Shown piece by piece: positions 1-64,000 of a DNA stretch of 64,000 nt. The translations under genes were made by a program, and so were the position numbers. Origin of the DNA: an uncultured Prevotellaceae bacterium. Its GTDB lineage: Bacteria > Bacteroidota > Bacteroidia > Bacteroidales > Bacteroidaceae. Within the stretch, counting starts at the first letter, position 1. The number at the start of each line of letters is the position of its first letter. Below the pieces are notes generated by a model. The model made no database searches, was not told the DNA's origin, and saw only the letters and a list, made by a program, of their open reading frames with translations. The stretch spans positions 979-64,978 of the forward strand of contig CACZRN010000013.1 in the NCBI GenBank assembly GCA_902783625.1. Direction: 5' to 3'.

Positions 1-1
1 C

Positions 2-973
2 CTCGACAACCTCACCACATCGATAGTGATGGTGATGATTCTGCGCAAGCTGGTCAACGAGCACAAGGATCGCATCATCTATGCATCGCTTGTCATCATC
101 TCAGCTAATTCGGGAGGGGCATTCTCACCCATCGGCGATGTGACCACCATCATGCTGTGGAACAAAGGTGTGATAACCGCTGCCGGTGTGATAAGCGAAA
201 TCTTCATCCCGTCGGTCATCTCGATGGTAATCCCCGCTTACATCATGTCGTTCATGCTTAAGGGTGAGCTGACATTCTCTGCCCAACAACAGCGCGCTGT
301 GGCGGCAAGCAGCCTTACTACAGGGCAGCGCAAGACGATATTCTTCCTTGGTGTGGGCGGACTGATGTTCGTGCCAGTGTTCAAGAGTCTTACACATCTG
401 CCTCCGTTTGTGGGAATACTTCTTGTGCTTGGAGTGTTATGGACTGTGACAGAGGTGTTTTATCACAACCTGTCGGAAGTGGAAGAACGTGGTGCCATGC
501 AGAAGCGTGTGAGCCACATGCTGGCACGCATCGACATGTCAACAATACTCTTCTTCCTCGGTATTCTTATGGCTGTGGGATGTCTGGAGACAATCGGTGT
601 ACTCGAGGCACTTGGTAAAGGTCTCGATGTCACCTTCGAAGGCAACCACTACCTCGTTACAGGTATCATCGGAGTGCTGTCGTCGATAGTTGATAATGTC
701 CCGCTCGTGGCAGGATGCATGGGCATGTACCCAGTGCAAGCTGCTGGCGACATGGCTGTCGACGGAGTATTCTGGCAGCTACTGGCATACTGTGCAGGTG
801 TGGGAGGATCGATGCTCATCATCGGCTCAGCAGCAGGTGTGGTTGTGATGGGACTTGAGAAGATTACGTTCGGATGGTATCTGAAGCATATCACGTGGAT
901 AGCGTTTGTAGGATACCTTGCCGGAATAGCCTGCTATTGGGTGCTGCGGACATTTGTCTTCGCACCGCTCTGA
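2..973 (+). CDS. nhaD: Na+/H+ antiporter, NhaD/IT superfamily (5'-truncated by window edge)
   Basis: Polytopic hydrophobic ORF with ANSGGAFSPIGDVTT, SSIVDNVPLV and GGSMLIIGSAAGV motifs; frame open to window start. Confidence 0.85.
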   Translation, partial: LDNLTTSIVMVMILRKLVNEHKDRIIYASLVIISANSGGAFSPIGDVTTIMLWNKGVITAAGVISEIFIPSVISMVIPAYIMSFMLKGELTFSAQQQRAVAASSLTTGQRKTIFFLGVGGLMFVPVFKSLTHLPPFVGILLVLGVLWTVTEVFYHNLSEVEERGAMQKRVSHMLARIDMSTILFFLGILMAVGCLETIGVLEALGKGLDVTFEGNHYLVTGIIGVLSSIVDNVPLVAGCMGMYPVQAAGDMAVDGVFWQLLAYCAGVGGSMLIIGSAAGVVVMGLEKITFGWYLKHITWIAFVGYLAGIACYWVLRTFVFAPL

Positions 974-1012
974 TAACATGTCAGAATAGCCACACAAACC
1001 TAAAATTCACTT

Positions 1013-3592
1013 ATGAAAAAAAACCTTATAGTTATCTGCCTGATGTTGTTGCCCCTTACGGCGACTGCTCAGGCAGATAATGCTTTCGACCGCCTTTTCG
1101 CTCAAGCTGAGAACTTTGCAAGATTGTTCCCGCGAGAGAAAGTGCACTTGCATTTCGACAACACCAGTTACTATCAGGGCGACACCATTTGGTTTAAGGC
1201 TTATCTCGTCACTGCCGACGACAATAAACCCTCTAACATCAGCCGACCGCTGTATGTAGATTTGCTCGACCAGCTCGGAAATATCGTCGACCAACAGATC
1301 ATCAAGATTGAAAACGGTGTCGGCACAGGTCAGATATCGCTTGTGGGGCGCTATTTCACAGGCTACTACGAAGTGAGGGCATATACCAAATGGATGCTTG
1401 CCACCGACGAAGCGCAATATTTCTCACGAACCTTCCCCGTTTATCGAAAACGCATAACAGCCGATGAGCCACGATCAATAGCCCATTACCACATGGACAA
1501 GAGCATGAAGCAACGCCCAGTGGAGAAGGTGAAGAAAATCACAGCTCGCTTCTTCCCTGAAGGAGGACGACTGATAAAAGGATTGCCGTCGGTGGTGGGG
1601 TTTGAGACACTAAGCGAAGATGAGGGATGGGTGAACGTGAACGGATACCTCCTTTCGGAGAATGGCGAGCGCACGCTGCCCATAAGCACAATACATGATG
1701 GCATGGGTACTTTTGTCTATACCCCAGGCGATAAGCCCACTCAGGTGGAGATTGAATACAAAGGCTCTACTCACAAATTCACGTTACCTGCCGCCGAGAA
1801 CGAAGGAATAGTGATGGGGGCAACGATGCGAAACGACGAAATCGACGTTAAGGTAACGCGCAGTGGCGCTGCTGAGAAAACCGACATCGCACTGTTCATC
1901 TTCTCACAAGGAATACCGCTCACCTATGTCCCAGTCGATTTCGACAACTCTTCGACAAAGCAGATACGAATACCCCACGAGTCGCTCCCCGAGGGAGTAA
2001 TACGTCTGGCCATAATCGATGCCAACGGTAAAACCCTTGCCGACAGGTTCTGCTACATGCGCCACGCTGACAACGGCATGAAGATATCCACTACAACCAA
2101 TGCCGAGACCTACCGACCGTTCCAGAAAGTGGAATGTCAGCTACGCCTCACCGATAGTCAGGGCAACCCAGTGAGCAATGCCGAGGTGTCGGTGGCAGTG
2201 AGAGACGGAGCCGAAACCGACTATGCAAAGTACGACAACACAATAGAGACCGACCTGTTGCTTACATCGGAGCTGCGCGGATATATAAACCAACCTGGAT
2301 ATTACTTCACCGACAACTCTCTCAGACTTCGCAAGTTGCTCGACAACCTGATGATTATACGCGGATGGCGGAAGTACGATCTCGACACTGAGTTCGGTTT
2401 GAAAACCTTCACACCGAAATATCTGCCTGAGACTCAACTCACACTTTACGGACACGTCAAGTCGATGTTCCGCGGCACACAGCGCGATTTGGGTGTGTCG
2501 GTACTGGCGAATGGCGAAAACGTGAAGATATCGTCAACCACAGAGACTGATTCGCTTGGCGATTTCAGCATACCTCTCGAGAACTTCGAAGGCGACATGG
2601 AGGCTCTCATTCAGACACGCAAGGAGGGGAAGAAATACAATCGCATGTCAGACGTCATGCTATTCAGATCTTTCCAACCCGAGCCACGCATACTTGACAC
2701 ACACGAGACAAACCCAGTATGGGACGAACCCGTCGATAGCACCGCATTCGCCAATACCATCAACAATGACGACGACTATGTCCCTGATGACGATGTGCAA
2801 ATGATCGACGAGGTGACTGTGAACGCAAAGCGCAAGAAACAATTTGCTCAGAAACGCACCGAGGCTTTTGAGCGCGACATCATAGCATACTACGACATAC
2901 GACAGATCATCGACAAGTTACGTGACGACGGCGTGGCAACAGCCAACGACTTCGGATATATCCTTCATCTGACAAATAACAAGATCGACCGTGCCGGCGA
3001 CAACTACGGCACAGTGCCCATGCGCTATAGCATCGACGGACGCACCATGGAGCGGTTCTTCTTCAATACATACATCGACGCCATCGAAAAAGCATTGCTC
3101 TATACTGAGCGCTCGGGTTTAACTTCATACCGTTTCGACAGCGATACCTACCGCGCCACAAACGAACGATCGATGACATACTGGGACAATACCTACAACG
3201 AAGGCCTTAACCCCGACAACGACAGCGTCAACTATGCCAACCTTGACAAGCCTTACGTTCGCTGCGACGTTACCATGCGGCGAGGGTTCAACCCCAACAA
3301 GAACTATAAACCCACCAAAGGCATACGCTATACCGTGATACAGGGTTACACCCGTCCCGCTGAGTTCTACTCGCCACTCTACCCCGACGAAATACCCGTT
3401 GAGGCTTACGACGATGCCCGTCGCACACTCTATTGGAATCCTGCTATGCGCACCGATGACGACGGGGTGATAAAAATCGACTGCTACAACAACCGCGAGA
3501 CAAACTTCCTCAACATCAACGCTGAGACTATCGTCGATGGCCATCCTGCTGCCACAACACACATCTCATTCAACGGCAGACAAACAAATTGA
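1013..3592 (+). CDS. Secreted Bacteroidetes protein with MG2/macroglobulin-like N-terminal domains
   Basis: Signal peptide; EKVHLHFD..YYQGDTIWFKAY, FFPEGG.L, LLLTSELRGYI..PGYYF and C-terminal RRTLYWNP motifs. Confidence 0.6.
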   Translation: MKKNLIVICLMLLPLTATAQADNAFDRLFAQAENFARLFPREKVHLHFDNTSYYQGDTIWFKAYLVTADDNKPSNISRPLYVDLLDQLGNIVDQQIIKIENGVGTGQISLVGRYFTGYYEVRAYTKWMLATDEAQYFSRTFPVYRKRITADEPRSIAHYHMDKSMKQRPVEKVKKITARFFPEGGRLIKGLPSVVGFETLSEDEGWVNVNGYLLSENGERTLPISTIHDGMGTFVYTPGDKPTQVEIEYKGSTHKFTLPAAENEGIVMGATMRNDEIDVKVTRSGAAEKTDIALFIFSQGIPLTYVPVDFDNSSTKQIRIPHESLPEGVIRLAIIDANGKTLADRFCYMRHADNGMKISTTTNAETYRPFQKVECQLRLTDSQGNPVSNAEVSVAVRDGAETDYAKYDNTIETDLLLTSELRGYINQPGYYFTDNSLRLRKLLDNLMIIRGWRKYDLDTEFGLKTFTPKYLPETQLTLYGHVKSMFRGTQRDLGVSVLANGENVKISSTTETDSLGDFSIPLENFEGDMEALIQTRKEGKKYNRMSDVMLFRSFQPEPRILDTHETNPVWDEPVDSTAFANTINNDDDYVPDDDVQMIDEVTVNAKRKKQFAQKRTEAFERDIIAYYDIRQIIDKLRDDGVATANDFGYILHLTNNKIDRAGDNYGTVPMRYSIDGRTMERFFFNTYIDAIEKALLYTERSGLTSYRFDSDTYRATNERSMTYWDNTYNEGLNPDNDSVNYANLDKPYVRCDVTMRRGFNPNKNYKPTKGIRYTVIQGYTRPAEFYSPLYPDEIPVEAYDDARRTLYWNPAMRTDDDGVIKIDCYNNRETNFLNINAETIVDGHPAATTHISFNGRQTN

Positions 3593-3598
3593 AATAAA

Positions 3599-3671
3599 AA
3601 ACAAGAGACAAAGGTAAGTCGCTCGCGTGCTAAAATATCACGGCACGAAGGACTTCCTTTGTCTCTTGTTT
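3599..3671. terminator. Long hairpin between convergent genes (probable bidirectional terminator)
   Basis: aaacaagagacaaagg(t)aagtc ... gacttcctttgtctcttgttt arms of about 21 bp with one bulge. Confidence 0.7.
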
Positions 3672-3695
3672 ATTTGCTATGTAACCAGTGAGCCG

Positions 3696-4727
3696 TTATG
3701 CGTTGCTGTCACTTATTGCTTCCATGATTTGAGCCTCGATGGCATCGGCAAGCTCTGGATTGTCGGCAAGCAGTTGCTTGGTGGCATCGCGACCTTGTGC
3801 AAGTTTGGTGTCATCGTAGGAGAACCACGAGCCGCTCTTCTTGATAATGCCGTATTCCACACCGAGATCAACGAGTTCACCCGTCTTAGAGATGCCTTCG
3901 CCAAAGGTAATTTCAAACTCTGCCTTGCGGAATGGTGGCGCCACTTTATTCTTGACCACTTTCACACGCACCTGACTTCCTACTACATTGTCGCCATCTT
4001 TTATCTGTCCGGTCTTACGGATGTCGATACGCACACTAGCATAGAATTTCAGGGCGTTGCCACCTGTCGTAGTCTCGGGATTGCCGAACATGACGCCGAT
4101 CTTCTCGCGCAACTGGTTGATGAAGATACAGGTGGTCTTTGTCTTCGATATAGTACTTGTCAGCTTGCGCAGTGCCTGGCTCATCAGTCGTGCCTGCAGT
4201 CCTACCACACTGTCGCCCATCTCACCATCGATTTCTTTCTTCGGTGTGAGTGCTGCGACAGAGTCGATGACGAGGATATCGATAGCCGACGAACTGATTA
4301 GCTGGTCGGCAATCTGAAGCGCCTGCTCGCCATTGTCGGGCTGTGATATCCAAAGGTTGTCGGTATCGACACCGAGGTTTGATGCATAGAAACGGTCGAA
4401 GGCATGCTCGGCATCGATGAATGCAGCTATGCCTCCAGCCTTTTGGGCTTCTGCAATAGCATGGATGGCAAGCGTCGTCTTACCCGATGACTCAGGACCA
4501 TATATCTCGATGATTCTTCCCTTAGGGTATCCACCAACACCGAGCGCGGCATTGAGTCCGATACTGCCAGTCGGGATAACCTCCACATTGTCTATTCTCT
4601 CGTCGCCCAGCTTCATAATCGAGCCCTTGCCGAAGTCTTTCTCTATCTTCGACATTGCTGCCTGCAAGGCTTTCAGCTTTTCAGAATTAGGGTTTACTGC
4701 CCCTTCTACTACTTCTTTCTTTGCCAT
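3696..4727 (-). CDS. recA: Recombinase RecA
   Basis: [10 protein letters not shown]-loop, [31 protein letters not shown]. Confidence 0.99.
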
Positions 4728-4763
4728 AGTTATTATATTATTATGTTAATCTGTTTTGTTGTA

Positions 4764-6002
4764 CTATAGTTCAAGATCTCCGTCGAATACCTCATGCCAT
4801 GGGAGGCCTTGGATATTAAGTTGCTCCATGAATGGATCTGGGTCGAAGTCTTCCACATTCCACACACCAGGCTTGCGCCAAATACCTTTGAGGAACATCA
4901 TCGCACCTATCATTGCCGGCACTCCTGTAGTGTAGCTCACCCCTTGCATGCCTGTTTCCTCGTAGGCATCTTGGTGTTTACAATTGTTGTACACATAGTA
5001 GGTGTGTTCCTTGCCGTCTTTAATTCCACGTATGCGGCATCCAATGCTTGTCTCGCCATCGTAGTTCTCGCCAAGGTCTTGCGGATTAGGCAACACTGCC
5101 TTTAAGAACTGCAGCGGCACAATCTTCACTTTGGCTGTCTTGCCACTGTCGTCAGCAAGCGGTGCCTCATATACTATCTCGTCGATACGGCTCATGCCGA
5201 TGTTCTGAATAACATCGAGATAGGTGAGATACTGCTGTCCGAATGTCATCCAGAAGCGTGCCTGCCGGATGGTGGGATAATTCTTCACAAGCGATTCTAG
5301 CTCCTCGTGATGCATCAGATAGCTCTCTCTGGGGCCAATGTTAGGATATGTCAGCGCCTTATGCACCTCAAGCGGTTCGGTTTCAATCCACTCACCATCC
5401 TTGTAGTAGAGTCCTTTCTGTGTTATCTCGCGAATGTTAATCTCTGGATTGAAGTTTGTGGCGAAAGCTTTATGATGATTACCGGCATTGCAGTCCACGA
5501 TGTCGAGATGAGTGATTTCGTCGAAGTGATGTTTTGCCGCATAGGCTGTGTAGATACCCGACACACCAGGGTCGAATCCGCATCCGAGTATTGCTGTGAG
5601 CCCTGCCTGTTCAAAACGATCCTTGTAGGCCCATTGCCATGAGTATTCGAAGTGCGCCTCGTCCTTCGGCTCGTAGTTGGCCGTATCGAGATAATTGCAT
5701 CCGCATGCCAGACAAGCCTCCATTATCGTGAGGTCTTGATATGGCAAGGCAAGGTTGATGACGAGCTCTGGACGATAGCTGCTGAACAATGCTTTCAGTT
5801 GCTCCACGTCATCGGCATCCACCTGTGCTGTCTGTATGGGCATCGTGTAGCCCTTGTCGTGGATGGCCTTTACCAGTTTGTCGCATTTTTCCTTGCGGCG
5901 GCTGGCAATCATAAACTCAATGAATACGTCAGCATTCTGTGCAATCTTGAATGCTGCTACGGTGGCCACGCCACCGGCTCCAATCATAAGTACTCTGCTC
6001 AT
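4764..6002 (-). CDS. Saccharopine dehydrogenase family / carboxynorspermidine dehydrogenase
   Basis: Start moved to MSRVLMIGAGGVA (Rossmann fold); YLDTANYE, GCGFDPG, FATNFNPEINIRE, VSYTTGVP motifs. Confidence 0.85.
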   Translation of the reverse strand: MSRVLMIGAGGVATVAAFKIAQNADVFIEFMIASRRKEKCDKLVKAIHDKGYTMPIQTAQVDADDVEQLKALFSSYRPELVINLALPYQDLTIMEACLACGCNYLDTANYEPKDEAHFEYSWQWAYKDRFEQAGLTAILGCGFDPGVSGIYTAYAAKHHFDEITHLDIVDCNAGNHHKAFATNFNPEINIREITQKGLYYKDGEWIETEPLEVHKALTYPNIGPRESYLMHHEELESLVKNYPTIRQARFWMTFGQQYLTYLDVIQNIGMSRIDEIVYEAPLADDSGKTAKVKIVPLQFLKAVLPNPQDLGENYDGETSIGCRIRGIKDGKEHTYYVYNNCKHQDAYEETGMQGVSYTTGVPAMIGAMMFLKGIWRKPGVWNVEDFDPDPFMEQLNIQGLPWHEVFDGDLEL

Positions 6003-6167
6003 ATTTCTACGTTCTTCGTTAGTAATTACATGTTTGTCATACTTTTTCCGCGATGAACTGAACCAAAAGTCGGCAATCATGTCGCTTTGCTGTGCATCGT
6101 TCCTGTCGGCAACTATATCATCGAGCCGACGAGGCAGTTTGTAAAACTTACCCATATCTGTATGCTT

Positions 6168-6785
6168 TTATTTTATTTCATCTGCTCTTATGCCAAGTGC
6201 ATTCATCAGCGAGTATCCGAGGATTTCCTGGCGGAAGTTGCCTCCCGCTATCGGTTGCATGGCAAAGATAGTTATCCGCTTGTCGTCGTCGACAGTACGG
6301 AGTGTCCTGCGTAGCAAGTCAAGTGTGGCCGCATCATCGGCATTAGGCACTATCATCAGTCGCCTCAACTCCTTCTGCGTTATTGCCATCGCTGCAATAT
6401 CGGCAATCATCTCTGCCTTTGTGGTCAAATCTTCGTGACTGACAACGCTGAAGGTGAATTCTCCCAAGTTATCAGCGAAAGCCTTCCCATTTATCTCTGT
6501 TGCAAAGTGCGAGGGAGCGAAGTTCTCAAGTCGCTCCGTGCGACCGTCGGTTACCATCACCACCATCGTCTCAACCTTTCTCCCTTCATCGCCATCGGCA
6601 ATTTTCATGCCACCGTCGAGGGCTATGCAGTCCATCCAACGTGGCAGGTCGGCAGGTGGTATGTGGCGACCTATCATCCGTTCAAAGTTGACAATGAGGT
6701 CGAATGCCACACTGTCGACATATTCCGCATCGACAACTATCACATTTTCAGGCCATTGCTGAGGGATATCTGCATATGTATTCAT
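6168..6785 (-). CDS. Conserved Bacteroidales hypothetical protein (DUF6621-like)
   Basis: Typical FERMIGR.IP.ADL..W.DC.ALDGG and LGYSLM.ALGI motifs; start taken at MNTY. Confidence 0.6.
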   Translation of the reverse strand: MNTYADIPQQWPENVIVVDAEYVDSVAFDLIVNFERMIGRHIPPADLPRWMDCIALDGGMKIADGDEGRKVETMVVMVTDGRTERLENFAPSHFATEINGKAFADNLGEFTFSVVSHEDLTTKAEMIADIAAMAITQKELRRLMIVPNADDAATLDLLRRTLRTVDDDKRITIFAMQPIAGGNFRQEILGYSLMNALGIRADEIK

Positions 6786-7022
6786 TGATAGCAAAATTAC
6801 TTAATAAATTCGAAGATTGCAAGAGAAAAACGCCAAAAGTTGTCTCGGATGACAAAGATTATGGTAGGGATAGATTATCAAAAGAGACATTTGTGAGGTC
6901 AATGTCAGATTTTGTAATGTCAATATCAGGCCTTCGCACTGACAATACAAAGGCCTGATACTAAAGAATATGTACCGCAGCACAATACCGGTGTGATAAA
7001 GTGACGGTTACCGCAGATTGTT

Positions 7023-7931
7023 CTACTTCACTGGTTCAACTGTGTAGCCAGCGTTCTTTAGCAACTGCAGCACACCCTTCTCTCCCGGTAAATGGAGTGC
7101 ACCCACTACGAAGAAAGTCGGAGCCTTCTTCATTATCTCGGGCATCTTGGTCAGCCAGTCGGCATTGCGGTTGTCAACGAGTGCGGCATTCTCCTCGGGA
7201 GTGACGTCGCACGAGTTGCCTATCTTCTCGTCGCTCACCTTCTTAAGTGCGTCGAGATCCTGAGCGTAGAATGCCTTCGTCAACTTCTCGAGCATCTCGG
7301 CCTGATAGTCGTTATGGTCGATGAAGCACTCGAGCAACTGTGCCTGACGCTCCATAGGCTGCGAACCATAAAGCAGGTCAGCCTGGAACTTCACATCCTC
7401 TAATCCACCCACAGGCTCTTTGTTAGCCTTGGCCTGTGCCTGAAAATACATGTCGAACGATGTCGAGGGATCGAACTCGCCCATGTGGTTCATCATGTAT
7501 GTCAGCACAATCAGCTGAGTGACAAGTGCATAGGGCTTCATCTTACCCATACTGTTAGCCACCTCAGGCGACGAGAATCCCACACCGAGCTTCGAAGCAA
7601 GGAATTTGTCGAGTTTCTGATACTGCCCTGGGGTAAGCACATCCTTCAGAGTCTGCCCCTCGGGCAACATCATTGCGGTCTGTAGATACGACATGCCCTC
7701 GGCATCGGTCATCGTAGCCATATCGAGCTCGCCATACACCTGATCGGTCACCGTAAGAGCATCTTTCACTCCGGCAATTTTCTCAATAAAACTTACGTTG
7801 GCAAGATGGTGAGAACCGATGATGAACGACGGTTTCTCAAGATCACCACCAGAGATTTTCCACAATAACTGTGCATTAACGCTGCCCGCTGCAAACATTG
7901 CCACAACGGCAAGGAGGATTGTTTTCTTCAT
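7023..7931 (-). CDS. TraB/GumN family secreted protein
   Basis: Signal peptide; LLWKISG, GSHH, GLE, RN..W and VGALHLPG motifs. Confidence 0.88.
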   Translation of the reverse strand: MKKTILLAVVAMFAAGSVNAQLLWKISGGDLEKPSFIIGSHHLANVSFIEKIAGVKDALTVTDQVYGELDMATMTDAEGMSYLQTAMMLPEGQTLKDVLTPGQYQKLDKFLASKLGVGFSSPEVANSMGKMKPYALVTQLIVLTYMMNHMGEFDPSTSFDMYFQAQAKANKEPVGGLEDVKFQADLLYGSQPMERQAQLLECFIDHNDYQAEMLEKLTKAFYAQDLDALKKVSDEKIGNSCDVTPEENAALVDNRNADWLTKMPEIMKKAPTFFVVGALHLPGEKGVLQLLKNAGYTVEPVK

Positions 7932-8139
7932 TTTCGTTTCGTATTTGTTTGGTTATTAATGTCGTTATAAATGTAAATATATTAATTGTTATTCAGTTAA
8001 CAAGAAAAAATGATATATCACATGCAAAAATAAGACAAATTAACAAGAAATAATATAAAAAGAATCTTGTTTTTATTTAATAATTCGTAATTTAGCCATC
8101 GCATTAGCATAAAAAGTAAGTTTTAACATCATTTTTATC

Positions 8140-9516
8140 ATGAAAAAATCATTATTATCACTCTTTCTGCTGGCGATTGCAACTATGCTCAACGCCCAGA
8201 ATCACATTCAAACCCAAGTGCCAATACGCCCTGCTGGACAAACCGACGTTATCGGACTCACCGTACCGAAGATGAAAGTGGTGAGAATAGGCATCGTCGG
8301 ACTGGGTATGCGTGGGCCAGGGGCTGTATATCGTCTCAGCAACATCGAGGGCACGGAGATTGTCGCACTGTGCGATGTGGAGCCCAACCGCGTGGAGGCA
8401 GCACAGGAAATACTGAAGAAGAACAACCGCAAACCAGCCGCCAGTTATAGCGGATCGGCGGAGGCATATAAAAAGATGTGTGAGCGTAACGATATCGACC
8501 TGGTGTATATCTGCACCGACTGGGTGCACCACACACCAATAGCTCTCTACGCCATGGAGCACGGCAAGAACACCGCCATTGAGGTGCCCGCCGCCACATC
8601 AATGGAGGAGATATGGGCACTCATCAATACATCGGAGCGCACACGCAAGCACTGCATGATGCTCGAAAACTGCGTGTACGACTTTTTCGAGATTTCTTCG
8701 CTCAGCATGGCACAGAAAGGACTCTTCGGCGACATACTGCATGTGGAGGGTTCATACCTGCACAACCTCGACGATGTGTGGCCGCAATATTGGAACAACT
8801 GGCGTCTCGACTTCAATGAGAAGCACCGCGGCGACCTTTACCCAACCCACGGCATAGGCCCCGACTGTCAGGTACTCAACATACACCGCGGCGACCGCAT
8901 GGACTATCTGGTGGCTATGGACACCAAATCGGTCAACGGGCCGAAGCATGTAAAACGTCTCACGGGCAAAGATAGCGAACGCTTTGCCAGCGGTGACGAG
9001 ACATCGACACTCATACACACCGCCCTCGACCGCACAATGCTCATCGAGCACGACGTGATGACGCCACGCCCTTACAGCCGTATGTACCAGATTGTGGGCT
9101 CCGAGGGATACGCTTCAAAATACCCCGTCGAGCAGTTGTGCTTCCGCAAGGAAACCCTCGAACAGTTCGAAGGGCGCCAACTCGAGGGAGTGAGCACACA
9201 CTCAGCACTGCCAGCAAGCCTACAGCAAGAGCTGCTGCGAAAGTACACGCCGCAGTTTGTGAAAGATATCGAAGAGAAAGCCAAAGCGGTTGGCGGGCAC
9301 GGAGGCATGGACTATATAATGGACTATCGTCTCATCTACTGCCTGCGTAACGGTCTGCCGCTCGACATGGACGTGTACGATCTGGCCGAGTGGTGCTGCA
9401 TCAGCGAGCTCTCGCGTCTGTCAATCGAGAACGGATCGATGCCCGTTGATATACCTGACTTCACCCGTGGGGCATGGAACAAGGTAAAAGGCTTCACATG
9501 GAAATTTGCTGAATAG
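8140..9516 (+). CDS. Gfo/Idh/MocA NAD-dependent glycoside hydrolase, GH109-like (alpha-N-acetylgalactosaminidase)
   Basis: Signal peptide; GLGMRG, EVPAA, ENCVY, YPTHG, GGHGGMD motifs. Confidence 0.88.
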   Translation: MKKSLLSLFLLAIATMLNAQNHIQTQVPIRPAGQTDVIGLTVPKMKVVRIGIVGLGMRGPGAVYRLSNIEGTEIVALCDVEPNRVEAAQEILKKNNRKPAASYSGSAEAYKKMCERNDIDLVYICTDWVHHTPIALYAMEHGKNTAIEVPAATSMEEIWALINTSERTRKHCMMLENCVYDFFEISSLSMAQKGLFGDILHVEGSYLHNLDDVWPQYWNNWRLDFNEKHRGDLYPTHGIGPDCQVLNIHRGDRMDYLVAMDTKSVNGPKHVKRLTGKDSERFASGDETSTLIHTALDRTMLIEHDVMTPRPYSRMYQIVGSEGYASKYPVEQLCFRKETLEQFEGRQLEGVSTHSALPASLQQELLRKYTPQFVKDIEEKAKAVGGHGGMDYIMDYRLIYCLRNGLPLDMDVYDLAEWCCISELSRLSIENGSMPVDIPDFTRGAWNKVKGFTWKFAE

Positions 9517-9626
9517 CAGTTGCTATTTGTCATGTAACTCCTTGCAAACTTGTTGAGCGCATTGCGAACCACTGACACCAAGGGAAGTAATCATTGTCTC
9601 CCTGTCTCATCAAATCTAATATAAAA

Positions 9627-9709
9627 AATTTTGCTAGCAAAATTTCGAATAGAAAGGCTCTTTAATGGCAATAGAAAGCCTCTTTAACGAGAATTTTGCT
9701 AGCAAAATT
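9627..9709. repeat. Phased-dyad intergenic element copy 1 (cap-2 units-cap)
   Basis: AATTTTGCTAGCAAAATT palindromes centred at 9635.5 and 9700.5 flanking two 22-bp units. Confidence 0.9.
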
Positions 9710-9746
9710 ATCAACACACGATACAATAGCATAGAACAGACATAAC

Positions 9747-9780
9747 AAAAATTGCCGCAACCAATCATGGCTGCGGCAAT
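9747..9780 (-). terminator. Rho-independent terminator
   Basis: attgccgc-aaccaatcatggct-gcggcaat hairpin with T-run on minus strand. Confidence 0.7.
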
Positions 9781-9807
9781 ATATTGTTTACATGAATCGT
9801 TTTCGCC

Positions 9808-11271
9808 CTACATGTTCGGCGACGAAACGAGGATGTATGCTCCGTTGTTTGAGTATATCGACGGAATGGTAAACGTCACTCCTCCCACGGTGAGGGGGCT
9901 ACCACCCACGACAGTGATACCCGTGTGGCGTTGGAAGGCTTGTGTGCTGGCGGTGGCGGGAACCGATTCTTTGGCTCCTATGCCCATTAGTGTGCCGCCG
10001 TTGATAAGCAGGCGTTTGGTGGGCTTGAAGGCTGTTGCCTTGTCGGCAGAGGCTGCCACAAGGATACTGCCACCCTCGATGATGATGTTGCCATCAGCCT
10101 TTATGCCGTTTGCCTTGGTGTCGTTCGAGCCATATTCAAACGGACTGCCTGTAGTGACAACGGTGAGGCTGCCGCCTTTGACGGTGAAGTCGGTGTCAGC
10201 CGACATTCCTCTACCACCGCTACCTGTTGCCGTAGCATTGACGACACCTGCCGTCATAGTGAACTCGGTGCCTGCCTTGATGGCGGTAGCGCCTTTGGTG
10301 GATTTCTCAACAGTGTCGTACATACCGCCGCCCGTAGCCGTAGCAGTGATGCTACCGCCGCTGATGAGCATGACCGAGTCGCACTTGATGGCCTCGGCGG
10401 CAATGCCTGAAGAGGTGACGGTGAGTGTACCGCCTTCGAAAAGGAATCGTCCGTCGTCGGTTTTATTCTTATCGGTAATACCCACATCGATGCCGTCGCC
10501 TTGCGATGTGATGTTCACCGTTCCACCCTGCTGCTTGTAGTATTGATTCACGTGCAAGCCGTCGCTAACGGCACCGGTGACGGTGATGGTACCTGTGAAC
10601 GTATTGGCAAGTCGCAGGTATTCATCGGCGAAGATGGCATGATTGGTGTTGCCTGCAAGAGTGAGCGTTCCGCTACCCGTCCATTCAGAGTGTCCGTTCA
10701 GATAGAGACATCCCTTGTGGGTGCCGTTGACGGCATCGGCGAGGGTGTTTGTACCTTTCAACTCAATATCGAGACGCTTACCGCTCTCAATCTTTACAGC
10801 CGAGCTGTCGGGGTTTGTAAGAGTGAGGTTGTCGAGCACAAGGGCGGCCTTGAGTTCGCCATCCATGAAGAACGACCCTGCCGTAGAGCTACCGCTGAGG
10901 GTGTAGGTTATCTCGTTGGTAAGAGCGGCGGACTGCAATACGGCGACATGCGCGCCATCGACTTTCACGTCGAGGTGCTGTGCCACATTGCCTGCCACAA
11001 CCACCTGAGCACTACTGCCGTTAAAGGCAACGCTGACAGTGTTGTCGGCAACGGGGGTGTTGTCGATGGTTATGCTCGTGATGTCGGCAATGTTATACGA
11101 TTTCCCCTGAATGGTGAGCGTTGTTGCCGAGGCAAAGGGCATGTGCCCCGCCTGCGCTGCAGAGTGGGCATATGTGATGTTGCCCATATTCACACGCATT
11201 GTCTGAGCCATCGAGGGTACGACGGCGACGGCCATAAGGATGGCTGAAAGTAGAGTCTTCTTCATAGTCAT
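9808..11271 (-). CDS. Secreted Cthe_2159/DUF4353-like beta-helix ('carbohydrate-binding domain') protein, paralogue 1
   Basis: Signal peptide; YTLSGSS..GSF, LTLTNPD..A, HAI.ADEY, repeated I.GG.(I/L/V) and GIKAD/AIKCD coils. Confidence 0.75.
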   Translation of the reverse strand: MTMKKTLLSAILMAVAVVPSMAQTMRVNMGNITYAHSAAQAGHMPFASATTLTIQGKSYNIADITSITIDNTPVADNTVSVAFNGSSAQVVVAGNVAQHLDVKVDGAHVAVLQSAALTNEITYTLSGSSTAGSFFMDGELKAALVLDNLTLTNPDSSAVKIESGKRLDIELKGTNTLADAVNGTHKGCLYLNGHSEWTGSGTLTLAGNTNHAIFADEYLRLANTFTGTITVTGAVSDGLHVNQYYKQQGGTVNITSQGDGIDVGITDKNKTDDGRFLFEGGTLTVTSSGIAAEAIKCDSVMLISGGSITATATGGGMYDTVEKSTKGATAIKAGTEFTMTAGVVNATATGSGGRGMSADTDFTVKGGSLTVVTTGSPFEYGSNDTKANGIKADGNIIIEGGSILVAASADKATAFKPTKRLLINGGTLMGIGAKESVPATASTQAFQRHTGITVVGGSPLTVGGVTFTIPSIYSNNGAYILVSSPNM

Positions 11272-11669
11272 TTTACAACAATTTTGCGTGTTTCACCATT
11301 TTGTCTAATGATATACATTCCGCGTGGGAGCTGCTTTTTCACGTCGTCGATGCTCTGGAATGTAGTCACGAGCTGTCCCGAAGGAGTGTAGACACCAACT
11401 GTTTTGTCGTCGGATGCCACGTTAAGGTCGCTGATGCCCGATGTGGATGAGAAATACATCTCGCTGATTTCGCTGAGCGGGATGGTAGTTGTCTCGCCAT
11501 TGCTGACCACCTGCATATTGCCGTCGGCAAAGGTGATTGTGGTACCAAGGGCAGTGACAGCCTGTGCCGGACTACTGGTCTTGACAAAGACAAGATAGTC
11601 GTAATCGCCTGCGCAGACACTCAAAGCGGCTGCGAGCGAAAGGGAAATTGAAAGTATAAATCGCTTCAT
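11268..11669 (-). CDS. Small secreted protein with T9SS C-terminal sorting domain, copy 1
   Basis: Signal peptide MKRFILS; C-terminus VYTPSGQ...LPRGMYII...RKIVVK; ATGA overlap with downstream gene. Confidence 0.75.
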   Translation of the reverse strand: MKRFILSISLSLAAALSVCAGDYDYLVFVKTSSPAQAVTALGTTITFADGNMQVVSNGETTTIPLSEISEMYFSSTSGISDLNVASDDKTVGVYTPSGQLVTTFQSIDDVKKQLPRGMYIIRQNGETRKIVVK

Positions 11670-11698
11670 AATAATGAATTGTGTATCGTTTCGATTCG

Positions 11699-11706
11699 CA
11701 AAATTA
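11699..11706 (-). promoter_or_regulatory. Bacteroidetes -7 box (TAATTTTG) for the 11669/11271 pair
   Basis: Matches TAnnTTTG 30 nt upstream of the ATG. Confidence 0.55.
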
Positions 11707-11750
11707 TGTGTTTTATATATAAACAACAAATAAATTATGTCTTTTTAATA

Positions 11751-13133
11751 TTATTGTAACACTTTTTTCATCCATTGGCCTCGCCATATCCTTATGAGGA
11801 AGAGTGTTCCGCGGCATGTCAGTTCGATGGCCATTGCTATCCACACACCCTTCAGACCGTAGTCGCGTGCCAGGAGTGCAGCGAGCGTGAGTCGCACACA
11901 CCACATTGAGAAGAGGTTGAGCACTGCCGGGCGGAGGGTGTCGCCTGCTCCAACGCAGATACTGTACGACACTATCGAAGCGGCAAACATCGGCTCGGCA
12001 AAGGCTTCTATCCGCAACACAAGCGCTCCAAGGTCTTTTATCTCGGTTACGGGAGTGAGTATAGCCATTAGTTCGGGGGCGAATATGAACATCAGCAGTC
12101 CCATGAATGCCATCACAGACATCGCCACGCCAATGGTCATCCATGCAAACGACTTGCAGATGTCGAACCTGCGAGCGCCCACGCTCTGACCTACAAGTGT
12201 GGTTGCAGCGTCGCCGATACCATAGCCAGGCATGTAGCACAGACTCTCAACGGTGATGGCAAACGAGTTGGCAGCTATCGATACATTGCCCAGAGGAGCC
12301 ACGATGCGTGTTCCCACTATCTGCGCACCACCCATGAGAGCCGACTGCAATGCCATCGGTGCACCGATCTTTGCGGCGTTGCGGATATAGTCGGGGTTCC
12401 ATTCAAAGCGTGTATGGTCTTGTCGCAAGTTGAGCATAGCGCTGCGGAAAATGGCAAAATATGCCTGAGCAAGTGCACTGATTATTATCGCCAACGATGT
12501 GCCGATGGCAGCACCCACTACTCCCCAACCGACAATGTATATGAAGAAGAAGTTGAACACCACATCGAGCACGCACATCATCACACTCATCACGCTGGGT
12601 ATGCGCATATTGCCCGAGCATTTCAACATTGCTCCCGAGAGATTTGCGAGTTGGAAGAACGGCCCTGTCAATGCAAAAATGAGAAAATAAAGCGAGGCGT
12701 CGCGGGCAATATCAGCCCCTCCGCCAAGCCAATATGGAAGAGGAAAGGCTATCGCGACACCAATGATGAGCAAAATAAGACTGAGAATGGTTGTTGCGAT
12801 GAGGGCATGGCGAAACACATCGCGGGCTCGCTGGAAATCGTTGGCACCAATGAAATGAGCCACTTGCACAGAGAATCCCATCGATGCGGCAGTGGTCATA
12901 CTGCCAAATAGCCATGTTGAGGTCTCAACGATACCTATCGACGCCGATGCCTCAGCACCGAGATGGCCCACCATGGAGGCGTCGATGAAGAACATCATCA
13001 CGCTTGTTATCTGGGCCAATATAGACGGAATGCTCAACCCGATAATCAGGTTGAGCTTCTCACGGTTCGAGAGTACGCCACCCAAGCGTATCTTCTCGAG
13101 CAATTTATCGCTACTCTTTATTGAGAGTGTCAT
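11751..13133 (-). CDS. MATE family efflux transporter
   Basis: About 12 TM segments; D..MVG.LG, GAAIGT, T.LVGQ.VGA and GAGDT motifs. Confidence 0.92.
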   Translation of the reverse strand: MTLSIKSSDKLLEKIRLGGVLSNREKLNLIIGLSIPSILAQITSVMMFFIDASMVGHLGAEASASIGIVETSTWLFGSMTTAASMGFSVQVAHFIGANDFQRARDVFRHALIATTILSLILLIIGVAIAFPLPYWLGGGADIARDASLYFLIFALTGPFFQLANLSGAMLKCSGNMRIPSVMSVMMCVLDVVFNFFFIYIVGWGVVGAAIGTSLAIIISALAQAYFAIFRSAMLNLRQDHTRFEWNPDYIRNAAKIGAPMALQSALMGGAQIVGTRIVAPLGNVSIAANSFAITVESLCYMPGYGIGDAATTLVGQSVGARRFDICKSFAWMTIGVAMSVMAFMGLLMFIFAPELMAILTPVTEIKDLGALVLRIEAFAEPMFAASIVSYSICVGAGDTLRPAVLNLFSMWCVRLTLAALLARDYGLKGVWIAMAIELTCRGTLFLIRIWRGQWMKKVLQ

Positions 13134-13139
13134 CCGCTA

Positions 13140-13835
13140 TTACGGCTGCAAAGCTTGTTTCGGGGCTTTGAACACGGGTACGCTCTGACCAGGATGATAA
13201 TAACTGACAAGTGTCATGTCAAATATCAGAGTTGAATAGGCTGGTATAGAGCCTTCGGCTTTATCCTCATACCCGAGTTTATAAGGGATATACACCTGCC
13301 ATCGGTCGCCTACCTTCATGTGCTGCAGTGCAGTGGCAAAGCCGTCCCTCACTTCTTGCACACCAAGCTTCACGGCAACGGCAGTGGCAGGGTTATACTC
13401 TCCTTCGAAAGTCTTCTGGAACACATAGCCAGACGGATACGACGGCGATGGTATCAAACGTCCCTCATATACCACACGCACAGTGTCGGTAAATAGCGGA
13501 CTGGGCGACGTGCTGCCGCTCTCGCTCAACACATGAACAACGATATTGTCGTCGATGTCGGCGTGGAAACTGCTGTCGTCTTCCTTCAGCGACCATTTCC
13601 TCAGCGTCATCCAACTGCTGTCGCCACTTGCACGTCGAGATACTGCATTGGCGTAAACCTCCTTGAAAAAGTTTTCGTTCTTACTCTGCCAGTTGGCGAA
13701 CTCGCTTTCCTCTTCCGTTTCACTGCATGAGGTGAGCAGCAAAAGGCTAGAAGCGAGAAGCAAGATGCAAGAAGCAAGACGCTTCGCAATCCCATGTACA
13801 TAGGATAGACGATGAATGAAAAGATTATTGTGCAT
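13140..13835 (-). CDS. FKBP-type peptidyl-prolyl isomerase lipoprotein
   Basis: Lipobox LLTSC; V.V.YEG.L, GFATALQHM.VGD.W.VYIPY.LGY, IPAYSTLIFD. Confidence 0.88.
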   Translation of the reverse strand: MHNNLFIHRLSYVHGIAKRLASCILLLASSLLLLTSCSETEEESEFANWQSKNENFFKEVYANAVSRRASGDSSWMTLRKWSLKEDDSSFHADIDDNIVVHVLSESGSTSPSPLFTDTVRVVYEGRLIPSPSYPSGYVFQKTFEGEYNPATAVAVKLGVQEVRDGFATALQHMKVGDRWQVYIPYKLGYEDKAEGSIPAYSTLIFDMTLVSYYHPGQSVPVFKAPKQALQP

Positions 13836-13860
13836 TATGAGTTATTCATTATGAATTAAT

Positions 13861-15402
13861 CTACATGAGTTTTTTCAGCAGGCTTGGGATGCTCACCTTG
13901 TCTTCGATGATGCTACGCAACTGCGATATATCCACTCGCTCTTGCTGCATTGTATCACGGAAACGGAGCGTCACCTTGTTGTCGGTGAGTGTGTCGTGGT
14001 CGATGGTGATACAGTATGGTGTACCGATAGCATCCTGACGGCGATAGCGCTTACCGATAGAATCTTTCTCGTCGTAATGGCAGTTGAAGTGGAACTTCAG
14101 GTCGTCGACTATCTCGCGAGCCTTCTCAGGAAGACCGTCTTTCTTCACAAGCGGCATCACCGCAAGCTTCACAGGAGCGAGGGCAGCAGGCAACTTGAGC
14201 ACCACTCGCGACTCGCCATTTTCAAGCGTCTCTTCGGTGTAGGCGTGGCACATCACCGAGAGGAACATGCGGTCTACGCCGATCGATGTCTCTATCACGT
14301 ACGGAGTGTAGCTCTCGTTGGTCTGTGGGTCGAAGTATTTTATCTGTCGCCCACTGTATTTCTCGTGCTGCGAGAGGTCGAAGTCGGTGCGGCTGTGGAT
14401 GCCTTCCACTTCCTTGAATCCGAATGGCATGCGGAACTCGATGTCTGAGGCGGCGTTGGCATAGTGGGCAAGCTTCTCATGATCGTGGAAACGATAGTTC
14501 TCTGCTCCGAATCCGAGGGCTTGGTGCCATGCCATGCGCGTCTGTTTCCACTTCTCAAACCACTCGAGCTCGGTGCCGGGGGTGACGAAGAACTGCATCT
14601 CCATCTGCTCAAATTCGCGCATGCGGAAGATGAACTGGCGTGCTACGATCTCGTTGCGGAACGCCTTGCCTATCTGTGCAATGCCGAAAGGAATCTTCAT
14701 GCGGCCCGTCTTCTGAACGTTCAGGTAGTTGACGAAGATGCCCTGAGCCGTCTCAGGACGCAGGTAAATCTTGTTTGCAGCATCGCTGACAGAGCCCATC
14801 TCGGTCGAGAACATCAGGTTGAACTGTCGTACATCGGTCCAGTTTTTAGTGCCACTGATGGGATCGACAATCTCCTCATCGAGTATTATCTGCTTAAGCA
14901 TCTCCAGATCAGGACCTTGCATTGCCTCTGTATAGCGCTCATGGAGACTGTCGCGCTTCTGCTTTATCTCAGCCACACGTGGTGAGGTAGCCAGATACTG
15001 CTCCTCGTTGAACGCATCGCCAAAACGCTTGCGGGCCTTCTCTACCTCTTTCTCTATCTTCTCGTCGTATTTTGCTATCTGATCTTCAATAAGCACATCG
15101 GCGCGATAGCGCTTCTTAGAGTCGCGGTTGTCGATAAGGGGATCGTTGAAGGCATCAACGTGTCCGCTGGCCTTCCAGATGGTGGGATGCATGAAGATAG
15201 CACTGTCGATGCCCACGATGTTCTCGTGAAGCAGCACCATCGACTTCCACCAGTACTCCTTTATATTGTTCTTCAGTTCCACACCATTCTGCCCATAATC
15301 ATAGACTGCAGCCAGTCCATCGTATATATCGCTGCTGGGGAACACGAAACCATATTCTTTACAATGACTTACAATTTTCTTGAAAACATCTTCCTGTGCC
15401 AT
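13861..15402 (-). CDS. glyQS: Glycine--tRNA ligase (alpha2 type)
   Basis: YLRPETAQGIF, FRNEI, FRMREFEQ, SIGKRYRRQD; start at MAQED. Confidence 0.97.
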   Translation of the reverse strand: MAQEDVFKKIVSHCKEYGFVFPSSDIYDGLAAVYDYGQNGVELKNNIKEYWWKSMVLLHENIVGIDSAIFMHPTIWKASGHVDAFNDPLIDNRDSKKRYRADVLIEDQIAKYDEKIEKEVEKARKRFGDAFNEEQYLATSPRVAEIKQKRDSLHERYTEAMQGPDLEMLKQIILDEEIVDPISGTKNWTDVRQFNLMFSTEMGSVSDAANKIYLRPETAQGIFVNYLNVQKTGRMKIPFGIAQIGKAFRNEIVARQFIFRMREFEQMEMQFFVTPGTELEWFEKWKQTRMAWHQALGFGAENYRFHDHEKLAHYANAASDIEFRMPFGFKEVEGIHSRTDFDLSQHEKYSGRQIKYFDPQTNESYTPYVIETSIGVDRMFLSVMCHAYTEETLENGESRVVLKLPAALAPVKLAVMPLVKKDGLPEKAREIVDDLKFHFNCHYDEKDSIGKRYRRQDAIGTPYCITIDHDTLTDNKVTLRFRDTMQQERVDISQLRSIIEDKVSIPSLLKKLM

Positions 15403-15586
15403 ATCTTTATTTTTAATTTTGTACAAAATTACTTCAATTCCCTCGCTCCACAAAAGATTTTAATCTTTTTTTGCCATAAAACAGTATGTCTTTACATGTT
15501 TTTTGTATATCTCACGTTGCTACCGACCACATTTCTACCTTCTGCAATCAAGTTTTAGAGGTGTCGTAGAGCTAAACTGTCAACAG

Positions 15587-15616
15587 AAAAAGGCACCCGA
15601 TTTAAGTCGGATGCCT
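15587..15616 (-). terminator. Rho-independent terminator
   Basis: aggcatccgac-ttaa-atcgggtgcct followed by T-run on minus strand. Confidence 0.75.
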
Positions 15617-15650
15617 CTATCTAGTAATTGTACAATAAAAAACTTCTGTG

Positions 15651-17216
15651 TTACACTCCCATTATCCACTTCACGAGCAGGAGTACTGTCGGGATGGTAA
15701 TGACGAGTATGCCGATAAAGTCGATAATCACTCCCGACTTTATCATCTTCGTGATAGGTATGTAACCGCTGGCGTACACGATAGCGTTCGGCGGTGTTGA
15801 CACTGGCATCATAAATCCAAGTGACGACGACAGTGCAATTCCCACAGCAACTGGTATTGGGCTAAAGCCCATTGACAGGGCTGTACCTATGGCAATCGGG
15901 CCAATGAGGTTTGTTGCTGCTGTATGCGAGGTAAGCTCCGACAGCAACAGTGCTGCGATGCTGAACACTGCCACGAACATTATCTCTGAAGGATGACCAC
16001 CCATCATTGCCTTAATAGCGTCACCAATCCACTCCGACAGACCAGTGGTGTACATCAGTCCACCCATTGCCAGTCCGCCACCGAAGAGGAGCAGCGTACC
16101 CCACTCCACACCGGCAATAGCGTCTTTCCACTTCAGTGTCATCTCACCACTCTTCAGATTCACAGGAAGGAAGAAGAGCAACAGAGCACCGATAAGTGCG
16201 GCGATTGCCTCGGGGAACAGTTTGTTATAGTCTTTCACTATAGCGGCATCGGAGCCGTAGATAATGCTCAGCACACCTGGAGCCACCCACAGTACAACAG
16301 CCACGATGAAGGCGAAGAGAGTGTTCTTCTGAGCACGCGTCCACTTGCCAAGCGAGTTCACACGCTCACTGATGAACTCCTGAGCGCCGTCAATATGCTT
16401 CACATCGGCAGGGAACATGCGCCACAGCGCAACATAGGCGATGACGAAGTAGAGCACCATTGCCACGAAGCCCCAAACCATCCAGTCGAAGAACGACACG
16501 TGTGGTGCCTCGGGTGCAAGCTCATTGAGGAAGCCGAGCATGATGATGTTCGGCGGGGTACCGATTGGTGTGAGCACACCACCTATAGAGCATGCGTAGG
16601 CTGTCATAAGCATAAGACCGGTAGCATATTTATAGTTCGACAGATTGATATGCTTGCCATTGGCTGCCATCATCTCGCGGATAGCCTCGAGCAATCCGAG
16701 GGCTATCGGGAACATCATAGCTGCTGTGGCAGTGTTGCTTATCCATCCTGAGCAAATCATACATGCCAATCCAATTGCAAGGAAGATGCGACGCGGTGAG
16801 TCGCCCACCCACTTCATCGACATGATGCCGTAGGCTATGCGCTTGTCAAGACCGTTCACCATCATAGCCTTGGCAATGATGAATCCGCCCATAAAGAGGA
16901 ATATCATCGGATTGGCAAAGGCTGCGAAGGCTTCCTTCATCTTCACTACTCCGAATACGACGCACAGTGTGGGACCTATGATCGACGTCACGGGAATTGC
17001 AACAGGCTCAGTGATCCACCAGATGGCCACCAGAGTCATGATTGCAAGCAACTTGTGTGATTCAGGGGAAAGGCCCTCAATCTGAGTAAAGTAAACCAGA
17101 AGCGCGCAAAGCGGACCAAAGATGGCTCCGAAGATATGGCGCTTTCTGTCGAACGAAGAATCACTGCGTTCAGCCTGCTCATTTACTTGAGCAGCTTTCT
17201 TTTCTGTAACTTCCAT
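15651..17216 (-). CDS. SLC13/DASS family anion (dicarboxylate/sulfate) permease
   Basis: ISNTATAAM, TPIGTPPN, SHTA and STPPNAIV motifs; polytopic. Confidence 0.9.
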   Translation of the reverse strand: MEVTEKKAAQVNEQAERSDSSFDRKRHIFGAIFGPLCALLVYFTQIEGLSPESHKLLAIMTLVAIWWITEPVAIPVTSIIGPTLCVVFGVVKMKEAFAAFANPMIFLFMGGFIIAKAMMVNGLDKRIAYGIMSMKWVGDSPRRIFLAIGLACMICSGWISNTATAAMMFPIALGLLEAIREMMAANGKHINLSNYKYATGLMLMTAYACSIGGVLTPIGTPPNIIMLGFLNELAPEAPHVSFFDWMVWGFVAMVLYFVIAYVALWRMFPADVKHIDGAQEFISERVNSLGKWTRAQKNTLFAFIVAVVLWVAPGVLSIIYGSDAAIVKDYNKLFPEAIAALIGALLLFFLPVNLKSGEMTLKWKDAIAGVEWGTLLLFGGGLAMGGLMYTTGLSEWIGDAIKAMMGGHPSEIMFVAVFSIAALLLSELTSHTAATNLIGPIAIGTALSMGFSPIPVAVGIALSSSLGFMMPVSTPPNAIVYASGYIPITKMIKSGVIIDFIGILVITIPTVLLLVKWIMGV

Positions 17217-17422
17217 ATAATGCTTCTAAAATGTTTATTTATAGCTCTTAAATTGTTAATCTTATCATAGTATGACGGTTGTTATCCGTAATTATCGGGA
17301 GCTAACTCATGCTAACTCCCGATATCTATATACAACTCCGTTAACTCCCGCTAACTCCCTGTTTCCAGAGATCAAGCAAGCTTGCGACTGCTTAAAGTCA
17401 TCTATCACTTAGACAAATTTTG

Positions 17423-17504
17423 TACGCCTGATAGGACTCGAACCTACACATCGTGTGATACTAGATCCTAAGTCTAGCGCGTCTACCAATTCCGCCACAG
17501 GCGC
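17423..17504 (-). tRNA. tRNA-Leu (TAG)
   Basis: GCGCCTG acceptor stem, CTAGA-CTTAGGA-TCTAG anticodon arm, long variable arm, GGTTCGAGTCC T-arm. Confidence 0.97.
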
Positions 17505-17548
17505 AACAAAAATCTACTGCATAGAAAGCATAACTTCGAAATGCGGCT

Positions 17549-17616
17549 GCAAAGTTAGTGAAAACTGAGCACAGAACAAAATAAAAACGAAAGTTTTTGT
17601 TTTTTATCCCAAAATG
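17549..17616 (-). repeat. Promoter-bearing dispersed repeat (partial) upstream of tRNA-Leu
   Basis: gcaaagttagtgaaaactgagcacagaacaaaataaaa...ttttatccc, similar to 24920-24977 and 39934-39994. Confidence 0.75.
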
Positions 17617-17656
17617 AATGACAATACCCTCGAAGAAAAACAACGGAAGCAGACTA

Positions 17657-18652
17657 TTAGTGACTTCCGATTATCTGGCGGGCATATTCTATTATGGTGT
17701 CGCGCAACTGTGCCGCATCTTCGTCAGCAAGTCCCACAAGGACATCTGGAGCGATTCCTGCTTCTGTCGACTGTCGGTTGCTGTCGTACATAGGACAGGC
17801 GGAGAACCGAACCGTCCAGCCAGTGGGGAGCTCGCTTGTGAACGGCAGACCTGCTCCACCACCAGTGGCATCACCGACTACAGTGACATCGGGACAGCAC
17901 TTCATGTATTTCACAAACTCGTTTGCCGCACTGAACACCTTGCGATTGGTGAGCACTACTACGGGCTTATGCCAGCGGATTCCCTTTGACGGTTTAAGCC
18001 GTTGTTCCTTCATCTCAGAAAAGTCGTCGTGCCCCTTGCCCGTCTTATGCCGCATATATCCCACCAGCAGTTCATCGTCGGTGAACCGTGCGGCGAGTGT
18101 CTCTGCTGAAGTGAGAAGGCCTCCGCTATTGCCACGAACGTCGATAATAAGTCCACGGGCAGCAGCGAAATGTAGCATTATCTCATTGAGATTACCGTCG
18201 CCGATGACATTCGTGAACGACGGGCAGCGCATATATGCGATGTTATCGTCGAGAAGGCGATAGCGCATGCCCGACGAGATGTTATAGTCGGTGCCGAGAT
18301 AGTGGTCTATCAGCTTCTCATCATAGTTGTCGGGATAATCTTCATACCAACTCCAGTTGCGTGCCACATCCCATGACGACGACAGGTTCACATGTCCGTC
18401 GCGCAACTCGCCAATCATGTTTCCAAGCACCTCGAACAGCTGGTGACTGCTCATCGCGTCGGAGATCTGTCGTGAGTATCGGCTGTGGACATCGTTCCAG
18501 TCGACGTCTTTCTCTGTGAAGAAACAATAGTGCTCGTCCATGAGATGCCACAGAGCCTCGAAGTTGCCGCGCGCATTGTCGTTGTATTCTTCTTCGTCGA
18601 TGCACGCAGAGAGGGTGATAACCCCGAGTAGGAGGTATAAGAACTTCTTCAT
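17657..18652 (-). CDS. S41 family peptidase lipoprotein
   Basis: Lipobox LSAC; LRDGH, IIDVRGNSGG, FSAANEF, GIAPD motifs. Confidence 0.9.
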   Translation of the reverse strand: MKKFLYLLLGVITLSACIDEEEYNDNARGNFEALWHLMDEHYCFFTEKDVDWNDVHSRYSRQISDAMSSHQLFEVLGNMIGELRDGHVNLSSSWDVARNWSWYEDYPDNYDEKLIDHYLGTDYNISSGMRYRLLDDNIAYMRCPSFTNVIGDGNLNEIMLHFAAARGLIIDVRGNSGGLLTSAETLAARFTDDELLVGYMRHKTGKGHDDFSEMKEQRLKPSKGIRWHKPVVVLTNRKVFSAANEFVKYMKCCPDVTVVGDATGGGAGLPFTSELPTGWTVRFSACPMYDSNRQSTEAGIAPDVLVGLADEDAAQLRDTIIEYARQIIGSH

Positions 18653-19473
18653 GGGGCAATGTCTTTAATTTTGAATCGTTTAGTCAATCCCACCACAAGC
18701 ATGTGACTATAGTTGTGATACTTAATCATGTTGACGTCGGCCTGTTGGTAGTCGCCGAGATATCCGATAGTGAATATCGTTTTCCGTATTGGTATCTCGA
18801 GTGTGAGCATGTGTCTCATGCTTGGCGAGTTGAACGGATGCGAGAGTTTTACGTTGTTGTCGTAGTCGCCACGCGAGAATATCTCGTAGTACGACTGACC
18901 GAAGTTGGGCGCAAACATCACTCCCACGATGGGTGCCATCAGCTCGTATCGCAAAGCCCATATATGTCTCCCCACCTCGAATCTGTACCTTGCCGCCGCC
19001 GATGGCCCGACGTTGATAGCCAGTCGTGCCTGCGCTGGATTGTTGCCTCCCACGGTGCTATACAGGAATCCGGCATTAGCCTCAGCGGTGAAACCAGCCT
19101 TGACTTCAAGGGCGTCGCTCATGAAATGCCAATTCCTATGGCGCGAATAGCTGAATGAATACATCCCGGCGAGGAAGGTATTGTCGTCGGAACGCGGTGT
19201 TGTCGATGAGATATAAGCCGAGTGGACGAGCTGAGTGCTCCATCGTCGACCGTCGGCATGTCGGGTGGTATGATCGATGAAACGGAGTTCGACACCTGAG
19301 TAGTGTTCCTGCGACAGATATGTATCGAGGATTGCCGAGTAGCCGATGCCTACCAACTTAGTATTTACGATGGTGGGTGCGGATACTTCAGATTGCGCAA
19401 AGAGAGAAAATGCCTGCACGCAGAAGCATGCAAGCACTATTATCCTTTGCAGATGTCTATTGCTCGTCTTCAT
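18649..19473 (-). CDS. DUF3316-like outer-membrane protein
   Basis: Signal peptide; DTYLS...YSG, NNPAQA, GQSYYEIF; lies between parC and the S41 peptidase. Confidence 0.65.
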   Translation of the reverse strand: MKTSNRHLQRIIVLACFCVQAFSLFAQSEVSAPTIVNTKLVGIGYSAILDTYLSQEHYSGVELRFIDHTTRHADGRRWSTQLVHSAYISSTTPRSDDNTFLAGMYSFSYSRHRNWHFMSDALEVKAGFTAEANAGFLYSTVGGNNPAQARLAINVGPSAAARYRFEVGRHIWALRYELMAPIVGVMFAPNFGQSYYEIFSRGDYDNNVKLSHPFNSPSMRHMLTLEIPIRKTIFTIGYLGDYQQADVNMIKYHNYSHMLVVGLTKRFKIKDIAP

Positions 19474-22411
19474 CGGGGAACAAACTCAGTTGTATTGGTA
19501 TGTCGTTCGGATTCTGATGCACAGGCTTTATCGGTTCCTCGTCATCGTCGATAATTTCAACTATTGGCTCCTGCTCTTGCTCCTCCTCAATCTCTGGTGC
19601 AGGCTCCGTCAACTCCGGTTCCTTTTCTTCTTCAACCTCTGGCGCAAGTTCTTCAACGTCTTGCTCAGATTGAACATCTTGCTCTGGCTCTGCGGGTGTT
19701 GTTGCCGGGGCATCGGTTGTCACCTCCTCTGCTTCGGGCTCGATGTCGTCATCAGGTATTTCTTCTGCTTCCACCTCTGGCTCCGGCCACCGCAATGGCT
19801 CCAACTCTTCCACGTTGTCGATGGTCCACGTAGTGACACGCTTACCTCTTGCCTTGAAATTCTTTACTCCTATGAACTGCTCAGCATCTATCTCCATTGG
19901 CGTACGCACGGCATCGGCACCGCCGAATGTCACTTGCAATCGTGGGAATGGAGTATCGGTAAGCAGTATCGCCTTACTCTCCTTGTTCTCGCCGAGCAGA
20001 CTCTGACGCTTCTTTGAATAGTCGAGCACGAAACGCTTCAGATAGGGCAATCCCTTATTGTCAGCATCGTAGAGCATGAGTGTCCACGTCTTCTTCTCGT
20101 CGTACTTCTCAATCACCCGAATCTTCTCGTCGTAGTGGTTGTTGACGTCGATATTAGTGAAGTAGAAATCCATATTCTCGAGGATAACGAGTATGAATTC
20201 GTCGTCGTTGAATTCTCCGAGATATTTACCGTGCTCCTCGTAGTTTATACGGTTTATATCTGGGTCGAACCACACTTTGCGTCCTCCAAGTGTGCTGTGT
20301 CCGTGACTCTTCAGTCCAATGCGCTGCACAGGGTATTTCGTCACGAGGTTACCCTTTGCCGTTCTCGACTTTATCGCCACCTCCGAGAAGTCGCGCACCA
20401 GAAGCAGGTTGCGACGACCGCTCGATGGGTCAAGGCTAATCTTAATGCTCTCCGCCTCGCCATTGGGGTTGGCGGTGAAGTACATGATTTTCGAGCCTGG
20501 CTTGCCCTGCGTGATGTCGTATTCCTTATCGCGGGTGATGGGACAAACAAAGAATCGCTTGATGTAGTACGGTCCTTTCTTTCCATCGCGATATACGGCA
20601 TTGTAGATGGTGCGCTTGTCGTTCTTCTTATAAACTTGCACGTGCATCACGTTCTTGCCGATGAATATCTTCTCGGCAACGCGTATGACTTTATACTTGC
20701 CGTCTTTATAAAATATAATAATGTCGTCGATATCTGAGCAGTTGCACACAAACTCGTCTTTCTTCAGACTTGTACCGATGAATCCCTCCTGCCGGTTGAT
20801 GTAGAGTTTCTGGTTTGCCTCAGCCACTTTTGCTGCCTCGATGGTGTCGAAGTTGCGTATCTCGGTGAGGCGGGGATGGTCTTTTCCGTATTTATCCTTA
20901 ATGAACGTGAACCAGTTGATGGTGACGTCGGTCATGTGGGCGAGGTCGCGATCGATGCCTTTTATCTCTTTCTTTATCTTCTTTATCAGCTCATCGGCCT
21001 TGTCTTTGTTGAACTTCAGTATGCGCTGCATCTTTATCTCGAGCAGACGGAGTATATCGTCGCGCGTCACCTCTCTCACCAGCTGCGGCTTAAACGGTGT
21101 AAGTCGCTCGTCGATGTGTGCCACCACGGCATCGACGTTCTCGGCTTCCTCGAATTGCTTGTCTTTATAGATGCGCTCTTCGATGAATATTCTCTCGAGC
21201 GAGGCGAAGAAGAGTTGCTCCATCAGTTCGCCGCGCCGTATCTGCAGCTCCATGCGCAGAAGTCCCATGGTGCGGTCGACAGAGTGCTGAAGCACCTCGC
21301 TGACGGTGAGGAACTTGGGCTTATTGTCTTCGATGACGCAACAGTTGGGCGAGATATTTATCTCACAGTCGGTGAAGGCATAGAGTGCATCTATTGTCTT
21401 GTCTGACGACACTCCCGGTGCCAGATGAATAAGTATCTCCGCGCCGGCAGCTGTCAAGTCCTCCACCTTGCGCACCTTTATCTTTCCCTTCTCGGCTGCC
21501 TTGAGTATCGACTCGATGAAAGGACTCGGTTTTTGTGGTGAACCTGTTGTCTTTCCAAACGGTATTTCGCGTATCACGAGCGTCTTTTGATCGAGCTTTT
21601 CTATCTTTGCTCTCACCTTCACCACTCCTCCGCGCTGGCCGTCGTTGTACTTGCTCACATCGATACTGCCTCCTGTTGGGAAGTCGGGGTAAAGTCGGAA
21701 CTCCTCGCCGCGCAGATAACTGATGGCTGCGTCGCATATCTCACAGAAGTTGTGGGGAAGTATTTTCGAGCTCAGTCCCACTGCAATGCCCTCGGCACCT
21801 TGTGCCAGCAAGAGAGGATACTTCACCGGCAACGTGACGGGCTCCTTGTTTCTTCCGTCGTAGCTCATCTGCCATTCGGTGGTCTTGGGATTGAACACCA
21901 CGTCGAGAGCCAGCTTCGAGAGTCTAGCTTCTATGTATCGTCCGGCGGCAGCATCGTCGCCGGTGATGATGTTACCCCAGTTGCCTTGGCACTCAACGAG
22001 CAGGTCTTTCTGTCCCAGTTGCACGAGTGCGTCTTTTATCGACGCATCGCCGTGGGGGTGGAACTGCATGGTATATCCCACGATGTTGGCCACCTTGTTG
22101 AATCGCCCGTCGTCCATGCGCTTCATTGAATGCAGTATTCGTCGCTGCACGGGTTTCAGTCCGTCGTCGATATGCGGCACGGCACGTTCCAGAATTACAT
22201 ACGATGCATAATCAAGGAACCAGTTTTGATACATCCCGCTCAAATGGTGAACGGCAGAAGCATCAAAACGGTTCACAGGCTTATAGTCGGAGTGTTCGTC
22301 AACGGTCGTCTCATCGTCGGCAACAGCCTGCGCGTCGGTGTCGTTTGGTGTCAGTTCTTCTTTGTCGATGTCTTTTATCTCGTCGTCCATATCTGGATTT
22401 ATATTTTTCAT
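19457..22411 (-). CDS. parC: DNA topoisomerase IV subunit A
   Basis: LDYASYVILERA.P..DGLKPVQRR, HPHGDAS, AAGRYIEARL; acidic C-terminal tail. Confidence 0.93.
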   Translation of the reverse strand: MKNINPDMDDEIKDIDKEELTPNDTDAQAVADDETTVDEHSDYKPVNRFDASAVHHLSGMYQNWFLDYASYVILERAVPHIDDGLKPVQRRILHSMKRMDDGRFNKVANIVGYTMQFHPHGDASIKDALVQLGQKDLLVECQGNWGNIITGDDAAAGRYIEARLSKLALDVVFNPKTTEWQMSYDGRNKEPVTLPVKYPLLLAQGAEGIAVGLSSKILPHNFCEICDAAISYLRGEEFRLYPDFPTGGSIDVSKYNDGQRGGVVKVRAKIEKLDQKTLVIREIPFGKTTGSPQKPSPFIESILKAAEKGKIKVRKVEDLTAAGAEILIHLAPGVSSDKTIDALYAFTDCEINISPNCCVIEDNKPKFLTVSEVLQHSVDRTMGLLRMELQIRRGELMEQLFFASLERIFIEERIYKDKQFEEAENVDAVVAHIDERLTPFKPQLVREVTRDDILRLLEIKMQRILKFNKDKADELIKKIKKEIKGIDRDLAHMTDVTINWFTFIKDKYGKDHPRLTEIRNFDTIEAAKVAEANQKLYINRQEGFIGTSLKKDEFVCNCSDIDDIIIFYKDGKYKVIRVAEKIFIGKNVMHVQVYKKNDKRTIYNAVYRDGKKGPYYIKRFFVCPITRDKEYDITQGKPGSKIMYFTANPNGEAESIKISLDPSSGRRNLLLVRDFSEVAIKSRTAKGNLVTKYPVQRIGLKSHGHSTLGGRKVWFDPDINRINYEEHGKYLGEFNDDEFILVILENMDFYFTNIDVNNHYDEKIRVIEKYDEKKTWTLMLYDADNKGLPYLKRFVLDYSKKRQSLLGENKESKAILLTDTPFPRLQVTFGGADAVRTPMEIDAEQFIGVKNFKARGKRVTTWTIDNVEELEPLRWPEPEVEAEEIPDDDIEPEAEEVTTDAPATTPAEPEQDVQSEQDVEELAPEVEEEKEPELTEPAPEIEEEQEQEPIVEIIDDDEEPIKPVHQNPNDIPIQLSLFPDEDEQ

Positions 22412-22420
22412 ATTATGACT

Positions 22421-22522
22421 GCAAAGTTAGTGAAAACCGAGTGAAAAGCCAAATTTATTTGAGCTTTTCCGAGGTGCATCCTAACTTCTTATCCCGAAGG
22501 GAGAAAAAGTTAGTGAGAAACC
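22421..22522 (-). repeat. Promoter-bearing dispersed repeat upstream of parC
   Basis: aaagttagtga repeated at 22423 and 22506; internal gcatcctaacttc matches gcatcctatcttc near 40000. Confidence 0.7.
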
Positions 22523-22630
22523 TTGAAAGAGCATAGCCAAATTTTTCAGCAGCAAAAAGCGGAGCATCACATACAAACACTAATCAGTGGGAGCAAACTT
22601 TCAATTTATCTCCCTGTTTATCGGCCTTAT

Positions 22631-22665
22631 CTTTCAACTTTCACTTTTCAACTTTCAACTTTCAA
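22631..22665. repeat. Heptamer tandem repeat (CTTTCAA)x5, imperfect
   Basis: ctttcaa ctttcac ttttcaa ctttcaa ctttcaa. Confidence 0.8.
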
Positions 22666-22849
22666 CTAAAAACCCCTTATTTAAACCCAATCCAGATAAA
22701 AACGCCCATTTTTCGCTCTCAAAGCCATTTTTCGCCCAAATCTCCGAAATATCCCGCTTTTTCATCAAATACCTGTAACTCGTTCTGCTTCAATTATCTA
22801 CGCGTCTTTCTTCCTTTGAATAGGAATCAAGAGTTGGTGTTGCACCCTC

Positions 22850-22937
22850 AATAAAGAGCCTCTTTAATGCCATTAAAGTGCCCAAGTAACAGTCTTAAAG
22901 TGCCCATCTAATGCCATTAAAGAGCCCACTTACCAGC
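22850..22937. repeat. Uncapped 22-bp tandem array x4 (phased-dyad family)
   Basis: aataaagagcctctttaatgcc / attaaagtgcccaagtaacagt / cttaaagtgcccatctaatgcc / attaaagagcccacttaccagc. Confidence 0.75.
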
Positions 22938-23155
22938 GCAAGGAAAGCATTTCGAGGGCGATTTTAACCTAAAAAACGCCCAAAAAGGCACTTTTTTGCT
23001 CCTTTTGCCCCATTTTTCTGTAATCTTTCAATGCCTCTTCAATGCTCGCAAAAAAGTGCTTTCAGATTGTAAGTATTTACGTTTTTCGCTCGCCTTTACC
23101 CACCTTAACGCTATTCTCGGCGAGCATTAATTCACTTCTCTCCAATAGCAAGTTT

Positions 23156-24064
23156 TCATTTTCTCCGCTTCACAACTCGATATAAGCCGTTGCCATTGGT
23201 TTGTATGAACAAGTCGTGGCCGTGGAAGTCGCAGTCCTCAAACTCGTAGGGCACCTCTGCTGTCCAGTCGATACGATTAAGAAGCCGATGGTGACGCAGG
23301 TCCCATACGTAGAAAATGCTTGGGTGCTGCTTCGTTCCGAGGCCCACGGGCATGAGCATCAGCCCATTCCTGACGCAAGCCCCCTGCCCTATCTGGTTCG
23401 AAGAGAACTCACTGGTGTAGTCCTGTATAGTGTAGTTCTCAATTATATCGCTATTCGTGAGCGTCACCAACTTGCCATCGCTGAGCCTAGGCAGACGGAA
23501 GGTTATGATACGAAAGCGGTTGCCAGGGGCAAGATTCTCTATGGTGTTGCCATAGCCGATAAGCAGGCGACGGTCGTAATCGACAATCCACTGCAGAGCA
23601 TAGCCAAAGAGTTTTTCAGTGTCGTTGAATACGATTGTCTGCACCAACTGAGCACTTCCATCAAGCCCGATACGCTCTACATAGCACACATCCTTGCGCC
23701 CATCGACTACTCCGTTGAAGCATTGCGACACATACACGACGGGCAATGCGTCACCGGCAGCATAGCGTTCCGTGCCAAAGAAAGCCACATTGGAGTGATT
23801 AGTCTTCGCATTGCTCTCGAGTCGAATCTTACTAATCTCGCTAAGTCGTTCGTTATCAATCTTATAGAGCGTGGCCAGGCCCGTATTCTGCAGACTGAGC
23901 ATATAGTCATCATATATAGCCATACCCTGATAGGCTTGCCCTTCCCAGCCATTAAAGGGAGCAAAGTGGCTGACCGTAGAACGGGTGAAATCCATGCTCC
24001 GGCACGATGTTAGCAAGGCAACAGCAACAAATGCAAAAGAAGCAAACAATGATAGTCGTTTCAT
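23156..24064 (-). CDS. Hypothetical lipoprotein (possibly beta-propeller)
   Basis: Lipobox LLTSC; QGMAIY, NHSN, QGA and EFED blade-like segments. Confidence 0.6.
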   Translation of the reverse strand: MKRLSLFASFAFVAVALLTSCRSMDFTRSTVSHFAPFNGWEGQAYQGMAIYDDYMLSLQNTGLATLYKIDNERLSEISKIRLESNAKTNHSNVAFFGTERYAAGDALPVVYVSQCFNGVVDGRKDVCYVERIGLDGSAQLVQTIVFNDTEKLFGYALQWIVDYDRRLLIGYGNTIENLAPGNRFRIITFRLPRLSDGKLVTLTNSDIIENYTIQDYTSEFSSNQIGQGACVRNGLMLMPVGLGTKQHPSIFYVWDLRHHRLLNRIDWTAEVPYEFEDCDFHGHDLFIQTNGNGLYRVVKRRK

Positions 24065-24312
24065 ACGCAAATATTCAATTTAAGGTTTTCATGCAGCGAA
24101 ATTACGAAAAATACCTTTCAGTACGAAATTTTTCAATCCATATTTTTGGCGTCTGATGCACTTTTCAACACCCTGCAAATGCGTATTGCGTCATCGGCGA
24201 AATATAGATTTTTAAACTCTGAGCATATTTTTTATGCTAAAAACCGAAACGCGTTTAATAAAAAATAGGTATATTTGCCATCGGAACGAAGTTTCTATTA
24301 GGAACAAGTGTC

Positions 24313-24721
24313 ATGCAAGAAGTCGATCTGAACGCCACCGTGTCGGGAGGAATGCGAGAGATAGATATCACAAAAGATAGCGACATGATGTTCGATAACG
24401 CTATACTGCTGCCCGACACCTATACCTCCGAATGGGATTACTTCACCGTGGGAGGCAACAAAACAGCAAAATTCGGTACGGGTCTGTCGCTGACTTATGC
24501 CTACAAGGAGAACTATGCATAGAGATTGTTCTGTGACTACGACTACACACGCAAGACATATACAATGACATACGACCCCAGCGATTTCCTTATAGACGCC
24601 ACAGGCATGAGGAGCCTCGCGGAATTTATGGGAGATGAGTTGAATCTCGCTGACACCCAAAAGATAAAAAAAGAACCGCAACACATTCATCATTGGAGGT
24701 TCGTTCACAATATCTTTCTAA
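24313..24721 (+). pseudogene. 3' remnant of an outer-membrane beta-barrel gene with an in-frame TAG and an A7 frameshift
   Basis: ORFs 24313 and 24526 share a frame across one TAG; removing one A from the A7 run gives C-terminus NRNTFIIGGSFTISF*; terminator follows. Confidence 0.65.
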
Positions 24722-24774
24722 CATTGTGGCGATTTAATGCAAATAACTATTTGAAGATAGCAGCAAGACAATTG

Positions 24775-24812
24775 AATCCCTGCAGGGCGATAACACTCCG
24801 CAGGGATTTTAT
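24775..24812 (+). terminator. Rho-independent terminator
   Basis: aatccctgc...gcagggatt followed by T-rich run. Confidence 0.6.
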
Positions 24813-24977
24813 TTTTGTTCTCCGCTCAACTTTCACTAACTCTATCTTGCGATGAAATTAGGATACGTTTCGGGATAATAAACATTTAGAGCCCCTTGAT
24901 AAGGGGCGGCTATAATGCAGGGATAAAATATTTTCAGATTTTTATTTTGTTCTATGCTCAACTTTCACTAACTTTGC
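24808..24977 (+). repeat. Promoter-bearing dispersed repeat (two promoter-like units) upstream of rhaD
   Basis: ttttgttctccgctcaactttcactaac and ttttgttctatgctcaactttcactaactttg; reverse complement matches 39934-40080. Confidence 0.8.
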
Positions 24978-25038
24978 TACACCTAAATAAAATATAGGTG
25001 GTGATACCACACCGAAGGACATAAAAATACATATAACA

Positions 25039-25848
25039 ATGAAAAGCATTCTCGAAAGAAGTGAAGCTCTGGCAAAGACCGTCGGTCAGGTGGCCGAAGT
25101 GGCTGGCTATCTGTGGCAAAAAGGTTGGGCAGAGCGCAATGGAGGAAACATCACAGTAAACATAACCGGCACGTGCGACGACATTCTCGCATCGCTGCCT
25201 GCAATCGGCAAAAAGCGTCTGATTGGCTTGCACCTACCTCATCTGCGGGGTACATACTTCTATTGCAAAGGCACTGGACGCCGTATGCGCGACCTGGCAC
25301 GATGGCCTATGCAGAACGGAAGCATTATACGCATCTGTGACGACTGCGAAACATACGAGATAATAGCCGATGAAGAGGTTATACCAACAAGCGAACTACC
25401 GTCGCATCTGCTCGTTCATAATCATTTCATCGAGACAGGTTCACCCTATCGGGCATCGCTTCATACCCACCCCATAGAACTTGTGGCAATGTCGCACCGT
25501 GGAAAATATCTCAAAAAAGATGTGCTCACACGACTGCTGTGGAGCATGATACCCGAGACAAAGGCATTCTGCCCACGCGGATTGGGTATAGTAAGATACG
25601 AACTGCCAAGCTCTACTTTGCTGGCTCAAAAAACTCTCGAGGCACTCGACGACTATGATGTAGTTTTGTGGGAAAAGCATGGAGTCTTTGCTGTCGATAC
25701 CGACATCATGGCTGCATTCGACCAGGTGGATGTGCTTACAAAAAGCGCACAAATCTATATCGCAGCAAAGAATATGGGATTTGAGCCCGATGGAATGTCC
25801 GATGAGCAAATGCAAGAGATGAGCGTGGCATTCAACCTGCCAAAATAA
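25039..25848 (+). CDS. rhaD: Rhamnulose-1-phosphate aldolase
   Basis: GWAERNGGN, PTSELPSH, HTHP, WEKHG class II aldolase motifs. Confidence 0.93.
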   Translation: MKSILERSEALAKTVGQVAEVAGYLWQKGWAERNGGNITVNITGTCDDILASLPAIGKKRLIGLHLPHLRGTYFYCKGTGRRMRDLARWPMQNGSIIRICDDCETYEIIADEEVIPTSELPSHLLVHNHFIETGSPYRASLHTHPIELVAMSHRGKYLKKDVLTRLLWSMIPETKAFCPRGLGIVRYELPSSTLLAQKTLEALDDYDVVLWEKHGVFAVDTDIMAAFDQVDVLTKSAQIYIAAKNMGFEPDGMSDEQMQEMSVAFNLPK

Positions 25849-25871
25849 CCGTTAACCGTAAACAATATAAT

Positions 25872-27293
25872 ATGAGCAACAAACATTATCTAGCCATCGA
25901 CCTTGGTGCCACGAGCGGACGATCTATTCTCGGTACCCTGACCGACGGAAAGCTTTCTACCGAAGAAATAACACGTTTCCCTAACCGACTTATCACCACC
26001 GCGCACCACACCTATTGGGACATCCTTGCGCTCTACGCAGAGATACTGCGTGCTCTGAGCGAGGTGGCAAAGCGCGAAATAGAAATAACAAGCATCGGTA
26101 TCGACACGTGGGGCGTCGACTTTGTACTCGTGGGCGACGATGAAGAACTGCTCAGAGCACCTATGGCCTATCGTGACCCATGCACATTCGCGGCAATGGA
26201 CGACTATCTGAAGAACCGACTCTCGCAACGCGATCTCTATGAGATAAATGGACTGCAGCTGATGAATTTCAACTCTATCTTCCAAGTCTATGCCCTCGCC
26301 AGAGAGAACAATAGTGCGCTGAGAGCAGCAAAACACCTGCTGTTCATCCCCGACGCACTGGCATGGATGCTCACAGGACGCATGGTGTGCGAATATACCA
26401 TCGCTTCCACCTCAGGTCTCCTCGATGTGCGTAGCCGTAAGATGAGTATCGAGCTTCTGGCATCAGCAGGTATCGACGACACAATGATACCCGAGATGGT
26501 GATGCCTGGCGACGTGATAGGGACATTGTCGCCACATGTCCAGCGCATAACAGGAATGGGACCGGTGAGAGTAGTGGCTGTGGCAGGGCACGACACCGCA
26601 AGTGCAGTGGCTGCTGTGCCGGCAAAGAAAGAGGGATTCGCATATCTGAGTAGCGGAACATGGAGCCTGATGGGTATCGAGACCCACGCACCAATAGTCA
26701 ACGACAACAGCTTTGAGCGCAACTTCACAAACGAGGGAGGTATCTGCGGAACAACACGCTTCCTGAAAAACATATGCGGAATGTGGATGCTCGAACGTTG
26801 CCGTGCTGAGTGGACCGATGCACCAAACGACTACAACACACTCTTCGCCGCCGCAATGGAGTGCCCCAAACCCGAGGCATTGCTTAATCCCGACGACCCG
26901 ATGTTTGCCAACCCCGACAGTATGACAGCTGCTATAGAGACGTATTTTGCAAATCATGACCAACCAGCACCGAAGGGATGGGCAGCCACCACACGATGCC
27001 TGTTTGAGTCGCTGGCACATCGCTACGCCGAAGTGGCTGGCTATCTGCAGGAGTTCTCACCAGTGAAGATCGACACTCTGCACGTCATCGGCGGAGGATC
27101 GCAAAACGACTACCTCAACCAGATGACCGCCAATGCCACCAGACTCACCGTCATCGCCGGACCAGCAGAGGGCACTGCAATAGGCAACATCATGGTACAA
27201 GCCGCACTGGCCGACCACGTAGTGAGCGACATCTGGGAAATGAGGAAGATAATAGCCAACAGCATAACGCTGAAGACATTCCAACCTGAATGA
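25872..27293 (+). CDS. rhaB: Rhamnulokinase
   Basis: DLGATSGR, GIDTWGVDF, GHDTASAV, SSGTWSLMG, FTNEGG. Confidence 0.93.
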   Translation: MSNKHYLAIDLGATSGRSILGTLTDGKLSTEEITRFPNRLITTAHHTYWDILALYAEILRALSEVAKREIEITSIGIDTWGVDFVLVGDDEELLRAPMAYRDPCTFAAMDDYLKNRLSQRDLYEINGLQLMNFNSIFQVYALARENNSALRAAKHLLFIPDALAWMLTGRMVCEYTIASTSGLLDVRSRKMSIELLASAGIDDTMIPEMVMPGDVIGTLSPHVQRITGMGPVRVVAVAGHDTASAVAAVPAKKEGFAYLSSGTWSLMGIETHAPIVNDNSFERNFTNEGGICGTTRFLKNICGMWMLERCRAEWTDAPNDYNTLFAAAMECPKPEALLNPDDPMFANPDSMTAAIETYFANHDQPAPKGWAATTRCLFESLAHRYAEVAGYLQEFSPVKIDTLHVIGGGSQNDYLNQMTANATRLTVIAGPAEGTAIGNIMVQAALADHVVSDIWEMRKIIANSITLKTFQPE

Positions 27294-27318
27294 AACTAAA
27301 ACCAAATAAACAAACAAT

Positions 27319-28572
27319 ATGGACGAAAAGAAAATTCTAAAAGCCTATGAGGCTGCCCGTGAACGCTATGCGGAATTGGGCATCGACACAGACAAAGCAG
27401 TGGCTCAACTCGAGCAGGTACCCATCTCGCTACATTGCTGGCAGACCGACGATGTGGTGGGATTCGAGCGCAACGTGGCGCTGTCGGGTGGAATACAAAC
27501 CACCGGCAACTACCCTGGACGTGCTCGCAACGTTGACGAGGTGCGACAGGATATCATCGAAGTGAAAAGCCTTCTGGCTGGTAACCACCGACTTAACCTT
27601 CACGAGACGTATGGCGAGTTCGGCGATAAATTCGTTGACCGCGATGAAGTTGAGGTGAAGCATTTCCAGGGATGGATTGACTGGGCAAAGCAACAAAATC
27701 TGAAACTTGACTTCAACAGCACTTCCTTCTCTCACCCAAAGAGCGGAAACCTCACTCTGTCAAACCCCGACGACGACATTCGCAACTTCTGGATAGAGCA
27801 CACAAAGCGTTGCCGCAGAATAGCCGACGCCATGGGTAAGGCGCAAGACGACCCCTGCATTATGAACATCTGGGTACACGACGGCTCGAAAGACCTCACT
27901 GTCAACCGTCTGCACTATCGCCAGATTCTCAAGAATAGCCTCGACGAAATCCTCAGCGAGCAACTGCCACACATGAAGAGTTGCCTCGAGGCAAAGCTGT
28001 TCGGTATCGGACTCGAAAGCTATACCGTCGGTTCTCACGACTTCTATGCAGGCTACTGCTCGAAGAACAATGTCATCTACACGCTCGACACCGGTCACTA
28101 CGAGCAGACCGAGAACGTAAGCGACATGGTGGCATCGCTGCTCCTCTTCGTACCTGAGCTGATGCTCCACGTGAGCCGCCCGGTGCGTTGGGACTCCGAC
28201 CATGTGACAATCATGAACGACCAGACACTCGATCTCTTCAAAGAGCTAGTCCGCGCCGATGCACTCCATCGTGCTCATGTGGGTCTCGACTACTTCGATG
28301 CATCCATCAACCGCATAGGTGCTTACATCATCGGAGTGCGTGCCACACAACGCTGTCTGCTCTCTGCGCTGCTTGAGCCTATCAAGAAGTTGCGCGAGTA
28401 CGAGGCTGCCGACAAGGGATTCCAACGTCTGGCTCTGCTCGAAGAAGCAAAGTCGATGCCTATGGGAGCTGTGTTCGACTACTTCTGCCTTAAGAACAAC
28501 GTGCCTGTAGGCACCGACTATATGGCTGAGGTAGAGCGCTATGAGCGCGAAGAACTGTCGAAGCGTGCATAA
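27319..28572 (+). CDS. rhaA: L-rhamnose isomerase
   Basis: SLHCWQ.DDV.GFE, GNYPG.AR, HVSRPVRWDSDH, LDYFDASINR. Confidence 0.96.
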   Translation: MDEKKILKAYEAARERYAELGIDTDKAVAQLEQVPISLHCWQTDDVVGFERNVALSGGIQTTGNYPGRARNVDEVRQDIIEVKSLLAGNHRLNLHETYGEFGDKFVDRDEVEVKHFQGWIDWAKQQNLKLDFNSTSFSHPKSGNLTLSNPDDDIRNFWIEHTKRCRRIADAMGKAQDDPCIMNIWVHDGSKDLTVNRLHYRQILKNSLDEILSEQLPHMKSCLEAKLFGIGLESYTVGSHDFYAGYCSKNNVIYTLDTGHYEQTENVSDMVASLLLFVPELMLHVSRPVRWDSDHVTIMNDQTLDLFKELVRADALHRAHVGLDYFDASINRIGAYIIGVRATQRCLLSALLEPIKKLREYEAADKGFQRLALLEEAKSMPMGAVFDYFCLKNNVPVGTDYMAEVERYEREELSKRA

Positions 28573-28591
28573 CACCCAACTAACTGTATTG

Positions 28592-28634
28592 GAGCCATGC
28601 TTTTGTCTGTATGCAGACACGGGCATGGCTCTTA
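28592..28634 (+). terminator. Terminator after rhaA
   Basis: gagccatgc...gcatggctc hairpin. Confidence 0.55.
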
Positions 28635-28727
28635 CTGATTAAATACCGCCATTCGCAGATTATTTTTCGGAAAGAGTCGCAACATCAATATCTTTGTAGA
28701 AAATAATAAACGCCGATTTCTCGAATA

Positions 28728-29867
28728 ATGACAAAGAGACCTATCAACCGAAAAGAGACACTGGTGTACATAGTGCTATGGGCAGCCTTGTTCATAGCCC
28801 CCATCGCCAGTCATTATCTGCATGGCACGACCGACCACACACCCATGAATGGGTGGCACGAGGTGTTTGACATATGGAAGAGCTACGCATTCTTCCTTAT
28901 ATTGTTTCTAATACACAACATCTTCCTTGCGCCCCTGCTTATCTACAAGCGCAAGACTCTTGCCTATATACTCTCCACACTCTGCCTGGTTGGCATGCTC
29001 ATCGCCTTCCAATGCCAGAGCCGCCCTAAAGAGCCATTCCGCCCCGGTCCTCCCGTTGAACATGCCACAGAGATGCAGAACGATATGGAGCTGTCGGAAG
29101 CAGGGCAATATCACGGGCACGACGCCCCGCCGCCACACATCAAGCACCCAGGCAAACGACCGCCGCTGATATGGGGCGAGCAGGATGTCGTAGGGGTGAT
29201 AATACTCATCCTGCTGCTGGGAATGAATCTCGGAGTGAAGCTCTATTTCAAGTCGGAAGACGACATGAAGAGCCTGCATGAACTTGAGCGGAAGAATCTC
29301 GAGCAGCAACTCGAAGTGCTGAAATATCAGATAAATCCCCACTTCCTGATGAACACGCTCAACAACATCCACGCCCTTGTCGATTTCAACCCCGAAGGGG
29401 CGAAGGAAAGCATCGTTGAACTATCGAAACTACTCAGGCATATACTCTACAAAGGCGACAACGGATTCCTCTCAATCGACAAAGAGATAAAATTCATCAA
29501 CCACTACATCCGCCTGATGCGTATACGCTATTCCGACACCATCGACATCGAGGCGACCTTCCCCGAATACCCACCCGACCGCGAGATACCGTCGCTCATG
29601 CTCATCACATTTGTCGAAAACGCCTTCAAACATGGCATAAGCTACAAACACCCGTCGTTCATAAAAATCAATATGACCACCGACGACAACCGCATGCAGT
29701 TCACCGTTGCCAATAGCAAGCACCCCTCCACACCGGAGCACAAGGAGGGAATAGGACTGGCAAACGTGAAGAAACGCCTCGACATTCTCTTCGGCGATGA
29801 CTATCAACTCGACATCATCGACGGCGACGACACCTACGACGTCTGCCTCAATATACCAATAAGGTGA
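28728..29867 (+). CDS. LytS/YehU-type sensor histidine kinase
   Basis: LKYQINPHFLMNTLNNI H-box, FVENAFKHG N-box, GIGLANVKKRL; N-terminal TM helices. Confidence 0.93.
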   Translation: MTKRPINRKETLVYIVLWAALFIAPIASHYLHGTTDHTPMNGWHEVFDIWKSYAFFLILFLIHNIFLAPLLIYKRKTLAYILSTLCLVGMLIAFQCQSRPKEPFRPGPPVEHATEMQNDMELSEAGQYHGHDAPPPHIKHPGKRPPLIWGEQDVVGVIILILLLGMNLGVKLYFKSEDDMKSLHELERKNLEQQLEVLKYQINPHFLMNTLNNIHALVDFNPEGAKESIVELSKLLRHILYKGDNGFLSIDKEIKFINHYIRLMRIRYSDTIDIEATFPEYPPDREIPSLMLITFVENAFKHGISYKHPSFIKINMTTDDNRMQFTVANSKHPSTPEHKEGIGLANVKKRLDILFGDDYQLDIIDGDDTYDVCLNIPIR

Positions 29868-30006
29868 GCCCCCTATAATCCCCCAAGGGGGATGGCTAAT
29901 CTGTTAATATGTTAATGCTCGCAAATGAAATCTAAAGTTCTGCTCGACGTTGCCCCTGCGGGGGAGAGCAGAGAACTTTGATTGAATTAAGAGGATCAAC
30001 GAAGTT

Positions 30007-30030
30007 AATCCGTAAATCCGTAAATCCGTA
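30007..30030 (+). repeat. (AATCCGTA)x3 tandem repeat immediately before the response-regulator start
   Basis: aatccgta aatccgta aatccgta aat ATG. Confidence 0.85.
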
Positions 30031-30033
30031 AAT

Positions 30034-30765
30034 ATGTCAATCCGCTGCCTTGCCATCGACGACGAGCCCCTGGCCCTCCGTCAACTCGCACAATATATTG
30101 AGAAGATACACTACCTCGAACTAGTCGGGCAGTGCCATAGCGCGCTCGACGCACAACAGCTGATGGAGCGCGAGCACATCGATGCCATATTCATCGATAT
30201 CAACATGCCCGACCTCAACGGCCTGCAGTTCATACGCTCACTCGAGCAGCCGCCAATTGTCGTGCTCACCACAGCCTACTCAGAGTATGCCCTCGACGGA
30301 TACAAAGTCAATGCCGTCGATTATCTCCTCAAGCCCTTCAGCTTCGACGAGTTCAACCAAGCCGCAGGGAAAGTGAAACGCCAATATGAACTCACCCACA
30401 GCCTTGCCACCGACGACATCAGTACACGCCACGACGGCAACCTGTTCGTGAAGACCGAACACCGACATGTGAAAATCAGTGTCGCCGACATACTCTATAT
30501 CGAAGGGATGAGCGAGTACGTGAAGATTCACTTCTGCAACGACACCCATGCCCTCACCATACTCACAAGCATGAAAAAACTCGAGGACCTGCTGCCCCCT
30601 GCCACCTTTATGCGCATACATCGCTCATACATCGTAAATCTAAACCATGTCACCGAAGTGAATAAAAGCCGTGTTGCCCTTGTCGGCGACGTCAGTCTGC
30701 CCATCGGCGATCTCTACCGCGACGTCCTGCGACAATACCTCGACAGCCACACCCTCAGCAAGTGA
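30034..30765 (+). CDS. LytTR family response regulator
   Basis: IDDEPLA, DINMPD.NG, TTAYSEYA, DYLLKP, FMRIHRSYIVN. Confidence 0.95.
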   Translation: MSIRCLAIDDEPLALRQLAQYIEKIHYLELVGQCHSALDAQQLMEREHIDAIFIDINMPDLNGLQFIRSLEQPPIVVLTTAYSEYALDGYKVNAVDYLLKPFSFDEFNQAAGKVKRQYELTHSLATDDISTRHDGNLFVKTEHRHVKISVADILYIEGMSEYVKIHFCNDTHALTILTSMKKLEDLLPPATFMRIHRSYIVNLNHVTEVNKSRVALVGDVSLPIGDLYRDVLRQYLDSHTLSK

Positions 30766-30913
30766 ACACATCAGCGTGCGGCCCACCCCTGCTGCAATGC
30801 CCCTACGCCACACTACCGCAACGGCAGCAGGCGAGCCATGCAGGCAGAGAGAGACACTCTGCCGGATGAACTGAGAACCAAGACCGTCGGGAGACATATT
30901 TTCCCTGACAAAT

Positions 30914-30996
30914 AAATTTGCTAGCAAAATTTTTAATAGAAAGCCTCTTTGACGACAATAAAGGGCCTCTTCAATGACAATTTTGCTAGCAAAATT
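30914..30996. repeat. Phased-dyad intergenic element copy 2 (cap-2 units-cap)
   Basis: TTTGCTAGCAAA caps centred at 30922.5 and 30987.5. Confidence 0.9.
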
Positions 30997-31122
30997 TTTC
31001 AATGCACAATGCAGAGTGAAGAGCCATCGCGCTGCCGCAAGGTCTTATAATGGTGATATTGCGCCTCATGTGTAACCTCAACGTCGCTGCCTCGCCGCAG
31101 ATCATCAGGATGGCGATACGTT

Positions 31123-31160
31123 AATAGCCGGCAGCGAACCGATTGTCGCTGCCGGCTATT
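31123..31160. terminator. Hairpin terminator between convergent genes
   Basis: aatagccggcagcga-accgattg-tcgctgccggctatt perfect 15-bp stem. Confidence 0.75.
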
Positions 31161-31228
31161 GTTGCTGTTATCGCCGTCGTGGTTGTTATGTGCGGGGCGC
31201 TACGGTTTCTCATTGCCCCGACAGCATC

Positions 31229-33430
31229 CTACCATCCCATGCCTCCCGAGCTGTATTGTGTTGCCTTTGCCGTCTTCGACGTGTTGCCGAGTGTGATGGT
31301 ATAGCTGTTTCCTGCTGTCATGCCTGGCGCGGTAACGATTATCGAGCCGTTTGAGAAGGAGTATGCTGGCATCTGGAATGAGGCGAGCACGGTGCTGCCG
31401 CTCTTCAGCGTGACGGTGCTATTGGCGCTCACACCTCCCGAGGTGGTTACATAGCACTGCGTGGACTGCGCCTTGGTGGGGTGAGAGTTGTTGCCGCCAA
31501 TACCGAACAACTGTCCTCCGGTGAAATAGACTGTCGCTCCACCTTCCTCGTTGGCATCGATGCCACACTCTGGAGTTCGTGACCCTATTGCCACCACTGT
31601 GCCGCCACTGAGACGAATATTGCCGTTGGCATCGAGGGCGTCGCCAGTCTTGTTACCGCCTCCTCCGCCACCAGGCCCCCAGCCGCCACCGCCGCCTGAT
31701 GATGTAGCCTTGGTACCTGTGGCAACAGCATACACGGTGCCACCGCTGATGGTCATATCTTTGGTGCAATTGATACCGTCGTCGGCATTGGAGATACCTG
31801 TCACCATGCCACCTTTGACGGTGAGTGTTGTCTTGCTCTCTATACTCTCGTGATAGTCGGCTGTCGCCTTCACGGTGCCGCCGCTGATGGTAATGGCGCC
31901 GTCGGCTTTAATACCTTTTGCCGCTTTGCTATACGTGCCGCCCTTGTTGTAGTTTGTGCCGGTGACGGTAACGGTGACATCGCCGTCGGAAATGTCAATA
32001 GTGTTATCGCTGCTGATACCCTTTCCGCCTTGTCCAGAACTCTGTGCCGTGACGGTGCCACCGCTTATTACGACAGTGCCGCCCTTGAATCCGGCGCAAC
32101 CTGAGAGATCTGTTCCGCTGCCACAATAGCCTCCCGACGTGGTAGCCGATGCTTTGCCACCGCTGATGGTGAGCACACCGTCGGCCTTTATGCCTTTGCT
32201 GCCGGCTCCCGAGGTGGTAACAGTGACGTCGGCCTCATCGCTGATGGTGACATCGCCGTCGGCTTTTATGCCTCCTGCCTTGCGAATGCTGCTGCCGCTG
32301 CCATAGATGGCTCCAGTGGATGTGGCCTTGACAGTGCCTCCGCTGAGCAGGATGTATCCGTCGCTGTTAACGACGCGACTGCCGGCTCCCGAGCACGACA
32401 TGGTGAGCTCGCCGCCGCTTATCTCGACGCCGATACCACTCTTCAGGCACGCTGCATATGCATAGTCGGTAGCATCTGATGTGTCAGGGGCTCCGTTGGC
32501 TGAGAGTGTCAGTGTTCCACCGGAGATGAGCATGGTGGAATCGCACGTGATGGCTTTGGCACCTGCAGCAGTGGCAGCAATGTCGAGCGTGCCACCTTTG
32601 ATGATAACCTTGCCATCGTCGGCGTCGCCTTTCCCATCCATTGCCACGGAAATACCGTCGTCACCGATATTCTTAAGCGTCACGGTGCCGCCGTTCATCT
32701 TGAAGTATTGATTCACATTGAAACCGTCGCCCACTGCCTTGAGCACATTGATGGTGCCTGCGGTTTTCTTCACCTCCACATACTCGTCGCCCCAGAAGGC
32801 GTGCTTCATGTTACCCGTGAGGTTCAGTGTGCCGCCACCCCTCAGTTCTGTATGTCCGTTCACCATCAGACAACCCTTTTGGTCGCCACTGGTGCCATCG
32901 GCAAGAGTGTTCGCAGTTCCGTCGGCAAGCTCGATACTAATACGCTTACCGTCGTCGATGCGGATGGCATACCCGTCGGCATTGGTCAGGCTAAGTCCAT
33001 TGAGCACAAACGAGGCTTTCAGCTCACCGTCCATATAGAACGAGCCATCGCTGCTCTGCCCCGAGAGTGTGTAGGTTATCTCATCGGCCTGATCGCTGCC
33101 TTGAACAATGCTCACATCGGCACCTTTAGCCACGACATCGAGATTCTTCATCACATTGCCAGCCACCGTCACCGCAGCAGTGTTGCCGTCATAGACGACG
33201 CCAACGGTATTATCTACCACCGCAGTGGCATCGACATACATATTATCTATCTCGCTTATTTTAAAGGTCTTGCCCATGATGGAGAGTGTGGCTCCATCGT
33301 CATAAAGCATATCACCAGCCTGTGATGCCGGCACCTGATATGTCACCTCGCCCACAACCACATTAAGTGTCTGGCTGATGGCAGCATGCACACAGCACAA
33401 GGCCGTAAGAATTAATATGGTCTTCTTCAT
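31229..33430 (-). CDS. Secreted Cthe_2159/DUF4353-like beta-helix protein, paralogue 2 (expanded coils)
   Basis: Clear homology to 9808-11271 (EITYTLSG.S..GSF.MDGELKA, GKR, KGCL..NGH); many ISGG/KGIKAD coils; GGGGGWGPGGGGG loop. Confidence 0.78.
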   Translation of the reverse strand: MKKTILILTALCCVHAAISQTLNVVVGEVTYQVPASQAGDMLYDDGATLSIMGKTFKISEIDNMYVDATAVVDNTVGVVYDGNTAAVTVAGNVMKNLDVVAKGADVSIVQGSDQADEITYTLSGQSSDGSFYMDGELKASFVLNGLSLTNADGYAIRIDDGKRISIELADGTANTLADGTSGDQKGCLMVNGHTELRGGGTLNLTGNMKHAFWGDEYVEVKKTAGTINVLKAVGDGFNVNQYFKMNGGTVTLKNIGDDGISVAMDGKGDADDGKVIIKGGTLDIAATAAGAKAITCDSTMLISGGTLTLSANGAPDTSDATDYAYAACLKSGIGVEISGGELTMSCSGAGSRVVNSDGYILLSGGTVKATSTGAIYGSGSSIRKAGGIKADGDVTISDEADVTVTTSGAGSKGIKADGVLTISGGKASATTSGGYCGSGTDLSGCAGFKGGTVVISGGTVTAQSSGQGGKGISSDNTIDISDGDVTVTVTGTNYNKGGTYSKAAKGIKADGAITISGGTVKATADYHESIESKTTLTVKGGMVTGISNADDGINCTKDMTISGGTVYAVATGTKATSSGGGGGWGPGGGGGGNKTGDALDANGNIRLSGGTVVAIGSRTPECGIDANEEGGATVYFTGGQLFGIGGNNSHPTKAQSTQCYVTTSGGVSANSTVTLKSGSTVLASFQMPAYSFSNGSIIVTAPGMTAGNSYTITLGNTSKTAKATQYSSGGMGW

Positions 33431-33834
33431 CTTATTGCAATTTTAGTAGTTTTGTCTTTTTGCTTGATTACGTACATCCCTGCTTTCAGCTTACTCTTGG
33501 CCACTGCCATAGTAGGATATTTTCCAACGAAAACTCCTGCCACCGAATAGACTTCCACCTGCGATGTGCTGCCGTCGACAGTCACCTCACTAATGCCTGT
33601 CGGGGTGTCGGTGAAATACATCTTCGTCAGGTCGGTAAGCAGAAATTGTTTTGTTCCATCGCCATTCACAGCGACAAGTTTACCATCAGCAAACGTTATT
33701 GTCAAGTCGGTCACCGAGACAGTCTGGCTGACACCATTGCTATTGGTAAACGCAAGATAGTTGTACTCAAAACCGTCGGCAAAGGCGGCAGGAGCACAAG
33801 CTATTACCATCAATACTAATAATAATCTTTTCAT
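33427..33834 (-). CDS. Small secreted protein with T9SS C-terminal sorting domain, copy 2
   Basis: Homologous to 11268-11669 (Y.YL.F, TITFADG, MYF); C-terminus VYSVAG...LKAGMYVI...KIAIR; ATGA overlap. Confidence 0.75.
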   Translation of the reverse strand: MKRLLLVLMVIACAPAAFADGFEYNYLAFTNSNGVSQTVSVTDLTITFADGKLVAVNGDGTKQFLLTDLTKMYFTDTPTGISEVTVDGSTSQVEVYSVAGVFVGKYPTMAVAKSKLKAGMYVIKQKDKTTKIAIR

Positions 33835-33866
33835 ATTCTATACATCTGATACTCTTAGCTGTAATG

Positions 33867-33922
33867 CAAATTTACGAAAACCCGCCTGTTTGCAGAAAAA
33901 TAATCAGCAAACAGGCGAGTTT
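33867..33922 (-). promoter_or_regulatory. Terminator hairpin of the upstream operon next to a -7 box (TAAATTTG) for the 33834/33430 pair
   Basis: cgcctgtttgc...gcaaacaggcg stem, then TAAATTTG at 33874-33867. Confidence 0.6.
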
Positions 33923-33946
33923 GTTAAGTGAAACCGAAATATGCGG

Positions 33947-35155
33947 TTAATACTCTAGAATAACAAATCTCTCTGTTTTCTTGTATTTTGTCCATCCACT
34001 GCCGATGACGAGACTACCGTCGGCATCGAGGGGTTTTGAGTATGCGCTATAGCAGAATAATTTCCCTGCGCTGACAATGATATCCTCGTCGCTTTTTATC
34101 GTTTTCGGAGCGCCAATGCCTTTCTCTCCAAGCGTGACAGCGGTAATATCACCACCGCCGATGGTAATGCTCTTAGTAGCATTGATGGCCTTGCCTCCCA
34201 TACCAGTGCTCTTCAAACGAAGTGTGCCTGCGGTAATGGTGAACGTGCTGTCGCACTTCATTGCGGCACATGAAGTTGTGTCGTTACCCTCGACAATGCT
34301 CTGACCAGTGGTAATGACAGTGGTGCGACCACCGCTTACATTTATATACCCATCGGTGTTGATGCCCTTGGAACCACGGAAACTAACCTCGGCATTGATT
34401 ACACTGCCGCGGATGTCGATGCCGTCGTTAGCCTTAATGCCATGACCGGCTGTTGAGTTAACGTAGAACTTACTGCCAGGACGGAAGATAATATAGTCGT
34501 CGCTGGCAATGGCATGACGGTGTTTCCCATACACACGCAACTCTCCTGTGCCGCTGAATACGATCTGTCCTTCGCTGAAGAAAGCGCCTTTCTCATCCTC
34601 GGATGTCTCTGAGGCATACTCCTCGCCATCAGTGATTGTGTTCACCGAGCCAGGAGCGAGCACCACATACATATGTTTACCAGCCTGATTATTGATGGCT
34701 GCACCCTCAGGATTTGTAAGCGTAAGACCTGCAAGGGTGAGCTGAAATTTATATGAACTGTAAATCTTCAATGATCCATTGCTGCTTGAACCGCTGACGA
34801 GGTACTCTACTTCCTTCGAATAAGAGTCGATGATGACATGTGCTCCGCTAATCACCACATCCACATCATCGACATCGCCGCTCACAGTGGCAGTGGTGCC
34901 ATTGTAAACAATCGCCACCTGATTGGTGAAAGGACTGTTCTCAACATAGTCGTTATCCAACTCGTCGATAATCTCTGTCGGCTCCACAAGGTCGGTGTTG
35001 TCAATCTCAATATCTGGGACATCTACCTTCTCGTTGTCGCTGATGATGTCGGAAAAGTCAGTATCGTCGCTAACGCATCCCACCATGGCGAAGATGAGCA
35101 ACGAGGCCATCAGCCGTGGCAGAACATATGTATATGTCAGTACACTTTTTTTCAT
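33947..35155 (-). CDS. Cthe_2159/DUF4353-like beta-helix lipoprotein, paralogue 3
   Basis: Lipobox MVGC followed by acidic residues; LTLTNP.GAAINNQ.GK, EDEKGA.FSEGQ, HAIASDDY, GIKAND. Confidence 0.8.
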   Translation of the reverse strand: MKKSVLTYTYVLPRLMASLLIFAMVGCVSDDTDFSDIISDNEKVDVPDIEIDNTDLVEPTEIIDELDNDYVENSPFTNQVAIVYNGTTATVSGDVDDVDVVISGAHVIIDSYSKEVEYLVSGSSSNGSLKIYSSYKFQLTLAGLTLTNPEGAAINNQAGKHMYVVLAPGSVNTITDGEEYASETSEDEKGAFFSEGQIVFSGTGELRVYGKHRHAIASDDYIIFRPGSKFYVNSTAGHGIKANDGIDIRGSVINAEVSFRGSKGINTDGYINVSGGRTTVITTGQSIVEGNDTTSCAAMKCDSTFTITAGTLRLKSTGMGGKAINATKSITIGGGDITAVTLGEKGIGAPKTIKSDEDIIVSAGKLFCYSAYSKPLDADGSLVIGSGWTKYKKTERFVILEY

Positions 35156-35895
35156 CAGAATTTATATTTATAGCTTAAACCTAAAACATGGCGGTTGGGA
35201 TCGTTGTCGCCATCGAAATTGTTGACTGCCTGATAGCGATAGTAGAGACTGAAGGTGTGAATCTTCTTGAGTTTGTAGTCGACTCCAGCGGTATATCTCA
35301 CCCTCTCCAACCTAAGGGCATTGAACAACTCCACGCTGGCATAGGGATCTACCTTGCACTTAGGAATGTCGTATTCCACCGTAAGCCGCGAGCGAAGCAT
35401 GTTCTTCCCCTTGCTACGCACGTTAGTATCCTCCCAATATGCATTGTCGAAATCGTAGCGTGTTGTGGTTTTCGAAGGGCGATACGTGTATTGCCACCTT
35501 TCGCGCAGTGAAAACTCAAAGCGACCGAACTTCTTGCTGCCGGTGACATTAATCATCACGCGGTGGCTGCTGGCCCAATACGAGGGCCGCCAGTTGTTGT
35601 AATTGCCGTCAGGGTTGTAAGTTATCTTCTCCTTGACATTGTCGAGCATGAACATATAGCCAGCGCTGATCTTGATTCCTTTCACAGGCTTGAAGTTCAC
35701 ATCGGCCTCAAAATTCCAACAGTCGGCAGTGCGGGTATTGTTGCGTGTACGGAATTCCACTTCGCCTTCCACGCTCCATTTCTTGTCTATCTTCTTCTCG
35801 GCATTAACGGTATACCATATACCGAAGTCATCACTCTGAGCATGAGCGACGAGCAACGGACAAAGAAGCATCAGCGATAAAAAAAATCTCTTCAT
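35155..35895 (-). CDS. DUF2490-like outer-membrane beta-barrel protein
   Basis: Signal peptide, amphipathic strands, RERWQY/LRSRL/PYASVE motifs, C-terminal LGLSYKYKF. Confidence 0.75.
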   Translation of the reverse strand: MKRFFLSLMLLCPLLVAHAQSDDFGIWYTVNAEKKIDKKWSVEGEVEFRTRNNTRTADCWNFEADVNFKPVKGIKISAGYMFMLDNVKEKITYNPDGNYNNWRPSYWASSHRVMINVTGSKKFGRFEFSLRERWQYTYRPSKTTTRYDFDNAYWEDTNVRSKGKNMLRSRLTVEYDIPKCKVDPYASVELFNALRLERVRYTAGVDYKLKKIHTFSLYYRYQAVNNFDGDNDPNRHVLGLSYKYKF

Positions 35896-35906
35896 ATGGT
35901 AAACTG

Positions 35907-36581
35907 TTATTTTCCGTTCACATCACTAAGATCCTGGCGCACAAGCTTAATCTTGTGGTTGACGTTGTTGGCTGTTTCATCGCCTTGTGCCTGATATATT
36001 ATTTTTATCACAGCCATGTCGCGAAGGAAATCGATGGCACCCACCTCCACTTTGTCAATCTTCAACCCAGTGCGCTCTTCAAGGTCGGCAATGAGTTCAC
36101 TGCGACGCTCTGGGGTTATCAATGCAATGCGGTCGTATTGAATAATCTTCGAAACTTCTGTCTTCAGCACCCGCTCAAACAGCCATATAGCAGCTATGAC
36201 AATAATATTGGTCAGCAACAGCTCGGCAAGCGACATCGTTGCACCGAGGGCATTCACCACCGACAAGCAGATGATTACGAAAAGATATGTCATCTCACGC
36301 ACCGGCATGGTATCGGTTCGATAGCGCATGATGCTGAAGATGCCGAACAAGCCGATTCCGATACCCATACTCGTCTTGCCTTTCATGTCTTCGAGAACGA
36401 AAATCATGAAGAAAACAAGGAAGAAGATGGCGATGGATATCAACATATAGGTAAAATAGAAATCGCGGCGATGGCTCTTCTTGAAGTAGAGCCGATCGAC
36501 AATTATCCAGTTTACTATCAGACAGATGAAGAATCTGAACAACATTCCACCGAAGTCAGTAGACAATGATAAATCAAACAT
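35907..36581 (-). CDS. DUF4956 family inner-membrane protein
   Basis: GLFGIFSIMRYRT...REMTYLF motif; N-terminal TM helices plus a soluble C-terminal domain. Confidence 0.85.
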   Translation of the reverse strand: MFDLSLSTDFGGMLFRFFICLIVNWIIVDRLYFKKSHRRDFYFTYMLISIAIFFLVFFMIFVLEDMKGKTSMGIGIGLFGIFSIMRYRTDTMPVREMTYLFVIICLSVVNALGATMSLAELLLTNIIVIAAIWLFERVLKTEVSKIIQYDRIALITPERRSELIADLEERTGLKIDKVEVGAIDFLRDMAVIKIIYQAQGDETANNVNHKIKLVRQDLSDVNGK

Positions 36582-36614
36582 AGGTTATTCGTTTTTTTAT
36601 TTGTTTTTAATTAT

Positions 36615-37382
36615 TTACTTATTAAGAAGTCGGCAACCAGTAAGTTTTTCCACCTCAATCATCTTTCTCTTGAAACGGTTCACCCGCAGCGAACTGTTCG
36701 TCATCACCGATCCCATGCAGTATTTGCTGAACCCGTGAGGATGTATCCGCAGGTCGAGCAGCATCTCAAGCACCGGTGAGTAGCACAATCCATCGCGCTT
36801 CAATTCTATCACAACGAAATTGCCCACATCGGTTTTCCTGCCACTTACATGATTATCGAAACATAAGTCGAGATCAATTGTCAGCCGCTCTGTCTTCTGC
36901 TTATTTACCAATGTGATGCGGTTGAAATGATTACTCAGGGCAGGCCTCAGCGTGGCGAGGTCGTAATGAAGATACTTTGTCAGAAATTCACGCTCCTCGT
37001 AGCTCTCCATCAACATATTGTCCACAACCATTCGCTTTTTCTTCGTACGCCCATGGTTGTTTTTCGTCTTCACCTCCATGAACTGCTCCCCGGAATTGTC
37101 GTAAGTGCGGAAGCGCAACTTCTGGCGGTTCGCATGCCCTGTCTGATGTACATAGAACATGTTGAAATCGTAGGTATCGAAGTATGTAGTACTGTATCCT
37201 GACAGTCTCTCACCGTCAACATCCTGGGCAAAATATTCCTCGCGAGCCATCATGAGCAATTTCTCAACCATCTCGCGAGTAGTCACAAATTTTGTGTCTA
37301 TGCGATTCATCAGTCTTATGCCACTCATCTCATCGAGGGTGATGGGGGTATAGCTGCCAATTAGGTTGGTAATATTACTCAT
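36615..37382 (-). CDS. VTC-domain (polyphosphate polymerase, CYTH/TTM fold) protein
   Basis: NRIDTKF, TTYFDT, RQKLRFRTY, EVKTK, RLTID, VIELK, FSKY motifs. Confidence 0.88.
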   Translation of the reverse strand: MSNITNLIGSYTPITLDEMSGIRLMNRIDTKFVTTREMVEKLLMMAREEYFAQDVDGERLSGYSTTYFDTYDFNMFYVHQTGHANRQKLRFRTYDNSGEQFMEVKTKNNHGRTKKKRMVVDNMLMESYEEREFLTKYLHYDLATLRPALSNHFNRITLVNKQKTERLTIDLDLCFDNHVSGRKTDVGNFVVIELKRDGLCYSPVLEMLLDLRIHPHGFSKYCMGSVMTNSSLRVNRFKRKMIEVEKLTGCRLLNK

Positions 37383-37399
37383 AAATCAAATATGCTCCG

Positions 37400-37407
37400 C
37401 AAAAATA
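37400..37407 (-). promoter_or_regulatory. -7 box (TATTTTTG) of the VTC operon
   Basis: TAnnTTTG match 18 nt upstream of the ATG in a divergent intergenic region. Confidence 0.5.
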
Positions 37408-37508
37408 ATATTTTTTGTTCTTAAAAACTAAAAAAATCAACAAAAATGACATTCAAAAAGGTAAATTCACTACTTTTGTCGACTGAAAGATATAAACAAA
37501 GCAAAATC

Positions 37509-38405
37509 ATGAAAGATAAAAGCATAAACGGCCACGTGGCAATAATCCTTGCCAACGTCATTTTCGGCCTTGGTGTTCCTGCAACTAAGTTACTGCTCGA
37601 CAAGTGGGTTACGCCCATGACCTACATGGCTACACGCTGCATAGGGGCAGCACTTATTTTCTGGGCAATATCGCTGTTCCTGCCAAAGGAGAAAGTAGAG
37701 CGCAAAGACCTAATCGTTATCATCATCGGAGGTCTGCTGGGGTTTGTCATCTCACAGACATTCACCGCTTGGGCGCTCAATTTCACAAGCCCTGTCTATT
37801 ATTCGCTCATCGCCACTCTCACCCCAATAGCGGTGCTTATGCTTGCTGTGCCTATTCTCGGTGAGAAGGCATCGGGCACTAAGCTGCTCGGTGTGGTGCT
37901 TGGTATCGCAGGTGCCGCCCTGATGGTGGTGCTTAAATGGCGGTCGGAGGCAGGAAGCAACGACCTGCTGGGGATTTTCCTGGCTCTGATGAGTCTGCTC
38001 ACATGGGCTATCTACCTGATAATCACACGAAAAGTTTCTGAGAAATATAGTCCCGTAACCCAGATGAAATGGGTGTTTCTGGTATCGACAATCGCCGTAT
38101 TGCCTTTCGCATGGAAGGAGTTTCCACAGACTGCCCTCTACGGCAATCCGCTTTCTTCAGCATCGATTGAAGGAGTGGCACTGATGGCATTCATCGTCAT
38201 CTTCGCCACTGTACTGGGCTATTTCATGATTCCCTACGCAATGAAATACCTGCAAGCCACCACAGTGAGTATCTACACCAACCTGCAGCCCGTTGTGGCG
38301 TCGCTCGTGGCAATAGCCATCGGACAAGACATCTTCACATGGGACAAGCCGCTGGCTGCCGTGCTCGTACTTGTGGGAGCATGGTTGGTAACAAATAGGA
38401 AATAG
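37509..38405 (+). CDS. DMT/EamA family transporter
   Basis: About 10 TM segments in two EamA repeats; LGEK, YTNLQPVVA. Confidence 0.88.
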   Translation: MKDKSINGHVAIILANVIFGLGVPATKLLLDKWVTPMTYMATRCIGAALIFWAISLFLPKEKVERKDLIVIIIGGLLGFVISQTFTAWALNFTSPVYYSLIATLTPIAVLMLAVPILGEKASGTKLLGVVLGIAGAALMVVLKWRSEAGSNDLLGIFLALMSLLTWAIYLIITRKVSEKYSPVTQMKWVFLVSTIAVLPFAWKEFPQTALYGNPLSSASIEGVALMAFIVIFATVLGYFMIPYAMKYLQATTVSIYTNLQPVVASLVAIAIGQDIFTWDKPLAAVLVLVGAWLVTNRK

Positions 38406-38525
38406 CACAACAGTTGCCGTGCGAATTATAACAAAGTGCTGACATACAGGCTTTTCTGCGACATAAAACTCTTAAAACCGCCACACGACAACGCGATATC
38501 CTATCCACTTGCGCCGTCTTTAGAA

Positions 38526-38630
38526 AATTTTGCTAGCAAATTTTCGATTAAAAAGGCTCTTTATTGACATTAAAAGGGCTCTTTAATGACATTAGAAAGG
38601 CTCTTTATTGAAAAATTTGCTAGCAAAATT
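38526..38630. repeat. Phased-dyad intergenic element copy 3 (cap-3 units-cap)
   Basis: Caps centred at 38534.5 and 38621.5 (87 bp = 65+22); three att.aa..ggctcttta.tga units. Confidence 0.92.
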
Positions 38631-38757
38631 ATTTGTCAGATTATTTCTATACCGTTTCTCTCTTGTTTTGTTTCTTTAGCAATCGCGCTTCCGAGAAAAA
38701 GTATCAGACATCTTCTATTCATCCGGCAGACAGGAGACCAGAACCCACATACAAATA

Positions 38758-38789
38758 ACCCCGAAAGTCTTCGCACGGCTCTCGGGGTT
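38758..38789 (-). terminator. Terminator hairpin
   Basis: aaccccga...tcggggtt. Confidence 0.55.
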
Positions 38790-38806
38790 GTTATCAGTAT
38801 CTCAAC

Positions 38807-39760
38807 TTATTTTCCGAATATCGACAGCATCGGTCGTCCCACCCATACCTGTGGGGTTTCAAGCCCCAATATGTAGGCTATGGTGGCTGGCACATCATAC
38901 TGCATCATGGCGTCGGTTATCTCAAATCCGCGCTTCACACCCTTTCCGTAAACGATAAACGGCGACAGCATCTCGTCGAGAGTCATGCCTCCGTGGCCTT
39001 TGTTGATGCCGCCATGATCGGCTGTGAGCACGAAGATGGTGTCGTCGAAGATGCCTGCCTCTTTCACCGCCTCAACCACCTGCGCGATGCAGTGGTCGAG
39101 AATGGTCTCGAAGCTGTAATAGTCGTCGGTATACCATCCTTTGTCATGGCCTTGCAAATCAAGACCGCCATAATAGAGGGCGAAGAAAGTAGGCTTTTGC
39201 TGCTTGATATAGTCGGTAGCCTTTTTATTATATTCGAAGGGATCGCCGCACTCTTTGCAGTTCTCAGGCCCGTATCCGCCACGATAATAGAACATCACAT
39301 CGTCGACGGCAAGCGTGTCGATAACGTATTTTATGCCTATCCAGTCGAACTGCGCGCCTGTCCTGGCATTTGGTCTCTGCTCCTTCAGAATGGAGAATAT
39401 CGTTGGGAATATGCCGTGATTGTTTACCACCGACGACGGTATCTCGGGCACTTGCGAATTCCATTTTGTGTAACCGTGGCTCTCAGTGCCGGCTCCCATG
39501 AAGTTCGATGCCCAGTTGATTGCCGATGCCGATGGCAGCACCGAGCGTTTCTTCAGCGTGTAGCTGCCGTTTTTCATCAGCACGTCCTTCACTGTCGGCA
39601 TTTCAGCAGTTGCCATACTCTTAGATGCCCAGCCGTCGATACCAATCATTATCACATGCTTTGCTTTTGCCTTGCCTTTTGCCTGCAGCGAGCACGGCAT
39701 TGTAATCATTGCCACTGCCGCAACAAGCATCGCCAGAAAGTTTTGTCTGCGCATTCTCAT
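38807..39760 (-). CDS. Secreted alkaline phosphatase superfamily protein (nucleotide pyrophosphatase/phosphodiesterase type)
   Basis: IGIDG, PSASAINWAS, DLQGH, TADHGG and GHGG metal-ligand motifs. Confidence 0.85.
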   Translation of the reverse strand: MRMRRQNFLAMLVAAVAMITMPCSLQAKGKAKAKHVIMIGIDGWASKSMATAEMPTVKDVLMKNGSYTLKKRSVLPSASAINWASNFMGAGTESHGYTKWNSQVPEIPSSVVNNHGIFPTIFSILKEQRPNARTGAQFDWIGIKYVIDTLAVDDVMFYYRGGYGPENCKECGDPFEYNKKATDYIKQQKPTFFALYYGGLDLQGHDKGWYTDDYYSFETILDHCIAQVVEAVKEAGIFDDTIFVLTADHGGINKGHGGMTLDEMLSPFIVYGKGVKRGFEITDAMMQYDVPATIAYILGLETPQVWVGRPMLSIFGK

Positions 39761-39841
39761 GTTTTTAAAGATTTAAAGTTTTAAAAATCAGTTTATCACA
39801 TAAACAACAAAGGACTTCGGATGAAGTCCCATTTGTTAAAG

Positions 39842-39916
39842 TGTTCCGCACTGGGTTCGAACCAGTGACCTCCGCCCTGTCAAGGCGGCGCTCTAAACCA
39901 ACTGAGCTAGCGGAAC
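39842..39916 (-). tRNA. tRNA-Val (GAC)
   Basis: GTTCCGC acceptor stem, CCGCC-TTGACAG-GGCGG anticodon arm, GGTTCGAACCC T-arm. Confidence 0.97.
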
Positions 39917-39933
39917 AAGAGCGTTATGTGGGT

Positions 39934-40080
39934 GCAAAGATAGTGAAAGTTGAGCGGAGAACAAAATAAAATACAAAGAATTTATTTTTTATCCCGAAAC
40001 GCATCCTATCTTCATCGACAGATAAAGATAGTGAAAGTTGAGCGGAGAACAAAATAAAATACAAAGAATTTGTTTTTTCC
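39934..40080 (-). repeat. Promoter-bearing dispersed repeat with 48-bp perfect direct repeat, upstream of tRNA-Val
   Basis: 39936-39983 identical to 40024-40071 (period 88); minus strand reads TTTG-N19-TATCTTTG. Confidence 0.88.
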
Positions 40081-40189
40081 GAAATACTATTTTGAATACT
40101 TGCTTTTTCCCTTCGCAGAAAGAATATCAATCCAACTGCGATTTCTTTATAACAAATTCTTTATTCTTTATTGGCTACGCCGATTGTCT

Positions 40190-41185
40190 TCACTTAATCA
40201 AATACTCCGCTATCTGCACAGCGTTGAGTGCTGCGCCTTTGCGTATCTGGTCGCCAGAGAGCCACAAAGTGATGCCGTTAGGATTGCAGAGGTCTTTTCG
40301 CACACGGCCGACAAATACGTCATCCTTGCCTGCTGTTTCAAGTGGCATGGGATAGACAAGCTCGGCGGGGTTGTCGCGCAGTGTGCACCCCGGTGCTTCG
40401 CTGATGGCTCGCTGCACGTCGGCGATATCCAAGGGGCGCTCAGTCTCTATCCACACACTCTCGGAGTGGCTGCGGAGCGATGACACACGCACACAGGTGG
40501 CTGAGCATTCAACGTCGGAGTGCATAATCTTGCGTGTCTCGTTGTACATCTTCATCTCCTCTTTGGTATAGCCGTTGTCGGTGAACACGTCGATCTGCGG
40601 TATCACGTTGTATGCCAACTGATGCGGGAATTTCTTCACCGTCGGCTCTTTGCCTGCCACGAGGTCGGCATACTGCTGCTCGAGCTCTGCCATTGCTGCC
40701 GCACCGGCACCGCTGGCACTCTGATAGCTTGCGACGTGGATGCGACGGATGTGACTCAATCTTTCTATGGGCTGGAGTACAACCACCATCATTATCGTCG
40801 TGCAGTTGGGGTTGGCGATGATGTTGCGTGGCCTCGTGAGGGCATCCTCGGCATTGCACTCCGGCACCACCAGAGGCACGTCGGCATACATACGGAAAGC
40901 GCTCGAGTTGTCGATCATCACTGTACCGTGCTTCGTTATCGTCTCAGCAAACTCCTTCGAAGTGCCGCCGCCTGCCGACACAAAGGCATAGTCGATACCG
41001 CGGAAATCGTCGTTATGTTGAAGGAGACGCACGGTGAGTTCCTTGCCACGGAACGCATACTTGCGTCCAGCCGACCGCTCCGAACCGAACAGAACAAGTT
41101 CATCTACTGGGAAATTGCGCTCTTCGAGAATGCGCAGGAGTTCCTGACCAACAGCGCCGCTGGCGCCAACAATTGCTGCTTTCAT
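40190..41185 (-). CDS. asd: Aspartate-semialdehyde dehydrogenase
   Basis: [37 protein letters not shown]. Confidence 0.96.
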
Positions 41186-41496
41186 ATCTTTTATTTTGTC
41201 CTTTCTGTTTTTATGGGTTTCATTAACCGCAGTGCAAAATTAAGCATTTTCCCTTTATTAACCACAAACTATAATGGCAAAAATATCAATCGAATCTGAT
41301 AACAGGCATATATAATTGCAGTATCAAGGCCAGATAGCAGTTGTTGCATTATATATTAAATAAGGTGGAAAAATGCAAAAAGAGAGTCGACATAGGGATT
41401 TTTTCAAAAAGAAATAAGTAATTTTGCAACAGAGATATTATTGCCACTAATGTTGGTGGCATTCGGTATGTCTCAGTAAAGTGTGTATCGCAGCCT

Positions 41497-43611
41497 ATGG
41501 TTAGCATTTCGAGCTATTTTCCCATTACCAACCCCACGCTGATATTCTTCGTGGTGCTCACGGTGATATTGCTTGCCCCCATCGTTATGGGTAAGCTGCG
41601 CATTCCACATATCATCGGCATGGTGATCGCTGGAGTATTACTGGGACAGTACGGGCTAAACATATTGGAACGCGACGACTCGTTTGAGTTGTTCGGACGC
41701 GTGGGACTCTATTACATCATGTTCCTCGCTTCGCTCGAGATGGACATGGAAGGACTGCGCAAGAGCATTGGCCGCATCAGCGTGTTCGGACTTCTCTCGG
41801 CAGCGGTGCCGCTTGTGCTGACATTCTGGCTGAGCCGCACAATGCTCGGATATAGTCCCGAGAGCTCGATGCTGCTGGGGTGCATAATGGCATCGAACAC
41901 GCTGATAGCCTACCCCATCGTGAGCCGCTACGGCCTGGGAACGAAGCAGAGCGTGGCAATGAGTGTGGGAGCAACGCTTATATCGTTGACCATAGCACTG
42001 ACGCTGCTGGCCGCGTTGGTGGCGCGAAACAACGGTTCTGGGGGCGTATTCTTCTGGCTGTTCTTCTTCGTAAAGATTGCGGTATTCTGCACTGCTATGG
42101 TGTTCTTCATCCCTCGACTGACACGATGGTTCCTAAGGAGATACTCCGATGCGGTGATGCAGTTCATATTCGTCATGTCTGTGATGTTCCTCACCGCAGC
42201 ACTAAGCGAGATAGTGGGACTCGAAGGCATATTCGGTGCATTCCTGGCCGGACTTATACTTAACCGCTACATCCCGCGCGTATCGCCACTGATGAATCGC
42301 ATCGAGTTTATCGGCAATGCGCTGTTTATCCCCTATTTCCTCATCGGTGTGGGTATGCTCATCAACGTCAGCGTGCTCTTCAGCGGCAAGGAGATAGTGT
42401 GGGTGGTACTGCTCACGGTGTTCTGCGGAACGGTGGGTAAGGCGATTGCCGCCTATCTGTCGGGGTTCCTGTATCACATGCCGATGCGCGACCGCCACAT
42501 GATGTTCGGCCTCACATCGGCCCACGCGGCAGGTGCCATAGCCATGGTGACAGTGGGGATAGGAATTAAAGCCGCATCGGGAGGCATGCTAGTTGATGAC
42601 GATATGCTTAATGGCGTGGTGGTGATGATACTATTCACATGTGTCATATCGACCTTAGCCACCGAGAAAGCAGCGCAGCAGATAACATTCCATGATGCTG
42701 AGATTAACGACACCGACACGGGAATCGACGATGAGAAGATAATAATCCCGATGAAATACCCGGAGTATGCCGAAAGGCTCGTTAACCTCGCCATACTCAC
42801 CCGCAACCCGAAACTGCAACGTGCCATAGTAGGCCTCAACGTGGTGTACGACGACCAGATGATGAGCGCCAACCAGGCAGCAGGAGCTCGACTGCTCGAA
42901 AACATGACACGGGTGGCTGCCGCCGCCGATGTGAGAATGCAGACACAGGTGAGAATTGCGGCTAATATAGCCAACGGCATTAAGCACGCATTCAAGGAAT
43001 TCCGCGCAAGCGAGATAATCATCGGACTGCATACACACAAGGAAGTATCAACAAAATTCTGGGGAGAGTTCCATCAAAGCCTGTTCAACGGACTCAGCCG
43101 ACAGATAATGATGGCGCGACTGATGCAACCACTCGCCACAATAAGGCGAATACAAGTGGCTGTGCCGTCGAGGGCAGAGTTCGAACCAGGCTTCTACCGT
43201 TGGTTGGAGCGACTGGCCCGACTGGCAGGCAATCTGGAGTGCCGCATACAGTTCCACGGAAGAACCGACACGCTGCAACTGATTGCTCAATTCATTCGCA
43301 ACAGACATCCCGACGTGAGAGCCGACTTCCAAGAGATGGTACACTGGAACGAGCTGCCTCGACTGGCTTCGACAATAGCCGCCGATCATTTGTTTGTAGT
43401 GGTAACTGCGCGTAAAGGAACGGTGTCGTACAAAGCAGCACACGACCGCCTGCCAAACGAACTGACACAGTTCTTCTCGGGGACAAACCTGATGATAATA
43501 TTCCCCGACCAGTACGGCGACCTGATGGAGAACATGACATTCGCACAGCCGCAACATACCGAAGACGGAAGTGCATACGAGGCCATCAGAAAACTGATAT
43601 TCAGAAAATAG
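41497..43611 (+). CDS. Cation:proton antiporter (CPA2) with C-terminal USP-like domain
   Basis: Polytopic N-terminal half with LEGIFGAFLAG and FIPYFLIGVG; soluble C-terminal half. Confidence 0.85.
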   Translation: MVSISSYFPITNPTLIFFVVLTVILLAPIVMGKLRIPHIIGMVIAGVLLGQYGLNILERDDSFELFGRVGLYYIMFLASLEMDMEGLRKSIGRISVFGLLSAAVPLVLTFWLSRTMLGYSPESSMLLGCIMASNTLIAYPIVSRYGLGTKQSVAMSVGATLISLTIALTLLAALVARNNGSGGVFFWLFFFVKIAVFCTAMVFFIPRLTRWFLRRYSDAVMQFIFVMSVMFLTAALSEIVGLEGIFGAFLAGLILNRYIPRVSPLMNRIEFIGNALFIPYFLIGVGMLINVSVLFSGKEIVWVVLLTVFCGTVGKAIAAYLSGFLYHMPMRDRHMMFGLTSAHAAGAIAMVTVGIGIKAASGGMLVDDDMLNGVVVMILFTCVISTLATEKAAQQITFHDAEINDTDTGIDDEKIIIPMKYPEYAERLVNLAILTRNPKLQRAIVGLNVVYDDQMMSANQAAGARLLENMTRVAAAADVRMQTQVRIAANIANGIKHAFKEFRASEIIIGLHTHKEVSTKFWGEFHQSLFNGLSRQIMMARLMQPLATIRRIQVAVPSRAEFEPGFYRWLERLARLAGNLECRIQFHGRTDTLQLIAQFIRNRHPDVRADFQEMVHWNELPRLASTIAADHLFVVVTARKGTVSYKAAHDRLPNELTQFFSGTNLMIIFPDQYGDLMENMTFAQPQHTEDGSAYEAIRKLIFRK

Positions 43612-43627
43612 GAAATAATTATTGATA

Positions 43628-44317
43628 ATGATCGATATTAAAGATATTCGGAAAAGCTTTGGACAACTCGAGGTACTGAAAGGCATCACGATGCACATCG
43701 ACCGTGGCGAGATTGTGAGCATTGTAGGACCGAGCGGTGCGGGAAAGACCACATTGCTTCAAATAGTGGGAACGCTCGACCGCCCCGACACTGGTACAAT
43801 CATCATCGATGGCACCGATGTGAGCACATTGCGCGACCGACAACTGAGCTATTTCAGAGGCCGAAACATCGGTTTTATTTTCCAATTTCATCAGCTTCTG
43901 CCTGAATTCACGGCCACTGAGAACATTATGATGCCTGCGCTCATCGCCGGCACATCGCGCAAAGAGGCTCGCACAAAGGCAGAGGAACTGCTCGCATATA
44001 TGGGTCTCAGCGACCGCGCAAACCATAAACCCGCACAACTGTCGGGAGGTGAGAAACAACGCATAGCAGTGGCAAGGGCTCTGATAAACAACCCCGCAGT
44101 GGTGCTTGCCGACGAACCGTCTGGGAGCCTCGACTCTAAAAACAAACAAGAACTGCATCAGTTGTTCTTCGATCTTAGAGACAAACTGGGGCAGACTTTC
44201 GTAATAGTGACCCACGATGAGGAACTGGCACGGATTACCGACCGAACCATACATCTGAAAGACGGACTAATAGTGGATGCTGAAACGGCTGTAACGCCAT
44301 CTGTGCCAATTATTTGA
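43628..44317 (+). CDS. ABC transporter ATP-binding protein (LolD-like)
   Basis: [40 protein letters not shown]. Confidence 0.88.
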
Positions 44318-44334
44318 AATGCTCACAGAATAAT

Positions 44335-45174
44335 ATGGAAAGACACATAAAACTCGGTGACTGGAATCTCCTGCGCATAATCAGATACTCCGATTACGGA
44401 CTATATCTCGACGGTGGACGCGACGGTAGGATATTGCTCCCCAACCGATACGTCACGCCCGACATGCAGCGCGGACAGGAAATAAATGCCTTCATCTATC
44501 TCGACCAAGAGGAGCGTCCTGTGGCAACAACCGAGACTCCGCTGGCAAAAGTAGGCGACTTCGCATACCTCGAATGTGTGTGGGTGAATGAATACGGGGC
44601 ATTCCTCGATTGGGGACTGATGAAAAACCTTTTCTGCCCGTTCCATGAACAGAAAATGAAGATGGAGATAGGCAAGCGATATATTGTGTACATATATATC
44701 GACGAAGAGAGCTATCGCATCGTGGCATCGGCAAAAGTCGACAAATTCATCAACCACAGAACTCCCGAATACGAAAAAGGACAGAAGGTGACAGGACTGG
44801 TCCGCCAGAAGACAGAAGTAGGATTTAAGGTTATCGTCGACAACCAGTGGAACGGCATGGTCTATGATAACGAGATATATCGCCACGTCACTACGGGCGA
44901 CCATATTGACTGCTATGTGAAAGAGGTGCGCTTCGATGGGAAAATCGATCTGTCACTGCAACCTATCGGGCATCAGCACACCGAAGAATTTGCAGAGGTT
45001 TTGCTACGCTATCTTGAAGAGCACGACGGAATATGCCAGTTGGGGGACAAAAGCGATGCGGAAGACATTAAAAACACGTTTGAAGTGAGTAAGAAAGCGT
45101 TCAAACGGGCAATAGGCGATCTCTACAAACGAAGACTTATAACCGTTGAGCCAATGTGTATAAAACTGATATAG
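44335..45174 (+). CDS. CvfB family S1 RNA-binding protein
   Basis: GAFLDWGL.K.LF.P..EQ, DGKIDLSL, SKKAFKRAIG.LYK. Confidence 0.85.
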   Translation: MERHIKLGDWNLLRIIRYSDYGLYLDGGRDGRILLPNRYVTPDMQRGQEINAFIYLDQEERPVATTETPLAKVGDFAYLECVWVNEYGAFLDWGLMKNLFCPFHEQKMKMEIGKRYIVYIYIDEESYRIVASAKVDKFINHRTPEYEKGQKVTGLVRQKTEVGFKVIVDNQWNGMVYDNEIYRHVTTGDHIDCYVKEVRFDGKIDLSLQPIGHQHTEEFAEVLLRYLEEHDGICQLGDKSDAEDIKNTFEVSKKAFKRAIGDLYKRRLITVEPMCIKLI

Positions 45175-45182
45175 AAACAAAA

Positions 45183-45226
45183 TCCGGCCGATAATCAGAA
45201 ATGACTATCGGCCGGAATTTTTTTTG
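45183..45226. terminator. Bidirectional terminator
   Basis: tccggccgata...tatcggccgga flanked by A and T runs between convergent genes. Confidence 0.75.
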
Positions 45227-45243
45227 TTTACACCCCTATTCCT

Positions 45244-46683
45244 CTAGAACTCAGCATTCTTCGGAGTACGTGGGAATGGTATAACGTCGCGGATGTTTTG
45301 CATTCCTGTGACGAAAAGAATGAGTCGCTCGAACCCAAGACCGAAACCGCCGTGTGGGCATGTACCAAACTTACGGGTATCCATATACCACCAAAGATGG
45401 GTAGTGTCCATCTTACGACGCTCAATCTCGCTCATCAGCTTGTCGTAGCTCTCTTCACGAACAGAACCTCCGATAATCTCGCCTATCTGCGGGAAGAGGA
45501 CATCGGTGCCTTGCATGGTAGGACCAGGAGCCACAGCACCCTTATAACCAACGGAACCTCCGTCGGCTGAAGCCTCATTCTGCTTCATATAGAACGATTT
45601 GAATTCACGCGGATAATCGGTCATGATTACCGGTTTCTTAAAATGCTCCTCCACGAGATAGCGCTCGTGCTCACTGGCAAGATCATCACCCCACTGACAT
45701 GGGAATTCAAACTTATGACCGTTCTTCACCGCCTCTTGCAGGATATTGATACCTTCAGTATAGGGCAGACGAACAAAACTATCCTTAAGAACACCTTCCA
45801 AGCGCTCGATAAGAGTTTTGTCTATCATCTTGTTAAGGAACTCCAAATCGTCCTTACAATTATCGAGTGCCCATCTTACACAGTACTTTATGAAATCTTC
45901 CTCAAGATCCATAAGTTCTTCCTGATCAATAAATGCCACCTCTGGCTCAATCATCCAGAACTCGGCAAGATGTCGTGGAGTGTTGCTGTTTTCAGCGCGG
46001 AATGTAGGACCGAAGGTATAGATTGCGCCCAAAGCTGTTGCTCCGAGTTCTCCCTCAAGCTGTCCTGACACGGTGAGTGAAGTCTGCTCGCCAAAGAAAT
46101 CATCGTCGTAGATAATCTTCCCTTGCTCGTCTTTCTTCAAGTCGTACAAATTCTTCGTGGTCACCTGGAACATATTGCCAGCACCCTCGCAATCGCTTGC
46201 CGTGATGAGTGGCGTGTTGAAATAGAAGAAGCCATGGTCGTGGAAATACTTATGGATGGCAATTGCCATGTTGTGACGGATGCGCATAACGGCACCGAAG
46301 GTGTTTGTGCGCAGACGAAGATGTGCATACTGGCGCATATATTCGAAGCTCTGCCCCTTCTTCTGCATCGGGTAGTCGGCATCGCATGTGCCATAGAGTT
46401 CTATCGACTGGCACTGTATTTCCGACGACTGACCTGCACCAAGACTCTCTACAAGTTCACCGGTAGCACTTATGCAAGCACCCGTGGTGATTTGCTTGAG
46501 CAGACTCTCGTCGAATTTTGTCGGGTCGACAACTATTTGGACATTCTTTATTGTAGAACCATCGTTCAAAGCGATAAAGTCAACTGCCTTACTGCTGCGA
46601 TGAGTACGCACCCATCCTTTCACATTGACGATTGTTCCGTAGTCGGTACATTTTAATATGTCAACGACTTTAGTTCTTTTCAT
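45244..46683 (-). CDS. asnS: Asparagine--tRNA ligase
   Basis: [40 protein letters not shown]. Confidence 0.97.
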
Positions 46684-46719
46684 TTCTCTGTTTATTTATA
46701 GATTAATTTCCGTTAGTTA

Positions 46720-48087
46720 TCATTCGAATGCTCCCATTCTGAGCATTTCAACTTCCTTCTCTGTAAGGAAACGCCAGTCGCCACGACGAAGATTCTTCTT
46801 CGTCAGTCCTGCGAACTGTACTCTGTCGAGCTTGACGACGCGGTATCCGAGGTGTTCGAATATGCGTCGGACGATGCGGTTCTTACCACTGTGTATCTCG
46901 ATACCCACTTGACTCTTGTCGTTCTCATCGGGATAGTCAATGGCATCAGCATGTACCTCGCCATCCTCGAGTTCAATACCCTCGGCGATGCGCTGCATGT
47001 CGTAAGCGGTGATATTCTTGTCGAGGAACACATGATATACTTTCTTCTTCAAGAATTTCGGGTGTGTGAGCTTTGAGGCGAGGTCACCGTCGTTTGTGAG
47101 CAAGAGTACACCTGTGGTATTGCGGTCAAGTCGTCCTACAGGATATATACGCTCTGGGCAGATGCCTTTCACCAAATCCATAACGGTTTTACGCTGCTGT
47201 GGATCATCGCTGGTGGTAACGCAATCTTTTGGTTTGTTAAGCAACACATACACCTTCTTCTCAATGATGACAGGTTTATCCTGGAAACGAATATCGTCGG
47301 TGCGCAACACCTTGGTGCCGAGCTCCTTAACAACCTCTCCGTTCACTGTCACCACTCCTGCTTGTATGAACTCATCGGCTTCTCTGCGACTGCATACTCC
47401 TGCATTGGCGAGGAACTTGTTCAAGCGTATCGGCACTGTCGGATCGATATAATCCTCGTTGTAATCAATGCGGCGCTTGAAGTTGAATTTCGGGTTCTGG
47501 TTGAAATTCTGACGTGGCTGACGGAATCCTCCCTGCTGACGTGGCTGATAGCCTTGGCGCTGCTGATAACCCTGACGGCCATAGCCTTGACGTGGCTGAT
47601 AACCTTCTTCACCGTTATTGTTATAGCGTGGGCGATAACCTTGCTGTTGATGCGGCTGGTAGCCTTGGCGTGGTTGGTAGCCCTGACGATCATACTGATG
47701 TGGCTGGAAGCCTTCCCCTTCATTGTTGTTATATCGAGGACGATAGCCTTGCTGCTGGCGTGGCTGATATCCTCCCTGCTCATTATTATATCGTGGACGA
47801 TAGCCCTGCTGCTGACGTGGCTGATAAGAGCCTTGCTGGTTATAGCGAGGGTGGTATCCCTGTTGACCATCTTGCTGACGGCCTTGCAGTCCTGCTCCAA
47901 ATCCTTCTGGGCGGAAACCTTCTTCGCGCACATAGTTGTGCTGATTCTGAATGCGTGGACGCTGTGGACGCCCGTCGGGGCGGAACTGGCGCTGATAGCT
48001 AGAAGGTTGTGTCTGATGTCCTTCATGTTTCTCCGATGACTGGTCGGTAGATTGTTCCTGATTGTAATTCTCAAATTCCTTTTCCAT
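46720..48087 (-). CDS. rluB: Pseudouridine synthase (RluB/RsuA family) with long Q/G/Y/R-rich N-terminal extension
   Basis: S4 domain RLNKFLA.AG.CSRR.AD; catalytic GRLDR.TTG. Confidence 0.85.
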   Translation of the reverse strand: MEKEFENYNQEQSTDQSSEKHEGHQTQPSSYQRQFRPDGRPQRPRIQNQHNYVREEGFRPEGFGAGLQGRQQDGQQGYHPRYNQQGSYQPRQQQGYRPRYNNEQGGYQPRQQQGYRPRYNNNEGEGFQPHQYDRQGYQPRQGYQPHQQQGYRPRYNNNGEEGYQPRQGYGRQGYQQRQGYQPRQQGGFRQPRQNFNQNPKFNFKRRIDYNEDYIDPTVPIRLNKFLANAGVCSRREADEFIQAGVVTVNGEVVKELGTKVLRTDDIRFQDKPVIIEKKVYVLLNKPKDCVTTSDDPQQRKTVMDLVKGICPERIYPVGRLDRNTTGVLLLTNDGDLASKLTHPKFLKKKVYHVFLDKNITAYDMQRIAEGIELEDGEVHADAIDYPDENDKSQVGIEIHSGKNRIVRRIFEHLGYRVVKLDRVQFAGLTKKNLRRGDWRFLTEKEVEMLRMGAFE

Positions 48088-48260
48088 ATTATCTTTTCTT
48101 TTTTATTGCCTCACGGCTATATTAATGAATAATTTTTTTAATAAATGTTTTCTTTCTCTCTTTTTCTGAAAATGTTCTCTTACGCGTGTGTCTGGTTCTT
48201 GATCTTGCTTTTTTTAGTTTTACAATTGGGAATAATGCCCTCAAATTTACGCTTTCGGCA

Positions 48261-49607
48261 TTAGATTCCCGTATAATTACTTGGTGTTATTGCTTTTAGT
48301 TCAGCCTTTATCTTTTCGTTTATGTTTAATGTGTCGATAAATCGATGTATTGTCTGTTGAGTCATCCTCTCATTTGTGCGTGTCAGCTCTTTCAGTGCTT
48401 CGTATGGGTGCGGATATCCTTCGCGACGCAGTATTGTCTGTATTGCCTCAGCCACCACAGCCCATGTGTCGTCGAGATCGTGCTGTATACGCTCTTCGTT
48501 CATTATCAGTTTGCGCAGTCCTTTAAGCGTGCTCACCACAGCAATGAGCGTATGTGCGAATGGCACACCCACATTCCGAAGCACGGTTGAATCGGTAAGG
48601 TCGCGTTGCAAACGGCTGATGGGCAGTTTCTGCGATAGGAAAGTAAATGTGGCGTTGGCAAGTCCGAGGTTACCCTCTGAGTTTTCAAAGTCGATGGGGT
48701 TCACCTTATGAGGCATAGCACTTGAGCCGACCTCGCCTTTCTTTATCTTCTGCTGGAAATATCCCATAGAGATGTATGTCCAGAAGTCGCGATCGAGGTC
48801 TATGATAATTGTGTTCACACGTTTCATTGCATCGAAGAGCGATGCCAGATAGTCATAGTTGCTTATCTGAGTCGTATATTCCTCGCGCTGCAATCCGAGC
48901 TTTTCGCTCACGAACTTATTCCCGAATGCCCTCCAGTCGTAATTGGGATATGCAACATGGTGTGCGTTGAAGTTTCCTGTAGCACCGCCAAACTTAGCAG
49001 TCAGACGCACCTCTTTCAGTGTCTCCAGCTGCTCGCGCAAACGATATACGAACACCATTATCTCCTTTCCCAGTCGTGTCGGCGACGCTGGCTGACCATG
49101 TGTCTTGGCAAGCATGGGCACATTGCGCCATTCCTCGGCATACTCCGCAAGTTGAGCGATTAGCTCTTCGACTGCCGGCACATACACATCGGCAAGGGCC
49201 TCCTTCACCGACAGGGGAACGCTGGTATTATTTATGTCTTGCGACGTAAGACCGAAGTGTATGAACTCCATAAACTTCTCGAAGCCGCCCATCTGCTCAA
49301 GGCGCTCCTTGATGAAGTATTCCACGGCCTTCACGTCGTGGTTGGTGATGCTCTCAATCTCTTTCACTCTCTGTGCGTCGGCCTCGCTGAAATCGGCATA
49401 GATGCCTCGAAGCTCCTCAAACCGACTTGCATCCATATCGCACAACTGCGGCAGGGGTATCTCGCATAGCGAAATAAAGTATTCAATCTCTACTCTCACA
49501 CGATAACGGATGAGTGCATACTCCGAAAAATATGCAGACAACGATGATGTCTTTGAACGATAACGTCCATCGATGGGAGATATTGCCGTAAGAGAATTGA
49601 GGTTCAT
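48261..49607 (-). CDS. purB: Adenylosuccinate lyase
   Basis: SPIDGRY, HFGLTSQD, GSSAMPHKVNPIDFEN. Confidence 0.96.
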   Translation of the reverse strand: MNLNSLTAISPIDGRYRSKTSSLSAYFSEYALIRYRVRVEIEYFISLCEIPLPQLCDMDASRFEELRGIYADFSEADAQRVKEIESITNHDVKAVEYFIKERLEQMGGFEKFMEFIHFGLTSQDINNTSVPLSVKEALADVYVPAVEELIAQLAEYAEEWRNVPMLAKTHGQPASPTRLGKEIMVFVYRLREQLETLKEVRLTAKFGGATGNFNAHHVAYPNYDWRAFGNKFVSEKLGLQREEYTTQISNYDYLASLFDAMKRVNTIIIDLDRDFWTYISMGYFQQKIKKGEVGSSAMPHKVNPIDFENSEGNLGLANATFTFLSQKLPISRLQRDLTDSTVLRNVGVPFAHTLIAVVSTLKGLRKLIMNEERIQHDLDDTWAVVAEAIQTILRREGYPHPYEALKELTRTNERMTQQTIHRFIDTLNINEKIKAELKAITPSNYTGI

Positions 49608-49797
49608 AGCTAACACCTATTGTTGATTTTGCAAATTTACAACTTTTTATTTAATCGCAGAATTTTATCCGTGTTTTTTTTACCATTACCGTCGCGCAAA
49701 TGATTTTTATCATTCAAAGCTTTGCTTTTTCTTGTATTTACAGACAATTATGCATATCTTTGCAAACATAAAGTAAACATGCTTAACTGTCACTCAC

Positions 49798-51408
49798 ATG
49801 AAAAGAAATACACTTTTCAACTCTATGTTTGCCGGACTTCCGATGATGGTTATTCCTTCGATGGCTCAAACGGATTCCGACCGACCGAACATAGTGCTTA
49901 TCATGGCCGATGACATGGGATACTCCGACATCGGCTGCTTTGGTGGCGAGATTCCTACGCCAAACATCGACAGCCTGGCACAACGTGGAGTCAGGTTCAC
50001 ACAGTTCTACAACTGCGGCCGCTCATGTCCCACACGTGCAAGCCTACTCACAGGACTATACCCGCACCAGGTGGGTATTGGGGAGATGTCGGAAGACCCC
50101 GAACTGAAAGATGGGAAAGACGTTGAGAACCAAGGCGAGCATGGCTATATGGGGTACTTGAACCGCAACTGTGTTACACTTGCCGAAGTATTGAAGGAAG
50201 CAGGCTATCACACATACATGACAGGCAAATGGCATGTGGGTATGCATGGTCGTGAGAAATGGCCCTTACAACGTGGATTCGAACACTTCTACGGAATACT
50301 GGCTGGCGCGACAAACTATCTGAGGCCTCACGGCGGACGAGGACTGACAATCGACAACACGAAACTGCCACCACCGCAAGCGCCATACTATACTACAGAT
50401 GCTTTCACTGACCATGCAATAAAATTCATCGATGAGCAAAAGGATGATAAACCTTTCTTCCTTTACCTCGCATTCAATGCTCCCCACTGGCCCCTACAGG
50501 CTAAGGATAAGGATATCGAAATGATGGCAGGGCGCTACAACAAAGGATGGCAAGAGGTGCGCGAGGCACGGAGAAAACGCATGGTGGAAATGGGACTCAT
50601 ACGCGACGAGTGGGGACTCTCAGAATGGGAATCGCGCACATGGGACCAACTGACTGAGCAAGAGCAAGAAAACTCAGCACTGCGGATGTCGGTATATGCT
50701 GCACAGGTGTATTCCATGGATGAGAATATCGGAAAGCTGATAAACTATCTGCGAGCAAAAGGACAACTCGACAATACTCTCATCATATTTCTCTCCGACA
50801 ACGGCGCATGTGCAGAGCCGTATTCAGAAACAGGATTCGGAACGATTCAAGACATAAATAACCTGCAACACTGGGTGCAGCCATCCTACGGAAAGCCTTG
50901 GGCAGAGGTAAGCAACACACCATATAGAAAATATAAGGTACGCGCATACGAGGGAGGCATAGCAACACCATTCATCATTTCGTGGCCCAGAAATATGAGC
51001 AGGTACAATGGGGAGATGCGCAGCAATGTAGGATATATTCAGGACATCATGGCTACCTTCGTGGATGTGGCAGAGGCAGAGTATCCGAAAACCTACCACA
51101 ACGGAAACACGATCTTCCCCATGGAGGGCACAAGCCTGATGCCGGCAATAGAAAATAAGAAAAAAGTCCTCCACGAATACATCTTCGGCGAGCACTATGA
51201 CAACCGCTACGTGAGATGGAAAAACTGGAAAGCTGTGAAGGATGAAAAGTCTAAAGAGTGGGAACTCTACGACATTGACAACGACCGCACAGAGAGAAAC
51301 GACCTTTCTGCAAAACACCCGAAGATACTAAAGCAGCTTACCGAGAAATGGGATGAATGGGCAAATAGCCATTTCATCTATCCAAAGGGCAAAGAAGGGC
51401 ATAAATAG
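49798..51408 (+). CDS. Secreted arylsulfatase (S1 family, Ser-type)
   Basis: PNIVLIMADD.G, SCPTRASLLTG (SxPxR), GKWH, SDNG. Confidence 0.92.
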   Translation: MKRNTLFNSMFAGLPMMVIPSMAQTDSDRPNIVLIMADDMGYSDIGCFGGEIPTPNIDSLAQRGVRFTQFYNCGRSCPTRASLLTGLYPHQVGIGEMSEDPELKDGKDVENQGEHGYMGYLNRNCVTLAEVLKEAGYHTYMTGKWHVGMHGREKWPLQRGFEHFYGILAGATNYLRPHGGRGLTIDNTKLPPPQAPYYTTDAFTDHAIKFIDEQKDDKPFFLYLAFNAPHWPLQAKDKDIEMMAGRYNKGWQEVREARRKRMVEMGLIRDEWGLSEWESRTWDQLTEQEQENSALRMSVYAAQVYSMDENIGKLINYLRAKGQLDNTLIIFLSDNGACAEPYSETGFGTIQDINNLQHWVQPSYGKPWAEVSNTPYRKYKVRAYEGGIATPFIISWPRNMSRYNGEMRSNVGYIQDIMATFVDVAEAEYPKTYHNGNTIFPMEGTSLMPAIENKKKVLHEYIFGEHYDNRYVRWKNWKAVKDEKSKEWELYDIDNDRTERNDLSAKHPKILKQLTEKWDEWANSHFIYPKGKEGHK

Positions 51409-51510
51409 ACTGTTTCATAATCTCAACAATCAGGACATACCGACCATTGCATGTCTGATTATAAAAAAGTACGAAAGAAAAGATAATCCCCGTGTGCAGA
51501 TAGATACAAA

Positions 51511-51545
51511 AAAACGACAGCGAACAATCTTGTCCGCTGTCGTTT
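51511..51545. terminator. Hairpin terminator at the tRNA-Val 3' end
   Basis: aaacgacagcg...cgctgtcgttt. Confidence 0.65.
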
Positions 51546-51546
51546 G

Positions 51547-51621
51547 TGGGCGTTGACGGAGTCGAACCGCCGACCCTCTGCTTGTAAGGCAGATGCTCTA
51601 AACCAACTGAGCTAAACGCCC
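51547..51621 (-). tRNA. tRNA-Val (TAC)
   Basis: GGGCGTT acceptor stem, TCTGC-CTTACAA-GCAGA anticodon arm, GGTTCGACTCC T-arm. Confidence 0.97.
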
Positions 51622-51900
51622 TTTCTTCCGAAAAGCGGTGCAAAGTTAAGGCATTTTCCGCTATCTACCAAATTTTAGGGTGTATTTTTTCAAAAAAATC
51701 TCCTTTTCATCTAAATAATTCAACAAAAACGGCATTGAGATTATGTGCCAATGACACTGTTGCCGCATTCTACAGAATATGTATAAAGGCACATATTAAG
51801 ACTTTAGAGCTTTTACCAACTGCTATATTTTAAACTATGCGACACCTTTTTTCAATCTCAAATTAGTGTGTTATGATACCTACCTGTCTCGTCTCTTGAA

Positions 51901-51983
51901 AATTTTGCTAGCAAAATTTTGATTAAAAGGGCTTTTTAATGACATTAGATGGGCTCTTTGTCGATAATTTTGCTAGCAAATTT
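51901..51983. repeat. Phased-dyad intergenic element copy 4 (cap-2 units-cap)
   Basis: Caps centred at 51909.5 and 51974.5. Confidence 0.9.
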
Positions 51984-52092
51984 ATCTGTTCGGAAAAATT
52001 AAGAAAAAATATATCGGGCAACATAATGTGTTTGTAATTATTTCTGTAATTTTACACCTGAATTAAATAACCGCAAGCAAAATACGAAGAAA

Positions 52093-52656
52093 ATGAGACA
52101 CGGAACACTCTTTTTGAAAGCTGCCTTCATCATGCTCGCAGGCATAATGATTTCGTGCGGCGACAAACAAGCGAAGCAAACCGACACACCTGATGTGAAA
52201 AAAGCCGAACCAACCATGCTGGACAGGGAGTCGATAACCAACATCGTGACAGAAATCTACGCTATCGTGGGAGGTGAAATTGAAGTAAAAATGGACATTA
52301 ATGAGACTTTCTGCTCGAAAGAATGGAACAAGCTAGTCAGCGAAGTGAACAAAAACGACGAACAGAAGCACAACGGCGAAGTGGGATTCTTCGACTGCGA
52401 CTACTGGCTGCAGGCTCAGGACTATGGTAATGTGTCAATCTCTGACATAGACGTCGACTTCGCTTCAGCCGACAATGCAACGGTGAACTTCGTACTGCAC
52501 AACCTCGGAACGGAGACTCCAATGCAACTGGCGTTCATCAACGAAAACGGGAAATGGGTGGTTGACAACATCATTAAAAAAGGAGAAAATGCCGTCAACA
52601 TGAAACAAGAAATGAAGGTGTATCTCAGTGAAGAACAGAAAATGGATAAACAATAA
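52093..52656 (+). CDS. Lipoprotein, DUF3828/NTF2-like
   Basis: Lipobox MISC; FFDCDYWLQAQD and ENGKWVVDN motifs. Confidence 0.55.
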   Translation: MRHGTLFLKAAFIMLAGIMISCGDKQAKQTDTPDVKKAEPTMLDRESITNIVTEIYAIVGGEIEVKMDINETFCSKEWNKLVSEVNKNDEQKHNGEVGFFDCDYWLQAQDYGNVSISDIDVDFASADNATVNFVLHNLGTETPMQLAFINENGKWVVDNIIKKGENAVNMKQEMKVYLSEEQKMDKQ

Positions 52657-52668
52657 ATATACAAAGCT

Positions 52669-53484
52669 ATGAAAATTACAAAAACACTTATGCATACAGC
52701 CATAGCAGTGATCTGCTGGGCGACACTGATGGCATGCAACGGCAATGGCATCAAGCCACTCAACGGCACTCTGGAGCAGCCGATGAGCGACACAAACGCA
52801 CCAGAAACGGTAGTGAAGACGATGGAGAACGCCGTCATCGACAGTCGATATGAAAACATAATGACCGACGAAGACAACAAGGTGAGCGTGTGGAGCCTGA
52901 TGAAAATCGACGACAACAACTCGTCGGAAGGCTATGGCATCATCGTGGTGAAAGACGGCATTGCAACTGCATTTCCGAATATACGCCACGGTAACAACCC
53001 ATCTGCACACTACAACACCGCGACAAAGCAGATGCTGATAACGGGAGCGGCAATGGAAGGGACGGGAGTGTTGGTTGAACAACCATACATACTTGTGTTT
53101 GGCGACGACGGTCATGCAACCATCGAGGCAACCATCGATCCCTACGACATGCAGCAGGAAGCACTAAGTCACGCAGGATATAAAGTGGAAGGCGAGCAGA
53201 TAACACTCTACAACGACAAGCAACCCATCTATACCGCCACCAACACCATCACCGACATGGGTGGTTTCGACGACCAGGCTGTGTGGATAGGCGAGCAGAT
53301 AGCCTACGACATCAGCGGCGATGACATCGTGGTGCAGATTACTCCAGGTGTGAATTATGTGGTTGGAAAGGTGTTGCTCTACGACGACATGCCCACCATA
53401 ACGGCCCTGGTAAACATCGATGAAAACGGAAAGCCGACTCTCAACGATGTGGAGATAGCAAAGGAAAGTGACCTCGACGAATAG
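52669..53484 (+). CDS. Hypothetical acidic lipoprotein
   Basis: Lipobox LMAC; 271-aa ORF 12 nt after the previous gene. Confidence 0.6.
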   Translation: MKITKTLMHTAIAVICWATLMACNGNGIKPLNGTLEQPMSDTNAPETVVKTMENAVIDSRYENIMTDEDNKVSVWSLMKIDDNNSSEGYGIIVVKDGIATAFPNIRHGNNPSAHYNTATKQMLITGAAMEGTGVLVEQPYILVFGDDGHATIEATIDPYDMQQEALSHAGYKVEGEQITLYNDKQPIYTATNTITDMGGFDDQAVWIGEQIAYDISGDDIVVQITPGVNYVVGKVLLYDDMPTITALVNIDENGKPTLNDVEIAKESDLDE

Positions 53485-53593
53485 TACTTCAACTGCATAA
53501 ATAATCAAAATTATATCATATAAGGCACAAATATCTGAAAGTTTTAGTAAATTTGCAACGCTTTAGGAAAAATAGGAACAAAACAAAACGAGA

Positions 53594-54580
53594 ATGGAAA
53601 AAGTAGTTAGCGGAATCAGGCCAACCGGATTCCTGCATCTGGGAAATTATTTCGGAGCAGTGAAAAGCTTCGTGGAAATGCAAGATAAATACGACAGTAT
53701 GTTCTTCATCGCCGACTGGCACAGCCTTACCACACGGCCGAAACCCGAAGATATACAGAACAGCGCACGCATTATCCTGGCTGAATATCTTGCATGCGGC
53801 ATTGACCCCGAAAAGGCTCCCATATACATACAGAGCGATGTGAAGGAAACACTCGAACTGTATCTATACCTGAACATGAACACCTATATCGGTGAGCTCG
53901 GACGTGTGACCACGTTCAAGGAGAAAGCCCGTCAGCAACCCGACAATGTGAATGCCGGATTGTTCACCTACCCCACCCTCATGGCGGCAGACATACTGCA
54001 GCATAGAGCGCTGAAAGTGCCTGTGGGAAAGGATCAGGAGCAGAACATGGAGATGGCACGCAAATGTGCACGGCGGTTCAATAACATCTATGGCGTGGAG
54101 TTCTTCCCAGAGCCGCAGAACTTCTACTTCAACGCAACTGCGCTGAAAGTGCCTGGACTCGATGGCAGCGGAAAGATGGGAAAGAGTGAGGGCAACTGCA
54201 TATACCTGCATGACGATGACAAAACCATCACAAAGAAAGTGATGAAAGCCGTCACCGACAACGGTCCGCAGGCAATGAACAGCGAGAAACCTGAGGTGAT
54301 ACAGAATCTGTTCACATTCCTCAACATCTGCTCAACACCAGATACTTACGAGTATTTCGATAAGAAATGGAACGACTGCACACTGCGGTACGGTGACCTG
54401 AAGAAACAGATTGCCGCTGATATTTGCAAGACCGTTGCTCCTATCCGCGAGAAGATAATCGAATACTCGTCCGACACAGCATTGTTAGACAAGATTGCAC
54501 GCAACGGTGCTGAGCGAGCAAGGGCTAGTGCATCGGAGACGCTGCGCGAAGTCAGGAAGATCATTGGATTCAGAATTTAA
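53594..54580 (+). CDS. trpS: Tryptophan--tRNA ligase
   Basis: SGIRPTG.LHLGNY, VPVG.DQ, KMGKS. Confidence 0.97.
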   Translation: MEKVVSGIRPTGFLHLGNYFGAVKSFVEMQDKYDSMFFIADWHSLTTRPKPEDIQNSARIILAEYLACGIDPEKAPIYIQSDVKETLELYLYLNMNTYIGELGRVTTFKEKARQQPDNVNAGLFTYPTLMAADILQHRALKVPVGKDQEQNMEMARKCARRFNNIYGVEFFPEPQNFYFNATALKVPGLDGSGKMGKSEGNCIYLHDDDKTITKKVMKAVTDNGPQAMNSEKPEVIQNLFTFLNICSTPDTYEYFDKKWNDCTLRYGDLKKQIAADICKTVAPIREKIIEYSSDTALLDKIARNGAERARASASETLREVRKIIGFRI

Positions 54581-54629
54581 GATTCCAAGACATTTCAGGC
54601 ACAGACACATCTTTATCAACATAACTCAA

Positions 54630-54670
54630 AATCCCTCTCTATGACTCAATGCCACAGGGAGGGATTCTTT
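54630..54670 (+). terminator. Terminator after trpS
   Basis: aatccctc...gagggatt followed by T-rich run. Confidence 0.6.
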
Positions 54671-54735
54671 ATTCATTTAGCTTTTCACTTACTCGCCTTA
54701 TTAATCTGCAAGCGTCAACCAACCTCTTATTCCGG

Positions 54736-54823
54736 ACATAAGAGGCTCTTATATCACACATAAAAGCCTCTTAAGTCGCACATAAGGGCCTCTTTTATCG
54801 CGCATAAGAGCCTCTTATGTAAC
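54736..54823. repeat. Uncapped 22-bp tandem array x4 (phased-dyad family variant)
   Basis: acataagaggctcttatatcac / acataaaagcctcttaagtcgc / acataagggcctcttttatcgc / gcataagagcctcttatgtaac. Confidence 0.85.
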
Positions 54824-54887
54824 AATCAGAGATTTCCATGTCTCCGATAAAAGAGGCCTCAAACATGTTTCTTCAGCGTTTAGAAAC

Positions 54888-54918
54888 AAAAAAAAGCGCC
54901 TCCCAAAGGAAGCGCTTT
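54888..54918 (-). terminator. Terminator after ompA
   Basis: aaagcgcttcc-ttt-gggaggcgc followed by T8 on minus strand. Confidence 0.75.
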
Positions 54919-54941
54919 AGATTTATTATCCAGTAGTTAAA

Positions 54942-56099
54942 TTACTTAACCTGAACAGTAGCGCGACGGTTGAAGCTGATTGGCGACAGATCGTTCACAC
55001 CACCCTTAGCGGCTGTTTCAATCTTATCACGGCTTACACCCATCTTAACGAGCTCGTTAGCAACGGTCTCTGCGCGCTTCTCAGACAGCCACTGGTTGTG
55101 TGGAGCCTTACCTGTTGCGCTGTCAGCATAACCTGTTACGAGGAGGTTAGCACCATTGTCCTTAGCGTACTTAGCAATACCCTGAACATTTACGAGATCC
55201 TTCTGAGAAGCGATGTTGTACTTGTCGAGGTTGAAGAATACGTTAACTGGAGTACCAACGAATTCCTTAACAGTCTTTGTCTCAGCCTTTGGAGCTGGCT
55301 TCTGCTCAGCAAGGAGCTTCTTCAGACGAGCGTTCTCTGCATTAGCATCGTTGAGCTGTGCGTTGAGAGCGTCGAGCTGTGACTGGTGGAGAGCTTTGAG
55401 AGCGTCAACATCGGGCACCTTGTTCCAAGTAGCCTTACCAAGGTTGAAGGTCAGACCAAGTTCGCCATAGAACATGTTGTCGTGAGAATCCCAACCACGG
55501 TTTCCAAGAGAAGACAGGTCGTAACCGTCAACGTCACCCTCTGCGCGGATGTAGCCAACCTCAAGGTTGAGGAGGATGTGCTTGCTCAGACGGAATGTGT
55601 TGAGGATACCTGCGCTGAGGTCCATACCATAGAGGTTAGTGGTCATTGTACGACCGAAGCCTGCACCTGCGAATGGAATGAAGTTCCAAACGCGTGTTGG
55701 GTTGTAACCGCAAAGCATGTTGCTTACGTTGAACAACACGTGCTCGTTGAGGAACCAGAAGTCGTTGTCGTTGTCAACAACCTTTGTGCGAGGATTGTAA
55801 ACCTGCTTACCCCAGATACCCTGCAGCTTTGTGCGGAGTCCGATACCTGGTGTAAACCACTTACCAAGAGCTACAGAAGCACCTACGTGAGAACGGAATC
55901 CCTTGAATGGGCTTCTCTCGAGGCCTTGACCATGCTCCTGACCTGAATAGAATGCATTCCAATCTGCGCCAACCTGGATGAACCAGTTGCTCCAGAATGA
56001 ATTAGTTGCTACGCTGTACTTCTGTACAGGGTCTGCGTCCTGTGCGAAAGATGTCATTGTAACACCTGCGAACGCCAAGATAATAAATAATTTTTTCAT
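54942..56099 (-). CDS. OmpA family outer-membrane protein
   Basis: VATNSFWSNWF, GKWFTPGIGLR barrel; GYAD..TG, N..LS.KRA, NRR peptidoglycan-binding domain. Confidence 0.92.
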   Translation of the reverse strand: MKKLFIILAFAGVTMTSFAQDADPVQKYSVATNSFWSNWFIQVGADWNAFYSGQEHGQGLERSPFKGFRSHVGASVALGKWFTPGIGLRTKLQGIWGKQVYNPRTKVVDNDNDFWFLNEHVLFNVSNMLCGYNPTRVWNFIPFAGAGFGRTMTTNLYGMDLSAGILNTFRLSKHILLNLEVGYIRAEGDVDGYDLSSLGNRGWDSHDNMFYGELGLTFNLGKATWNKVPDVDALKALHQSQLDALNAQLNDANAENARLKKLLAEQKPAPKAETKTVKEFVGTPVNVFFNLDKYNIASQKDLVNVQGIAKYAKDNGANLLVTGYADSATGKAPHNQWLSEKRAETVANELVKMGVSRDKIETAAKGGVNDLSPISFNRRATVQVK

Positions 56100-56267
56100 A
56101 ACCTTTTATTATTTAACAATCAAAAATAAATATCGTTAGTTTCAATCCATATTTGTGCGCAAAGTTAGTAATTATTTTCAAATAACAACACTTTTTTTTT
56201 GTTTTTTGCGTGTTTTTTTAAAGAAAAATTGACAAAAATCGGGTTTTTACCCCTATTTTTAGATTTT

Positions 56268-58061
56268 TTAACTTAAAATACGTTCGATTTCCTGTTGAGC
56301 GAGTATAGAGATTACTTTCTTGCCGTCGGGTGTGTAGTTTGGATTACTACATGCGAAAAGCCCGTTGACAAGGTCTTCTATTTCGGCATTGTTGAGTACT
56401 TGGCCATAGGGAATGGCTGCATCGCGAGCCAAGCCCATGGCAAGCGAGGTGTTTATCTCGTCTGCGGAGAACGAGCCTTGCTCGTCAGCGGTGGCAATGA
56501 TATCTTCAACAAGTTTGACGGCATTCATACCCTCTACTCCCGCCGGGATGGAATTTATCGCATAATCGCCATGACCGAGATCGGTGAATTCAAAGCCAAG
56601 CCCCCGCATCCCTTCGTCAATATGCGACAATGTGTTTATTCCCGACGCAGAGAGATGTACAATATCAGGGAACAGAAGTTTCTGCTTGTTGCCCGTCTTG
56701 GTTTCTATCTGGCGTTTGTATTGTTCAAAGAGTACGCGCATGTGTGCTCTATGCTGATCTATAATCATCAGGCCGGACTTAACAGCGGTCATAATATACA
56801 TGCCTTTATACTGGTAATGAGCAGGTGCCCGCTCTGAATAGAGATCATCAGCTTGCGAATCGAAGATAGCCTCTTCGTTTTGTTTGGCTGGTGTCAAACC
56901 AGCATAAAGATCCTCCCAGTTGGCAGGTGCATGCTCGGCATGATTATTCTGATTGCCAAAAGGATTGAACTGCGGATTAACCTTAACCTGAGGCTGTACG
57001 GGTTGTTTGCTCGGATCATAAACAGGTATGTCAATGTCATCGCCGGGAGAAAAATCGAGTTTAGGCACTTCAGAGAAAAGGCCAACGGATTCTTTCACTG
57101 CCGCAAGCAGTATCTGCCATATCTCTTGTTCGTTCTCGAACTTAATCTCTGTCTTCGTTGGGTGAATGTTAACATCTATACCCTCGGTAGGCACATCGAA
57201 ATAGATGAAATATGGCACCTGCTCACCAACGGGTACCAACCGGTCGTAAGCATTCTGAACAGCCTTATGGAAATAAGGATGCTTCATGTAGCGATTGTTG
57301 ACAAAGAAGTATTGCTGTGCGCCTTTCTTTCGCGATGAGGTCGGTTTCCCTACAAAACCGGTAATCTTAGCCAACACAGTGTCAACCTCGAGCGGAAGCA
57401 ACTCTTGGTTCAAGCGTTTCCCAAACACATCGATTATTCTCTGACGAATCCCCACTGCCTTAAGATTGAAAATCTCGGCATCGTTGTTACGTAGGGTAAA
57501 GGAGATATTAGGATATACGAGCACTATGCGCTCGAAAGCAGTTATTATATTGTTAAGTTCCGTGGAATTCGATTTGAGAAATCTCCTACGCGCGGGAACA
57601 TTATAGAATATATTATTAACAACAAAGTTGCTGCCTACTGGACAAGAACACGGTTCCTGTCCCTCAAACTGCGAACCATTTATGCTCAGCGACGTTCCCA
57701 ACTCCTCGCCTTCCTGTCGGGTGCGCAACTCTACCTGCGCCACAGCTGCTATTGAAGCCAATGCCTCACCACGGAATCCCATCGTATGGAGTGAGAACAA
57801 ATCGTCGGCCTTGCGAATTTTTGATGTCGCATGGCGTTCGAACGACAGTCGTGCATCAGTCGCCGACATACCGCAACCATTGTCCACGACCTGAATACGA
57901 GTCTTTCCAGAGTCGAGGACTATAACATCAATCTTTGTGGCACCGGCATCGATGGCGTTCTCCACAAGTTCCTTAATCACACTTGCGGGACGCTGTATCA
58001 CCTCGCCGGCGGCAATTTGATTGGCTACAGAATCGGGTAATAATTGTATAATGTCACTCAT
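56268..58061 (-). CDS. mutL: DNA mismatch repair endonuclease MutL
   Basis: [41 protein letters not shown]. Confidence 0.97.
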
Positions 58062-58110
58062 TTTTTATACTTATAATATCAAAAGACTACAACGGTGCGA
58101 GGTTGAGTCG

Positions 58111-59775
58111 TCAGTCATCCAACCTCTGCAACGGCGCTGCTGTGCGCTCAATCTTCTTCAGCTTTTCATCTTCTTTCTTCCCTCTCCACACAAACACATC
58201 GTTCTTGTCGGTAGGTCGCAGTTCCTCAAACCATGCAAATTCGCGAAGGTAATACTGCTCGGGAGGTATTTGTGTCATCGGATAAAGCACCCCTTCGGGA
58301 TTTGGCTTCATCACCACTTTCTGCATCTTACGCTCCTCGCTGATATAGATGAGCATCGTGTCGGTCTGACCATTAGCAAGCCCGACATAGCTACTGTCTT
58401 TCTCATCGACCGGATAGAAGATTATCCTCACATTTCCGATAGACAAAGCCCTGCGTACCTTCCCGTCAATAAAGAAAGCCTGCATCTCACGCGAAGCCAC
58501 CTGGTTATACTGATTCTCGCCTTCTATCTTCTCTATCGACAGTGCCTGCCCTATCACGTAGGCCTCCCGCACAGTGCTGTCGTTCATATATACTTTTATT
58601 TTCTCACCCAACAACTGCCGGTTGTCACTCCAAACAATAGGATCGCGATACATGGTCAGACAGGAATCAACACTGGTAAACACCAACGAATCGCACACCG
58701 CCTGCACATCGCTACGATATACTTTCACCTTAGAATAGGCATGCACCTCGCGGCGAACAGAATCCGTTTCGATGTTGTAGGTTACAATCTTCATCGTATC
58801 GGAATGCAGATAGAGGGTATCGCCCTGCGAATAGTCGCGCAAGAGAGCCCTGCCCGTGGCATATCCGAATCCTGTCTTCTCGTTGTATTCGGCATAGTCA
58901 CATGTCAGGGCGTTTTTATTTTCCTCATCTGTATAAACAACATTACCGCTTGCCATATTCTCGCCAGTGGTATTGTTATGCAACAAAGTATCGCCCACTA
59001 TCGTCTTTTTACCATCTACAATGGTCGACCTTCCAAACAGTCGGGCCAAGTCGGAGTCTGATTCCAGCCACGCGTCAGTGGTATTCACGATTGTTGTGTC
59101 GCTAGTAATGACCGTCGGGCCCACTGCATGAGCCAATGATTCGCGAGTGAAATAATGAAGCGTGTCGGTTGTCACCGTATTCTTTCCGCTACGTAGTTTC
59201 ACATTATAATAGAATACTGCCTCGCGTGTCGATGTATTGTATTGTCCCCAGTCGGCAACAAGTTTGTCATTCTTATCGGTCAGCGTTCCTCCTTCGAAGA
59301 AATATGCATTTCCGTACAATCGGTCGAAGTCGAGACTATCGGTATTCAGCACCCTTCCCTTATGAGTCAGCACCACATGGTTTCGTGCTCGCATCATCTG
59401 TTCTTCACCGTCGTAGTCTGCCCTGTCGCTACGCAACGACAATGTGTCACCTTGTGTAAAATGCACATGTCCATAGGCTTTAACGGAGTTTATTGCCTGA
59501 TAGAAATATGCGCTGTCGCAAGTCAGCCGCGCTCCTTTATGACTGAATGCCACGTGGCCTCTCACTATCTGCGCGTCGGGGTTGTTGCCATATTGGTCAT
59601 ACAGAAGCTCATCGGAATGCAGAAGATACACCCTTTCGTCATCACTTGCTGCCCTGCCCTTACGCTGTTGAGCATTAGCACCAAGAGTTGAGCAGAGTAC
59701 AAACAGGCATAGAACAATGCCATACGCTGCTCCATGCCTGCCTATCTTTCTGTATTTACCAATGTCAGCTGTCAT
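58111..59775 (-). CDS. OstA/LptA-like domain protein
   Basis: G.V.F.H.G..L.CDSAY and repeated DSL/DTL beta-jellyroll segments; between surA and mutL. Confidence 0.78.
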   Translation of the reverse strand: MTADIGKYRKIGRHGAAYGIVLCLFVLCSTLGANAQQRKGRAASDDERVYLLHSDELLYDQYGNNPDAQIVRGHVAFSHKGARLTCDSAYFYQAINSVKAYGHVHFTQGDTLSLRSDRADYDGEEQMMRARNHVVLTHKGRVLNTDSLDFDRLYGNAYFFEGGTLTDKNDKLVADWGQYNTSTREAVFYYNVKLRSGKNTVTTDTLHYFTRESLAHAVGPTVITSDTTIVNTTDAWLESDSDLARLFGRSTIVDGKKTIVGDTLLHNNTTGENMASGNVVYTDEENKNALTCDYAEYNEKTGFGYATGRALLRDYSQGDTLYLHSDTMKIVTYNIETDSVRREVHAYSKVKVYRSDVQAVCDSLVFTSVDSCLTMYRDPIVWSDNRQLLGEKIKVYMNDSTVREAYVIGQALSIEKIEGENQYNQVASREMQAFFIDGKVRRALSIGNVRIIFYPVDEKDSSYVGLANGQTDTMLIYISEERKMQKVVMKPNPEGVLYPMTQIPPEQYYLREFAWFEELRPTDKNDVFVWRGKKEDEKLKKIERTAAPLQRLDD

Positions 59776-61217
59776 CTCACCCAACCTTCATATTCGTAGG
59801 TTCCTTTTTTATACTTGTCCTTCATGTAGATGTAGGTCTTCTTTATCTTATTTGTGACCCACTCATGCAGCACTTTCTCACGTTCTTTGTCTAAGACCAC
59901 ATTTTTCATCACCTGATAGTCTTCGGTGATTGTTGCCCGGTGTCCTTCGGTTCTGCTCACGAGCTTGATTATCGCGCACACTTTGCGGTTTTTATTGTTC
60001 ACCATCTCAAATGCATTCGATATCTCGCCCACTTTGAGTTTCTCCACTTCGCGTGCCACACCCTCAGGCAGTTCTGCCATCTTGAACCTCGACGTTATCG
60101 ACATATTCTGAGCATTGTTGTTCGACATGAGTCCGTGATTGTTTCTCGTGTCTTTGTCGCTAGAGATATATGTAGCAGCATCTTCGAAATTCAGTTTCAC
60201 TCCCAGCAACTCGAAGGTTCCGTTTCGTAGTTCATTAGCGATAGAATCGAGTCTGTTCTTCGATTTCTCCATTGCCTCTGCTGATACCTTCGGTGTCTTC
60301 AGGATATGGCGCACCTTTACACGGTCGCCACGTTTATCGATGAGCTGAATGATATGATATCCGAACTCCGACTCCACAATCTTTGAAATCTTCTTTGGAT
60401 CGGTCAGGTTGAAAGCCACATTGGCAAAAGCCGGATCAAGCTGCCCACGGCCCATGTAATCAAGTTCGCCACCGGCACGTCCCGAGACAAGGTCGTCGGA
60501 ATAGAGACGGGCAAATGTAGCAAACGAAGTCTCACCACTCGTTACACGATCGGTATAGCTACGCAACTCGTCTTTCACTCGGTTAATTTCCTCGAGTGGG
60601 ATATTCGGTTGCATCGTTATAATCTCCACCTCCACTTCAGTGGGTACAAACGGAATGCTATCCTCAGGCATATCCTTGAAATACTTCCTCACGTCAGCCG
60701 GGGTGACAGCCACGTCTTTCACTATCTCACGTCTCATCTCCTGTGCCAGTGCAACATTCTTAAACTCGTCATGCAACGACTGGCGCATCTGTGAGATGGT
60801 CTGTCCCTTCCATTCCTCGAGCTTCTCCCGCGAACCGGCGATATTCACCCATGCCTCTATCTGCTGGTCGATCTGCGACATCACCTCCGACTCCGACACT
60901 TCCACCGAGTCGATTGCAGCCTGATGCACAAACAGCTTCTGCAGAGCGATATTCTCGGGGATGAGATAGTCGGGGTTGCCGGGCCATGTGACATTCTCCA
61001 TCTCGCTCTGTGCCCTGAGCCTCTCAACGTCAGACTTGAATATCGCTTCGTTTCCTACCACCCAAATCACTTCGTCGACAATACTCTGCTCTGGTGCTTC
61101 AAACTCCTTGCGCACCTTTGTAGAGTCGCTGTCGTCGTGCACTCCGGCTATAGCACAGAGGCTAAAGCCGATGGCAAGAAACGTAACTGCAAATATTCTG
61201 TTCAAAAAATTTCCCAT
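59772..61217 (-). CDS. surA: SurA-like parvulin peptidyl-prolyl isomerase
   Basis: VDEVIWVVG.EAI.KSD, A.LYSDD, GGEL, VESEFGYHII. Confidence 0.8.
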   Translation of the reverse strand: MGNFLNRIFAVTFLAIGFSLCAIAGVHDDSDSTKVRKEFEAPEQSIVDEVIWVVGNEAIFKSDVERLRAQSEMENVTWPGNPDYLIPENIALQKLFVHQAAIDSVEVSESEVMSQIDQQIEAWVNIAGSREKLEEWKGQTISQMRQSLHDEFKNVALAQEMRREIVKDVAVTPADVRKYFKDMPEDSIPFVPTEVEVEIITMQPNIPLEEINRVKDELRSYTDRVTSGETSFATFARLYSDDLVSGRAGGELDYMGRGQLDPAFANVAFNLTDPKKISKIVESEFGYHIIQLIDKRGDRVKVRHILKTPKVSAEAMEKSKNRLDSIANELRNGTFELLGVKLNFEDAATYISSDKDTRNNHGLMSNNNAQNMSITSRFKMAELPEGVAREVEKLKVGEISNAFEMVNNKNRKVCAIIKLVSRTEGHRATITEDYQVMKNVVLDKEREKVLHEWVTNKIKKTYIYMKDKYKKGTYEYEGWVR

Positions 61218-61263
61218 CAAATTATCTTAATGATTATTCTTTCTGATATCAAAAAACATGCCA

Positions 61264-62682
61264 TCAGTGTTTATTCACTGTCTTCAAGACATCTTTATCG
61301 ACAACCACCTTGTACTTCTTTCTAAGGTTAGCCACCCACTGCTTCTCTGCCATTTCATTATAGTCGGCAGTCACTTGTCCTTTCACGTCGAGATAGTTCT
61401 CAGGTGCCTTCAACACTTTTCCGAATGTATCCATGTTCGGATATCCGTTGCGCTCTTTCACCAGTGTGTCTTTCTTGAACACATTGCGGTCAACGAGAGC
61501 GTTGTCTCCTTTCTTGAAGAATCCTTTCTCAACACGAATACGCAGCACGCTGTCGTTGTTGAATGTGGTGCGCAGTATCTCTGCCCAGTCCTCAAACTTC
61601 GCTTTCTTCACTGCATTCTTCACAGCCTGTATGTCGGCAGCTTCGCGTGTATAGTAAGCAATTCCCTTGAATCGTGGCTCGTCCCAACGATATTTCTTCT
61701 TGTTCTTCTTGAAGAACGACTCCAGTGCTGCCTCGTTCTGTGCTGTCTTGCTCCACACCTCACGGTTGCTGATCTCAAAGAGCAGCAATCCATCGTGATA
61801 CTCCTTTATCAGGTAGTGCAAATCGAGGTCGTTGTTTTCCATCTCCTCGCGCTTTTCGGCTATAATGGCATCAGGGGTAGTGTTGTTCAGTTTTGAAAGC
61901 GAATCGAGCTTTTCGTTTATCAACTTCTCGCGCAGTCCGCGACGATCGATGAATCGAAGAATGTCGGTGCGCACCGTCTCGTATGGGAAGAAGTTGCCAC
62001 GCTCGTGTTGCAGAACAATATGATATCCAGCCTGTGAGAGGAACGGCTTGCTCATCTCACCTGGCTGCAGAGCGAATGCCACATCCTCAAACTCCTTGAA
62101 TGTCATGCCTTTCTGCACCCACGACAACTCTCCTCCTTTGCGGGCCGAGCCTGGATCTTGCGACAGACGGCGTGCCATATCGGCAAAGTCGGCACCTTTC
62201 TGAAGCTCGTTGTAGATAGAGTCGATGCGTGCCTTTACCTCTGCTTTCTTTGCCTCATCGTCGGACTGACGCACCAACAACAGGATATGCGACAGTTTCA
62301 CCATTCCACCTGAAGCATCGACGCGCTCTTTCGTCTCGTTGTAAATGCTTTTTGCGAGTTTCTCCACATCATCATCGTTAATGATCGCGGGCTTTATCTG
62401 CTGGTCGCGATAGCCGGCAAACTCTGTCTTGAACGAACTCATCGTATCGAGCTTGGCATCGAGGGCTGCCTGTACCTTCAGCTTATAGTTGATGAACAAA
62501 TCGACATACTCGTCAACCGATTTCTTATCGATAACGCCCTCGGCGTTGTTCTTGTTATATGAATATTCGAACTCCGACCTTGGAACGGGCTGGCCGTTAA
62601 TAGTCATCACTGTAGGATCATTCTGTGCGAAAGCCGAGCAGACAACGCTCAGCATTAGTGCTAAAATCACATTCTTTTTCAT
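61264..62682 (-). CDS. Parvulin-type peptidyl-prolyl isomerase
   Basis: SHIL, F..MA...SQDPGSA..GGEL, FEDVAF, GYHIV. Confidence 0.85.
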   Translation of the reverse strand: MKKNVILALMLSVVCSAFAQNDPTVMTINGQPVPRSEFEYSYNKNNAEGVIDKKSVDEYVDLFINYKLKVQAALDAKLDTMSSFKTEFAGYRDQQIKPAIINDDDVEKLAKSIYNETKERVDASGGMVKLSHILLLVRQSDDEAKKAEVKARIDSIYNELQKGADFADMARRLSQDPGSARKGGELSWVQKGMTFKEFEDVAFALQPGEMSKPFLSQAGYHIVLQHERGNFFPYETVRTDILRFIDRRGLREKLINEKLDSLSKLNNTTPDAIIAEKREEMENNDLDLHYLIKEYHDGLLLFEISNREVWSKTAQNEAALESFFKKNKKKYRWDEPRFKGIAYYTREAADIQAVKNAVKKAKFEDWAEILRTTFNNDSVLRIRVEKGFFKKGDNALVDRNVFKKDTLVKERNGYPNMDTFGKVLKAPENYLDVKGQVTADYNEMAEKQWVANLRKKYKVVVDKDVLKTVNKH

Positions 62683-62721
62683 ATCTCTCGTAAAATGCTC
62701 TGTTTTCGTTATTTATTGTTT

Positions 62722-64000
<1,279 letters not shown>

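What the first reader, a model, noticed from the sequence alone, without database searches (positions are those of the whole stretch)
9627..9709. Dispersed intergenic element of exactly phased dyads: AATTTTGCTAGCAAAATT-(22-bp unit)n-AATTTTGCTAGCAAAATT
Seen: four copies (9627-9709, 30914-30996, 38526-38630, 51901-51983). Each has two near-perfect 18-bp palindromic caps enclosing units whose consensus TAAAGAGNCTCTTTA is itself a dyad. Dyad centres are 9635.5/9657/9679/9700.5, 30922.5/30944/30966/30987.5 and 51909.5/51931/51953/51974.5. Spacing is always 21.5-22-21.5 bp even though unit sequences have diverged. Three of four copies lie between convergent genes. Inference: conserved spacing of about two helical turns with drifting sequence suggests a lattice for cooperative binding of dimeric protein(s) on one DNA face (nucleoid, topoisomerase or BIME-like role), or a non-autonomous mobile element. 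It fits neither CRISPR nor a classic TIR MITE, and no cognate enzyme is in the window.
Basis: partly seen in the sequence, partly recalled or inferred. Interest (0 to 1): 0.8.

Follow-up and report, generated by a model that had tools for sequence, protein, structure and literature searches.

The report
Palindrome-capped mosaic repeat of rumen Prevotella
A rumen Prevotella genome carries about 115 copies of an 83-base non-coding module: two near-invariant 18-base palindromes enclose two variable 22-base units, the inner part is swapped between copies exactly at the palindromes, and the design recalls the Neisseria intergenic mosaic elements but has no known protein partner.

Summary
All four copies sit at the stated coordinates with the stated 21.5-22-21.5 bp phasing.

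In the whole genome (a 2.58-Mb Prevotella MAG) the 12-mer TTTGCTAGCAAA occurs 229 times; the next most common perfect 12-bp palindrome occurs 7 times. Cap-to-cap spacing is 65 bp in 111 of 112 pairs and 87 bp in one. The few other spacings (66-67 and 86-89) belong to a second cargo module.

The element is the capped sub-family of a much larger set of uncapped 22-bp-unit intergenic arrays; TRF finds about 120 period-22 arrays in this genome. This scan has met such arrays before in other Prevotella genomes.

- **Conservation.** Caps are about 99% conserved, the inner 47 bp about 82%.
- **Cassette exchange.** At orthologous loci with 99-100% identical flanks, the inner cassette is sometimes replaced by one identical to a copy elsewhere, with breakpoints inside the caps.
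- **Solo caps.** The two solo caps in this genome are filled in other strains.
- **Not found.** No target-site duplication, no cap-flanked gene, no bias in gene context or orientation, no base-pair covariation.

Best reading: a lineage-specific, non-autonomous mosaic repeat that works like Neisseria NIMEs, with the caps as constrained joints. The protein-lattice idea is neither shown nor excluded. Novelty: new variant of a known kind.

The parts
9627..9709 (+). Copy 1: cap (9627-9644), two 22-bp units with junctions (9645-9691), cap (9692-9709)
   Evidence: both caps are the perfect 18-mer. A metagenome orthologue has the identical cassette (L171).
30914..30996 (+). Copy 2: slip-variant left cap, two units, perfect right cap
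   Evidence: It lies between convergent ORFs.
38526..38630 (+). Copy 3: the only three-unit copy with intact caps in the genome (cap spacing 87)
51901..51983 (+). Copy 4: two units; lies between co-oriented ORFs and downstream of a tRNA gene
   Evidence: Metagenome orthologues differ at 0 and 3 inner positions (L158 and L180).
22848..22935 (.). Related uncapped array of four 22-bp units of the same unit family (ATTAAAG.GCC...)
54735..54822 (.). Related uncapped array of four 22-bp units of the ACATAAGAG/CTCTTATGT stem family

Best explanation
The element is the capped sub-family of a lineage-specific, non-coding, non-autonomous mosaic repeat of a rumen Prevotella clade. Its building blocks are short modules laid on a 21-22 bp grid: the 18-bp palindromic cap, 22-bp units, and a 48-bp 'D' cargo. 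The caps act as the joints of the mosaic. Shown: (a) cassettes are exchanged between dispersed copies with both breakpoints inside the caps; (b) cap-units-cap collapses to, or arises from, a single cap; (c) caps also bound a different cargo at the same spacing, and that cargo forms tandem cap-cargo runs; (d) copy number differs about eight-fold between sister species, while many sites are shared. Inferred: exchange runs by short-homology gene conversion or hairpin-promoted template switching at the palindromes, or by an unidentified cap-specific recombinase as proposed for dRS3 in Neisseria. The near-invariance of the caps reflects a constraint, most simply recognition by a trans-acting protein. 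Any host-level function is unknown.
For: - Abundance: 229 exact cap cores; spacing 65 in 111 of 112 pairs. The cap is 33 times commoner than the next perfect 12-bp palindrome. It holds 263 of the genome's 976 CTAG, a tetranucleotide that is ten-fold avoided here.
- Conservation: cap core 99.7%; cap positions not used for detection 98.6%; inner 82.5%; flanks about 45%. A search with the inner profile alone finds capped copies with 215 perfect, 10 one-mismatch and 3 two-to-three-mismatch caps. Everything else it finds is uncapped arrays.
- Cassette swaps: L176 against C5:8033 has flanks 100 and 99 of 100, but 14 of 47 inner positions differ, and its cassette is 46 of 47 identical to the one at C5:22820. 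L011 (sister species) against C32 has flanks 100% and 97.7% with 13 inner differences, and its cassette is identical to the C35 copy. L194 carries a cassette identical to another C109 copy. Single-unit swaps occur in L035 and L187. In 7 of 53 orthologous pairs the inner part exceeds flank divergence at P<0.01, three of them at P<1e-14.
- Solo caps: C19 and C23 are filled in other strains.
- D module: cap, 48 bp, cap-like end; 24 copies, tandem in C76 and C77.
- Age and turnover: an orthologous copy occurs in a genome whose flanks are only 55-90% identical, with the caps kept. Of 17 orthologous intergenic regions in the sister species, 3 keep the element, at least 8 hold other 22-bp arrays, and at least 3 hold no repeat of this kind.
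- Young sub-family of copies differing by 2 or fewer inner positions.
- No target-site duplication.
Against: - No protein partner, recombinase or transposase could be tied to the caps.
- No precise empty site was found, so insertion as such is not shown.
- Cap conservation between orthologues is partly ascertained, because searches required intact caps.
- The homology arms are only about 20-24 bp, short for RecA-type conversion.
- A 65-bp segment is too short for most site-specific recombinases to excise.
- MAG and metagenome assemblies could in principle contain chimeras. However, a double switch inside two 18-24-bp repeats is unlikely, and the same pattern appears in independent assemblies.
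Confidence: 0.55

Rival explanations
1. Protein-binding lattice. The caps and the conserved half-units are binding sites, phased two helical turns apart, for one or more DNA-binding proteins. The element is kept because the nucleoprotein complex does something for the chromosome, such as nucleoid structuring, topology or a barrier. This is compatible with the best explanation rather than opposed to it.
For: - Strict 21.5/22/21.5 phasing and fixed 65-bp cap spacing.
- The unrelated D cargo keeps caps 66-67 bp apart.
- Caps stay invariant despite genome-wide CTAG avoidance.
- Caps are retained at an orthologous site across species.
- The conserved part of each unit is a direct repeat, CTCTTTAATG, every 22 bp.
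- Another Prevotella species arrays the same palindrome at a 21-bp period.
- There is no bias for gene context or orientation, as expected for a DNA-level rather than an RNA-level role.
Against: - No candidate protein was found.
- At least four unrelated unit sequences share the 22-bp period in the same genome, so one sequence-specific binder cannot read them all.
- The sister species has other array types, or nothing, at many of the same sites, so no site depends on this particular sequence.
- Binding was not testable here.
Confidence: 0.3
2. Ordinary MITE. It would be a deletion derivative of an insertion sequence, moved in trans by a DDE transposase that recognises the 18-bp terminal inverted repeats.
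For: - The caps are perfect TIRs, and the whole element folds as one hairpin: -33.2 kcal/mol, z -7.4.
- More than 100 intergenic copies exist, with expansion in this lineage.
- A young sub-family of near-identical copies exists.
Against: - No target-site duplication at any boundary or length.
- No cap pair encloses a gene within 6 kb.
- No match in the plasmid or phage collections.
- The caps are far better conserved than the rest, which passive decay of a MITE does not predict.
- Solo caps and cap-bounded cassette swaps are not MITE behaviour.
Confidence: 0.12
3. REPIN-like element moved by a REP-associated Y1 transposase (RAYT) acting on hairpins in single-stranded DNA.
For: - Two Y1_Tnp genes are present in the genome.
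- The element has a hairpin architecture and no target-site duplication.
Against: - Neither Y1 gene is flanked by caps or units.
- The strong one, at C50:3427-3879, is followed by a different inverted repeat.
- No conserved GTAG-type tetranucleotide lies 5' of the hairpin.
Confidence: 0.07
4. RNA element: a bidirectional terminator, a 3'-end stabiliser like REP, or a small RNA.
For: - The predicted hairpin is strong.
- Three of the four window copies lie between convergent genes.
Against: - Genome-wide, 28 copies lie between divergent genes, and orientation relative to genes is unbiased at 12 against 19.
- Variable positions do not covary in either the long-hairpin or the local-dyad model, and several pair less often than chance.
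- No Rfam family matches; there are only far sub-threshold hits to generic miRNA-precursor hairpins.
- The stems are AU-rich and no dedicated U-tract follows them.
Confidence: 0.05

Closest known systems
Neisserial intergenic mosaic elements (NIME: dRS3 repeats flanking RS elements; Bentley et al. 2007, PMC1797815)
   Same: Short (18-20 bp) dyad-symmetric joints flank interchangeable cargo of several families. The units are single or chained. They are intergenic and sit at syntenic positions, but their content changes between strains. Cargo diversity is attributed to recombination at the joints. No target-site duplication is reported.
   Different: The joint sequence is unrelated (ATTCCCN8GGGAAT against AATTTTGCTAGCAAAATT). 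Cargo here is 47-48 bp and lies on a 22-bp grid, against 19-214 bp there. Only two or three cargo kinds exist here, against more than 100 RS families. No phage or IS110-type recombinase that uses the joint was found. The host is Bacteroidota, whereas that paper states NIMEs were not seen outside Neisseria.
BrickBuilt minisatellite/MITE of Porphyromonas gingivalis (Klein et al. 2015, PMC4596501)
   Same: Same order (Bacteroidales). It is intergenic and species-restricted. Internal head-to-tail repeats of about 22-23 nt are bounded by terminal inverted repeats.
   Different: [quoted passage not shown] It has 19 copies. Here the unit number is fixed at two in about 95% of more than 110 copies, the ends are palindromes, and there is no IS-like TIR.
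BIME/REP of enterobacteria and BOX elements of pneumococcus (PMC3049150 for BOX)
   Same: Mosaic combinations of a few short motifs. Whole-element hairpins form. Internal module number can vary. Some BIMEs are known protein-binding sites; that IHF and gyrase bind them is from my own knowledge.
   Different: REP units are about 35-bp imperfect palindromes in alternating orientation. BOX ends (boxA, boxC) are about 50 nt and differ from each other. Neither has an identical perfect palindrome at both ends or a 22-bp grid.
22-bp phased intergenic arrays of Prevotella noted earlier in this scan (e1-3892627, e1-3918121, e1-4195555)
   Same: Strict 21-22 bp period. Usually 3-4 units, each with a small dyad. 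Intergenic. Same sites across species, but changing content.
   Different: Those arrays were described without terminal palindromes. Here a fixed palindromic unit caps exactly two ordinary units, and cap-bounded cassette exchange is documented.

Membership tests
NIME (Neisseria) | 20-bp dRS3 joint ATTCCCNNNNNNNNGGGAAT | tested here: not met
   The joint here is AATTTTGCTAGCAAAATT. The definition is taken from PMC1797815.
NIME (Neisseria) | Joints flank many interchangeable repeat-sequence families, singly or in arrays | tested here: inconclusive
   There are two cargo kinds plus hybrids (unit pair, D module, unit+D), composites cap-UU-cap-D-cap, and tandem D-cap runs. This is far fewer families than in Neisseria.
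NIME (Neisseria) | Syntenic positions with dynamic content between strains | tested here: met
MITE | Terminal inverted repeats, small size, non-coding | tested here: met
   The 18-bp caps are perfect TIRs, the element is 83 bp, and it has no ORF.
MITE | Target-site duplication flanking the element | tested here: not met
   There is no excess of direct repeats for boundary offsets of 0-8 and lengths of 2-8. The best case is 20 observed against 11.5 expected.
MITE | Autonomous parent element with matching ends | tested here: not met
   No cap pair encloses an ORF within 6 kb. There is no match in plasmids or phages. The genome is only 84.6% complete, so absence is not proven.
REP/REPIN with RAYT | Single-copy Y1 transposase gene flanked by the repeats it mobilises | tested here: not met
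   Y1_Tnp genes lie at C50 and C30 and are not flanked by caps or units.
BrickBuilt | 23-nt tandem repeats with leader and tail and IS5-like TIR GAGACCTTTGCA | tested here: not met
   The period is 22, the ends are different, and no leader or tail is detectable by BLAST.
CRISPR array | Identical repeats separated by unique spacers, usually with cas genes | tested here: not met
   Units are contiguous with no spacers, and copies are dispersed at more than 110 loci.
Plasmid-type iterons | Direct repeats of about 22-bp period clustered at one origin next to a rep gene | tested here: not met
   The period matches, but copies are dispersed over more than 100 chromosomal intergenic sites of every gene arrangement.

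The most novel reading that the evidence does not exclude
The caps are the recognition sites of a so far unidentified Bacteroidales protein, either a palindrome-specific recombinase or an architectural protein. That protein drives a cassette-exchange system on a 22-bp grid, a Bacteroidota counterpart of the dRS3/NIME system. The same machinery would underlie the family-wide, sequence-independent 22-bp periodicity of Prevotella intergenic arrays.
Probability: 0.25. Interest if true: 0.75.

Novelty: new variant of a known kind. Interest (0 to 1): 0.55.

Why it matters
Rumen and gut Prevotella are among the most abundant mammalian symbionts, yet their non-coding repeat content is almost undescribed.

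This element gives a clean, countable case in which one short palindrome is held almost invariant while everything around it turns over. That palindrome makes up 27% of all perfect 12-bp palindromes in the genome and 27% of all CTAG sites. The sequence between two such palindromes is demonstrably swapped between loci.

That makes two open questions testable with simple reagents, a cap oligonucleotide and a two-cap reporter:
- What fixes the 22-bp period of Prevotella intergenic arrays?
- Do NIME-like joint-and-cassette systems exist outside Neisseria?

Practically, these repeats break short-read assemblies. Many contigs of this MAG end in them, and they could serve as strain markers.

Tried and rejected
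- **Public reads.** The organism is present in bovine, sheep and goat gut metagenomes of 12 studies, but every run is held as contigs. Depth peaks and 'joints' at the elements are cross-mapping of other copies. This gives no verdict on excision, inversion or transcription, and the RNA-run contigs did not inform on the element.
- **Viral contigs.** The cap pair gave 0 hits and the single 18-mer gave 1 hit in 2.9 million contigs, which is chance level.
- **Plasmid and phage BLAST.** No match.
- **Rfam.** Nothing at gathering level. At E up to 1 there are only generic plant miRNA-precursor hairpins far below threshold.
- **Target-site duplication scan.** Negative.
- **Larger composite element.** BLAST clustering of 150-bp outward flanks gave only tiny clusters. 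By eye there are weakly conserved flank types (TTCTGAAGGCAATGCAAG..., ATTTGTTCGAAAAAA...GTTTCT, and a CCCTTTG...AAGGG hairpin). My regular expressions classified under half of the copies, so I do not define a longer element.
- **Promoter idea.** In about half the copies the flank plus cap reads TAATTTTG, which matches the Bacteroidetes -7 box TAnnTTTG (from my own knowledge). I found no properly spaced TTTG -33 element by reading, and there is no orientation bias, so I dropped it.
- **Covariation.** Tests for the long hairpin and for the local dyads were negative.
- **Inversion of the inner segment between the inverted caps.** There is one candidate (L163: direct distance 17, inverted 7). Its left flank alignment is only 47 bp, and its cassette is closer still to another copy (3 differences), so it is better read as a swap.
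- **Precise empty sites.** None turned up in 1.5 Mb of related DNA, which was itself chosen for containing elements.
- **Cross-phylum hits.** The same 12-mer pair occurs in Spirochaetaceae and Bacteroidales Pc512 bins, Steroidobacteraceae, Pirellula and Haliotispira.
- **IS110-type gene.** None found.

Full report
**What is there**

The four reported copies are in the sequence exactly as described. The core TTTGCTAGCAAA occurs 8 times in the window against 0.18 expected.

The window is contig C13:979-64978 of a 2.58-Mb MAG with 148 contigs, 48% G+C and 84.6% completeness. Its closest public relative is 'Prevotella sp. RGIG4872' from roe deer rumen (JAFUVV01). That genome is 85-97% identical over kilobases, and the genus holds more than 400 species representatives. 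I therefore treat the host as a rumen Prevotella. Its DNA occurs in bovine, sheep and goat gut metagenomes of 12 studies.

**Genome-wide census**

- The core occurs 229 times. The next most frequent perfect 12-bp palindrome occurs 7 times.
- Allowing one core mismatch, 112 cap pairs exist: 111 at spacing 65 and one at 87, which is window copy 3.
- With two mismatches the only further spacings are 66-67 (11 pairs) and 86-89 (6 pairs). These belong to a second cargo described below.
- Many contigs end inside the element, so the true copy number is higher.
- CTAG is ten-fold under-represented in this genome (976 observed, about 10,000 expected). Of the 976, 263 lie in caps.

**The element is part of something larger**

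A profile of the inner 47 bp alone finds the capped copies plus some 270 further strand-hits. Those extra hits are uncapped arrays of the same 22-bp units.

TRF finds 142 period-22 hits, which reduce to 121 non-redundant arrays. They fall into at least four unit families: ATTAAAGAG/CTCTTTAAT, ACATAAGAG/CTCTTATGT, AGTACA.../...TGTACT, and a GATAGC type. Two such arrays lie in the window. Uncapped arrays have 2-8 units, mostly 3-4. Capped ones have two units in about 95% of cases.

The cap centre is 21.5 bp from the first unit centre, so the cap behaves as one more unit of the same grid. In another Prevotella species (G016) the same palindrome forms three consecutive 21-bp units at 24 sites.

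Earlier notes of this scan had already recorded strict 22-bp intergenic arrays in other Prevotella genomes. The new feature here is the cap.

**Anatomy and conservation**

Percentage of copies agreeing with the consensus:

| Region | Agreement |
|---|---|
| Cap core | 99.7% |
| Cap positions not used for detection | 98.6% |
| Two A/T-run positions that slip (AATTTT or AAATTT) | 78% |
| Inner 47 bp | 82.5% |
| Unit right halves | 89% |
| Unit left halves | 79% |
| Flanks | about 45% |

Inner cassettes differ from each other at about 12 of 47 positions on average. A sub-family of roughly a dozen copies lies within two differences of each other.

Among copies found by the inner profile only, 215 caps are perfect, 10 have one mismatch and 3 have two or three. 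The contrast between caps and inner part is therefore not an artefact of how copies were found.

As a single strand the element folds into one long hairpin, with cap on cap and unit 1 on unit 2 (-33.2 kcal/mol as RNA, z -7.4). The variable positions do not covary in that model or in the local-dyad model, and several pair less often than chance.

**Genomic context**

All copies are intergenic. The eight overlaps are with doubtful ORF calls from my crude gene finder. Counts are 28 between divergent genes, 21 between convergent genes and 31 between co-oriented genes. In the co-oriented cases, inner orientation agrees with gene direction in 12 and opposes it in 19. Uncapped arrays show the same spread.

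This speaks against a terminator, 3'-UTR or promoter role. It shows that 'three of four convergent' is a small-sample effect.

**Distribution and turnover**

- The exact element was not found in 24 and then 100 sampled congeners.
- The unit dyad occurs at most once in each of 150 congeners.
- The cap core occurs 0-3 times in 399 of 400 congeners.
- The element occurs in JAFUVV01 (13 exact pairs against 103 here), once each in two other MAGs, and in 83 rumen-type metagenome contigs.

Most of the 13 copies in the sister species lie at sites shared with this genome. One copy is shared with a more distant MAG whose adjacent flank is only about 55-60% identical, while the caps are intact.

Conversely, 17 intergenic regions that carry the element here could be anchored in about 1.06 Mb of the sister genome. 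Three of these carry it there too, at least eight hold a different 22-bp array (mostly the GTAC type), and at least three hold no repeat of this kind.

So the sites are stable, the occupant changes, and this lineage has greatly enriched the capped type.

**Mechanistic evidence**

1. **Cassette exchange.** A metagenome contig (L176) matches locus C5:8033 at 100 of 100 and 99 of 100 flanking bases and at both caps. Its 47-bp cassette differs at 14 positions and is 46 of 47 identical to the cassette of C5:22820, whose flanks are unrelated. The sister species has, at the C32 locus (flanks 100% and 97.7%), a cassette identical to that of the unrelated C35 locus, while another metagenome strain has the C32 cassette there. 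L194 shows the same with a C109 copy. L035 and L187 show replacement of a single unit. Of 53 orthologous filled pairs, seven have inner divergence above flank divergence at P<0.01, three of them at P<1e-14. Without the six largest swaps the inner part diverges at 3.7% against 5.1% for flanks, which is roughly neutral.
2. **Solo caps.** The two clean solo caps of this genome (C19, C23) are complete elements in other strains. The difference is exactly one cap plus the cassette, 65 bp.
3. **Other cargo.** Twenty-four copies of a 'D' module were found. It consists of a cap, 48 bp with the hairpin GCCCCTTATCAAGGGGC, and a cap-like end. It occurs alone, fused to one unit, chained after a unit pair, or in tandem.
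4. **Negative findings.** There is no target-site duplication and no gene between caps within 6 kb. No IS110-type gene was found. Two Y1 transposase genes exist but are not associated with caps. There is no match in phage, plasmid or viral collections.

**Interpretation**

The descriptive core is well supported: a lineage-specific mosaic repeat in which palindromic caps are the joints at which modules are exchanged, lost or chained.

How exchange happens is inferred. Single-unit swaps, with one breakpoint at the conserved inter-unit junction, favour a homology-driven or template-switching process over a strictly cap-specific enzyme. Both remain open.

Drift under conversion alone cannot explain why caps are some forty-fold less diverse than the cassettes they carry, so I infer a constraint on the caps. 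That idea is not tested here. It cannot be the whole story, because unrelated unit sequences share the period.

**Comparison with known systems**

The nearest published analogue by architecture and behaviour is the neisserial NIME. It has 20-bp dRS3 inverted repeats flanking interchangeable RS elements, sits at syntenic positions with dynamic content, and was proposed to recombine at dRS3 (PMC1797815). The sequence, cargo size, grid and host differ, so this works like a NIME but is not a member.

BrickBuilt of P. gingivalis (PMC4596501) is the nearest relative by host and by having about 22-23-nt internal repeats. It has IS5-like ends, long leader and tail segments and a variable unit number.

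BIME/REP and BOX (PMC3049150) share only the mosaic principle.

I found no paper describing this element or the Prevotella 22-bp arrays. That is a limited full-text search, not proof of absence.

**Verdict**

It is a new variant of a known kind (mosaic intergenic repeats). It is of moderate interest, mainly for the invariant CTAG-containing palindrome, the documented cap-bounded cassette exchange, and the unexplained 22-bp grid.

Noticed in passing
window 22848-22935 and 54735-54822; genome-wide about 120 arrays: Uncapped arrays of 22-bp units occur in at least four stem families that keep dyad symmetry with different outer bases (ATTA..TAAT, ACAT..ATGT, AGTACA..TGTACT). Each array also reads as inverted half-sites alternating every 11 bp.
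   Followed up: partly
G000 contigs C3, C14, C18, C57, C76, C77, C80, C90, C99, C104, C123 (not in the window): A 'D' module has 24 copies: a cap, about 48 bp containing the GC-rich hairpin GCCCCTTATCAAGGGGC, and a degenerate cap (AAATGCTAGCAAAATT). It is tandem at contig ends, and its core also occurs without caps next to other GC-rich hairpins (C22:11291, C120:1098).
   Followed up: partly
G016 loci L121-L132: Another Prevotella species carries TTTGCTAGCAAA as three consecutive 21-bp units, the middle one degenerate, at about 12 sites. These are embedded between 22-bp arrays built on GCTTAGC/GCTAAGC.
   Followed up: partly
Loci L004-L033 (other phyla by record title): The same 12-mer recurs in unrelated repeat architectures: 21-bp tandem arrays in two bins of one sample (Spirochaetaceae Pc512_bin53 and Bacteroidales Pc512_bin96, possibly mis-binned), cap-like ends around GGGGAC...GTCCCC in Steroidobacteraceae and a proteobacterial MAG, and 78-bp tandem repeats in Pirellula. 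Whether this is chance or shared recognition was not resolved.
   Followed up: no
G000:C50:3427-3879 and the 240 bp after it: A 151-aa Y1_Tnp (IS200/RAYT-type) gene scores 90 bits and lies at the end of a co-oriented gene row. It is followed by its own inverted repeat (GTGCGACATCTTCGAAGTCGC ... GCGACTTCGAAGATGTCGCAC). It may belong to a separate REP-like system.
   Followed up: no
Sister genome G117, e.g. L061:8640-8730, L072:17385-17475, L099: At intergenic sites where this genome has the capped element, the sister species has 4-6 units of AGTACAAAGCCCATGTACTC-type 22-bp repeats. Both families exist in both genomes but in very different numbers.
   Followed up: partly
Whole genome G000: CTAG is about ten-fold under-represented (976 against about 10,000 expected). 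CCTAGG, TCTAGA and ACTAGT are the three rarest 6-bp palindromes.
   Followed up: yes
Flanks of several copies, e.g. window 9590-9612 and 51880-51897; G000 C2:1530-1593, C113, C119:5250-5300: Short tandem heptamer or 21-bp repeats (GGAGACA/TGTCTCC runs; CACTCTACA/GTAGAGTG runs) often lie directly beside the capped elements. This suggests that further repeat families share these intergenic sites.
   Followed up: no

Follow-up and report, generated by a model that had tools for sequence, protein, structure and literature searches.

What does a cluster of six genes that places a VTC-type enzyme beside putative envelope and surface proteins do in a rumen Prevotella? The cluster lies in a 64,000-nt stretch of DNA from an uncultured Prevotellaceae bacterium (the window), and the initial annotation read it as a system that makes polyphosphate, exports it and displays it on the cell surface. 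That export reading is partly supported by the analysis reported here. We tentatively propose that the core of the cluster could be an envelope-spanning module for phosphate-polymer chemistry, with the product passed outward. If true, a yeast-type polyphosphate-polymerase-like enzyme is joined to envelope export in rumen Prevotella. The features of the locus are as follows.

37400..37407, minus strand: candidate Bacteroidota -7 promoter element TATTTTTG (TAnnTTTG), read from sequence.
36615..37382, minus strand: VTC-type triphosphate tunnel enzyme, Vtc4-like, predicted cytoplasmic, 255 aa (Pfam VTC, AF2/Foldseek).
35907..36581, minus strand: predicted DUF4956 inner-membrane protein, 224 aa (Pfam DUF4956, AF2 model).
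35155..35895, minus strand: predicted DUF2490 outer-membrane beta-barrel of the VTC-linked subfamily, 246 aa (Pfam, signal peptide, C-terminal F).
33947..35155, minus strand: Cthe_2159 beta-helix lipoprotein, acidic, probably surface-exposed, 402 aa (Pfam Cthe_2159, lipobox).
33427..33834, minus strand: mini-protein, 135 aa, with a T9SS-CTD-like tail below threshold (TIGR04183/PF18962 under their cut-offs, homologues).
31229..33430, minus strand: large exported Cthe_2159 beta-helix protein, glycine-rich, acidic, 733 aa (Pfam Cthe_2159, Sec-type signal peptide).
31122..31161, no strand assigned: palindromic hairpin of 16 pairs (9 G-C), likely a two-way terminator.

All six open reading frames are co-oriented, and the reported spacing of the first four was recovered: 33 nt separate the VTC and DUF4956 genes, 11 nt separate DUF4956 from the barrel, and the barrel stop codon overlaps the lipoprotein start codon by 1 nt. 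A 112-nt gap then precedes the mini-protein gene, which overlaps the 733-aa gene by 4 nt. The six genes form two units, a four-gene core operon (VTC, DUF4956, barrel, lipoprotein) and a separable pair (mini-protein and large beta-helix). The candidate -7 element precedes the VTC ATG by 17 nt, and we take TATTTTTG to match the consensus of Bacteroides promoters. At the other end, the hairpin lies between the large beta-helix gene and a convergent LytTR gene, and likely marks the end of the cluster. The earlier description of the six genes held for coordinates, spacing, Pfam families and signals, while assignment of the 135-aa protein to the T9SS type A C-terminal sorting domain (T9SS-CTD) was not established, its scores falling under the cut-offs.

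Pfam gave the following family matches. VTC (PF09359) matched the 255-aa protein at 3.8e-26 (92.5 bits, cut-off 23), DUF4956 (PF16316) the 224-aa protein at 4.3e-52 (176.7 bits against 30.6), DUF2490 (PF10677, TC 1.B.81) the barrel at 9.4e-35 (120.4 bits against 29.8, plus OMP_b-brl at the C-terminus) and Cthe_2159 (PF14262) the 402-aa and 733-aa proteins at 1e-40 and 4.3e-54. The 255-aa protein has no signal peptide on reading its sequence, in line with a soluble protein, and consists of the VTC domain only; a profile search for SPX and the VTC membrane domain gave no match in any of the six proteins. An AF2 model (pLDDT 96) shows a closed beta-barrel tunnel fold, for which Foldseek returned Vtc4 as best match (3g3r, E 3e-13, TM 0.63), ahead of ygiF (7e-10) and CYTH enzymes. 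In a family-profile alignment to 3g3q, residues K31, R90/R92, E193 and S219-K220 correspond to Vtc4 K200, R264/R266, E426 and S457-K458, with K31, R90, R92, E193 and K220 invariant in 121 diverse homologues. Fold and alignment together support an enzyme that is predicted to be Vtc4-like down to its catalytic residues. Literature searches found no assay of any bacterial VTC-domain protein.

The yeast VTC complex (Vtc4/Vtc3/Vtc1; PDB 3G3Q/3G3R, 7YTJ, 8I6V) offers the nearest tunnel-enzyme fold with conserved catalytic residues, and resembles the Prevotella locus in that a membrane protein is always encoded beside the tunnel enzyme. The idea that synthesis is coupled to membrane passage is drawn from this complex (PMC9911596). 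In contrast, the Prevotella enzyme, known here from sequence and model, stands alone at 255 aa, lacking both the SPX sensor domain and an attached three-helix VTC membrane domain; its partner DUF4956 has no detectable relation to Vtc1, and the cluster belongs to a cell with two membranes and includes an outer-membrane barrel.

Gene order was compared in 80 rumen Prevotella loci (80 species) and in 201 genomes of the phylum, and the VTC-DUF4956-barrel cluster is real and widely conserved. DUF4956 follows VTC in 74/80 of the Prevotella loci and the barrel comes next in 68 of those 74; this order is far from chance. Across the phylum, DUF4956 lies within 3 kb of 37 of the 38 VTC matches, in 35 cases immediately downstream. 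The predicted co-conservation thus held for VTC, DUF4956 and the barrel; a beta-helix occurs within 6 kb in 37/59 Prevotella loci. By comparison across loci, VTC, DUF4956 and the barrel are the core, and the other genes are accessory.

In other lineages of the phylum the gene directly upstream of VTC instead encodes a protein of some 356 aa with a single membrane pass. Profile matches to AcrA, ZneB, EmrA and MacA (down to 6e-7) identify it as a periplasmic adaptor, and an AcrA/EmrA-type adaptor at the same place in related lineages fits export. These tripartite efflux-type variants share the VTC-DUF4956 core; neither an adaptor nor a TolC-type duct was found in the window cluster, which instead has a small DUF2490 barrel in the outer-membrane position.

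The barrel itself has a signal peptide and terminates in YKYKF, which, with the DUF2490 match, bears out the initial assignment of a beta-barrel with C-terminal F. DUF2490 putative porins have been placed in TC class 1.B.81 (PMC4827864). VTC-linked barrels form a clade separate from the unlinked paralogues of the same genomes (support 100/100). The mature protein is about 226 aa with a pI of 9.4; unlinked DUF2490 paralogues are equally basic, so this charge is family-wide rather than VTC-specific. A preprint describes charge networks buried in some DUF2490 models; these would fit an occluded lumen. The proposed placement of one component per compartment (cytoplasm, inner membrane, outer membrane and surface) agrees with the sequence-based predictions. 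The accompanying analogy to synthase-dependent exopolysaccharide secretion does not. Such systems combine a membrane glycosyltransferase synthase with a large porin and its periplasmic scaffold, whereas no glycosyltransferase or TPR domain was detected in the six proteins and the mature barrel has only about 226 aa.

The DUF4956 protein had been suggested to supply a channel for the polymerase. Its AF2 model (pLDDT 86) contains five predicted helices within residues 4-138 and a C-terminal beta-alpha-beta (ACT-like) domain (142-222); Y32, R86 and R88 are invariant among 38 homologues, the two arginines forming an R-x-R motif. Structure and profile searches returned no significant solved relative and no channel-like one, nor any similarity to the Vtc1/Vtc4 membrane domain, Vtc chains being absent from the structural matches. 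The layout, a helical membrane domain followed by an ACT-like C-terminal domain, is similar to that of MgtC family membrane proteins, to which profile matches are weak (E 0.0013-0.26). In the window protein the MgtC family (PF02308, cut-off 31.4 bits) scored 12.5 bits (E 0.19); scores among homologues reached 19.5 bits (E 0.0013), all below the family cut-off. MgtC is a regulator. Furthermore, four complete genomes have DUF4956 but no VTC. A channel role is hence not supported by these data. The authors of a Streptococcus intermedius study likewise describe their DUF4956 homologue as MgtC-like.

The same observations bear on a reading that confines the activity to the cytoplasm. Here the enzyme would be a triphosphatase or an intracellular polyphosphate maker in phosphate/nucleotide homeostasis, DUF4956 would be an MgtC-like regulator or anchor, and the barrel and beta-helices would merely be co-regulated. 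The sub-threshold MgtC matches, the ACT-like domain and the VTC-free occurrences of DUF4956 all suit it, as does the Foldseek match list, in which tunnel-fold enzymes are often triphosphatases or cyclases and the characterised bacterial ones mostly hydrolases or cyclases. PPK1, PPK2 and PPX were not found in this genome (84.6% complete), nor PPK1 and PPK2 in two complete relatives (G075 and G119). This absence speaks for the polyphosphate reading too, but VTC could therefore be simply the housekeeping polyphosphate synthase of this Prevotella lineage. However, PPK1 is also present in 30/34 VTC-positive genomes of the phylum, which points to a special rather than a housekeeping role for VTC. 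Given, in addition, the co-inheritance of a dedicated barrel clade with VTC-DUF4956 across several families and the periplasmic adaptors at the same operon position elsewhere, we consider the cytoplasmic reading somewhat unlikely.

Both beta-helix proteins belong to the Pfam family of Cthe_2159 of Clostridium thermocellum and match its solved chain at about 1e-9 (402-aa lipoprotein to PDB 4PEU/4PHB, 1.6e-9; 733-aa protein to 4PEU, 6.7e-9). Unlike Cthe_2159, they comprise a lipoprotein and a glycine-rich protein of 733 aa, and are encoded in an operon with VTC, DUF4956 and DUF2490. The 402-aa protein (pI 4.5, net charge -23) carries the lipobox AMVGC followed by VSDDTD, confirming the annotated beta-helix lipoprotein, and its homologues conserve C-[QKE]-[NK]-D-D-[TS]-D-F-S from the Cys onward. 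Bacteroidota lipoproteins use such acidic motifs after the lipobox Cys as surface-export signals, and the protein is thus probably surface-exposed. The 733-aa protein (pI 4.7) has a Sec-type signal peptide and lacks a CTD and a lipobox, consistent with the large secreted beta-helix originally described.

In the 135-aa mini-protein a signal peptide is followed by a domain of roughly 55 aa and the T9SS-CTD-like tail. TIGR04183 matched it at E 0.0034 (17.3 bits, cut-off 23) and PF18962 at E 0.021 (15.5 bits, cut-off 27), the latter with weak matches in 5/19 homologues. The C-terminal end GVYIVK..T.KI.VK is conserved among homologues, and CTD proteins are present elsewhere in the same genome. Each of 18 mini-protein homologues in Prevotella loci lies directly 5' of a large Cthe_2159 gene. 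A second copy of the mini-protein and large beta-helix pair is found 20 kb away in the window (mini-protein paralogue at 11268-11729), and the pair also occurs apart from VTC.

Since the beta-helices are acidic and accessory, and the pair also exists away from VTC, neither the proposed capture of polyphosphate by these proteins nor the suggestion that their 'carbohydrate-binding' label is wrong is supported. It is more likely that they bind polyanionic glycans or a calcium-bridged polymer than polyphosphate directly. Cthe_2159 is reported to bind cellulose and polygalacturonate. This binding, in a rumen Prevotella host, would also suit two unrelated functions at the locus, whereby the barrel and lipoprotein display an adhesin for plant cell walls (pectin or cellulose) and VTC-DUF4956 is adjacent only through shared cell-surface regulation. 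The overlapping barrel and lipoprotein codons speak for this reading, as do the VTC-independent pairs and genome G010, where a DUF2490 barrel without VTC has a Cthe_2159 gene nearby. We nevertheless regard it as distinctly improbable: a barrel is retained in 68/74 loci, compared to only 37/59 with a beta-helix within 6 kb, indicating that the barrel tracks VTC and DUF4956 rather than the beta-helix, and the G010 barrel groups with the unlinked paralogues.

A surface binding lipoprotein, an outer-membrane channel, an inner-membrane protein and a cytoplasmic enzyme are the typical components of nutrient uptake in Bacteroidota. The cluster has this layout, and its barrel family is basic, so transport might run in the reverse direction: a beta-helix would capture an anionic polymer or polyphosphate, the barrel and DUF4956 would import it and the tunnel enzyme would hydrolyse it. 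Uptake is nonetheless highly unlikely in our view, as the AcrA/EmrA-type adaptors of sister lineages belong to export machines, the enzyme is nearest to a polymerase by Foldseek and the beta-helix is optional.

In the outward module that we tentatively favour, the cytoplasmic tunnel enzyme would, like Vtc4, use a nucleoside triphosphate to build a phosphate chain, given its fold and conserved catalytic residues. DUF4956 may receive or couple the product at the inner membrane, a role suggested solely by the invariant gene pairing, and the dedicated barrel would be the outer-membrane route, as its co-inheritance and the adaptors at the same place in other lineages imply. At the surface, the product could serve extracytoplasmic phosphate chemistry, possibly that carried out by the genome's own T9SS-secreted CotH kinases, with the beta-helix proteins as putative accessory surface proteins.

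Secreted CotH kinases are the strongest genome-level partner of VTC, overlooked by the initial annotation. CotH is present in 34/34 VTC-positive genomes compared to 82/201 overall, and two of the five CotH genes in this genome have T9SS tails. CotH lies inside the VTC locus in none of the 80 Prevotella loci. In Streptococcus intermedius, deletion of the DUF4956 or the CotH homologue altered aggregation, and deletion of the VTC homologue had no reported phenotype. The latter is the sole genetics found, making the original statement that the cluster lacks functional characterisation nearly right. Gram-positive Pel loci carry VTC ('polyphosphate polymerase'), DUF4956 and CotH as accessory genes (bioRxiv 768473; mBio PMC12345266), and so share the VTC-DUF4956 pair and the genome-level CotH link. 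The Prevotella lineage differs in having no Pel locus and CotH elsewhere in the genome, and its cluster adds an outer-membrane barrel and beta-helix lipoproteins.

The six co-oriented open reading frames reported in the initial annotation are all present with exactly the coordinates it gave, and every Pfam family it had guessed was recovered with a strong profile match. The cluster lies in a 2.58-Mb metagenome-assembled genome (MAG; 84.6% complete) of a rumen Prevotella whose nearest named relatives are ruminant Prevotella and Prevotellaceae MAGs.

Features of the VTC cluster and related genes in the window
36615-37382, minus strand, VTC, 255 aa
35907-36581, minus strand, DUF4956, 224 aa
35155-35895, minus strand, DUF2490 barrel, 246 aa
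33947-35155, minus strand, Cthe_2159 (lipobox protein), 402 aa
33427-33834, minus strand, mini-protein, 135 aa
31229-33430, minus strand, Cthe_2159 (big beta-helix), 733 aa
37407-37400, minus strand, candidate TAnnTTTG-type element TATTTTTG, 17 nt ahead of the VTC start codon
31122-31161, no strand, palindrome of 16 pairs, 3' of the cluster's last gene
11268-11729, minus strand, second mini-protein, 153 aa, overlapping by 4 nt the next gene of this paralogous pair
9808-11271, minus strand, second-pair Cthe_2159 protein, 487 aa
37446-39760, genes for an EamA transporter on the plus strand and, on the minus strand, an exported alkaline-phosphatase-superfamily phosphodiesterase, between asd and VTC

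Intergenic spacing, in order from VTC, is 33 nt, 11 nt, a 1-nt overlap, 112 nt and a 4-nt overlap. The sorting signals proposed for these proteins were also borne out on reading the sequences: the VTC protein lacks a signal peptide, the barrel carries one and ends in YKYKF, the 402-aa Cthe_2159 protein has a lipobox followed by VSDDTD, and the 733-aa protein bears a Sec-type signal peptide, with neither lipobox nor sorting tail. Among the features claimed, the sole sub-threshold assignment was the T9SS tail of the 135-aa protein, for which the similarity was seen at a score below the threshold. The 112-nt gap ahead of the mini-protein gene holds weak matches resembling a promoter and a terminator; sigma-70 promoter matches occurred at least as often in shuffled sequence.

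Conservation was assessed in 80 loci, each from a different rumen Prevotella species. VTC is followed directly by DUF4956 in 74 of these, and the barrel comes next after DUF4956 in 68 of the 74 loci with room for it. Among the 59 loci with room, 37 have a Cthe_2159 gene no more than 6 kb away, and in 32 loci this gene sits directly behind the barrel. The mini-protein has a homologue in 18 of the 80 loci, always directly followed by a large Cthe_2159 gene (18/18), and this pair sits upstream of VTC in some loci and downstream in others. Furthermore, the window itself contains a second such pair, whose 153-aa mini-protein shares 33% identity with that of 135 aa (E = 8e-24). These locus counts, together with the second pair, define VTC, DUF4956 and the barrel as the core, the lipoprotein as a frequent accessory, and the mini-protein with the big beta-helix as a separate module. 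On this comparative evidence, the cluster falls into two units. The second pair adjoins a MatE transporter gene, 20 kb from the VTC cluster.

Across the phylum, VTC was found in 34 of 201 sampled genomes (38 matches; raw counts that ignore kinship between genomes). DUF4956 lies within 3 kb of 37 of the 38 matches and directly downstream in 35. Nine loci, spread over several families, have an adjacent DUF2490 barrel. Few genomes in this sample contain Cthe_2159 (10-13); four of these carry it beside VTC, and another three near CotH or DUF2490. CotH is encoded by each of the 34 VTC-positive genomes, compared with 82/201 overall. Its gene was within 10 kb in roughly half of the non-Prevotella loci fetched and in 0/80 of the Prevotella loci. 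The genome studied here has five CotH genes, all on other contigs (C97, C146, C15, C73 and C24); the 1137-aa (C15) and 1217-aa (C73) proteins have T9SS sorting-domain matches at their C-termini, which makes secretion to the cell surface probable for both. Elsewhere in the phylum, VTC-DUF4956 is directly preceded by a gene for a single-pass protein of ~356 aa (loci L018, L019, L022, L024-L026, L028-L036 and L004). Its profile matches AcrA, ZneB, TriA, EmrA, MacA and MexA (best E = 6e-7), and it is therefore a periplasmic adaptor of the kind found in export machines. The VTC protein itself falls into a family of 3,734 clusters at 50% identity, and the module is found in Bacteroidota of the gut and rumen, Bacteroides thetaiotaomicron among them.

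A single-sequence PDB search with the VTC protein returned nothing useful, and yeast Vtc4 was reached by profile (3g3q, E = 5.7e-5). An alignment of 121 homologues, each less than 55% identical to the query, contains 21 invariant positions, and the profile alignment pairs the following residues.

Residues of the window VTC protein paired with Vtc4 in the profile alignment
K31, window protein; K200, Vtc4
R90 and R92, window protein; R264 and R266, Vtc4
E193, window protein; E426, Vtc4
S219-K220, window protein; S457-K458, Vtc4

Mutation of R264, R266 and E426 inactivated the enzyme in a cryo-EM study of Vtc4 (PMC9911596). The model of the window protein is very confident (pLDDT 96); structurally it is closest to Vtc4 chains (E = 3e-13), which rank above E. 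coli ygiF and the CYTH enzymes. Because of this residue pairing and these structural matches, the 255-aa protein is assigned to the VTC family of tunnel enzymes, a polymerase and a hydrolase not being distinguishable by sequence.

According to textbooks, bacterial polyphosphate is made by PPK1 or PPK2. Searches for PPK1, PPK2 and PPX gave no match in the 84.6%-complete MAG, and neither PPK1 nor PPK2 was found in two complete genomes of the same order that carry the same cluster (G075 and G119). In the phylum sample, PPK1 is also present in 30 of the 34 VTC-positive genomes. A VTC-DUF4956-CotH set has been described as accessory genes of Gram-positive Pel loci (bioRxiv 768473; mBio PMC12345266) and is also mentioned in a Clostridium perfringens locus. 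In Streptococcus intermedius, deletion of the DUF4956 or CotH homologue halved aggregation; deletion of VTC was without reported effect. For the B. thetaiotaomicron genes BT3496-3500, our literature search found only one transcriptome table, in which BT3498-99 are listed, and it found no assay of any bacterial VTC protein. The Prevotella form of the VTC theme is new with respect to the published literature.

The DUF4956 model (pLDDT 86) displays five helices and a C-terminal beta-alpha-beta domain. Y32, R86 and R88 do not vary among 38 homologues, the two arginines belonging to a motif F-S-I-x-R-[YF]-R-T at the end of the third helix. None of the searches run found a solved structure that resembles the membrane part more than background: the PDB gave no match to a DUF4956 profile, Foldseek with the model gave none at E ≤ 0.001, and VIA-align against 48,161 chains reached a best Z of 8.3 with generic helical bundles. 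ESM Atlas returned only the query's own family for DUF4956, and likewise for the barrel. The C-terminal domain has a weak likeness to ACT domains, and the comparison with the MgtC family scored just below the threshold, a likeness likewise pointed out for the DUF4956 homologue by the authors of the S. intermedius study. Four complete genomes contain DUF4956 but gave no hit to VTC, even with a cut-off of E ≤ 1 (L015 in G135, L016 in G111, L017 in G199 and L041 in G035); at L015, a linked-type barrel and CotH are next to DUF4956. Two database ORFs, each a single sequence on a 2-kb contig, fuse VTC to DUF4956 in gene order. One (P0271, NCBI, 526 aa) has a full VTC domain and a linker without an extra membrane helix, and may be a genuine but rare fusion or an artefact of read-through; the VTC domain of the second is truncated. 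As single-member ORFs that are possibly read-through artefacts, the two were not taken as proof of a VTC-DUF4956 interaction.

In its mature form the barrel has a basic pI of 9.4 and a net charge of +11. This positive charge was considered as a mark of a polyphosphate pore and rejected, as unlinked DUF2490 paralogues are equally basic (median pI 9.44 versus 9.30, net charge +7 in both groups); the charge carries nothing specific because the whole family is basic. In a tree of these barrels, all 19 VTC-linked sequences fall on one side of a 100/100 branch and 19 unlinked paralogues on the other, with the caveat that selection of the unlinked set favoured high Pfam scores and that several linked sequences sit on long branches. 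Some of the unlinked barrels come from the same genomes as linked ones. The genes flanking unlinked DUF2490 paralogues are of mixed kinds (among them glutamine synthetase, SulP and a TonB receptor) and gave no clue to the family's role. DUF2490 is listed in TCDB as a putative porin of unknown function (PMC4827864), and a 2026 preprint describes buried charge networks in 238 of 2,789 DUF2490 models.

The two beta-helix proteins are acidic (pI 4.5 and 4.7), and each matches the solved structure of Cthe_2159. The 733-aa protein contains a run of glycines, SSGGGGGWGPGGGGGGNK, and its overall glycine content is 17.7%. Where a lipoprotein follows the barrel, it keeps an acidic motif directly behind the lipid-bearing cysteine, a mark of surface export in Bacteroidota. 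The earlier proposal that the beta-helices capture polyphosphate is unsupported. A docking pair, with the mini-protein N-domain repeated at the N-terminus of the big beta-helix, was also considered; BLASTP gave no significant match.

We conclude that the cluster is genuine and strongly conserved. The initial annotation had read it as an envelope-spanning system for polyphosphate synthesis, export and display, and we tentatively favour an envelope-spanning phosphate-polymer system as the best single explanation, one we regard as possible rather than probable. A more specific and distinctly unlikely version is that the Vtc4-like enzyme would provide a PPK-independent polyphosphate route in rumen Prevotella, where neither PPK1 nor PPK2 was seen, coupled through DUF4956 to a dedicated outer-membrane barrel. 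Polymer or phosphoanhydride energy would thus reach the surface, an ATP-free compartment, feeding T9SS-secreted CotH kinases or loading calcium-binding beta-helix lipoproteins. If true, a working bacterial Vtc4-type polymerase would constitute a third polyphosphate route beside PPK1 and PPK2, its coupling to passage across both membranes would be an undescribed means of placing an energy-rich polyanion outside the cell, and the source of phosphoryl donor for secreted CotH-type kinases without ATP would have a possible answer. Should the enzyme be a plain triphosphatase, the cluster would be an ordinary envelope operon of unknown role. Given how very widespread the module is, a single series of gene deletions and assays would provide annotation for thousands of genes.

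The ~336-aa gene found upstream of VTC in relatives was considered as a partner and proved to be asd, a housekeeping synteny anchor. As asd directly adjoins VTC in 25 of the 80 related loci, the EamA and phosphodiesterase genes between them look like an insertion; they are shared with only one other related locus. At the opposite end, a LytS-type histidine kinase and a LytTR response regulator (28728-30765, plus strand) converge on the end of the cluster and may be its regulators. Homologues of this pair occur in the fetched flanks of ~15 of the 80 related loci, at varying positions.
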